A stretch of DNA of 35,327 bases, from the sequence record DRR723986_4190; one strand, written 5' to 3'. Made by a program: the position numbers and the translations under genes. Positions 1-35,327 of the stretch are shown here, one piece after another. How positions within the stretch are numbered: the first letter of the stretch is position 1; every line of letters begins with the position of its first letter. Below the pieces are notes generated by a model, which worked only from the letters and a program-made list of their open reading frames with translations, was not told the origin of the DNA and did not search any database.

Positions 1-45
1 ATCAGTCGGATCAGTCGGATCAGTCGGATCGGTTGGGTCGGTGGG
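1..45 (-). repeat. 9-bp tandem repeat encoding (Pro-Thr-Asp)n, at least 5 units
   Basis: atcagtcgg x3, atcggttgg, gtcggtggg; truncated by the window start. Confidence 0.9.
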
Positions 46-543
46 TGTCACGGGGTTGCCAGCGTCCACCACGTCATCGTCGTCACCGTCCAGCACCGCT
101 GCACCCAGTACGCCAGCGCCAATCACCCCGGCGGCGGTACCCGCCGATGCTCCGCCAGCCAACAAGCCTGCGCCCACCAGTCCGGAGAATTCGCCGTCTT
201 GGGGCGCCAACACAGCGGTATTGACTGCATCACTGACTTCGTAAAGCTCAACACCCTCGCTCAGCGCGGTCACTTCAGTGCGGGCGGGCGAGTCTGGTAC
301 ATCGGACTCCAGCGCATCCAGCCTGGCAGATGCATTCGGTGCGAGTTCAAGCAAGGCATCGCCGTGACCTGGATGCAAGGCAGGCATTTCCACCTGCACC
401 ATTTGGCGGCTGTTGTTCACAATGGTGTCATCCCAAAATACCGGGTCACCGGGTTCCAGGGTCAGGGTTTGACCCATTCGCTGCACGGTCACGCCCACAG
501 CCTGCGTTTTCAAAATGCCCACCGAGGCCATTTCGTTCGACAT
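1..543 (-). CDS. N-terminal part of a probable secreted/surface protein (T1SS retention-module/BapA-prefix-like), runs off the window edge
   Basis: Hand translation from ATG 543 (AAGGA RBS upstream) gives 181 open codons: MSNEMASVGILKTQAVGVTVQRMGQTLTLEPGDPVFWDDTIVN..., then a Gly/Ala hydrophobic stretch LVGAGLLAGGASAGTAAGVIGAGVLGAAVL, DGDDDD and (PTD)n. It is absent from the ORF track because there is no stop inside the window. Confidence 0.75.
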   Translation of the reverse strand, partial: MSNEMASVGILKTQAVGVTVQRMGQTLTLEPGDPVFWDDTIVNNSRQMVQVEMPALHPGHGDALLELAPNASARLDALESDVPDSPARTEVTALSEGVELYEVSDAVNTAVLAPQDGEFSGLVGAGLLAGGASAGTAAGVIGAGVLGAAVLDGDDDDVVDAGNPVTPTDPTDPTDPTDPTD

Positions 544-576
544 GTGAATTCCTTGCTGATGTTCCGATTGAGTGGG

Positions 577-598
577 GGTTAACTAATTTTGGTTAACC
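577..598. promoter_or_regulatory. Inverted repeat GGTTAAC-N8-GTTAACC, candidate operator upstream of the adhesin gene
   Basis: ggttaactaattttggttaacc, 33 bp from the adhesin start codon, in an AT-rich divergent intergenic region. Confidence 0.4.
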
Positions 599-814
599 AT
601 TACTAGGTAGCGAATATACCGAATATGTAAGGTTTTTACTGACAAGATGTAGGGGTTTTTTGTAAAAATTGTTTTAAAACCACGAAAGAACCCATTTAGG
701 GGGATCAAAATTGGGGGGATTCGAGATGGAAAATACACGGTGCAGAACGCCGCAATCGAATGAAATTAAGGCATCATTCAGCATCCAAAATTTTTGCATT
801 CAAGGGGAAATCAA

Positions 815-1126
815 ATGGCTCAATTCGAGAATGTCACCGTGGTAAAAGCCGCCAATATTTATTTCGACGGCAAGGTCACCAGCCGCACAGTGTTATTTGC
901 CGATGGCACGAAAAAAACATTGGGTGTGATGCTGCCAGGCGACTATGAATTTGGTACCGCAGAAAAAGAAATCATGGAAATTCTGGCGGGTGATATGGAT
1001 GTGTTTTTGCCCGGTGAAAGCTGGAAAGCCATTACGGGTGGCCAGTCATTCGAAGTACCGGCCAACGCCAAATTCCAGTTGAAAGTGAAAACACCCGTGG
1101 ATTACTGCTGCAGCTACATCAAGTAA
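815..1126 (+). CDS. ppnP: Pyrimidine/purine nucleoside phosphorylase (YaiE/DUF1255, cupin)
   Basis: 103 aa from ATG 815 (AAGGGG RBS); [32 protein letters not shown] and FEVPAN...DYCCSY are characteristic of PpnP. Confidence 0.9.
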
Positions 1127-2182
1127 TTAGGCAGGCACCACAAACCGTCCAAACTCAAAACTGCCCGACCGTGCGGTGGGAGCAGTGCCGGGGAACAGCC
1201 AGTAAGGCTGTGCCTCGGAAGACGGCACCACATTCGGAAAACGATCATCCACCGGGCTTGGCCCGGCAATGCTTTTCTCCTGCACCATGGAAATGTATTG
1301 GTCCACCACGTATTCCTGCGTGTTGCCATTGATGATCACTTCTGCGCCAGTTCTTTTGGCAAAGTCGGCAAGCCCGCTGATTCTGGAATGCCTGGGCTCA
1401 TAGGCGTCGAGGCTGACCCCGTTTTCACTGGTCACCAACAAACCCTGCCCGGTGTGGGCCACAATCGAGTGATTCCCTTCAGTGTGACCTTTGGTGCGTA
1501 CCAGAGCGACCGCACCGTCACCCAGCCAGACACTGTCATCCAGCAATTCAATTCGTTCAGGCGCAATGCCTTGCGTGCCTTGGGGGCAATACCACTGGTT
1601 CTGCCAGGGAATTAAAGCCTGCGCACTTTCCCATTCCTCCCGCATCACCAACAGCTTTGCGTTCGGGAATATCGGCGTTTGCCCATTGGCTCCAAGCCAG
1701 CGGCTCACATTTTGCGTGTGAAGGTGATCGTAGGTGATGTAATCCACATCTTCAGGCCGCAGCCCGATGCTGGCCAGGCACTTCAGCACGGTGGAGGTTT
1801 TCTTCAGCACCATCGCTTCCATCACGCCCACCAGGGGGCCGGCTTTGGCATCCAGGTGCGCGAAAAATGGGGTGGCACGCTGGTGTTCCCAATCGGATGG
1901 GCTGACCAACAGTGTTTTGACACCCTCACTGCTGGAAAACTGAATGACAAACAAGCGGTTGCACAGGTGCACAAAGGGTGTGGGCAGACCGAATGCATTC
2001 AGATAAGCAAATTTGCTGGGATATGGCACGCGCACCAACTCGAAGGTTTTGTAGAACAGCACCTGGGGGTTGGCCAGCATGTCGCGACGAAAATCCTTGG
2101 CGGCCTCGCGCACATTGTCCACGCGTTGCATGGGCCGCAAAGCATCGCGGGTGCCGTCGAAGTGACTGATGCGAGTGAACAT
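1127..2182 (-). CDS. Metallo-beta-lactamase-fold hydrolase, atypical (lactonase-like scaffold)
   Basis: LASIGLRPEDVDYITYDHLHTQN, FPNAKLLVMREEW and TKGHTEGNHS; the canonical HxHxDH is altered to HLHTQN. Confidence 0.7.
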   Translation of the reverse strand: MFTRISHFDGTRDALRPMQRVDNVREAAKDFRRDMLANPQVLFYKTFELVRVPYPSKFAYLNAFGLPTPFVHLCNRLFVIQFSSSEGVKTLLVSPSDWEHQRATPFFAHLDAKAGPLVGVMEAMVLKKTSTVLKCLASIGLRPEDVDYITYDHLHTQNVSRWLGANGQTPIFPNAKLLVMREEWESAQALIPWQNQWYCPQGTQGIAPERIELLDDSVWLGDGAVALVRTKGHTEGNHSIVAHTGQGLLVTSENGVSLDAYEPRHSRISGLADFAKRTGAEVIINGNTQEYVVDQYISMVQEKSIAGPSPVDDRFPNVVPSSEAQPYWLFPGTAPTARSGSFEFGRFVVPA

Positions 2183-2204
2183 GATCCCTGCCCCTAATCT
2201 TTGG

Positions 2205-2234
2205 TTGCGCTTTCTGAAACAAGCTCACTATAAT
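2205..2234 (+). promoter_or_regulatory. Putative sigma70 promoter for the tetR operon
   Basis: TTGCGC (2205-2210), N18, TATAAT (2229-2234). Confidence 0.45.
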
Positions 2235-2237
2235 TTG

Positions 2238-2253
2238 GACAAGAAATCTTGTC
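2238..2253. promoter_or_regulatory. TetR-type operator palindrome
   Basis: GACAAGA-AA-TCTTGTC perfect inverted repeat, just downstream of the -10 box and between the divergent MBL and tetR genes. Confidence 0.65.
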
Positions 2254-2268
2254 AAAAGTGAACATTGA

Positions 2269-2901
2269 ATGAGCAAAACACCCACAAGGGCTTATGGAGG
2301 CGTGGCCGCCGAACAGCGCGCCGAGGAGCGAAAGGCACGTTTGCTGGCCGCAGCGCTTGAACTGTTTGCGCGGCAAGGTTACGCGCGCACCACAATTGAA
2401 GCCTTGTGCAGCGAAGCCAAAGTAACAGCGCGCCACTTCTACCAGTTGTTTGACAGCCGCGAGGCGATACTTCGCGCGCTATACGACAATATCATCGCAG
2501 ATCTTCGTGCAGGCGTGTTGAAAGCCATGTCCGCGCCCGAACTGAATTTGTCTGAACAAATACCACTGGCAGTGAGCGCCATGGTGCATCACTACCTGGA
2601 AGACAGCCGACATGCCCGAGTGGGCGTTCTTGAGGTGGTGGGTGTGAGCCCGCAGATGGAGGCTCGCCGCCGCGAGGCCATTCATGACATGGCCGGTTTG
2701 ATTGAAGCTTATCTGAACAATTTGGTGAGCAAAGGCGAGCTGCCCAAACGCAACTACCATTTGGTGAGCGTGGCCTTGGTGGGCGGCATCAATGAGTTGC
2801 TGGCCGAATGGCTGATGCTGGAGAACCCGCCCGACATTCCCGAGCTTAGCGAAGAGATCATCAACATTCTGAATGCCTTGATACGGGGAGCCGCGCGATG
2901 A
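2269..2901 (+). CDS. TetR/AcrR family transcriptional regulator
   Basis: N-terminal YGG...ERKARLLAAALELFARQGYARTTIEALCSEAKVTARHFYQLF helix-turn-helix. Confidence 0.92.
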   Translation: MSKTPTRAYGGVAAEQRAEERKARLLAAALELFARQGYARTTIEALCSEAKVTARHFYQLFDSREAILRALYDNIIADLRAGVLKAMSAPELNLSEQIPLAVSAMVHHYLEDSRHARVGVLEVVGVSPQMEARRREAIHDMAGLIEAYLNNLVSKGELPKRNYHLVSVALVGGINELLAEWLMLENPPDIPELSEEIINILNALIRGAAR

Positions 2902-3554
2902 ACCGTGTCGATTCAAAAGGCGTGCGTGATGCCTTGGTGTTTCATGCCGCATTTTTTGCAGTTGCCATTCCGGTTGCTTTGAACACCACTGGCAACACCC
3001 TGGGCGTTGCGTTGCTGGTGTTTGCGGTGGCCTACAACATTGCGCTTCCATTGGCTGGCGTGTTGAGGGGACACGGCGAATGGGTCCGGTTGTGGAAGTT
3101 CCTGCTGCCACTTTCGATTGCCCTGCCCTGTGCCGACTGGATGCTGGTGGAACGCATGGGTACATTGACCTTTCCAGATCACGGGATTGTGCGCTTGGGT
3201 GGTGCGGTGCCCGTGTATTTCATGGGTTTGTGGATCATGTTGTTGTGGCAAGTGTGCTGGCTGGCACTGGCTACCTCAAAACCCTACCCGGTGGTGGCAG
3301 CACTCTCGCTGGGTGGGTTCCTGATTTGGGAATGGGCTGCACGCCCCATGAACCTGTGGCATGCACAAGAGGTGCTCCAGGTGCAGGGCTTTGCGCTTTA
3401 CCCCCTGATTCCGGAAATGTTGCTGGCCATGGGGGCACTGTGGCTGTGGAACGTGCTGGGCAACAAATCCACTTTTCAACAAATTACTGGTGCACTGGCC
3501 CTGGCTGTTTTTTATGCGGGTGCGCTGTCACTTTCACTGCTCTGGATTGGTTAA
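2898..3554 (+). CDS. Polytopic membrane protein of unknown function (DUF2878/lycopene-cyclase-domain-like features)
   Basis: About 7 hydrophobic segments; acidic residues in the ADWMLV and WEWAA segments; ATGA overlap with tetR. Confidence 0.65.
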   Translation: MNRVDSKGVRDALVFHAAFFAVAIPVALNTTGNTLGVALLVFAVAYNIALPLAGVLRGHGEWVRLWKFLLPLSIALPCADWMLVERMGTLTFPDHGIVRLGGAVPVYFMGLWIMLLWQVCWLALATSKPYPVVAALSLGGFLIWEWAARPMNLWHAQEVLQVQGFALYPLIPEMLLAMGALWLWNVLGNKSTFQQITGALALAVFYAGALSLSLLWIG

Positions 3555-3557
3555 ACC

Positions 3558-4895
3558 ATGAATTCGATTGAACTGAAGCAACCCGAATTAAAACAACCCT
3601 TCACACTGCCTTGTGGCGTGGTCGTTCCCAACCGGCTTTGCAAAGCGGCCATGACAGAAGGTGTGGCCAATTCGAAGCTGCAAGCCACACACCGCCACGC
3701 CACGCTGTACAAGCGCTGGGCCGAGGGTGGTGCAGGTATTTTGATCACGGGCAATGTGTTGATTGACCGAAACATTCTGGAGCGACCTGGCAATGTGTCC
3801 ATTGACCCGGCCCCCGAACACGGCGAACCCGAGGGCATGGACGCCCTGCGCGCCTGGGCCAAAGCAGGTACCAGCAATGGCAACCACCTGTGGATGCAAA
3901 TTTCACATGCCGGGCGACAGTCGCCCCGCTACGTCACCTCCCAACCCGTCGGCCCTTCTGCTGTTCAGCTGGAACTGCTGGGCAACTACGCTCCACCCCG
4001 GGCTCTGCGCGAGGATGAAATCCTGGACCTGATTCAACGCTTTGCACGCGTGGCCCGCATCGCCAAAGAAGCCGGTTTTACGGGCGTACAGGTACACGGG
4101 GCACATGGTTATTTGCTGTCGTCTTTCCTGTCGCCAGTGACGAACCAGCGCACTGACCAATGGGGCGGTAGCCTGGAAAACCGTGCCCGCTTTTTGTTGG
4201 AGGCTGTGCGTGCCGTTCGCAAAGCGGTGGGGCCTGCGTTTCCCGTTGCCGTCAAGCTGAATTCGGATGACTTCCGCAAAGGCGGTTTTTCCAATGAGGA
4301 ATGTTTGCAGGTGGTGAAATGGCTGAATGACGAGAAAATCGATCTGCTGGAAATTTCAGGGGGCACCTACGAGCAGCCGCGTTTGCTGGGCCACACCGGT
4401 GCGGCTGATTCTGTGAAAGACGAACAACCCGCCCAGCGGGAAAGCACCAAAAAACGCGAAGCTTACTTTCTGAACTACGCAAGAGCCATTCGAGAAGTGG
4501 CCACCATGCCCTTGATGGTAACCGGTGGTTTTCGCAGCCGCGAAGCCATGGAAGAAGCATTGAGCGATGGCGTGTGCGATGTGATTGGACTGGGTCGCCC
4601 GCTGTGCACACACCCGGACACACCCAAGCAATTGATGAACGGAAAAATTGATCGTGCCGCAAGTTTTGAAAACATGCTGAAGTTGGCAGACAAGGGAATT
4701 TTTTCGCCAGCCAGCCCGGTGCTTCCCTTGAAGTTGATTAATGTGCTGGGCGCGCAGGCCTGGTATTACCAACAGATCTTCCGATTGGCAGATGGTCTTG
4801 AGGCCAAACCGTCCATGAGTATCATCGGCGCGTTCTTCAAATATTTGTTCAATGAATGGACAACGGCATTTAAAGTAAAACGTTCTTCACGCTAA
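3558..4895 (+). CDS. NADH:flavin oxidoreductase (old yellow enzyme family)
   Basis: NRLCKAAMTE, QISHAGRQ, GFTGVQVHGAHGYLLSSFLSP, NQRTDQWGGSLENRAR, LMVTGGFR and IGLGRP motifs. Confidence 0.92.
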   Translation: MNSIELKQPELKQPFTLPCGVVVPNRLCKAAMTEGVANSKLQATHRHATLYKRWAEGGAGILITGNVLIDRNILERPGNVSIDPAPEHGEPEGMDALRAWAKAGTSNGNHLWMQISHAGRQSPRYVTSQPVGPSAVQLELLGNYAPPRALREDEILDLIQRFARVARIAKEAGFTGVQVHGAHGYLLSSFLSPVTNQRTDQWGGSLENRARFLLEAVRAVRKAVGPAFPVAVKLNSDDFRKGGFSNEECLQVVKWLNDEKIDLLEISGGTYEQPRLLGHTGAADSVKDEQPAQRESTKKREAYFLNYARAIREVATMPLMVTGGFRSREAMEEALSDGVCDVIGLGRPLCTHPDTPKQLMNGKIDRAASFENMLKLADKGIFSPASPVLPLKLINVLGAQAWYYQQIFRLADGLEAKPSMSIIGAFFKYLFNEWTTAFKVKRSSR

Positions 4896-4937
4896 AGCTG
4901 TACAACATCAGTCAAGCCCGATACTCAGGAGAATCCC

Positions 4938-5672
4938 ATGTCGAAACGCGCGCTGTATTCACACAAACAACAAGGTGGCATGGGCCTTCTGGGCTCTATG
5001 GTGTTGGCTGCGGGAGTGATGGTGGCCGGTTTTTTAATGGCCTCTGCGGTGAAGGATTTTAGAAAGTACGACCAGTTCATCGAAGTGCGAGGCCTGGCCG
5101 AAGAACTTGTAAAATCGGACAAAGCAAGCTGGAACCTGTCTTTTTCAGTGCTCGCAGACACACCACAAGCCGCGGGTGCCACCTGGACGAAACAGCTGGA
5201 AAAACTGGAAAGCCTGGTGCTGGGCATGGGCTTTGAGGCCAGCGACATTCGCCGCCAACCGGTGACCATTTTTGAAAACGTAAACCCCAATGGCGCGCCG
5301 GTTGAACCCGGCAAACGTTGGCGTGCACAAGGTGGCTTCGTGCTGGAGACCGCCAAGGTGGATGCGGTGGAACAGGCCTCGCTGAACAGCGATGTGTTCC
5401 TCAACGAGGGCATTCTGGTCGAGTCGAGCTTTATTCAGTTTTACTTCACTGACTTGAACAGCATCAAGCCCCGGATGCTGAAAGCCGCCACCGACAATGC
5501 CAAGGAGGCTGCACAAACTTTTGCAGCCGATTCAGGCGTGAAAGTGGGTGCCTTGAAAACAGCCACCCAGGGATTGTTTTCCATTTCAGCGCCACTGGGC
5601 GATTACGGTGGCGAAAACTCGGTGATGAAGAAGATTCGAGTGGTCACCAAGGTGCAGTATCTGGTTGAATGA
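4938..5672 (+). CDS. SIMPL domain (DUF541) protein
   Basis: AGGAG RBS; N-terminal TM; IEVRGLAE, FTDLNSIKPRML...AT.NAKEAA..FAADSG, A.QG.FSI and K.IRVV motifs. Confidence 0.85.
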   Translation: MSKRALYSHKQQGGMGLLGSMVLAAGVMVAGFLMASAVKDFRKYDQFIEVRGLAEELVKSDKASWNLSFSVLADTPQAAGATWTKQLEKLESLVLGMGFEASDIRRQPVTIFENVNPNGAPVEPGKRWRAQGGFVLETAKVDAVEQASLNSDVFLNEGILVESSFIQFYFTDLNSIKPRMLKAATDNAKEAAQTFAADSGVKVGALKTATQGLFSISAPLGDYGGENSVMKKIRVVTKVQYLVE

Positions 5673-5675
5673 TTT

Positions 5676-6854
5676 TCAACGCGGTTTGGCCTTGCCCACC
5701 CATTCACCCAACGGTGTTGCCGCTGCCCATAGCGCGTGCCCCGCATCGTTGGAGTGAATGAAATCGCCACTGTTGTACTGTGGCAGGAATGTAAGCCCGC
5801 CCGGGGCCTCCACTTCTGCGTTGTAATCCGCCACGCCATCACACTCGCCACTGTTCAATATCCAGTCATTCAATTTGGCGCGTTCACCGGTCAAGTTGGC
5901 CTGAAACGATTGGGCACCGGGAATCCAGGTGGGGCAAAACACATTGATGCCGCGTGCGTGGGCTTGGGCAATGACATCCTTGTAATTGGCGATGATTTCA
6001 TCGGCACTTCGGCTGGACAAATCATTGGTGACCCAGACCACCACCGAACTGACACCCACGGTGTCGAACACATCCCGTTGTAGGCGCGTCGCGCTGGCAT
6101 TCTGCAAGGTATCTCCGCCAATGCCCCGGTTCACAATGGTGTTGCGCTGTCCCGGTGTAATCTCATTCAACATTCGAACCGACAGCAAATCGCTGATGCG
6201 CTTGAAACCATTCTGGCTGGTGTTGTAACCATGGAAACTGGAACTGCCCAAAAACACCATGGCTCCTTTTGAGTCCCTGGTGAGCACCTCAATGTCGCGA
6301 AGCGCGTACACCGTGCAACCATTGCACATGATAGGCAAACCGGGAGGCGTGGAAAAACGGGTGTCATCGATCAAACCGTAACCCGCCCCGGAATCCTCAA
6401 GGGTTTGATTGCCTGAGCCATGGGGCAATTTGTAGGATTCAATCCAGGTGGCTCCGTACTCGCCCGGGTTGTCTGCACCCTTCACATACAGGCTGACCGC
6501 AAGATCATCCTGATTGCTCACTTTGAACGCAATCGGATCGCTGTAAAACGATTCGGTTTGGGGCGGAATGGTGGCGCTGGTTTGGCCGCAGTTGAAGGTG
6601 ACTGCCTTGCTGCTGTTCAACTTCAGGTTTGCGCCTGTGGCGCCTTCCCGCATACCAATGCTTGCAGCACCAATTTGCATGGGCTGATCGCTCAGGTTGA
6701 TGAAACGAATACGCACCGCATTGCCACTGGCCGTGACACGGGCAATGTTTCGAACTGTTGTTTCCACAGGCGCAGTGCCGGTGACATGGGTAACACCCCA
6801 TGCTGACATCCACCGCGCACCGTCAGCCGCATTCGAATTGCTGTTGCAAGACAA
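5676..6854 (-). CDS. SGNH/GDSL hydrolase with N-terminal beta domain; start uncertain, possibly 5'-truncated
   Basis: Blocks FLGSSSFHG, NRGIGGD, WVTND and GDFIH; N-terminal WMSAW and VRIRFIN. The first possible start after the in-frame TAA at 6912-6914 is a TTG without an RBS. Confidence 0.75.
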   Translation of the reverse strand: MSCNSNSNAADGARWMSAWGVTHVTGTAPVETTVRNIARVTASGNAVRIRFINLSDQPMQIGAASIGMREGATGANLKLNSSKAVTFNCGQTSATIPPQTESFYSDPIAFKVSNQDDLAVSLYVKGADNPGEYGATWIESYKLPHGSGNQTLEDSGAGYGLIDDTRFSTPPGLPIMCNGCTVYALRDIEVLTRDSKGAMVFLGSSSFHGYNTSQNGFKRISDLLSVRMLNEITPGQRNTIVNRGIGGDTLQNASATRLQRDVFDTVGVSSVVVWVTNDLSSRSADEIIANYKDVIAQAHARGINVFCPTWIPGAQSFQANLTGERAKLNDWILNSGECDGVADYNAEVEAPGGLTFLPQYNSGDFIHSNDAGHALWAAATPLGEWVGKAKPR

Positions 6855-6936
6855 ACCCGAAGCCTGCGTGTTGCTGCCTGAGGGGCGGGCCTTGACAGAT
6901 GCAAACCGGGATTAAGGGCTTACCGCAGCAGAACAA

Positions 6937-7716
6937 TTACACTTCGTGTACGAACAATTCCCGCTCAAATCGGATTTGAGGCCAGAAAACGCCGTCGTCA
7001 GCGCGCTCGCCGGCGCCAATCACCATGATGGGGAACGCGTCGTCGCTGAGCTTCAACAATTTGCGAACACGGGCTTCATCGTAACCTTCCATCATGCAGG
7101 TATCAAAACCGTGCGCACGAAATGCCAGCACCAGGTTTTCACAAGCCAGTGCCGCGCTTTTTGCCGCCCACAATTCCACCTCGCTGCGGGTGTAGGGGCC
7201 GCGTGGCAAAGGTGCAATCAAACCACCCACATTGGATGCTGCTTTTTTCACCATGGCAAAACTGTTCAAAGGGCCGGGTGAATAATTGTAGGGAATCAAC
7301 TGGTAATAACGGCGCACCAGTGTGGGCACTTCCGGCATCGGCCAGTCTTTGATCATTTTCTTGGAAAAGTCGCTGACACGGTCTACGCGCGCCACGCACA
7401 CAATCAATTCCTGCGCGGTTTTTGCAGCCAACTGGCCCAGACAGGCGGTCACCAGCTTGGCTTTTTTCGCTGGCGTTTTGACAACGTAAAACTCCCACGG
7501 CTGCAAGCCTGACGAACACGGGGCCAACAAGGCCATGTCCAGGCATTCGTCTAACACCTCTTTGGGAATGGGTTTGTCAGTGAACTTGCGAACCGACCTT
7601 CGGCTTTCCACTACTTTTTTGAAATTGGCGGCGCTGATTCCCTTCGGCGCCGGTTCGTAATAACGTTGCTTGCCATCCACTTCAATGGTCTTGAATTTCT
7701 TTGCGGCTGCTTTCAT
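6937..7716 (-). CDS. Nitroreductase family protein
   Basis: SRRSVRKF, APCSSGLQPWEF and GFDTCMMEGYD motifs; ATGA overlap with the RND gene. Confidence 0.92.
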   Translation of the reverse strand: MKAAAKKFKTIEVDGKQRYYEPAPKGISAANFKKVVESRRSVRKFTDKPIPKEVLDECLDMALLAPCSSGLQPWEFYVVKTPAKKAKLVTACLGQLAAKTAQELIVCVARVDRVSDFSKKMIKDWPMPEVPTLVRRYYQLIPYNYSPGPLNSFAMVKKAASNVGGLIAPLPRGPYTRSEVELWAAKSAALACENLVLAFRAHGFDTCMMEGYDEARVRKLLKLSDDAFPIMVIGAGERADDGVFWPQIRFERELFVHEV

Positions 7717-10700
7717 GTGTTGCGTGCTCCAGACTGCTTGAATGTTGAACCCATTTTTTGATACAAACTTTTCATGCCATGCTCAAAGTCATCCATCAAG
7801 GTATACACCACGGGAATAACCAAGAGGCTCAAGAAAGTGGATGTCATCAAACCACCGATGACCGCAATCGCCATGGGACTGCGAAAGCTGGTGTCTGCAT
7901 CGCCAGTGCCAATGGCGATGGGCAACATGCCCGCCGCCATGGCAATCGTAGTCATGATGATGGGGCGGGCGCGCTTGTGACAGGCGTCCACCACCGCATC
8001 CAGCCTGCTCATGCCTTTGTCATTGCGCGCCATGATGGCGTACTCCACCAACAGAATCGAATTCTTGGTGGCAATGCCCATCAACATGATCAAGCCGATC
8101 AGTGAGGGCATGGAGAAGCTTTTACCCGCAATCAACAGGCCCACGAATGCGCCCCCCAAACTCAGCGGAAGTGCAGCCAGAATGGTGACTGGTTGCAGGA
8201 AATCCTTGAACAACAACACCAGCACCACAAAAATGCACAACACACCTGTGAGCATGGCCAAACCGAAACTGGCGAACAGTTCTTCCATCACCTCGGCATC
8301 ACCGATATTGCGTTGAGCCACACCAGGTGGCAGGTTTTTGATGCTGGGCAGTTGCTGAACCGCTGCAGCCACATCACCCAACGGTTGACCCTGCAATTCA
8401 ATTTCAAAGTTCACGTTGCGGGCACGATCGTAACGATCAATCACCGAGGGGCCCGCGTTGATGCCCAAAGTGGCGACCTGGTTCAAAGGCACACTGGGCA
8501 CTCCTGGCTTGGTGGAGGGCACTGCAAGGCGCTCAAGCACGCTGAGGTCGGCACGCGCTGCCTCGTCCAGACGAACCACGATCGGCACCTGGCGTTGAGA
8601 CAAATTCAGTTTGGGCAAGGCCGCGTCATAATCACCGACCGTGGCGACACGCAGGGTTTCGCCCATGGCTGCGGTGCTGACGCCCAAATCGGCCGCCTTG
8701 GCAAAATCGGGCTTGATCCAGACTTCGGGACGAACCAAAGCAGCACTGGATGCAATGGAGCCCAAACCGGGAATGGTGCGAAGATCACGCTCCACTTCCG
8801 CGGCGGCCTTGGACAACGCGTCACCATCATCGCCTGACAACACCAACACATACTTCTCGCCAGACGCACCCAGCCCCACTTTGTAACGCACACCGGGCAG
8901 GTTGCTGAGCGCCTCACGCATTTGTGTTTCGGTCACTTGCTTGCGCACGGCGCGTTCACCGCGCGGATCGAGCAGCACCGTGAGCGTGGCTTTGCGCACC
9001 TCGGCCTGACCGCTCATCATGAATGGATCCGTTCCCGCAGAACCACCGCCAATGGTGGTGTACACACTGCGAACGTATTCCACTTCACTGACCAGCTCAC
9101 GGGCTTTTTCCGCAGCCTCACGAGTTTGCTCGTACGTGCTGCCCGGTTGCAGTTCCAGATAAACCTGGGTTTGTGACAGATCATCGGGCGGAATAAAACC
9201 GGTGGGCAACAGTGGGATCAACATGATGGAGCCCACGAAAAAAGCACCCGCCGCAATACAGGTAATCCACCTGTGAGCCAGCGCCCAGCGTACCCAGTCC
9301 AGGTAGCGGACCATCATTTTCCCGGGCTCGTTTTTCTCGCTTTCGTGACCCGCTGGCTTGAGCATGTAAGCTGCCATCATGGGCGTCAGCATGCGCGCCA
9401 CCACCAGTGAGGCGAACACAGCCAGTGAGGCTGTCCAGCCAAATTGAACGAAAAACTTGCCAGCCACGCCGCTCATGAATGCGGTGGGCAGGAACACGGC
9501 AATCAAGGTAAATGTGGTGGCAATCACTGCCAGACCGATTTCATCGGCGGCTTCGCGTGCAGCATCAATCGGGTTCTTGCCCATTCTGGAGTGTCGAACG
9601 ATGTTTTCAACCTCCACGATGGCATCGTCCACCAATATACCCACCACCAGCGACATGGCCAGAAGTGACACCACATTCAGACTGAAGCCCAGGTAATACA
9701 TGCCGGCAAAAGCCGGAATGATCGACAAGGGCAAAGCCACGGCAGACACAAAGGTGGCGCGCCAGTCGCGCAGGAAAAACCACACCACCACCACGGCCAG
9801 AAATGCTCCCTCGTAGAGCATTTTCATGGAGCTGTCGAAATCCTCTTTCACAGGCTCCACGAAGTTGAACGCCTCCACAATGGTGAGGTCAGGCCGCTGA
9901 GCCTGCAGATCAGCCAGCGCCTTGGCCACCCCCTGCCCCACTTCCACTTCACTGGCACCCTTGCTTCGCGTGATCTCAAAACCCACCACGTCCTGACCAT
10001 TCAGTAAAGCCGCCGAACGCCGGTCTGCAATCGTGTCTTTGATCGTGGCAATTTCAGTCAGCTTGACCCGGCGACCATTGCTCAAGGAGATGGAGATTTC
10101 CTTTAACTGATTGGCATTCTCCACGGTGGCGATGGTACGCAATGGTTGCTCGCCAACGCCCAAGTCTGCGCGACCACCCGCGGCCTCCAGCTGGGTGTTG
10201 CGCAACTGGCGCGACACGTCCAGCGCACTCACACCCAGGGCCTGCATCTTCAACGGGTCTAATTCAACCACCACCTGGCGTGTTACACCGCCCACCCGGT
10301 TTACAGCGCCCACACCTTTCACGTTCAACAGGGTTTTGGTGATGGTGTCGTCCACATACCAGGACAAACCTTCTTCATCAAAAGCTGTGGATGCAATGGT
10401 GTAAGCCAGCACCGGGGCACCGCTCAGCTCCAGTTTGTTGATCACCGGGTCGCGCAGATCAGTGGGCAAGTCTGCACGCACACGGGACACCGCAGAACGC
10501 ACATCGTCCACCGCTTCCTGGGTGTCTTTTTCCAGGTTGAATTCAACGGTGATACTAACGATGCCGTCCTGAATCTTGGTGTAGATGTGTTTGAGTTGTT
10601 GCAGTGTGGCCAGCGAGTTTTCAATTTTGCGCGCTACATCATTTTCAAGCTGCGCAGGCGATGCACCCGGCAGGCTGGCAGTCACCAGCACCGTGGGTAA

Positions 10701-10823
10701 CTCGATGTCCGGAAACTGCTGGATCTTCATGCTTGAAAAGCTGAAGAGCCCTGCCACCGTGAGCAGGAAAAACAGCATCACCGCAGGAATCGGGTTCTTG
10801 ATTGAACAGGTTGAGACGTTCAC
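7713..10823 (-). CDS. RND efflux transporter permease (AcrB/MdtB family)
   Basis: 1036 aa; GILVDDAIVEVEN, GIATKNSILLVE and RARPIIMTT proton-relay motifs; GTG start overlaps the MFP stop. Confidence 0.96.
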   Translation of the reverse strand: MNVSTCSIKNPIPAVMLFFLLTVAGLFSFSSMKIQQFPDIELPTVLVTASLPGASPAQLENDVARKIENSLATLQQLKHIYTKIQDGIVSITVEFNLEKDTQEAVDDVRSAVSRVRADLPTDLRDPVINKLELSGAPVLAYTIASTAFDEEGLSWYVDDTITKTLLNVKGVGAVNRVGGVTRQVVVELDPLKMQALGVSALDVSRQLRNTQLEAAGGRADLGVGEQPLRTIATVENANQLKEISISLSNGRRVKLTEIATIKDTIADRRSAALLNGQDVVGFEITRSKGASEVEVGQGVAKALADLQAQRPDLTIVEAFNFVEPVKEDFDSSMKMLYEGAFLAVVVVWFFLRDWRATFVSAVALPLSIIPAFAGMYYLGFSLNVVSLLAMSLVVGILVDDAIVEVENIVRHSRMGKNPIDAAREAADEIGLAVIATTFTLIAVFLPTAFMSGVAGKFFVQFGWTASLAVFASLVVARMLTPMMAAYMLKPAGHESEKNEPGKMMVRYLDWVRWALAHRWITCIAAGAFFVGSIMLIPLLPTGFIPPDDLSQTQVYLELQPGSTYEQTREAAEKARELVSEVEYVRSVYTTIGGGSAGTDPFMMSGQAEVRKATLTVLLDPRGERAVRKQVTETQMREALSNLPGVRYKVGLGASGEKYVLVLSGDDGDALSKAAAEVERDLRTIPGLGSIASSAALVRPEVWIKPDFAKAADLGVSTAAMGETLRVATVGDYDAALPKLNLSQRQVPIVVRLDEAARADLSVLERLAVPSTKPGVPSVPLNQVATLGINAGPSVIDRYDRARNVNFEIELQGQPLGDVAAAVQQLPSIKNLPPGVAQRNIGDAEVMEELFASFGLAMLTGVLCIFVVLVLLFKDFLQPVTILAALPLSLGGAFVGLLIAGKSFSMPSLIGLIMLMGIATKNSILLVEYAIMARNDKGMSRLDAVVDACHKRARPIIMTTIAMAAGMLPIAIGTGDADTSFRSPMAIAVIGGLMTSTFLSLLVIPVVYTLMDDFEHGMKSLYQKMGSTFKQSGARNT

Positions 10824-11932
10824 TGAACCACCTTCACGAAATCACCATGGGCCAGAAAGGCCACACCGCTTCTCACCACCTTGTCACCAGGCTTCAAACC
10901 ATTGAGCACTTCAATGAATTCGCCTTGGGCCCGGTTCACCTCCAGCTTCACGCGTTGAACCTGACTGGTTTTTTCATCCAGCGTAAAGGCGTAGGTAAAC
11001 CCGTCACGTTCAATCACCGCGGTTTGCGGAATCACCGTGGCCGTTTGTTCACCCAAATCAAACTCACCGCGCAAGTACATGCCAGGCTTCAAGCCCTTGG
11101 AATAGGCAGCGGGCAAATCGACATACACCATGCCATTTCTGGATTGTGAATTGATGACCGGGCTGATGGTACGAACAATCCCCTTGATGGGCTCTGCTTC
11201 ATGGAGCACCTGCACTGCCATGCCCTCCTTGATGCGAGTCAACTCAGAATCCGTGACCTCCGCCTGCCACTCCAGGCGCTGCTGACGCACCAAGCGAAAC
11301 AGCTCTTGCCCCGGGGCTGGCACTGAACCCAAGGTGGCCGTGCGCGCGCTGATCACGCCATCGTCCAGGGCAGTGACCGTGGTGTTGCGCAAACGAATTT
11401 CCTGTTGGGTTTGAAGTGCCTTGGCTGACAACAAACGGGCCTGTGCAGACTTCTCTGCGGCGATGACCTGATTGCGCTCCTGTGCACTGACCGCCCCTTG
11501 GTCGGTGATGTTGCGAATCATGTCGGCATTCAACCTGGCTTGTTCAAACAGGGCTTGCGCCTCGGCCACTCCCGCTTTGGCCTGTGCCAAATCGGCATTC
11601 ACCGTTTGTTGATCGAATACGGCCAGCGTTTGACCTTTCTTGACCACATCGCCCACTTCAGCCCGCAAGGCATCAATGCGTACACCGTTCAACTGGGAAC
11701 CGATCACAGCCTCTTGCCAGGCCGCCACGCTGCCATTCACCGACAGTTTCAGCGGAATCGTTTTCTGTTCAATCACAGCCAACTGAACCGACAAACTGGC
11801 TTTGCCAGGCGCTTGTGTGTCGCCTGCCACTTCAGGCTCGGCTTGCTCGGCGCTGGGTGAACAAGCCCCAAGCAGCAAGGTTGCCGCGAGTATGGCGACG
11901 GGGTATTTCCTTAAAACCATTGAAATGTTCAT
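10820..11932 (-). CDS. RND periplasmic adaptor (MFP) lipoprotein
   Basis: Lipobox LLLGAC, lipoyl-like VGDVVKKGQ.LA, helical hairpin and GLKPGDKVV; ATG 11932 overlaps the regulator stop (alternative start 11941). Confidence 0.93.
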   Translation of the reverse strand: MNISMVLRKYPVAILAATLLLGACSPSAEQAEPEVAGDTQAPGKASLSVQLAVIEQKTIPLKLSVNGSVAAWQEAVIGSQLNGVRIDALRAEVGDVVKKGQTLAVFDQQTVNADLAQAKAGVAEAQALFEQARLNADMIRNITDQGAVSAQERNQVIAAEKSAQARLLSAKALQTQQEIRLRNTTVTALDDGVISARTATLGSVPAPGQELFRLVRQQRLEWQAEVTDSELTRIKEGMAVQVLHEAEPIKGIVRTISPVINSQSRNGMVYVDLPAAYSKGLKPGMYLRGEFDLGEQTATVIPQTAVIERDGFTYAFTLDEKTSQVQRVKLEVNRAQGEFIEVLNGLKPGDKVVRSGVAFLAHGDFVKVVQ

Positions 11933-12576
11933 TTGCTGCAATCCTGTTTGCGTCGTTTGCTTTCACTTTCAAGCATGGCCTTGGCATAACCGGCCAAGCG
12001 ATCACTCAAGGTATCAATGGCTTTGGCGTTGCCCATCAATTTGGGGCAAATCACATCGACCACATCTTGAGCCACATAAAAATTAACCGCCATGCCCATC
12101 ATGGCGAAGGCCAGGCGTTGAATGTCCAGGTCGGGTTTGGTCAAACCAAAATAGGCGGTCAGCATGTTGACCAAGGCCATGTGCTGTGGCTTGATTTCCG
12201 CGTCTATTTCATGTTCCCAGGCACCGGTGGGTTCAATCATTTCGCGAAAGTGCAATTTCATCACCAAACGAAATGTTTCACCGTGCTTCAAAGGCTCCAG
12301 AAAATCCCGGAACAATTGCTTCAGCGCCTTGTCCACATCGGTGCTGTTCAAATCAGGAATGCCCTGCTCAAACGGCGTGCCGCACAGGGGCTCGGTATAA
12401 GCGGCCCTGTAAAGACCAGCCTTGTCGCCAAAGTAATAGCGAATAGAGGATATATTGGCACCCGCCTTGTCGGCGATTTCGCGCGTAGAAGCGCCCTCAT
12501 AGCCTTTTTCAGCGAAGGTGATCAGTGCGGCCTGCACCAGCTTTTGCCGTGCGGACTGCTGCTTGTCTTGAAGCAT
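11929..12576 (-). CDS. TetR family regulator, CecR/YbiH-like
   Basis: FAEKGYEGASTREIADKAGANISSIRYYFGDKAGLY helix-turn-helix; REMIEPT C-terminal motif. Confidence 0.88.
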   Translation of the reverse strand: MLQDKQQSARQKLVQAALITFAEKGYEGASTREIADKAGANISSIRYYFGDKAGLYRAAYTEPLCGTPFEQGIPDLNSTDVDKALKQLFRDFLEPLKHGETFRLVMKLHFREMIEPTGAWEHEIDAEIKPQHMALVNMLTAYFGLTKPDLDIQRLAFAMMGMAVNFYVAQDVVDVICPKLMGNAKAIDTLSDRLAGYAKAMLESESKRRKQDCSK

Positions 12577-12596
12577 GGGAAAAATCCAGAATTAAT

Positions 12597-12633
12597 TCAA
12601 TCGATTGATTTAAAAATATATCAAACGATTGAT
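12597..12633. promoter_or_regulatory. Tandem TetR operator palindromes
   Basis: TCAATCGATTGA (12597-12608, perfect) and ATCAAACGATTGAT (12620-12633), directly upstream of the regulator. A further inverted repeat CAATCTG-N5-CAGATTG lies at 12641-12659. Confidence 0.7.
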
Positions 12634-12796
12634 TAATCAGCAATCTGGAATTCAGATTGACACGCGGTTTAGAGGACCTTATCAACCCAGCTGCAATACG
12701 CTGAATGGCGGAGAATCTTTAGATTAAGCGCCACTGGCGTTTGGAAACTTGCTACTCTTTGCTTGTAATTCCAAAAACAACAATCAGGAGACAAGC

Positions 12797-13213
12797 ATGG
12801 GCGTGGCAGAGAAAGGTGGTAACGCATTGCGCAAACTGAAAAGCGCGGCACAGAAAAGGGCATCCAGCCTGCCTGCAGGACACTTGATCAACGCAGTGGT
12901 TGACCAGGTGAATCAATTTGAAACCGGTATCAAGCAAACAGTAGATGGTGTTCAGGACAAGGTCAAAGGCTTGCAAGCCAACTTGTTGAAAATGTATCAA
13001 GCCAACAAAGAACTGGAGCAGGAAAACCGCGAGCTGCACAAAACCATGGTCGGGCTGGAGAAAGACAACGCCCACCTGACCATGCAACTGGACCGCACCC
13101 AAATGGAACTCAATGTGCTGAAGGCCAAGCTGGAAAACATTGGCAAGCTGGTGAGCGGCTACGAAGAGTCGATTGCTGCGGTCACCCGTGGCACCAAACC
13201 CAAGCGCAAATAA
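12797..13213 (+). CDS. Hypothetical coiled-coil protein (138 aa)
   Basis: AGGAG RBS at 12786-12790 before ATG 12797; heptad-patterned Leu/Glu/Gln/Lys region; basic N- and C-termini. Confidence 0.75.
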   Translation: MGVAEKGGNALRKLKSAAQKRASSLPAGHLINAVVDQVNQFETGIKQTVDGVQDKVKGLQANLLKMYQANKELEQENRELHKTMVGLEKDNAHLTMQLDRTQMELNVLKAKLENIGKLVSGYEESIAAVTRGTKPKRK

Positions 13214-13233
13214 ACAGAAAGACGAGCCCGCTG

Positions 13234-14403
13234 ATGACCCGCACACCCATTCCACGTTTTGACGACAACTATTCGGAAGATGCTGCCAAAGCGCGCCGCG
13301 AATTTTTAACACAACAAACCGGAGCTAGCTTGCACCACACTGGCACCTATTCCCTGCCCCCTGAAAGTTTGAAAAGCAACACTGAGAACTTCATCGGTGT
13401 GGTGCAAATGCCGGTGGGTGTGGCAGGACCAGTGTTGATTCATGGTGAACATGCCCAAGGCTGGGTTTACGTGCCACTGGCCACGACCGAAGGCACACTG
13501 GTGGCCAGTTATAGCCGGGGCATGCGAATGGTGAGCGAATCGGGCGGCGTAAAGGTGACGGTGGCCGAGGAATACATGCAACGTGCACCGCTGTTTGAAT
13601 TCGAGGATGCCCGCGCGGCCAAAAGGTTTTTGCAATGGATCAATGAAAACCTGGCCACGGTCAAAGCCGAAGCAGAAAAAACCACCAGCTTTGGCAAACT
13701 GGAGCACATTCAAACCTGGCAAGTGGCGCGCATGGTGTACACGCGCTTTAACTACACCACAGGTGATGCAGCCGGGCAAAACATGTGCGGCAAGGCCACG
13801 CATGCCGCCTGCCAATGGGTGTTGAAAAACAGCCCGGAGGCCATTAGTTACTTTGCCCTGAGTGGCGCCATTGAAACGGACAAAAAACATTCGCACATGA
13901 ACCTGCTGCACAGCCGGGGCAAGCGTGTAATTGCGGAAGCCACCATCAAGCGCGAGGTACTGCAACGGCTTGCCCGCACCACGCCGGAAACCATTTTCAA
14001 GCAACGCCAGCGCAGTGCCATAGGCGCGCAGCTGGCAGGCAGTGCCTACAGTGGCCCCCACTCGGCCAATGGCATTGCCGCCCTGTTTATTGCCACAGGG
14101 CAAGATGAAGCCAATGTGGTGGAAAGCCATACAGGCATGGTGTTCATGGACATTACAGCCGATGGGGATTTGTACTTCTCTGTCACATTGCCCTCGGTGA
14201 TCTGCGCCACCAAAGGCGGTGGAACGGGCCTGGCCACGCAGGCCGAGTGCCTGAAAATGCTGGGCTGCGAGGGGGCTGGCAAAGCTCGCAAACTGGCTGA
14301 GATTGTGGGCGCCACGGTACTGGCCGGAGATTTGTCTTTGCTGTCCGCCATTCTGGCGGATGAATGGGTTTCCTCCCACGACGCCTACGGAAGGAACCGT
14401 TAA
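13234..14403 (+). CDS. Class I hydroxymethylglutaryl-CoA reductase homolog
   Basis: ENFIG, PVGVAGP, PLATTEG (catalytic Glu), TGDAAGQNM, ETDKK (Lys), TGQDEANVVES (Asp), KGGGTG and a C-terminal His. Confidence 0.9.
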   Translation: MTRTPIPRFDDNYSEDAAKARREFLTQQTGASLHHTGTYSLPPESLKSNTENFIGVVQMPVGVAGPVLIHGEHAQGWVYVPLATTEGTLVASYSRGMRMVSESGGVKVTVAEEYMQRAPLFEFEDARAAKRFLQWINENLATVKAEAEKTTSFGKLEHIQTWQVARMVYTRFNYTTGDAAGQNMCGKATHAACQWVLKNSPEAISYFALSGAIETDKKHSHMNLLHSRGKRVIAEATIKREVLQRLARTTPETIFKQRQRSAIGAQLAGSAYSGPHSANGIAALFIATGQDEANVVESHTGMVFMDITADGDLYFSVTLPSVICATKGGGTGLATQAECLKMLGCEGAGKARKLAEIVGATVLAGDLSLLSAILADEWVSSHDAYGRNR

Positions 14404-14415
14404 GCCGATGCAAGT

Positions 14416-14437
14416 CAGCGCCCGTCTTTAGGCGCTG
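14416..14437 (+). terminator. GC stem-loop after the HMG-CoA reductase gene (weak terminator or mRNA stabiliser)
   Basis: CAGCGCC-N8-GGCGCTG, with no U-tract. Confidence 0.3.
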
Positions 14438-14529
14438 TCAGTAAATCACCGACCGCTGGTGCAGTGCGGAATGACTTCAAATGTGTTTCAGTGCACACTC
14501 GTTTTACAATACGAAAACGAGGAGACACA

Positions 14530-15675
14530 ATGCAGTCTGAGGCAGGATCCGCGCAGTTCAACAACTCATTGATCAAACGTGTAGCTGGCCTCGTGACGAA
14601 AGTCTCCGATGCCTTTGCATTTCCCCTTCGAACCTCCCACTACATCGAACTGGTCAACCCGCTGTGGAGTACTCATGCCCTGCAAGCGCGGGTTGAAGCG
14701 GTGTGGGATGAAACATCGGACTCGCGCACTATCACCTTGCGCCCTGGCCTGAACTGGCGAAGCCACCGCCCTGGTCAGCACTTGCGCATTGGCGTGCCCA
14801 TTGGCGGGCAACATTTCACGCGCACCTATTCAATCAGTTCAGCCCCGGAACGCAATGATGGCTGCTTCACCATCACGGTGAAAGCCATCGACAATGGCCG
14901 CATGTCGCACCACCTGGTGCGCAAGCTGAAAGTGGGCGATTACGTGCCGATTGGTGTGCCACAAGGCGACTTTTACCTGCCCGACGCACAGCCTGTGCTG
15001 CCCCTGTTTATTACTGCGGGCAGCGGCATTACACCGATCATGAGCATGTTGAGAAGCCTGGTGCTGCAAGAGCGAATGCCCAACACCGTGCACATTCACT
15101 ACGCGCCCCACACTTACGATGTGATTTTTGGGCGTGAACTGAAAGAAATTGCGGACAAGCAAAAGCTGTACAAACTGAACCTGGTGCACACCCGGGAACC
15201 TGGCCAGAAGCCTGAAGACATAACCGGCAAACGCCCCCACTTTTCCAAAGAGCAACTCGAGCAACTGTGCCCCGACTGGCGAAAACGCGATGTGTATGCC
15301 TGTGGACCACAAACCATGCTCGATTCAATCGAGCAACTGTATGAAGCCGAAGGGCTTCGCCGACAGGTGCACACGGAGCGGTTCCGCGCTCAACTGGCTG
15401 GCGTTCCCACCGAGGTGAAAACCGGCGTGGTGAAGTTTTTGAACAGCAATGTGAGCGCCAACTCAGACGGTGAAACCAACCTGCTTCGCCTGGCCGAAGA
15501 TTCGGGCTTGAATCCGGAACACGGTTGCCGAATGGGGATTTGCCACGGTTGCGATGTGAAACTGGCCAGCGGCTGCGTGCGCGATTTGCGGACCAATGCA
15601 CTGATCAATGAAACCGGCCAGGTGATTCAGATTTGCGTGTGCGCCGCGGTGGGCGACGCAGAAATCGAAGTGTAA
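14530..15675 (+). CDS. FAD/NAD(P)H ferredoxin reductase with C-terminal 2Fe-2S domain (DesC/Rv3230c-like desaturase partner)
   Basis: GGAG RBS before ATG 14530; RTYSISS, AGSGITP, YACGP and CRMGICHGC...C motifs. Confidence 0.9.
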   Translation: MQSEAGSAQFNNSLIKRVAGLVTKVSDAFAFPLRTSHYIELVNPLWSTHALQARVEAVWDETSDSRTITLRPGLNWRSHRPGQHLRIGVPIGGQHFTRTYSISSAPERNDGCFTITVKAIDNGRMSHHLVRKLKVGDYVPIGVPQGDFYLPDAQPVLPLFITAGSGITPIMSMLRSLVLQERMPNTVHIHYAPHTYDVIFGRELKEIADKQKLYKLNLVHTREPGQKPEDITGKRPHFSKEQLEQLCPDWRKRDVYACGPQTMLDSIEQLYEAEGLRRQVHTERFRAQLAGVPTEVKTGVVKFLNSNVSANSDGETNLLRLAEDSGLNPEHGCRMGICHGCDVKLASGCVRDLRTNALINETGQVIQICVCAAVGDAEIEV

Positions 15676-15701
15676 GCAACTCGGGAAGCAGGAGACACAA
15701 C

Positions 15702-16856
15702 ATGGGCATGCCAAAACATTTGAGCGCCAGCGACATTGAGGAATTCGGTCGCGAAATGGACGCCATACGCAATGAAATTGCTGACTCGCTGGGTAGCAAG
15801 GACCGCGCTTACATCCTCTCCGTCATCAAATGGCAGCGCAGCCTGATGCTGGCCGGGCGTATAGTGGTGTTTCTCAGCTTTTTCCTATTGCCGATGAGCG
15901 AATGGCCATTCACCGGCTGGCCACAGTTCTGGGCCGTGCTGCTACTGGGCGCGATCATGTTGGGGGTATCGAAAAGCATTGAGAACATGGAGCTGGGGCA
16001 CAACATCATGCACGCCCAGTTCGACTGGATGCGTGATCCCAATATTCAATCCAACACCTGGGAATGGGACAACGTCTGCCCTTCTGACCAATGGAAACAC
16101 AGCCACAACGTAGTGCATCACACCTGGACCAATGTGCACGGCAAAGACCCCGACATTGGCTACGGTGTGCTGCGGGTTACCGACGACCAACGCTGGCATG
16201 CCAAGTACCTGTTCAACCCGGTCATCAATTTTGTGTTGATGATGCTGTTTCAGTGGGGTGTGGCCCTGCACGATCTGGAAGCAGACAAACTCATGGCTGG
16301 CCAGAAAAGCTGGAAGGAGGTGATCCCCATGCTGAAACGCATTGGCTGGAAGGTGCGCCACCAGCTGTTAAAGGATTATGTGTGCTGGCCTTTGCTGGGC
16401 GCCGCGGTCACCGTGCCGTTCACGGTGTTCTTCGGCTTTGACATTGTGCACATTGCCTTGGTGGCCATGGGCTTCACCGTTGTGGCCAATTTGATTGCCA
16501 ACGGCATTCGCAATATTTGGTCAAATGTGATTATTTTCTGCGGCCACTTCCCGGCAGGTGTGCACCACTTCACCAAGGAAGAAGTGGAAGGCGAAACCCG
16601 CGCAGCCTGGTATGTGCGCCAACTGCTGGGCAGCTGCAATATTACCGGTGGCAAACTGTTCCATATTTTGTCGGGCAACCTGAGCCACCAAATTGAACAT
16701 CACCTGTTCCCGGACATTCCTGCCAACCGCTACGCAGAAATGTCACCACGGGTGCAGGCCTTGGCAGCCCGGTATGGCTTGCCCTACAACAAGGGCAGTT
16801 TCACGCGCCAGTTTGGCACCACCACCTGGAATATCTGGCGACTGTCCTTGCCTTGA
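15702..16856 (+). CDS. Membrane acyl-CoA (fatty acid) desaturase, DesB/DesA3-like
   Basis: AGGAG RBS before ATG 15702; His boxes GHNIMH, HSHNVVHH and HQIEHH. Confidence 0.92.
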   Translation: MGMPKHLSASDIEEFGREMDAIRNEIADSLGSKDRAYILSVIKWQRSLMLAGRIVVFLSFFLLPMSEWPFTGWPQFWAVLLLGAIMLGVSKSIENMELGHNIMHAQFDWMRDPNIQSNTWEWDNVCPSDQWKHSHNVVHHTWTNVHGKDPDIGYGVLRVTDDQRWHAKYLFNPVINFVLMMLFQWGVALHDLEADKLMAGQKSWKEVIPMLKRIGWKVRHQLLKDYVCWPLLGAAVTVPFTVFFGFDIVHIALVAMGFTVVANLIANGIRNIWSNVIIFCGHFPAGVHHFTKEEVEGETRAAWYVRQLLGSCNITGGKLFHILSGNLSHQIEHHLFPDIPANRYAEMSPRVQALAARYGLPYNKGSFTRQFGTTTWNIWRLSLP

Positions 16857-16860
16857 TCGA

Positions 16861-17463
16861 TCAAACGGCCTGTGCGGTGCTGTACGCGAAAAACAGCACC
16901 AGGCTGGCAGCCATGGTTCCGTTGAACCATTTCAAGCGCAGCGGGCTGTTGATAAAAGCCCGCAAGCGCGCACCCAACACCAGCCACACGCCCACACACA
17001 ACAGGCCCACACTGGCCATGATCACGGCCACCATCAACACATCCAGCACAGGCGTATTCGAGCGGGCGGGAAACAGGGCCACGGCGGCAGTCGCCATGAA
17101 CCAGGCTTTGGGATTGACCCATTGAAACAGCACGGCGTTGACAAAGCTCAAGGGCCTGGAACCAGGTTTCAGCGCATCCTCGGAAGGTGAAAAGCTGGCA
17201 ATTCGCCACGCCAAATACACCATCATCAGCAAGCTGAACACCAACAGTGCATTGTGAAACCAGGGCAGGCTTTCAAACACAGCATTCAAACCAAGCCCCA
17301 TGGCCACCAGCATCAGCGGAAAGCCCACAATGATGCCGAAGAAATGCGGCAGGCTTTTTCGCACACCAAAATTCATGCTGCTGGTCATGATCATCAGGTT
17401 GTTGGGTCCGGGCGTGATGATGCTTAAAAACGCAAACAAAGCGATGGCTTGAAAGTGCTGCAT
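16861..17463 (-). CDS. LysE family translocator
   Basis: ITPGPNN, FQWVNPKAW and about 6 TM segments; AAAGGAG RBS. Confidence 0.92.
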   Translation of the reverse strand: MQHFQAIALFAFLSIITPGPNNLMIMTSSMNFGVRKSLPHFFGIIVGFPLMLVAMGLGLNAVFESLPWFHNALLVFSLLMMVYLAWRIASFSPSEDALKPGSRPLSFVNAVLFQWVNPKAWFMATAAVALFPARSNTPVLDVLMVAVIMASVGLLCVGVWLVLGARLRAFINSPLRLKWFNGTMAASLVLFFAYSTAQAV

Positions 17464-17521
17464 GGCGAACTCCTTTCATGGAGTAAAAATGGAACACTCA
17501 CTGTAAGAATTTTTGCACTTT

Positions 17522-17586
17522 CAGTACAGATTCAGGATAATGAAATAATGTGCAGTACAGAATACGCGGTAAAAAATCTGTACTGC
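17522..17586. promoter_or_regulatory. MocR-type binding array (direct and inverted CAGTACAGA repeats)
   Basis: CAGTACAGA at 17522-17530 and 17553-17561, and the inverted copy TCTGTACTG at 17577-17585, between divergent lysE and MFS-mocR. Confidence 0.7.
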
Positions 17587-17619
17587 TTCTGACCATTGAC
17601 TTCTGTGCGGGTGGCCCCC

Positions 17620-18777
17620 ATGAAACTGGAACGTTGGCAAGTCATTGCCGCAGGTATGTGTTCACTCGTCCTGACCGTGGGTTTGGCCCGCTTTTCTTAC
17701 ACCCCCTTGCTGCCCATCATGCGCGAGCAGGCTGGCTTAAGCGCCTTTGATGGTGGCTGGCTGGCCACGGTCAATTACATCGGCTACATCAGCGGTGCCT
17801 TGCTGGCGTCCACACTGAGCAACCTGAATTACAAATACTTGCTGTACCGTTTTGGCCTGATTGTGGCGGTATTCAGCACCATCGGCATGGGACTGACCAC
17901 CGACACGAACCTGTGGGTCTTTCTGCGCTTTATTTCGGGTGTGTCCAGCACGGCAGGTATGTTGATTGCTTCAGGCTTGATCATGAACTGGCTGGCCCGC
18001 CAAAACCTGAAAACCGAACTGGGCTTGCATTTCGCCGGCGCGGGCATGGGCCTGGTGTTGTCTGGCCTTGCGGTCATGACCATGGTCGACCACCTGGCCT
18101 GGGACCAACAATGGTGGGTGCTGGGGGTGGTGGGAATTCTTTTCTTCGTACCAGCCTGGATATGGATGCCAAAGCCCGCCAAAGCAGGCAGCACTGAAGC
18201 ACAGGTGGCTGATGTACCACCGCCCAGTGCGAAATGGATGCGATTGATGCTGGGCGCCTACTTCTGTGCCGGTTTTGGCTATGTGATCAGCGCCACCTTT
18301 ATTGTGGCCATTGCTGAAACCTTGCCCGAACTTCAGGGCAAAGGCCCCTGGGTGTGGGTGGTGGTTGGTTTGGCTGCAATTCCCTCCTCGTTCATATGGG
18401 ACCGCGTGGCGCGCGTCACCGGCGTGTTTGAAGCCCTTGTATTGGCTTACCTGCTGCAAATCATCTCGATTGTGATGGCAGCCCTGATCGACGGATACTG
18501 GGCCAACATGGTCAGCGCTGTGCTGTTTGGGGGTACATTCGCCGGCATTGTGAACCTGACCTTGAGCATTGCAGGCAGGCAATTCCCCGCCAACCCCAGC
18601 AAGGCCATGGCACGCATGACACTCAGTTATGGCGTGTCGCAAATTGCGGCGCCCGCCTTGGCCGGTTTGATCGCTGAACGCACGGGCACCTATCGCGGCT
18701 CGCTGTACCTGGCGGCGGCCTTGATGGTGGCTGGCATGTTCATGGTGTGGCAACTGAAAAAGCAAACCGAGGCTTGA
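17620..18777 (+). CDS. MFS transporter, YbfB/YjiJ family
   Basis: GLARFSYTPLLP.M and GWLATVNYIGY..GA signature; 12-TM pattern. Confidence 0.9.
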   Translation: MKLERWQVIAAGMCSLVLTVGLARFSYTPLLPIMREQAGLSAFDGGWLATVNYIGYISGALLASTLSNLNYKYLLYRFGLIVAVFSTIGMGLTTDTNLWVFLRFISGVSSTAGMLIASGLIMNWLARQNLKTELGLHFAGAGMGLVLSGLAVMTMVDHLAWDQQWWVLGVVGILFFVPAWIWMPKPAKAGSTEAQVADVPPPSAKWMRLMLGAYFCAGFGYVISATFIVAIAETLPELQGKGPWVWVVVGLAAIPSSFIWDRVARVTGVFEALVLAYLLQIISIVMAALIDGYWANMVSAVLFGGTFAGIVNLTLSIAGRQFPANPSKAMARMTLSYGVSQIAAPALAGLIAERTGTYRGSLYLAAALMVAGMFMVWQLKKQTEA

Positions 18778-18780
18778 ACC

Positions 18781-20223
18781 ATGGACAGCTCCTCTTGCAA
18801 ATACGAAACACTGGCGTTGAACCTGCAGGCCTTGATTGAGAACAATCACTTTGCAGCGGGGTACAAACTGCCGTCGATCCGGAAGCTCTCAGAGCAATGG
18901 CATTACTCCATCGACACAGTACAAAAAGCATTGAACCTGCTGGAAGACCGGGGCTATGTGCAACCTGTGGCCAAGTCAGGTTATTACGTGCAAGCCCGCA
19001 CCCTGCCCAGTGCTGCGGCCTGTACGCAGGCGCCTGATTCAATCGTGCTGGAGCCACCGGTGAACCTGGAGGTGGCCAATCAAATCGCCATGCTGCTCAG
19101 AAGCTCCACCCGCGAAGGTGTGGCACCACTGGGCGTTGCATTCCCAGCCCATGAATTGCTGCCAATTGCCACCTTGCGTAGAAGCTACGCCACTGTGAAC
19201 CGTACCCGCCCTGACCTGCTCACCTTGGGTAGCCACGTTGAACCCAATCAACCTGAACTGGTGCAGCAACTGCAACAGCGCTTTGAGTTGATGGGCATGA
19301 AATTGAAACGCGATGAGTTGGTGATCACCGATGGGTGTACTGAAGCGCTCAGCCTCGCCTTGCAAAGCGTGGCCAAACACAACGACATTGTGGCAGTTGA
19401 GTCGCCCGGTTATTACTTGCTGCTGCAAATGATTGAATCACTGGGCTTGCGCGCACTGGAAATTCCGAGCAGTCCGGAAAATGGCATGTCGCTTGAAGCA
19501 CTGGAAATTGCAGTGAAGCAAACCCGAATCGCGGCCTGTATTGTGTGCCCCACGGCCAGCAACCCCATGGGTTCTGTCATGCCCGATGCCAACCGAAAAA
19601 AACTGCTGGAGTTGGCCGAGAAATATGATTTTCCGATTGTGGAAGACAATGTGTATGCCGACCTGTACTTCGAGCGTTTTAGACCACGGCCATTGAAAGC
19701 CGGCAAGCAAAGCGACCGGGTTCTCATGTGTGGTTCATTTTCGAAATCACTGAGCCCGTCGCTGCGAATCGGCTATGTGGCAGGCGGCAAGTACGCCGCA
19801 CAGGTGTTGTCGAAAAAGCGAATTTTAAGTGGCTCCACCAACCCGATCACACAGGTGGCTGTTGCGCATTATCTGGAGAAAGGATCTTTTGAGCGGCACT
19901 TGCGCACCCTGCGCCAGCAGTTTGAAACGCAGGTGCGAGCCATGGGCAGTTTGGTACTGAAACATTTTCCGCAGGGCACCCGAATTTCAGAACCCAAAGG
20001 TGGTTTCGTGTTATGGGTTGAACTGCCAGGCGATGTCGACACCGCAGCCTTGTTCAACAAGGCGATTGCCCGAAAAGTGGCCTACATGCCAGGCAGCGTA
20101 TTCTCTGCCAGCGGCCTGTACAAAAACTGTTTACGGCTGAACTGTGGCCACCCGGTGACAGACGACACCGCAGTGGCCATTGCAAAGTTGGGAGCCCTCT
20201 TTGACGCCTCACTCGTCGCCTAA
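18781..20223 (+). CDS. MocR/GabR (GntR wHTH plus PLP aminotransferase-like domain) regulator
   Basis: KLPSIRKLS...KSGYYV wHTH; VESPGY, SNPMG, EDNVY and SFSKSLSPSLRIG (PLP Lys). Confidence 0.93.
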   Translation: MDSSSCKYETLALNLQALIENNHFAAGYKLPSIRKLSEQWHYSIDTVQKALNLLEDRGYVQPVAKSGYYVQARTLPSAAACTQAPDSIVLEPPVNLEVANQIAMLLRSSTREGVAPLGVAFPAHELLPIATLRRSYATVNRTRPDLLTLGSHVEPNQPELVQQLQQRFELMGMKLKRDELVITDGCTEALSLALQSVAKHNDIVAVESPGYYLLLQMIESLGLRALEIPSSPENGMSLEALEIAVKQTRIAACIVCPTASNPMGSVMPDANRKKLLELAEKYDFPIVEDNVYADLYFERFRPRPLKAGKQSDRVLMCGSFSKSLSPSLRIGYVAGGKYAAQVLSKKRILSGSTNPITQVAVAHYLEKGSFERHLRTLRQQFETQVRAMGSLVLKHFPQGTRISEPKGGFVLWVELPGDVDTAALFNKAIARKVAYMPGSVFSASGLYKNCLRLNCGHPVTDDTAVAIAKLGALFDASLVA

Positions 20224-21768
20224 CCACACCACTTTGTACAAGTCGCGGCGACGATCGAGGTAATTGCGAACCGAACCTTCGTTTTTCAGAATTTGAAGCT
20301 TGTCCAGGTCCACATCCACAATCAGGGTCATCTCGGTGTTGGGTGTGGTTTCCGCCATGATGGCGTCGTGTGGAAATGCGAAATCAGAGGGTGAGAACAC
20401 CGCAGTTTGCCCGTACTGAATGTCGACATTGTCCACCTTGGGCAAATTACCGAAACTGCCTGAAATGGCCACGTAGCACTCGTTTTCAATGGCACGGGCC
20501 TGCGCACAACGGCGCACGCGCAGGTATCCGTTTTTGGTGTCGGTCCAGAAAGGCACCAACAAAATTTGCATGTCTTTGTCGGCCAGCAAGCGCGACAACT
20601 CAGGAAACTCGGAGTCGTAACAAATCAGGATTCCGATCTTGCCAAAGTCGGTGTCAAACACACTCAGCTTGCTGCCACCCTCCATCATCCACTCACGTTT
20701 TTCATGCGGTGTGGGGTGAATTTTGTATTGCGCCTCCACAGTGCCATCTCGGCGGCACAAATAGGCCACGTTGTACAAGGCACCATCTTCCATCACCGGC
20801 ATGGAACCGGCCACCACATTGATGTTGTAGCTCACCGCCATGCGACTCATCTCGTCGCGAATTTGATCGGTGTAAGTGGCGAGGTGACGAATCGCCTCCA
20901 AGGAATTGCCATTGCCCGCCAAACCCATCAGGGGTGCATTGAAAAATTCGGGGAACAGGGCGACATCACAACGGTAATCTGAAAGCGCGTTGATGAAGTA
21001 CTCGGCCTGTTTCACCACGTCTTCCACGCTGTGGAATTCACGCATTTGCCACTGCACACAACCCAGGCGCGCGGTGGTTTTGGGTGCGCCAAACAGCATG
21101 GGCTTTTCGGGTTCATAGTAGATGTTGAACCACTCCAGCAAGGTGGCATAGCCCTGCGATTCCTTGTCTTCCGGTAAATAGCCTTTCAGCACCTGCTTCA
21201 CTTCAAAGTCGTTGCTGAGCTGAAAAGTAAGAATCGGGTCGTAAATGTCTTTGCGTTTCACTGCGGCAATGTACTGCTGCGGCGACATGTCTTTCATGTG
21301 CGCTTTGTAACCGGGAATTCGCCCGCCCGCCATGATGGCGCGAAGGTTGAGGTTTTGGCACAATTCCTTGCGCGCCTCGTACAGGCGGCGACCCAAACGC
21401 ATGTTGCGGTATTCAGGATCCGCAAACACATCAATGCCGTATAACACGTCACCCTTGGGGTCATGCGTGGTGGCGTAAATGTTGCCGGTGATCTCCATGT
21501 AAGTGTGTTTGTCGCCAAACTTGTCATAGTCGACCACCACTGCAAAGGCCGCGGCAATCACCTTGCCATCGTCTTCAATGCAAATTTGCCCTTCCGGAAA
21601 TGTTTTTAAAATTGAACGGAATTTGGCTTCTGGCAAAGCACCGCCAGCGCTGTGGTAGACCACCTCCATAATTCGCTTGATATCGGGATAATCAGAGGCC
21701 TGTAAATTGCGCAAGCTCAACTTGTGTTCGGTGTGTTCATACTCGGTATTTTCTATTTCTGTCGACAT
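20209..21768 (-). CDS. GNAT acetyltransferase / carbon-nitrogen hydrolase fusion
   Basis: N-terminal FPEGQ...LYGIDV..DPEYRNMRLGRRLY (acetyl-CoA motif A); C-terminal nitrilase triad FPE, YKIH and ICYD; GGAG RBS before ATG 21768. Confidence 0.9.
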   Translation of the reverse strand: MSTEIENTEYEHTEHKLSLRNLQASDYPDIKRIMEVVYHSAGGALPEAKFRSILKTFPEGQICIEDDGKVIAAAFAVVVDYDKFGDKHTYMEITGNIYATTHDPKGDVLYGIDVFADPEYRNMRLGRRLYEARKELCQNLNLRAIMAGGRIPGYKAHMKDMSPQQYIAAVKRKDIYDPILTFQLSNDFEVKQVLKGYLPEDKESQGYATLLEWFNIYYEPEKPMLFGAPKTTARLGCVQWQMREFHSVEDVVKQAEYFINALSDYRCDVALFPEFFNAPLMGLAGNGNSLEAIRHLATYTDQIRDEMSRMAVSYNINVVAGSMPVMEDGALYNVAYLCRRDGTVEAQYKIHPTPHEKREWMMEGGSKLSVFDTDFGKIGILICYDSEFPELSRLLADKDMQILLVPFWTDTKNGYLRVRRCAQARAIENECYVAISGSFGNLPKVDNVDIQYGQTAVFSPSDFAFPHDAIMAETTPNTEMTLIVDVDLDKLQILKNEGSVRNYLDRRRDLYKVVWLGDE

Positions 21769-21936
21769 GGTCACCGCTCCATTCGTTTACTTTTTGAACC
21801 TCCCTATTAGAACATATTTAGAAAATTGATGAATTTTTGATCAGTCCGGGCTCAATAAATCGGGTTTTACTGAATGGCGAGTTAAAAAATAATTCAAGAC
21901 AATTAAACATCGATTTACGACGAATAATTTCTGAAG

Positions 21937-23529
21937 ATGATTCATACCAAACGCGCACTGGGAGGCGTGTTCGTTGCGCCCCACCATTTGGCTGCACAGG
22001 CTGGCCGGGATGTGTTGAAAGAAGGCGGCAACGCCGCGGAGGCCATGATCGCTGCTGCAGCGACAATTGCAGTGGTGTACCCGCACATGAACTCGATTGG
22101 TGGTGACGGTTTCTGGCTGCTCAGCGAACCTGGCAAAGCCCCCTTGGGAATTGATGCCTGCGGCAAGGCGGCAACAAAAGCCACGCGGGCTTTTTACACG
22201 GATCAAGGGTTCGACAGCATTCCCAACCGCGGGCCATTGGCTGCGCTCACTGCAGCGGGAACGGTCGGTGGCTGGATCAAAGCCCGGGAGGTGGCCACAC
22301 AATGGGGCGGCAAATTGCCTTTGAACCGCCTGCTCAGCGACGCCGTCATCCACGCGCGAAATGGTGTGGCTGTGAGCAGCAGTCAGGAACGTTTAACCCG
22401 CGTGAAGTTCGATGAGCTGTCCACTGCCCCTGGCTTTGCCGAACATTTTTTGATGGATGGTCAGGTACCGGTTGAAGGCAGCGTACTCAAGCAAACTGCT
22501 TTGGGCGACACCCTTGCACGCATGGGCCAGGTGGGGCTGGATGATTTTTATCGCGGTGAACTGGCGCAAGCCATGGCCGAGGATTTGGCCCGCGTGGGCA
22601 GCCCGATCAGCTTGGCTGATTTGAACAGTCACCAGGCGCAGTTTGTTACGCCCCTGCAAACCGAGCTGAACAACAGCACGATTTACAACATGACACCGCC
22701 CACTCAAGGCATGGCATCACTCATGATTCTGGGCATGTTCGACACGCTGGGTATCAAGCAGGCTGAAGGATTTGAATACCTGCATGGCATGGTGGAAAGT
22801 ACCAAGCAGGCCTTTCTGGTGCGCGACCGCTATTGCACCGACCCTGCCTACATGACAGTGAACCCCAGCGATTTTCTGACCCGTGAAGCATTGGCCGAAC
22901 GTGCGAAGAAAATTGACATGCAACAAGCCCTGCCTTGGCCCCAAGACCCCTGGCAGGGCGACACCATCTGGATGGGTTGCATTGACAGCGAAGGCCGCAC
23001 CGCCAGCTTTATTCAAAGCGTGTTCTGGGAATTCGGTTCGGGCGTGGTGTGCCCATCAACCGGGGTGATGTGGCAAAACCGTGGCATCAGTTTTTCATTG
23101 AAAGAGGACGCGCTGCACAGGTTGGAGCCAGGCCGCAAACCTTTCCACACTCTGAACCCGGCCATGGCGCGTTTCAAAGATGGTCGCAGCATGGTTTACG
23201 GGACCATGGGTGGCGAGGGTCAACCTCAAACTCAAGCTGCAGTGTTTAGTCGCTATGCCTTGTTCAATCGGCCTTTGCAAACAGCGGTAACGGCGCCGCG
23301 CTGGCTGTTGGGCCGCACCTGGGGCGAGCAAAGCACCACCTTGAAACTGGAAAACCGGTTTGATGACAATCTGGTTGCACAACTGCGCGACGCAGGCCAT
23401 GTACTGGAGGTACTGCCAGAAGCTTTTAGCGACACCATGGGGCATGCGGGTGCGGTGGTACGTCACCCCAACGGCATGATGGAAGGGGCGGCTGACCCAC
23501 GTTCGGATGGTTCAGTGGCCTGTGTTTAA
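21937..23529 (+). CDS. Gamma-glutamyltransferase-family Ntn hydrolase, HpxW (oxamate amidohydrolase)-like
   Basis: APHHLA, VVYPHMNSIGGDGFWL, GDTIW (autocleavage Thr), SFIQS..EFGSG, PFHTLNP, PRWLLGRTWG, MGHAGA and DPRS; closely resembles Klebsiella HpxW as recalled. Confidence 0.85.
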   Translation: MIHTKRALGGVFVAPHHLAAQAGRDVLKEGGNAAEAMIAAAATIAVVYPHMNSIGGDGFWLLSEPGKAPLGIDACGKAATKATRAFYTDQGFDSIPNRGPLAALTAAGTVGGWIKAREVATQWGGKLPLNRLLSDAVIHARNGVAVSSSQERLTRVKFDELSTAPGFAEHFLMDGQVPVEGSVLKQTALGDTLARMGQVGLDDFYRGELAQAMAEDLARVGSPISLADLNSHQAQFVTPLQTELNNSTIYNMTPPTQGMASLMILGMFDTLGIKQAEGFEYLHGMVESTKQAFLVRDRYCTDPAYMTVNPSDFLTREALAERAKKIDMQQALPWPQDPWQGDTIWMGCIDSEGRTASFIQSVFWEFGSGVVCPSTGVMWQNRGISFSLKEDALHRLEPGRKPFHTLNPAMARFKDGRSMVYGTMGGEGQPQTQAAVFSRYALFNRPLQTAVTAPRWLLGRTWGEQSTTLKLENRFDDNLVAQLRDAGHVLEVLPEAFSDTMGHAGAVVRHPNGMMEGAADPRSDGSVACV

Positions 23530-24437
23530 ACACCTTCGCTGATTCGTTTGAAATACGAAGTATGCGCAGCAGTACCCTCGGGCCAATGCCTTAAAAAATG
23601 CTGCTGCCATGCAGTTTGATCAAATTGAACACGCACCTGCTCAATCCACACGCCGTTCAACTGCGTGGATTGAAACACCAAAGCGGGGTTGTTCAAAGAC
23701 GTCATTGAAATTCGAGTGAAGAGCCCGTCCATCTGCGCGCTGGGCATTCCGGCTGCACCGTTGTTGCTGATCAATCCGGTTTGCCCATTGCGCAGTGGCT
23801 CTGGGTGAAACCCGGCACTGCAAGTGTGGCTGCTGGCAAATACGTTCACCTGTGCTTTTTCAAACAAAGCGGCACGCCACAAAGCTTCATCCGTTTGCTT
23901 CAAGTGAGCAGGGTCAAAACGCCAACCGGCCAGTGAATCGCCATCGCCGTGCACCACAGCCACCTTCAATTCATCCACGCTGTACCGTGCAAAGAAAGGT
24001 TTGGCCAACAACTTGCTCAGCAACTCGGGTTGTTGTTGTGCGCACCGCTTCAGCTCGGTATGAATGAAGTTCGACCGGTCCACCACGCCTTGATCCACAT
24101 TTTCGGGATAGGCACAGCCGCAATCAGCCACATCCAAAGGTTCGCCAAGTTCAGCTTCCACGTTGCCCAGAATGCAATCGTGATTCAACACACGCTGGTT
24201 AATGTGAACAAAGTCTTCAAGCGATTTGTTGAACCAGTTAAAGTCGCCATTGAAACAAATGCGAACATTGCCCGATTCTCTCGAGGCCAGTTTTTCAATC
24301 GAATCCAGCGCAAATGGGTTGCCATACAAACCACCGACCACATACAACACATCGCATTGTGTAGCGGGGACCTGTGCAATTTTGGCCGCACCGTACTGGT
24401 ATCGAATCGGGCAACTGCGCCCTGCCTTCTCAATCAT
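23526..24437 (-). CDS. Divergent calcineurin-like metallophosphoesterase-fold protein, Cys-rich
   Basis: Motifs in MPP order: VVGGLYGN, FNGDF, LGNVE, VVHGD, SSHTC and NNGAAG; extra GRSCP and DCGCAYP. Confidence 0.7.
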   Translation of the reverse strand: MIEKAGRSCPIRYQYGAAKIAQVPATQCDVLYVVGGLYGNPFALDSIEKLASRESGNVRICFNGDFNWFNKSLEDFVHINQRVLNHDCILGNVEAELGEPLDVADCGCAYPENVDQGVVDRSNFIHTELKRCAQQQPELLSKLLAKPFFARYSVDELKVAVVHGDGDSLAGWRFDPAHLKQTDEALWRAALFEKAQVNVFASSHTCSAGFHPEPLRNGQTGLISNNGAAGMPSAQMDGLFTRISMTSLNNPALVFQSTQLNGVWIEQVRVQFDQTAWQQHFLRHWPEGTAAHTSYFKRISEGV

Positions 24438-24440
24438 GTT

Positions 24441-25178
24441 TCACTCGTACAAATCATCAAGGTGGGCCTGCGTTAATTCATGGCTTGCACAATCAAGAAC
24501 TACCTCACCGGCTTTCAAGCCAATGACCCGTTGGCTAAGAAGGGGGACCAGGCTCACATTGTGAACCACAGTAATCAAGGTGGAATTCTCTGTGGCCTTG
24601 ACCAAGAGTTCACACACTTCATCTGCCGCTGTAGGGTCAAGCGCCGCTGTGGGCTCATCGGCCAGCACCAGTTCAGGTTGTTGCACCAGCATGCGGGCAA
24701 TCGCCACCTTCTGTCGTTCACCACCCGACAGTTTGTCGGCCCGCTTTTCTGCCAGATGGGCCATACCGACTGCTTTCAATGCAGCTTGCGCACGCTGGGT
24801 TTCTTCATTCGTGAAAATTCGCGCCCAACTGCGCAAGCGCGGCATGCGTGCCAAACCACCCACCAACACATTTTCCATGGCGCTTAAGCGCGCAACCAAA
24901 TGCAGGCCTTGCAAGACCTGCCCCACCTCGGCTCGCACAGGGCGCAAATCACGCTCACGACGAAGCGGAAACACGGTGTGGCGGTTGACCACGATGTGCC
25001 CGGCAGTGGGTTTGACAAAGCCGTTCAAACAACGCAACAGGGTCGATTTGCCTGCACCGTTGCGCCCAAGAATGGCCACCTTTTCGCCACGTGCAATGTG
25101 AAGCGAATCCACTTTCAGAATGCGTCGCCCGGCAATCACCATTTCCAGGTTTTGAATGTCGATCATGGGGGTGCTCAT
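24441..25178 (-). CDS. Phosphonate/phosphite-family ABC transporter ATPase (PhnC/PtxA/HtxD-like)
   Basis: GRNGAGKST, LSGGERQKVAIAR and LADEP; ENVL.G.L PhnC-type segment; ATG 25178 overlaps the permease stop. Confidence 0.9.
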   Translation of the reverse strand: MSTPMIDIQNLEMVIAGRRILKVDSLHIARGEKVAILGRNGAGKSTLLRCLNGFVKPTAGHIVVNRHTVFPLRRERDLRPVRAEVGQVLQGLHLVARLSAMENVLVGGLARMPRLRSWARIFTNEETQRAQAALKAVGMAHLAEKRADKLSGGERQKVAIARMLVQQPELVLADEPTAALDPTAADEVCELLVKATENSTLITVVHNVSLVPLLSQRVIGLKAGEVVLDCASHELTQAHLDDLYE

Positions 25179-26056
25179 AGCAAGGCCGTCCGGATTCTGC
25201 GACTGATGGCATCGAAGGCGGTCACCATCAACACCACCATAATCAAAATGCTGGACAAGCGCCCCCATTGAAACAGGGACACCGCCTCAGAAATCAGCAG
25301 GCCCAAACCACCCGCACCAATAATTCCGAGAATGGTAGAGTCGCGAATGTTGTACTCCCACAAGTACAAGTGACTGCTGACCCATTGTGGCAACACGCTA
25401 GGCCACACCGACCAGAAGAAAGTTTGCGAAGGACTGGCACCTACGCCCCGGACTGCTTCGATCGAGGCCATGTCCAGTGTTTCAATGGATTCGGCAAACA
25501 ACTTGCCATACGTGCCCAGGCTGTGAAATGCGATGGCCAGAATACCTGCTGTGGGACCAAGCCCCACAATGCCCACCAGCACCAAACCAAACACCAGAGT
25601 GTGAATGGAGCGTGAGGTGTCCAGCACCAAACGCGAGAATGCTGTGACCACACGAGGCGCCTTGATATTCCGGGCGCTAAGTACTCCAAAAGGCAATGCC
25701 AGAATGGCCCCCAACAAAGACCCCAGAGTGGCGATTTTGAAGGTGGTCCAGGTGGCAAAACCCAATTGCACCAACCACTGTTTTTCGACTTCCTGTCGAT
25801 TCTCAGTGCGCAGCACGGTGCCATCGTCGCTTTTGTATTCGTATGCGGGGTCGCCCAACCACACGTCGACAAAACTGGGGCGTGCGAACTCCGTGGCTGT
25901 TTTAATGAAATTGGCCACCGGGTTGCGGCCCATGGACAAATCACCGGCCGTGGCCAGACTGTAAATACAGGCCAACACAATGAGCGCATACAAAAAAACC
26001 AGCCCGAAAAACCCGAGCCGGCCTCGCAAGTGAAGCTTGAACTGCATCCAATTCAT
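25175..26056 (-). CDS. Phosphonate/phosphite-family ABC permease (PhnE/PtxC-like)
   Basis: GLGPTAGILAI, GKLFAESIE and EYNIRDSTILGIIGAGGLG motifs. Confidence 0.92.
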   Translation of the reverse strand: MNWMQFKLHLRGRLGFFGLVFLYALIVLACIYSLATAGDLSMGRNPVANFIKTATEFARPSFVDVWLGDPAYEYKSDDGTVLRTENRQEVEKQWLVQLGFATWTTFKIATLGSLLGAILALPFGVLSARNIKAPRVVTAFSRLVLDTSRSIHTLVFGLVLVGIVGLGPTAGILAIAFHSLGTYGKLFAESIETLDMASIEAVRGVGASPSQTFFWSVWPSVLPQWVSSHLYLWEYNIRDSTILGIIGAGGLGLLISEAVSLFQWGRLSSILIMVVLMVTAFDAISRRIRTALL

Positions 26057-26074
26057 GATGTGGCGGTCAATTCC

Positions 26075-26941
26075 TTACTTGGGTTGCAAGCGGCCGGTGG
26101 CCAGGCCTGCATCACGAATGGGTTTGTAGTAGCTGTTGTCTTTCTTGGCAAACCCGGTGTAGCGCGGTGGCAGCAGGTTGGGCTGGTTTTTCAGTTCCGC
26201 GCCAATGCCCAGCAGGGCCTCCTGCAATTTGGCCACAAAGGCTTTGTCTTCAAACAATTTTGCACTGACCGCAAATGCATCGTTGGGCAAAGGGTCCGAA
26301 GTCCAGATGATTTTGGAATCTTCTGCCTTGATCAAACCATCGGCAATCATGGCGTCGCGGTTGCGGTTGTAATCTGCGCCCGCATCAATTGCACCTTGGG
26401 TCACCTGGGTTTGAATGGCCTGATGGCTGGTGTTGATTACTTTCGAGAAATACGTGTCGGGGTTAATGCCCTGCTTCTGAAAATAATGGAAGGGAATGAG
26501 ATAGCCAGACGTTGAACCTTTGTCGCCAAATGCAAAGGTTTTGCCTTTCAAATCGGCCATGCTTTTAATGCCGCTTTTCGGGTTGGTCACCATGATGCCA
26601 AAGTATTCCGGTTTACCTTCATATTCAATGGTGGCCACCGCTTGGGCTTTGGCTTCATTGTTGGCCAACACATAACCCCAAGGGCCCATCAGGGCAATGT
26701 CGGTCTCTCCATTGGCCAGCGATTTTGCCAACCCTTCCCAGGTGCTCACCGTGCGCAGCTTGACGGGTTTGCCCAGTTTCTTTTCAAGGTATTGGGCCAA
26801 AGGGGTATAGGTGGCGTCGTTTTTGTCTTTGTCAGGCTGGTACAAGCCCACACCAAACTGAATCACTTCTTGGGCAACAACTGGAGTAGAAACCAGGGCA
26901 AAACTGAAAGCACCGATCAGGGCTTTGGTCAACAAACGCAT
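26075..26941 (-). CDS. Phosphate/phosphite/phosphonate ABC substrate-binding protein, HtxB-like clade
   Basis: Signal peptide; STW, GPWGYVL, GDKGSTSGYLIP, SHQ, DYNRNR and LPNDA motifs. Confidence 0.88.
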   Translation of the reverse strand: MRLLTKALIGAFSFALVSTPVVAQEVIQFGVGLYQPDKDKNDATYTPLAQYLEKKLGKPVKLRTVSTWEGLAKSLANGETDIALMGPWGYVLANNEAKAQAVATIEYEGKPEYFGIMVTNPKSGIKSMADLKGKTFAFGDKGSTSGYLIPFHYFQKQGINPDTYFSKVINTSHQAIQTQVTQGAIDAGADYNRNRDAMIADGLIKAEDSKIIWTSDPLPNDAFAVSAKLFEDKAFVAKLQEALLGIGAELKNQPNLLPPRYTGFAKKDNSYYKPIRDAGLATGRLQPK

Positions 26942-27092
26942 GGTCAAGTTCCGTAATGAAATTGAAGAATTGGGATATAAAAGAGAACAACAAGACTTAT
27001 TACGCTAAACAATTCACAAAGGTTACAGTAAATCGATTTAAGTTCGATGAGGATTGTTGCGCCAGTGGCCAGATAGCGCTTCATTCTTGCGA

Positions 27093-27995
27093 TTAATCGG
27101 ATTGCTTGATGGCCAACCAGGCCTCGTAACCACCTTCCAGGGCTTTGGCCTGCCTGTAACCCTGTTTGCGCAAAAGGCCAGCCACATGGGCGGCACTGAC
27201 ATCATCAGGACAAGCACACATGGTCACGATCAAGTCAGTTTTGGGCCAGGCGCGGGCTGCGGCCAAAGCGCTTTCGGCGTTGGCGGGTAACCAGCCTGCC
27301 AATGGCTCGGCTTCCTGAACTATGGCGGGCCGCAGATCGACGAGCCGTATATTGGAATGACCGGTTTTGACCAAAGCCAGCACTTCATCGGCGGGCACTT
27401 TGGGCATTTTCAAGCGCGCCTGAAATGCATCGCGGCGGGCCAACTTCCACATCAGCCAGAACGCGCAAATCAGTGCGGCCACCACACCCACAATGAAAAG
27501 ATTGTCCTGCAAAGCTGCAAACACTGCATTGACCTGATCCTGAAACAACCAGCCAGCCAACAGGGCAGCCATGGCCCACAAAAACGCGCCCACAGCCGAG
27601 GCAATCGTGAACTTGAGAATGGACATTTTCACAGCGCCTGCAATGGGAGGCGCCACCGTGGAAAACCCGGGAATGAACTTGGCGACCACCAGTGACCAAG
27701 GACCCCACACGCGAAAACGGGATTCAGTTTGGCTGACACACGATTCAGGGTTAATGGACAATTTACACAGTATGGAGAGGACCCGGTAGCCGTAGTAACG
27801 ACCCGCGATGTACCAAACCCAGTCAGCAATCAAGGACGCAGAAGTTGCAATCACTGCCAGCAAGAAAATACCCGACCACTGCCCTGACAAACTGGCTGAC
27901 AAGATCATGGTGGGCACGGCAGGCACAGGTGCGCCCAACTGCTGCAACAGCACGTTGAAGAAAACCAGAACTTCTGTGGTTTCAAACAAAGACAT
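27093..27995 (-). CDS. DedA (VTT) family membrane protein fused to a rhodanese domain
   Basis: QQLGAPVPAVP, AKFIPGFSTVAPP (DedA); VDLR, MCACPDD and LEGGYEAW (rhodanese). Confidence 0.9.
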   Translation of the reverse strand: MSLFETTEVLVFFNVLLQQLGAPVPAVPTMILSASLSGQWSGIFLLAVIATSASLIADWVWYIAGRYYGYRVLSILCKLSINPESCVSQTESRFRVWGPWSLVVAKFIPGFSTVAPPIAGAVKMSILKFTIASAVGAFLWAMAALLAGWLFQDQVNAVFAALQDNLFIVGVVAALICAFWLMWKLARRDAFQARLKMPKVPADEVLALVKTGHSNIRLVDLRPAIVQEAEPLAGWLPANAESALAAARAWPKTDLIVTMCACPDDVSAAHVAGLLRKQGYRQAKALEGGYEAWLAIKQSD

Positions 27996-28176
27996 GGTGA
28001 GGACCGCCAAAAACTGCCCGGCAAAAATGTGCGCTATTTGCAGATAGCAACATCATAAGCATTTTCCAGTGACGGAAACGTGTTTTAGAGGAATGACTCT
28101 GGGTTTTGGTCAACGCCGGGTCACAAAGTGACGTTACCCTGACACCTCGAGTAATTCAACATGAAGGAGTACACAC

Positions 28177-28461
28177 ATGGCAGACCTCGAACACTACAAG
28201 GCCAAGCTGAACGCCCAACTGGACGAATGGAAAGCAGACCTGGACAAACTCAAGGCCAAAGCCGACGGTAAATCTGCTGACGCCAAAAAAGAGTTGAACG
28301 AATCAATCGATGCACTGGAAGCCAAGCTGGCGCAGGGCCGCTCAAAACTGGAAGAGCTCAAGGGCGCCAGCGCTGAAGCCTTCGACAGCTTGAAAGAAGG
28401 TGCGAACAGCGCTTGGGACAGCATCAAAGAGGCCTTTGACAAGGCCAAGTCCAAGTTCTAA
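28177..28461 (+). CDS. Small helical coiled-coil protein (Sll1863-like stress-response type)
   Basis: AAGGAG RBS; Y.AKL.AQLDEW.ADLDKLKAKA...AW...K.AF..A.SKF pattern. Confidence 0.8.
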   Translation: MADLEHYKAKLNAQLDEWKADLDKLKAKADGKSADAKKELNESIDALEAKLAQGRSKLEELKGASAEAFDSLKEGANSAWDSIKEAFDKAKSKF

Positions 28462-28474
28462 ACCTTGATGAGGC

Positions 28475-30082
28475 TTATTGCGAAAACAGCGGATCGTAAG
28501 CCTGCAAATTCAACGCTGGGGTTGTAAAAGGCCCCAGCGACACAGTCTCCTCATAAAACGATTGGCATTCAAACAAGCCGTTGCCAAACTCATTTTCCGT
28601 CAAGATATATCCCAATGAATTGTGGGTCAGGCCGAGCAACATCATGGGGTTTTCGCTTCGCGCACGAATGGAGTCAGCCATGCCTTTGGAGCCTTCGCCA
28701 GGAATGGTGACCAGCTCCAGCACCTTGCCCTCGCCCTGCCCCAATTGAATTCGGCTGACCGGCGTTTCCGCATACAAAGCCACCTGCGGCAAGTTCTCGA
28801 ACCCCGGAATATTGGCGGCAAGTTCCTCGCCCAGCGGGGTGAAGTTGTAATAGCCATTGAAACTTCGCAGGCCGCCTGCCCCCACGAACAGCGGGTTGGT
28901 CACCGGAAGAAATGCGGTGGCATGATTCACCAGCAAACCACCCTCTACCTTTTTGCGACCAGGCAAGGCATTCATCGCGGCTTGCGCCACTGACACGCCC
29001 ATGGCGTTTGCCCTTTCATAGGGGTCTTCCGCAGCGGGCGCACGGGGCGATGCATCTGCAATCGCACCGTTGTAGAACAACACTGTTGAATCGAAGTTTC
29101 GCTCCAGCAAGCGCAGCGCTCCTCCCACCCAGTCGGTGTGCACCAGGCGGTTGCTGGAATTCAATACAGTGGGGTGTGCGGCATAGTTCAACACAGAGCC
29201 CAACACCTCACCTCGGGCAGTGCGGGCCTGCAGCAAAGTAAGCGTCGGGTCGGGAATTCTGGAATCATCCGGGTCACATCGCCGAAAGTTGTTCAAGCGC
29301 GCTTCGCCTTCCAGTACAGTTTGCGCGAAATCAACATAGGCTGGCTTCAGGTTGGCCACAGCCTCGGCCGTGGCTTCGGCGGCCAATTGGTACAGGCCAC
29401 CTTTCAAAGCCGGGTCACATGCCTGCGCAGGGTCAGCCTGCTCACAATTCAACCAACTGCCGGGTACTCCACCCCACAAACCCTGCAGATCGGCACCGGA
29501 GTGCGAATGGGTTTGTGCAAACAATACATTGTTGGGTGGGACACTGGCAGCCTGAGCTACGGCGGCTTTCAGTTTGTTTTGAATCACATTGCCCGCACCT
29601 ATCGCGTCGATGGTGACAAACACCACCCGGCTCGCAGGCTCAGCCTGCCCCTCCAGCACAAACACACGCACAAAAGTGCCATCGCCGATTCCGTTGGCGG
29701 GTGGCCCGCCGATATCGAAGTTCACAAGGTCTTGCGGTCCGTTGAATGCAAACCCGCCATACCCCCCCAGATTGAATTGTTGCAGCTTGCCGACCACCGG
29801 CGTGCTGCTGGTGACCACACCCTGAATTTGTGCGGGAGTCGGGTCAATGTTTCGTTTGGCCGAAGCTGCACGAAATTGGGAAGTGTCGAGCAAGTTCGGA
29901 TTACCGCCACCGTTGCCGCCACCATTGCCACCACCGTTTCCAGGGGGTGGATCCACGATCACAGGTGGGTCGTTTTCATTGGTGTCAGTTCGCGAGGCAG
30001 TCACTGAATCGTTGCCGGAATTCAAACAGGCCGACAACAAGAAGCACTGAAACAAGGTAACCCATCGAATTGTTTTGATCAT
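28475..30082 (-). CDS. Lipoprotein with a neutral/alkaline ceramidase-like amidohydrolase domain
   Basis: Lipobox LLSAC; Pro/Gly linker; VTIDAIG, QTHSHSG, NYAAHPT, NGAIAD, IPGE, LGLTHNSLGY and YEE motifs. Confidence 0.75.
   Translation of the reverse strand: MIKTIRWVTLFQCFLLSACLNSGNDSVTASRTDTNENDPPVIVDPPPGNGGGNGGGNGGGNPNLLDTSQFRAASAKRNIDPTPAQIQGVVTSSTPVVGKLQQFNLGGYGGFAFNGPQDLVNFDIGGPPANGIGDGTFVRVFVLEGQAEPASRVVFVTIDAIGAGNVIQNKLKAAVAQAASVPPNNVLFAQTHSHSGADLQGLWGGVPGSWLNCEQADPAQACDPALKGGLYQLAAEATAEAVANLKPAYVDFAQTVLEGEARLNNFRRCDPDDSRIPDPTLTLLQARTARGEVLGSVLNYAAHPTVLNSSNRLVHTDWVGGALRLLERNFDSTVLFYNGAIADASPRAPAAEDPYERANAMGVSVAQAAMNALPGRKKVEGGLLVNHATAFLPVTNPLFVGAGGLRSFNGYYNFTPLGEELAANIPGFENLPQVALYAETPVSRIQLGQGEGKVLELVTIPGEGSKGMADSIRARSENPMMLLGLTHNSLGYILTENEFGNGLFECQSFYEETVSLGPFTTPALNLQAYDPLFSQ
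29901..29943 (-). repeat. Degenerate 12-bp coding repeat, (GNGG)n linker
   Basis: Encodes GNGGGNGGGNGGGN in the lipoprotein tether. Confidence 0.7.
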
Positions 30083-30091
30083 TGCGGCCCC

Positions 30092-32545
30092 TTACTTCAA
30101 CGACGGGTTGAACCCGCGAGACGTGCATGGCATGCCATTGCACACATCAATCAACGCACCCTGCTTTTTCAAGAACGCAGACTTCATGTCCATGTTTTTT
30201 TCTTCGTTGCGGGGGTGACCGTGCGGATCGGCACCATAACCTGTGGTCATGGGTCGGTTGTCCAGCGGCGGCGGCGCACTGCCATTGGGATTCGCAGAAC
30301 CATCGGCATTCGTCATGGGGCCGCTGTCCCACACGGTGAGCGCATTGCCTGCATGCGGATACTTTTTGATGCATGGCAAACCGAAATACGGATGATCATC
30401 GGGGTGCCTGCGCCCGAAAGACACATTCGGAAACTGCTCCTGTTCGGCACGCACAGCAGGGTGGGCCTGCTTGAGCACCGCAGGCCCGCGCTGAGCGGAA
30501 GGACCACCCACCACGGCGGGGCATTGCAATGGCGCCTCTATGGTTCTCGCCATGATTTCCGCAGTGTTCATATACACCTGGTGATCAGCAAATGCGGGGA
30601 TCAGCAATACACGCTTGTTGGGTCGCGTGCCAGGCAACTCCCGACCTGGGGCCAAACTCCAGGCGTAACCATTGTTCTCACCCCGATCCCACAACATCTG
30701 AATCAGCGAGAGAATGAATTGCTGATCCAGCGAGGCGGGATAAGACTCGTAAAACGCAGGGGCGTAGGGTGCAAAATCCACGGAGCGTTGCAACAAGGTG
30801 GAGTAGGCCATGCCCGGTACACCCAACGTTGCGGCTTGAATGTCCGGCGAGATCGCTGTGACAGGCCCACCATTGATGCCGCCTTGCGAATTGCCGTCGT
30901 AAAACAGTTCGCTGCGGTCAATCAGGCATTTGCCCTCTTTCTGAAAAGCGGGGTGAGTACAAAATCCATTCTCGGAAATCATGGCCCGACCCAACATCGT
31001 GAAGTTCAAAAAGCCCTGTTGCAACCGATCGGTGAGGCGATTGAAGCCGCTGAAGTCCGTCAACATCAACACCGTACTGGCCAAATCACCGCCCGCCGCA
31101 TCCCAGAAGGGATCGTATTTGCGATTGTCATCGGGATCATCAGGCTGATTGCCCGTGGCCAAGCCGGCCCAATCCACCATGCAGAACAGGAAATTGTGGC
31201 GCTCGGCCATCACGCGCACATTCAAATCATAGGTGTTGCCTTCATCGCGAGAGCCCAGCAAACCATGACCATACAAGGACGCGCGCGCAGGTTCACCCGT
31301 GTCCAGGTTTTTGCGCGCAATGGAGCAAATGAACGGCACGCTGGCATTTGGCGTCAGGGGGTTGCGCTGCGGCAGGGCTGTGGCCGGGCTGCCAGTGGGC
31401 ACCAGCGGATAGTTGTAAGTGCCACCCGACAAACAATTCGGGCTGGTGAGAAAACATGGCACATCAATGTGACCACGAATTCGTCTTGCGGTAATTTCAC
31501 TGGCTGATCCGTTCTCCGGATTCTCAATCACTGCATCAATCGTAAAGTTGGGCGATTGCGAGGCTGTCGCTTCGATGGACACATCACGCGCATGAATCAG
31601 GCGTTCAGTCAGGTTCCTTTCTGATGCGACAGTGAAGTCCCATGCAAGGTAGAGATTTTCACGTTCAACACCCGCCAGGTTCAGCACGCTGAAAATATTT
31701 TCCATCAGCGGTTTGCGGGCATTTTGCGCAGCGTTCGCCAGCGGTGTGCCATCCCGGTACGCCTTGAATACCGGGTTGGGCTGTAGGGTGTCGCCAGCAC
31801 TGTTTTTCAGATTTCGCATGGCCACGATGTAACGTCGCCCCGGTTCCAGATTTTTGGCCACCCGAATGACCAATGCGGGGCCAGGATCTGCGTTGGGCAA
31901 GCTCAAACGGCCCTGGGTGATGTTGGCGTCCAGTTCAGCCCAAATCAATTGCTTCTTCAAAGTCAAGGTGTCAATCAGCACAATCGGCTGATTGCGCTGC
32001 AAACTCGCTTCGATATTGGTAATGGGCACTGCACCCGTTTTTTGCAAATCAAGCCCGGGTACACGCGTCAGAATAGGTTGACCGGGAGAAAACCCGTCAT
32101 TGCGATTCCAGTCAGTGGGATCGATGGGCTTGCCCGCAATGTTCTTGGGCATGGCCAATGCATTCAAATTCACCCGCATCTTGGTGTCGGTTTGCGTGTC
32201 TGCGGTTGTGAAGTAATTGTTCGGAAATGGGAACAGACAGTAGGCCGGGTCCAGCGGATCACAGCGCTCGGCACCCGCTGGCGCAGCGCCGGTGCCGGCT
32301 GGCTCAGTTCGTACCACAGGGTCTTTAGGAAACAAGGGAGGCTCAACACCCCCGCCACCATCGTCACCCCCGCCATCGCCAGGGTTGTCTGGATCTTCCG
32401 GATCCACCGGCGTGTCGGGTTCCTCCTCATTGGGATTGGTGATGGTGGGGTTGTCAGCCTGCGGCGATGCTGAATCGCCCATGCACCCACCCAATAGCAA
32501 AGCCCAAGCCAATACAATGGCCCCAACCCGGTTTGTCGTCCTCAT
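30092..32545 (-). CDS. Large lipoprotein with a C-terminal alpha/beta-hydrolase (lipase-like) domain
   Basis: Lipobox LLGGC; acidic Pro/Gly tether; NDGFSP N-terminal domain; LYGHGLLG oxyanion region, GNSQGG nucleophile elbow, candidate Asp (ADHQV) and His (DPHG). Confidence 0.78.
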   Translation of the reverse strand: MRTTNRVGAIVLAWALLLGGCMGDSASPQADNPTITNPNEEEPDTPVDPEDPDNPGDGGGDDGGGGVEPPLFPKDPVVRTEPAGTGAAPAGAERCDPLDPAYCLFPFPNNYFTTADTQTDTKMRVNLNALAMPKNIAGKPIDPTDWNRNDGFSPGQPILTRVPGLDLQKTGAVPITNIEASLQRNQPIVLIDTLTLKKQLIWAELDANITQGRLSLPNADPGPALVIRVAKNLEPGRRYIVAMRNLKNSAGDTLQPNPVFKAYRDGTPLANAAQNARKPLMENIFSVLNLAGVERENLYLAWDFTVASERNLTERLIHARDVSIEATASQSPNFTIDAVIENPENGSASEITARRIRGHIDVPCFLTSPNCLSGGTYNYPLVPTGSPATALPQRNPLTPNASVPFICSIARKNLDTGEPARASLYGHGLLGSRDEGNTYDLNVRVMAERHNFLFCMVDWAGLATGNQPDDPDDNRKYDPFWDAAGGDLASTVLMLTDFSGFNRLTDRLQQGFLNFTMLGRAMISENGFCTHPAFQKEGKCLIDRSELFYDGNSQGGINGGPVTAISPDIQAATLGVPGMAYSTLLQRSVDFAPYAPAFYESYPASLDQQFILSLIQMLWDRGENNGYAWSLAPGRELPGTRPNKRVLLIPAFADHQVYMNTAEIMARTIEAPLQCPAVVGGPSAQRGPAVLKQAHPAVRAEQEQFPNVSFGRRHPDDHPYFGLPCIKKYPHAGNALTVWDSGPMTNADGSANPNGSAPPPLDNRPMTTGYGADPHGHPRNEEKNMDMKSAFLKKQGALIDVCNGMPCTSRGFNPSLK

Positions 32546-32585
32546 GTCTCTCTCTTTGTACGTGGGGCCTTGTGTTCGACCCTTA

Positions 32586-32603
32586 AGTTACATTACTGTA
32601 ACT
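32586..32603. promoter_or_regulatory. TetR-type operator palindrome
   Basis: AGTTACA-TTAC-TGTAACT between the divergent lipoprotein operon and tetR. Confidence 0.65.
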
Positions 32604-32671
32604 AGAGATTAATTTATGAAGTTGTAATACGTCTAGTGTAGTTTTTCCATAGTAAATTCAACGAGTTAACA

Positions 32672-33271
32672 ATGTTAAAACCAGTGCAAACCCGCATGAA
32701 ACCTGAGGACAGAGAACGTCAACTGCTCGAAGTTGCGCAGCGGATGTTTGTGGAAAGGGGTTACCAAGGCACAGCCATGGAAGACATTGCGAGGGCGGCT
32801 GGCGTGACCCGGCCCGTGGTGTACAAACTATTTGGCAACAAGGACGGCATTTACCTTGCTTGTTTGAAGAAAGCGCGGGAAGTGCTGAACAGTTACATCA
32901 TTGAGCGTGCTCTCGAGGGCAACGGTCTTCAGGGTCGCTTGCGCGGCGGCATAGAGGGCTATTTTTCATTTGTGGAAGTTGAGCGGGATGCATTTCGATT
33001 TCTCTACGACAGTGGTGCTGCTGTAGCTGGCCCAGCCGCACAAGCCGCAGGGCAACTGCGCTTTGACACGGTAAACCGCATTGCCCTTCTACTGGGCGAT
33101 TTAAAAGGCATTGTGTCGGAAGAAGAAATTGTGGCCACCGCCCACGCCCTGTCGGGCGCAGGAGAACAGCTGGCCAAGTGGTGGCTGACTCAACCCCACT
33201 TGCCCAAAGCCACGGTGGTGAACACCATGTTCAATCTGCTTTGGGCGGGGTTGGTTCAACATCAAAAATGA
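32672..33271 (+). CDS. TetR/AcrR family transcriptional regulator
   Basis: RERQLLEVAQRMFVERGYQGTAMEDIARAAGVTRPVVYKLFGNKDG helix-turn-helix. Confidence 0.93.
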   Translation: MLKPVQTRMKPEDRERQLLEVAQRMFVERGYQGTAMEDIARAAGVTRPVVYKLFGNKDGIYLACLKKAREVLNSYIIERALEGNGLQGRLRGGIEGYFSFVEVERDAFRFLYDSGAAVAGPAAQAAGQLRFDTVNRIALLLGDLKGIVSEEEIVATAHALSGAGEQLAKWWLTQPHLPKATVVNTMFNLLWAGLVQHQK

Positions 33272-33467
33272 TGCTTAGGGTGGTGGACGACACGTTTACG
33301 ATCACAGTCGGGGTTTGTTTTGCAGTGCACCACCACACTCAAGAAAATCATCAGGAATTCGTCAATCAGCATTTTTTTAGAGTCTTTTTTCAAAACAATT
33401 CTCATCCATCATTCTTCAAAAAACCCCTCAAAACCCTTTTCCCTTTTGGATTAGAGAGTTAGAGTCG

Positions 33468-33556
33468 ATTCAAGCAAGTAATTGACTCGATAGTCGTTTT
33501 TCATCGATAATCTTATCCAATTAACTTTTGCAATCGCACAATTTATTCGATACAAT
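33468..33556 (+). promoter_or_regulatory. ahpC promoter with a probable OxyR-binding region
   Basis: TTGCAA (33528-33533), N17, TACAAT (33551-33556); upstream degenerate ATTC-N7-TAAT-N7-ATAG-N7-TCAT (33468-33504). ahpC is a standard OxyR target. Confidence 0.55.
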
Positions 33557-33606
33557 GGCATGGAATTAATTTACTGACTGTTCATTAACTTTTTGGAGGA
33601 CTTCAA

Positions 33607-34170
33607 ATGTCTCTGATCAACACCACAATCAAGCCATTCAAAGCCACTGCTTACTGGAACGGCAAAGAAATCAACCTGACCGAAGCCGACGTGTTGGGCA
33701 AGTGGTCTGTGTTCTTCTTCTACCCAGCTGACTTCACCTTCGTATGCCCCACCGAATTGGGCGACCTGGCTGACCAGTACGAAGAACTGAAGGCCATGGG
33801 CGTTGAAGTGTTCTCTGTATCAACTGACACCCACTTCACACACAAAGCTTGGGCCGACGCCACCGAAACCATCGGCAAAATCCGCTTCCCAATGATTGGC
33901 GACCCCACCGGTCAAATCACACGCAACTTCGGCGTGATGATTGAAGAAGAAGGTTTGGCACTGCGCGGTACTTTTGTACTCGACCCACAGGGCGTGATCA
34001 AAGTGATGGAAGTGCACGACCTTGGAATTGGCCGTGACGCATCTGAACTGAAGCGCAAGATTCAAGCCGCACAGTACATCGCCAAGAATCCTGGCCAGGC
34101 TTGCCCTGCCAAGTGGAAGGAAGGCGATGCCGCTTTGACTCCTTCACTGGACCTGGTAGGCAAAATCTAA
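33607..34170 (+). CDS. ahpC: Alkyl hydroperoxide reductase subunit C (2-Cys peroxiredoxin)
   Basis: [21 protein letters not shown] and SLDLVGKI; 187 aa; GGAGG RBS. Confidence 0.98.
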
Positions 34171-34202
34171 ATTCAAATCACCTTTGAATTTTTAGCAGTA
34201 AA

Positions 34203-34223
34203 CCGCTCCCCACAAGGGAGCGG
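34203..34223 (+). other. Intercistronic stem-loop between ahpC and ahpF
   Basis: CCGCTCCC-CACAA-GGGAGCGG, with no U-tract directly after the stem. Confidence 0.55.
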
Positions 34224-34266
34224 CCCCTTGTTCACACACATCTGACGAACATCCCCGGAGTACCCC

Positions 34267-35327
34267 ATGCTCGACGCAAACATCAAACAACAACTGAAGA
34301 CCTATCTGCAAATGCTGCGCCACCCCATTGAATTGGTGGCCTCGCTGGACAACAGCGACAAGGCACGCGATATGGAACAGCTGGTGCAAGAAATCGCGGA
34401 GTGCTCAGACAAAGTGTCTGTGCGCCTGGACGGCAACTACAACCTGCGCCCCTCATTCTCAATTGCCAAGCAAGGTGAGGAAGGCCGCGTGCGTTTTGCC
34501 GGTTTGCCCATGGGACATGAATTCACCTCGCTGCTGCTCGGCCTGCTTCATGTAGGCGGCCACCCACCCAAAGTGGAAGCAGATGTGATCGAACAAATCA
34601 AAGGCTTGCAGGCACCCGCCCATGGTGGTCACTTTGAAACCGTGATTTCATTGAGCTGCCACAACTGTCCTGACGTGGTACAAGCCTTCAACACCATTGC
34701 AGCATTGAACCCGGCATTTAGCCACACCATGATCGATGGCGGCATGTTCCAGCCACTTGTTGAACAGCGCAAGGTCATGGCAGTCCCCACCGTGTTTCAA
34801 GGTACACAAGGGAATAGCAACGAAAGCTTCGGCTCCGGCCGAATGACACTGGAAGAAATTGTCGCCAAGCTGGACACTGGCGCTGCTGAAAAGGACGCAG
34901 CCAAACTGAATGCCAAAGGCGAGTTTGATGTGCTGATTGTGGGCGGTGGCCCCGCCGGCGCAGCCGCTGCGATTTATGCTGCGCGTAAAGGCGTGAAAAC
35001 CGGCATCGTCACCGAGCGCTTCGGTGGCCAGGTTCTGGACACACTGGGCATTGAAAACTTCATTTCCGTGAAAGAAACAGAAGGCCCCAAGCTGGTGGCT
35101 GCACTGGAACAACACGTGAAGGAATACGACATCGACGTGATGAACCTGCAACGCGCCAAAGGCCTGCAGAAACTGAGCGACGGCAAGGTTGAAGTTGAAC
35201 TGGAAAACGGTGCCAAGCTGACCAGCAAAACCATCATTTTGAGCACCGGCGCACGCTGGCGCGAAATGAATGTGCCAGGCGAAGCCGAGTACCGAAACAA
35301 AGGTGTGGCCTACTGCCCGCACTGCGA
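34267..35327 (+). CDS. ahpF: Alkyl hydroperoxide reductase subunit F (partial, runs off the window)
   Basis: Hand translation [14 protein letters not shown]...[11 protein letters not shown]...[13 protein letters not shown]...GGGPAG...[15 protein letters not shown]. Absent from the ORF track because there is no stop inside the window. Confidence 0.97.

Follow-up and report, generated by a model that had tools for sequence, protein, structure and literature searches.

An HtxB-like ABC transporter coupled to a Cys-Gly-Cys-bearing metallophosphoesterase-fold protein and linked to ArsS: a possible module for the import and preparation of a small arsenical

The window analyzed here, a stretch of 35,327 nt from sequence record DRR723986_4190, carries on its minus strand four closely spaced genes encoding a binding protein, a permease, an ATPase and a protein with a metallophosphoesterase (MPP) fold (Table 1). 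An earlier note on this DNA had described these genes as tightly coupled, and all open reading frames and junctions were confirmed. The TAA of the binding protein gene and the ATG of the permease gene are separated by 18 nt, the permease stop and the ATPase start form an ATGA overlap, and a gap of 3 nt (AAC) lies between the ATPase stop and the MPP start. The description of the last protein as Cys-rich was also borne out, as it contains 8 Cys in 303 residues, five of which are invariant across 21 relatives. Likewise, phn, ptxD and htxA were correctly reported as missing from the window: among 30 non-overlapping ORFs, picked from the 70 ORFs of at least 120 aa, no member of the PhnJ, TauD or 2-hydroxyacid dehydrogenase families was detected.

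Table 1. Position of the genes of the operon and of the elements upstream of it within the window.
Feature	Position	Strand	Remarks
MPP-fold gene, degenerate, Cys-Gly-Cys-bearing	23526..24437	-	303 aa
ATPase gene, PhnC-type ABC	24441..25178	-	245 aa from ATG at 25178
Permease gene, PhnE-type ABC	25175..26056	-	293 aa
Binding protein gene, HtxB-like subfamily	26075..26941	-	288 aa from ATG at 26941
TGTAAC	27022..27027	-	86 nt upstream of the binding protein start
DedA (VTT) and rhodanese fusion, possible accessory gene	27093..28010	-	PF09335 (E 1e-16), PF00581 (E 9e-5)

On the same strand, 145 nt upstream of the operon, lies a gene for a DedA-rhodanese fusion. Of the 18 closest loci (L089-L106), 15 carry it at the same place, and other lineages have a DedA-disulfide-oxidoreductase fusion nearby instead (16/80 loci). 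The DedA-rhodanese gene may belong to the unit. A 'rhodanese-related (seleno)protein' model gives a weak match to its rhodanese domain (40.5 bits, cut-off 115). The hexamer TGTAAC is invariant in 10/10 aligned Limnobacter upstream regions with a mean column identity of 39% and is possibly a promoter or regulator site, a candidate based on conservation; a generic promoter scan returned nothing at this site. By eye, no convincing Pho box was found upstream of the operon.

The binding protein belongs to PF12974 (E 4e-62) and scores above the cut-off of TIGR01098 (178 bits, cut-off 112). Its nearest solved relative is HtxB (5me4, 166.4 bits), in agreement with the label HtxB-like given before, followed by PtxB (86.1 bits), PhnD (77.5 bits) and ArrX/AioX (about 51 bits). 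The third-best NCBIfam match, TIGR04553 'putative selenate ABC transporter substrate-binding protein', is far below its cut-off (112.5 bits, cut-off 250). Of the HtxB pocket, residues W52, P71, Y97, T129, S130, R178 and D206 are retained, and the substitutions N128S, F158H and M176Y are those of a published 'HtxB-like' subfamily, for which phosphite was predicted as ligand (Adams et al., 2019; PMC6629693). All residues with which HtxB, a hypophosphite binder, contacts its ligand are kept, including the Trp cap, which speaks against an arsenic cargo. In the HtxB/PtxB work this cap is described as reading the P-H bond (PMC6629693), and HtxB is described as binding an anion with one protonated oxygen via D206. 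Throughout all 80 members of the binding protein clade the pocket is invariant or almost so (D206 in 80/80), with L in place of W68 and Y/F in place of M18 as changes relative to HtxB. The permease exceeds the equivalog cut-off of TIGR01097 PhnE (231.8 bits, cut-off 216.7) and also matches PF00528. The ATPase was assigned to PF00005 (E 7e-36), and its match to TIGR02315 PhnC, beginning at residue 5 of the 245-aa reading, is below cut-off (235.9 bits, cut-off 266.1).

Searches with the 303-aa protein returned nothing from Pfam, even at E 10, or from NCBIfam, and its family profile matched no PDB sequence at E 10. Although sequence libraries are blind to it, the MPP fold proposed earlier was recovered by structure: an AlphaFold model (pLDDT 87.2, pTM 0.89) yielded 206 Foldseek matches at E ≤ 0.001, with the MPPs 3qfn, 3rqz and 1nnw on top. 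Conservation was counted over 150 representatives sharing at most 50% identity. The site-2 ligands D65 (145/147), N92 (146/147), H163 (148/148) and H204 (138/147) are retained, while the site-1 metal ligands are replaced by G36 (136/136), Y38 (137/137) and C206, and the motif-III histidine is also gone (position 93 is V or I in 143/147). A Cys-Gly-Cys loop (C106 in 145/148, C108 in 146/148) matches the metal ligands in its degree of conservation, and C9, in an extra conserved N-terminal stretch, is present in 124/131. Based on this residue pattern, we propose that the protein may no longer be a two-metal phosphoesterase.

Car1 of Rufibacter tibetensis (Shen et al. 2024, Mol Microbiol 122:201) is described in PMC12124457 as an MPP-fold arsenate reductase, in which Cys74 and Cys76 are essential for As(V) reduction. 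When the MPP family profile was run against a Bacteroidota sample, MPPs were found in 18/301 genomes. Eight Cys-Gly-Cys-bearing ars-type MPPs were aligned, of which six have at least one ars gene (ArsR, ACR3, ArsM, ArsN2 or ArsO) beside them; one neighbor match is weak, and the scan covered all but one of the loci. In 6/8 the motif occupies residues 74-76. By their context and residue numbers, these ars-operon MPPs are taken to be probable Car1 orthologues. In hhalign comparisons the window's MPP family matched them with 93.7% probability (E 1.8e-7), and C106-G-C108 aligned with C74-G-C76. The window's protein thus appears to be a distant, previously unrecognized relative of the Car1-type arsenate reductases.

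Conservation of the four-gene unit, a check that had been suggested for this operon, was analyzed from both sides. Of the 66 loci whose upstream DNA spans 4 kb or more, 33 have an ABC transporter immediately before the MPP gene, and in 30 of these the distance is no more than 1 kb. Conversely, the MPP gene follows the HtxB-like binding protein clade in 52/69 loci with enough downstream DNA, and in the Burkholderiales order sample it was present in 18 of the 19 genomes harboring this clade. The MPP-fold gene is hence a conserved partner of the transporter clade, and since the coupling recurs across genera it is far beyond chance. Where the ABC system is missing, the usual stand-in before the MPP gene is an SSS-like symporter (21/66 loci), with 45% identity between its copies from proteobacteria and Bacteroidota; the Bacteroidota gene order is SusC-SusD-symporter-MPP. 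A second PhnD-like clade (about 40% identity) adjoins the MPP gene in three genomes (G016, G124, G292). The slot before the MPP gene is always filled by some importer. There was also no sign of a C-P lyase or HtxA encoded elsewhere that the transporter could supply, as PhnJ was missing from the nearest genome (0/1) and the TauD/HtxA family from the genomes with the transporter-MPP pair (0/5).

Among 301 Burkholderiales genomes, the radical-SAM enzyme ArsS was present in 59/59 MPP-positive genomes versus 115/301 overall (raw counts, phylogeny ignored). As 56 of the 115 ArsS genomes are without MPP, ArsS does not need the MPP-fold protein. In other lineages ArsS was above cut-off in 4/5 genomes with a transporter-linked MPP versus 1/5 with an ars-operon MPP. 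ArsS was present in 41/66 MPP loci, and at least one of ArsS, TIGR04282, TIGR04283, MTA phosphorylase or DUF3047 in 47/66. Natural fusions were also detected: MPP with ArsS (clusters P0196 and P0214, two members each), with DUF2064 (P0127, seven members on at least 13 contigs, the most widespread fusion) and with an ABC ATPase (P0136). In the nearest genome (G001), ArsS, TIGR04282 and TIGR04283 lie on contigs other than that of the MPP gene, and in the window itself no gene of the ArsS set adjoins the operon. ACR3 or ArsR was found in 0 of 160 MPP loci; this, the ArsS genomes without MPP, the lack of adjoining ArsS-set genes in the window and the unusual nature of deliberate arsenic import speak against the arsenic reading set out below. 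Recognized ArsM was scarce (NF008823 above cut-off in 6/59 MPP-positive genomes, NF038099 in 1/301), and ArsM-like genes, present in 15/59 MPP-positive versus 18/56 ArsS-positive, MPP-negative genomes, were not complementary to MPP, a further point against that reading. Since ArsS is reported to adenosylate trivalent dimethylarsenite (PMC13598754) and recognized ArsM is scarce, an outside source of the ArsS substrate is plausible.

Because the importer-MPP pair was found only together with ArsS (59/59 MPP-positive Burkholderiales genomes), we tentatively favor arsenic import and preparation for the ArsS pathway: the unit might import a small arsenical and reduce it with thiols to feed ArsS. 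The cargo is probably an arsenic compound, selenium or phosphorus being less likely. The HtxB-like binding protein and the PhnE/PhnC-type transporter would import a small tetrahedral or pyramidal oxyanion with at most three oxygens, the likeliest being a pentavalent arsenical (methylarsonate, dimethylarsinate or arsenate). The MPP-fold protein would keep a single metal/oxyanion site (D65, N92, H163, H204), and its Cys106-Gly-Cys108 loop would work as Cys74/Cys76 do in Car1, one thiol attacking the bound pentavalent oxyanion and the second resolving the adduct. A trivalent reduced species would be set free or passed on, and a thiol system, to which the adjoining DedA-rhodanese or DedA-disulfide-reductase proteins perhaps belong, would re-reduce the disulfide. 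The trivalent product would then serve as substrate of ArsS, which is encoded elsewhere in Limnobacter and adjacent or fused in other bacteria. Of the cargoes named in the earlier note for an enzyme acting on phosphorus or As/Se oxyanions, the As/Se option, listed last, is favored, whereas reduced phosphorus fits less well given the ArsS nesting and the Car1 kinship.

Import of hydrogen selenite, with selenium going to SelD or an ArsS-type radical-SAM enzyme, is an improbable alternative. Here the Cys-Gly-Cys loop would capture the selenite as a selenotrisulfide, to be reduced by the DedA-rhodanese or DedA-disulfide reductase. DedA proteins are linked to selenite uptake, which counts for this reading, and hydrogen selenite is shaped like monoanionic phosphite, a lone pair replacing the P-H bond; the invariant D206 is the HtxB contact to the protonated oxygen. 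Names also point to selenium: the ArsS family is described as '(seleno)protein' by NCBIfam and the DUF2064-MPP fusion is named 'rSAM/selenodomain-associated transferase 1' in one source. The selenate-type match of the binding protein and the '(seleno)protein' match of the rhodanese domain do so as well, but both are far under their cut-offs. SelD was above cut-off in 5/5 genomes with the transporter-MPP pair, an observation compatible with selenium; however, this gene is widespread, and its link to MPP was assessed across these five genomes. Moreover, the MPP relatives lie in ars operons rather than selenium loci, and the tested members of the ArsS and Car1 families are described as acting on arsenic (PMC13598754, PMC12124457).

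It is unlikely that hypophosphite, phosphite or a small phosphonate is imported and turned into usable phosphorus by the MPP-fold protein, an option that for phosphite and hypophosphite survives solely through the binding protein pocket. HtxB is by far the nearest solved relative, its pocket is kept with the three substitutions of the subfamily predicted to bind phosphite (PMC6629693), the permease is above the PhnE equivalog cut-off, and neither PhnJ (nearest genome) nor a TauD-family gene (five genomes) is there for the job. However, MPP occurs only with ArsS in Burkholderiales and is fused to it in two protein clusters, it is related to arsenate reductases, and neither the hydrolytic site-1 ligands nor the histidine of motif III survive in it. 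In addition, 21/66 loci have an unrelated symporter in place of the ABC system, phosphite oxidation requires an electron acceptor that the Cys pair does not offer, and the upstream region is without a convincing Pho box. Thus, while the proposed MPP-transporter link holds, a self-contained phosphorus-utilization operon with the MPP as hydrolase is not supported, given the site-1 loss, the Car1 kinship and the nesting in ArsS genomes.

We give as little credence to a retained hydrolase activity, in which the MPP-fold protein, with one metal, would act as phosphodiesterase or pyrophosphatase on a nucleotide-linked intermediate in the ArsS/DUF2064/glycosyltransferase pathway and the transporter would supply the heteroatom only. 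The top structural match 3qfn is an Ap4A hydrolase/phosphodiesterase, the most widespread fusion partner DUF2064 (TIGR04282) is a CofC-like nucleotidyl-transferase-type domain, and the site-2 ligands are conserved, but practically no member retains the site-1 ligands or the motif-III histidine, the Cys-Gly-Cys loop is conserved to the same degree as the metal ligands, and the fixed neighbor of the MPP gene is the importer, not the transferases. Ordinary detoxification, in which the MPP-fold protein would reduce arsenate leaking in via a phosphorus-type transporter without a link to biosynthesis, is very unlikely despite the homology to ars-operon MPPs, as ACR3 and ArsR are missing from the loci, MPP is strictly nested in ArsS genomes and fused with ArsS, and the Trp cap, judged from the HtxB/PtxB work (PMC6629693), should bar a four-oxygen anion.

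With the hypophosphite transporter HtxBCDE of Pseudomonas stutzeri the window's system shares PhnE/PhnC-type membrane parts and, in the binding protein (166 bits to HtxB), the Trp cap, the Tyr, the Thr-Ser oxyanion loop and the Arg-Asp salt bridge. Unlike HtxBCDE, it has a single permease gene and the two pocket changes W68 to L and M18 to Y/F; it is without htxA (TauD family in 0/5 genomes) or, in the window, a ptxD-type gene, and its partners are a Cys-bearing MPP and ArsS.

Arsenate reductases have arisen from phosphatase folds before, in LMW-PTP-type ArsC and Cdc25/rhodanese-type Acr2. These folds are unrelated to the MPP fold, but in both a phosphate-ester-binding fold is reused to bind and reduce an arsenic oxyanion through cysteines. 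The Car1-type proteins share about 20% identity with the window's MPP and have in common with it the fold, the site-2 ligands, a motif III without histidine (GNYD in Car1-type, GNVE here) and a Cys-x-Cys loop that follows motif III at a distance of about 12-14 residues. They keep, however, the site-1 ligands D8, H10 and H167, which correspond to G36, Y38 and C206, they do not share the N-terminal stretch with C9, and they reside in ars operons, whereas the window's family was found in such an operon in 0/160 loci and adjoins importers and ArsS. As the window's MPP is without the two-metal site of Car1-type proteins, its mechanism may differ; unlike them, it is unrecognized by PF12850 or any other model, and its reductase role is predicted.

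The ArsS set (TIGR04167 ArsS, TIGR04282, TIGR04283 and an MTA-phosphorylase-like gene) is named 'arsenosugar biosynthesis' in NCBIfam, formerly 'rSAM/selenodomain-associated', and includes no model or name for the MPP and the transporter. The cyanobacterial pathway pairs ArsM with ArsS, whereas ArsM is mostly missing here, and in Limnobacter the set is spread over several contigs. Across the loci surveyed, it holds or adjoins the MPP and the importer in 47/66, and its members are fused to the MPP.

The four coupled minus-strand genes described in the earlier note were confirmed on the window sequence with their gaps and overlap, and are collected in the table together with the other features discussed here. 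The binding protein passed TIGR01098 (178 bits, cut-off 112), which places it among importers of the PhnCDE/PtxABC/HtxBCDE type, and did not pass the PhnD equivalog TIGR03431 (187.9 bits, cut-off 261.1). The permease scored above the PhnE cut-off (231.8 against 216.7 bits) and the ATPase remained below that of PhnC (235.9 against 266.1 bits). Among solved binding proteins the closest is HtxB, a hypophosphite binder (166.4 bits), followed by PtxB (86) and PhnD (77); ArrX and AioX, both arsenic sensors, reached about 51 bits in the same comparison. Transporters of the htx, ptx and phn type travel with HtxA, PtxD or C-P lyase. A scan of 30 window ORFs gave none of these, as had been claimed before, and the objection that the transporter feeds C-P lyase or HtxA encoded elsewhere was not borne out, as PhnJ was found in 0/1 genome (G001, the nearest genome, a Limnobacter) and the TauD family in 0/5 genomes carrying the pair. 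A promoter and terminator scan gave no signal above shuffled expectation near the operon, and an upstream Pho box was rejected, the invariant TGTAAC looking by eye like half a Pho box only. Contigs from four runs were compared with positions 23000-28400, which the RNA-library contigs cover piecemeal, one of them spanning the junction of permease and binding protein and ending at 26989; these libraries may contain DNA, and the contigs define neither transcript, start nor strand. Conservation of the gamma-glutamyltransferase and GNAT fusion genes beside the four genes is limited to close relatives within Limnobacter.

Coordinates of the four genes and of further features in the window, in loci from other genomes (L) and in genomes (G)
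Feature	Sequence	Position	Strand	Remark
Binding protein gene	window	26075-26941	-	PF12974, E 4e-62
Permease gene	window	25175-26056	-	18-nt gap after binding protein gene; TIGR01097 (PhnE)
ATPase gene	window	24441-25178	-	ATGA overlap with permease stop; PhnC best match
303-aa protein gene (MPP fold)	window	23526-24437	-	3-nt gap after ATPase gene
Gamma-glutamyltransferase gene	window	21937-23529	+	converges on MPP gene, 4-nt overlap with its end
GNAT + carbon-nitrogen-hydrolase fusion	window	20209-21774	-	beyond gamma-glutamyltransferase gene
DedA-rhodanese fusion	window	27093-28010	-	
ORF, 817 aa	window	30092-32545	-	no Pfam family at E 1e-5
ORF, 351 aa	window	1127-2182	-	no Pfam family at E 1e-5
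DedA-flavoprotein fusion	L052	6918-9104	+	
HAD hydrolase	L038	1191-2024	+	
Symporter	L066	4598-6004	+	
Symporter	L197	6794-8146	-	
Symporter	L192	4675-6030	-	
Symporter	L190	4217-5569	-	
SusC + SusD	L192	6041-10688	-	
SusC + SusD	L197	8252-12799	-	
Tandem MPP paralogue	L193	5167-5904	-	
Tandem MPP paralogue	L196	5190-5927	-	
Tandem MPP paralogue	L200	5224-5961	-	
ORF between ArsR and ACR3	L193	7781-8251	-	
ORF between ArsR and ACR3	L196	7797-8267	-	
ORF between ArsR and ACR3	L202	7377-7844	-	
TIGR04283 + TIGR04282 frame	G001:C25 (L084/L085)	26597-27874		490 aa
SelD match	G001:C2	72321-73244		
SelD match	G005:C21			
SelD match	G204:C3			
ArsM-like methyltransferase	G026:C1	1118281-1119905		

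The fourth protein had no Pfam match even at E 10 and no NCBIfam match, and the profile of its family gave no match to PDB sequences at E 10. Its AlphaFold model (pLDDT 87.2) adopts the alpha/beta sandwich of the metallophosphoesterases (MPP), with 3qfn, 3rqz and 1nnw as top Foldseek matches (E about 1e-9, TM-score up to 0.71 on the target). Nearest clusters in the ESM Atlas were unnamed; one PF12850 cluster scored 0.93, a lead later confirmed by alignment. At least 7,751 proteins matched the MPP; among the 120 matches listed none carried a Pfam domain and all were named hypothetical except one 'calcineurin-like'. Searching 1.84 billion representatives with the profile gave 1163 clusters at E<=0.001, of which 385 reach E<=1e-30. 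The canonical five motifs (DxH, GD, GNH[DE], H, GHxH; two metal sites) are not all present. Motif I reads GGLYGN, without Asp or His, motif III GNVE, with Val in place of His, and motif V SSHTC, with Cys replacing the second His. The site-1 ligands are gone (Asp to Gly, His to Tyr, last His to Cys) and the site-2 ligands D65 (of GD), N92, H163 and H204 are retained, and a conserved Cys-Gly-Cys loop stands after motif III. Counted over the best 150 representatives, this pattern hardly varies, with G36 in 136/136, Y38 in 137/137, D65 in 145/147, N92 in 146/147, E94 in 147/147, C106 in 145/148, C108 in 146/148, Y110 in 146/148, H163 in 148/148, H204 in 138/147, C206 in 131/147 and C9 in 124/131. 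C61 is invariant in close relatives, yet Cys in only 22/147 representatives.

Linkage of the four genes across genomes was analyzed from both ends. A scan of species-representative genomes with the MPP matched at least 599 stretches, 546 of those listed encoding a relative; the best 80 were retained for analysis. Of these, 66 have at least 4 kb upstream, and in 33 of the 66 the genes for binding protein, permease and ATPase lie just upstream of the MPP, within 1 kb of it in 30 of the 33. A symporter-like protein (SSS-like) replaces the ABC genes in 21/66 loci, always with ArsS just before it. ArsS is a radical-SAM enzyme (TIGR04167) whose companions are the NCBIfam 'arsenosugar biosynthesis' set. 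The remaining 12/66 loci had neither transporter, with ArsS or TIGR04282 directly upstream of the MPP in five of them and, in L055, TIGR04282 directly downstream on the opposite strand. From the other end, 80 loci were kept for the binding protein (67-99% identity), and the MPP follows it on the same strand within 5 kb in 52 of the 69 whose downstream DNA spans 3.8 kb or more; two of the other 17 have the MPP about 5.9 kb away, behind ArsS. Thus the unit is coupled both ways (33/66 and 52/69), in locus sets that share some genomic places and are therefore not independent. In another two of the 17, L133 and L161, a protein of 270-276 aa, barely recognized by PF12850, occupies the MPP slot. In 9/80 of the binding-protein loci the ATPase gene is missing from its place between permease and MPP at the filter of at least 40% identity (L108, L110, L117, L122, L141, L150, L152, L158 and L162), and ArsS stands between permease and MPP in L153-L155.

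Outside Limnobacter, the neighbors of the MPP include ArsS (461 bits), the 'arsenosugar biosynthesis glycosyltransferases' TIGR04282 and TIGR04283, an MTA-phosphorylase-like gene, DUF3047 and a DedA-disulfide-oxidoreductase fusion. ArsS was found in 41 of the 66 MPP loci from the best 80, and at least one gene of its set in 47. Among 301 Burkholderiales genomes 59 carry the MPP and 115 ArsS, and ArsS was present in 59/59 MPP-positive genomes (hypergeometric 1e-30, ignoring relatedness; MPP in 35/142 genera). The 115 include three unpublished genomes, G027, G206 and G295, two of which are also counted in the ArsM figures, and G206 in that for NF038099; since none of the three is MPP-positive, the 59/59 result is independent of them. 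The binding-protein clade (at least 65% identity) occurred in 19/301 genomes, 18 of them with MPP and all 19 with ArsS. Fusions were obtained as well: MPP with ArsS in protein clusters P0196 and P0214 (two members each, different assemblies), DUF2064 with MPP in P0127 (7 members on at least 13 contigs) and ABC ATPase with MPP in P0136 (one member). The names of near-identical proteins and loci point to a Limnobacter as the window's organism. Genome-wide statements on it rest on G001, which holds 86% of the window's words and is 100% complete. ArsS is not adjacent to the four genes in the window or in G001, where ArsS and a frame matching both TIGR04283 and TIGR04282 lie on contigs other than theirs; as both matches fall within a single open frame, the transferases appear to be fused. 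A 455-aa ORF adjoining ArsS in G001 was considered as the symporter and rejected. In a literature search, to which subscription papers and supplements may add, no paper was found that links the MPP family or HtxB-like transporters to ArsS.

Further genes recur at these loci. DedA (VTT) fused to a MerA/glutathione-reductase-like flavoprotein lies near the MPP in 16 of the best 80 loci, and in Limnobacter a rhodanese domain takes the place of the flavoprotein (15 of the 18 closest loci). The DedA-fusion protein may be a redox partner of the MPP. A HAD hydrolase resembling type-II haloacid dehalogenases (TIGR01428, 121.9 bits, cut-off 125.4) directly follows the MPP in 14 of the best 80 loci, L038 and 13 others. 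In three Limnobacter genomes SelD lies within open frames of 763-851 aa, which suggests a fusion with a further domain; in G001 some 40 kb separate it from ArsS on the same contig.

To analyze the binding site, the HtxB pocket residues reported in the available text of PMC6629693 were mapped onto the binding protein through its alignment with HtxB. W52 (the Trp cap), Y97, T129, S130, P71 and the R178-D206 salt bridge are retained, and N128S, F158H, M176Y, W68L and M18Y are altered. The first three changes are identical to those of the 'HtxB-like' subfamily of that study, for which, in the same text, a larger pocket and phosphite binding were predicted. The mapped positions are invariant or nearly so across 80/80 clade members. 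Their composition therefore favors a small anion that has two or three oxygens and places a hydrogen, a methyl group or a lone pair beneath the Trp. By this sequence comparison, which does not discriminate among them, hypophosphite, phosphite, methylarsonate, dimethylarsinate and hydrogen selenite would each fit; caution is advised in naming HtxB-like transporters phosphite or hypophosphite importers by their pocket only. For a phosphorus cargo, as proposed in the earlier note, the pocket argument still stands. What held of that proposal is the MPP as conserved partner of the transporter (52/69 loci); its reduced-phosphorus operon gave way to a unit better seen as a putative ArsS-serving variant of Car1-type reductases. 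A selenium cargo, a less likely one, would agree with SelD in 5/5 genomes examined and with several selenium-flavored, sub-threshold model matches; the binding protein scored 112.5 bits against TIGR04553 (putative selenate ABC transporter binding protein), whose cut-off is 250.

Supply of the ArsS substrate was considered next to this. According to the available text of PMC13598754, ArsS adenosylates trivalent dimethylarsenite. Most of the 115 ArsS-positive genomes lack a recognized arsenite methyltransferase: ArsM exceeded its cut-off in 6/59 MPP genomes, NF038099 in 1/301 genomes, and G001 had no ArsM above cut-off. Since recognized ArsM is scarce, supply from outside is attractive. ArsM-like matches at E<=1e-40 occurred in 15/59 MPP-positive, 18/56 ArsS-positive but MPP-negative and 10/186 ArsS-negative genomes; that ArsS genomes have either ArsM or MPP was rejected, as the genomes do not sort in this way. 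An ArsM-like methyltransferase scoring 160-180 bits, below the NF008823 cut-off, adjoins ArsS or lies within 7 kb of it in several genomes that have ArsS but no MPP (G026, with similar places in G039, G050, G104, G134, G141 and G262).

Car1 of Rufibacter tibetensis is an As(V)-reducing MPP in which Cys74 and Cys76 are essential (available text of PMC12124457). A profile, A2, was built from the MPP family and the two PF12850-type slot-fillers and searched in 301 genomes of the Bacteroidota, a phylum chosen by way of a Paludibacteraceae genome and to which Rufibacter belongs as well. Matches were obtained in 18/301 genomes; of 15 places fetched, 11 had an ORF match, and four (L191, L194, L198, L204) had no MPP ORF under the filter used. 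Eight of the 11 are MPPs of the 255-aa class, six of them with ars genes alongside, namely ArsR and ACR3 (L193, L196), ArsR, ArsM and ACR3 (L199), ArsN2 and ACR3 (L203), ArsO (L201) and ArsR (L202); the neighbor match of L195 was weak, and L200 was left out of the neighbor scan. In these MPPs motifs I, II, IV and V are canonical. Six of the eight have Cys-Gly-Cys at residues 74-76, and the other two differ only by the ORF start called. Given the ars-operon context and this motif, they were taken as Car1 orthologues. Car1 is reportedly coupled to thioredoxin and promiscuous for its metal. Profile-profile comparison related the MPP family to the ars-operon MPPs with a probability of 93.7% (E 1.8e-7, 215 columns). 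Tandem MPP paralogues in the same ars operons, which nest with the Car1-type proteins in the tree, have no Cys-Gly-Cys loop and the motif GNHD; 3rqz, the nearest solved structure, also lacks the loop. Three ars operons contain an ORF of 155-156 aa without NCBIfam family between ArsR and ACR3.

The other three Bacteroidota matches are transporter-linked and share the degenerate motif I of the window's MPP family. In L192 and L197 the symporter-MPP pair comes after genes for a TonB-dependent receptor of the SusC type and a SusD-like lipoprotein, so that the uptake chain is complete across outer and inner membrane; L190 has the order porin-like, DUF2064, symporter, radical SAM, MPP. The symporter, a membrane protein of roughly 450-470 aa that is 45% identical between Bacteroidota and Proteobacteria and sub-threshold to sodium:solute symporters (PF00474 19 bits; TIGR00813 31-42 bits), is an uncharacterized transporter family in its own right. 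ArsS exceeded its cut-off in 4/5 genomes with a transporter-linked MPP compared to 1/5 with an ars-operon MPP. In an unrooted tree the MPP family forms a single long branch with full support, and the transporter-linked forms stand between it and the ars-operon clade.

Taken together, the four genes are best seen as a putative new variant on the Car1-type reductase, coupled to a transporter and reduced to one site, that would serve the ArsS pathway. The HtxB-like ABC system would import a small anion, thiols would reduce it at the remaining metal/oxyanion site of the MPP, and the reduced product would be passed to ArsS. Against this reading, loss of site 1 may mean a different chemistry, 56/115 ArsS genomes have no MPP, and no ars resistance gene (ACR3, ArsR) was found in 160 loci. 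ArsS-type genes are common in non-photosynthetic bacteria, and as most of the 115 ArsS-positive genomes lack a recognized arsenite methyltransferase, the source of the ArsS substrate and the purpose of the pathway come into question. The pair of importer and reductase-like protein offers a concrete answer that can be tested. A far-reaching version, which we consider rather improbable, is that many heterotrophs acquire arsenic deliberately. A dedicated importer of high affinity (HtxB-like ABC, symporter, or SusCD with symporter) would take up methylated As(V) that other organisms release as dimethylarsinate or methylarsonate. The one-metal Cys-Gly-Cys MPP would reduce it and hand the trivalent product directly to ArsS, and bacteria without ArsM would thus make arsenosugar-type compounds. 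If true, this would make the MPP the first reductase of methylated As(V) species in bacteria. A lead on function would also be gained for a large unnamed family (1163 clusters at 50% identity), whose window member is matched by no Pfam or NCBIfam model, and the recently found MPP arsenate reductases would extend to a branch in which one metal site was lost. With the Car1-type enzymes the family shares the two cysteines after motif III, C106-G-C108 of the window protein aligning with C74-G-C76 of the ars-operon MPPs. Unlike these enzymes, which have an intact binuclear site and reside in ars operons, it lacks the site-1 ligands and stands outside such operons (ACR3 or ArsR in 0/160 loci).
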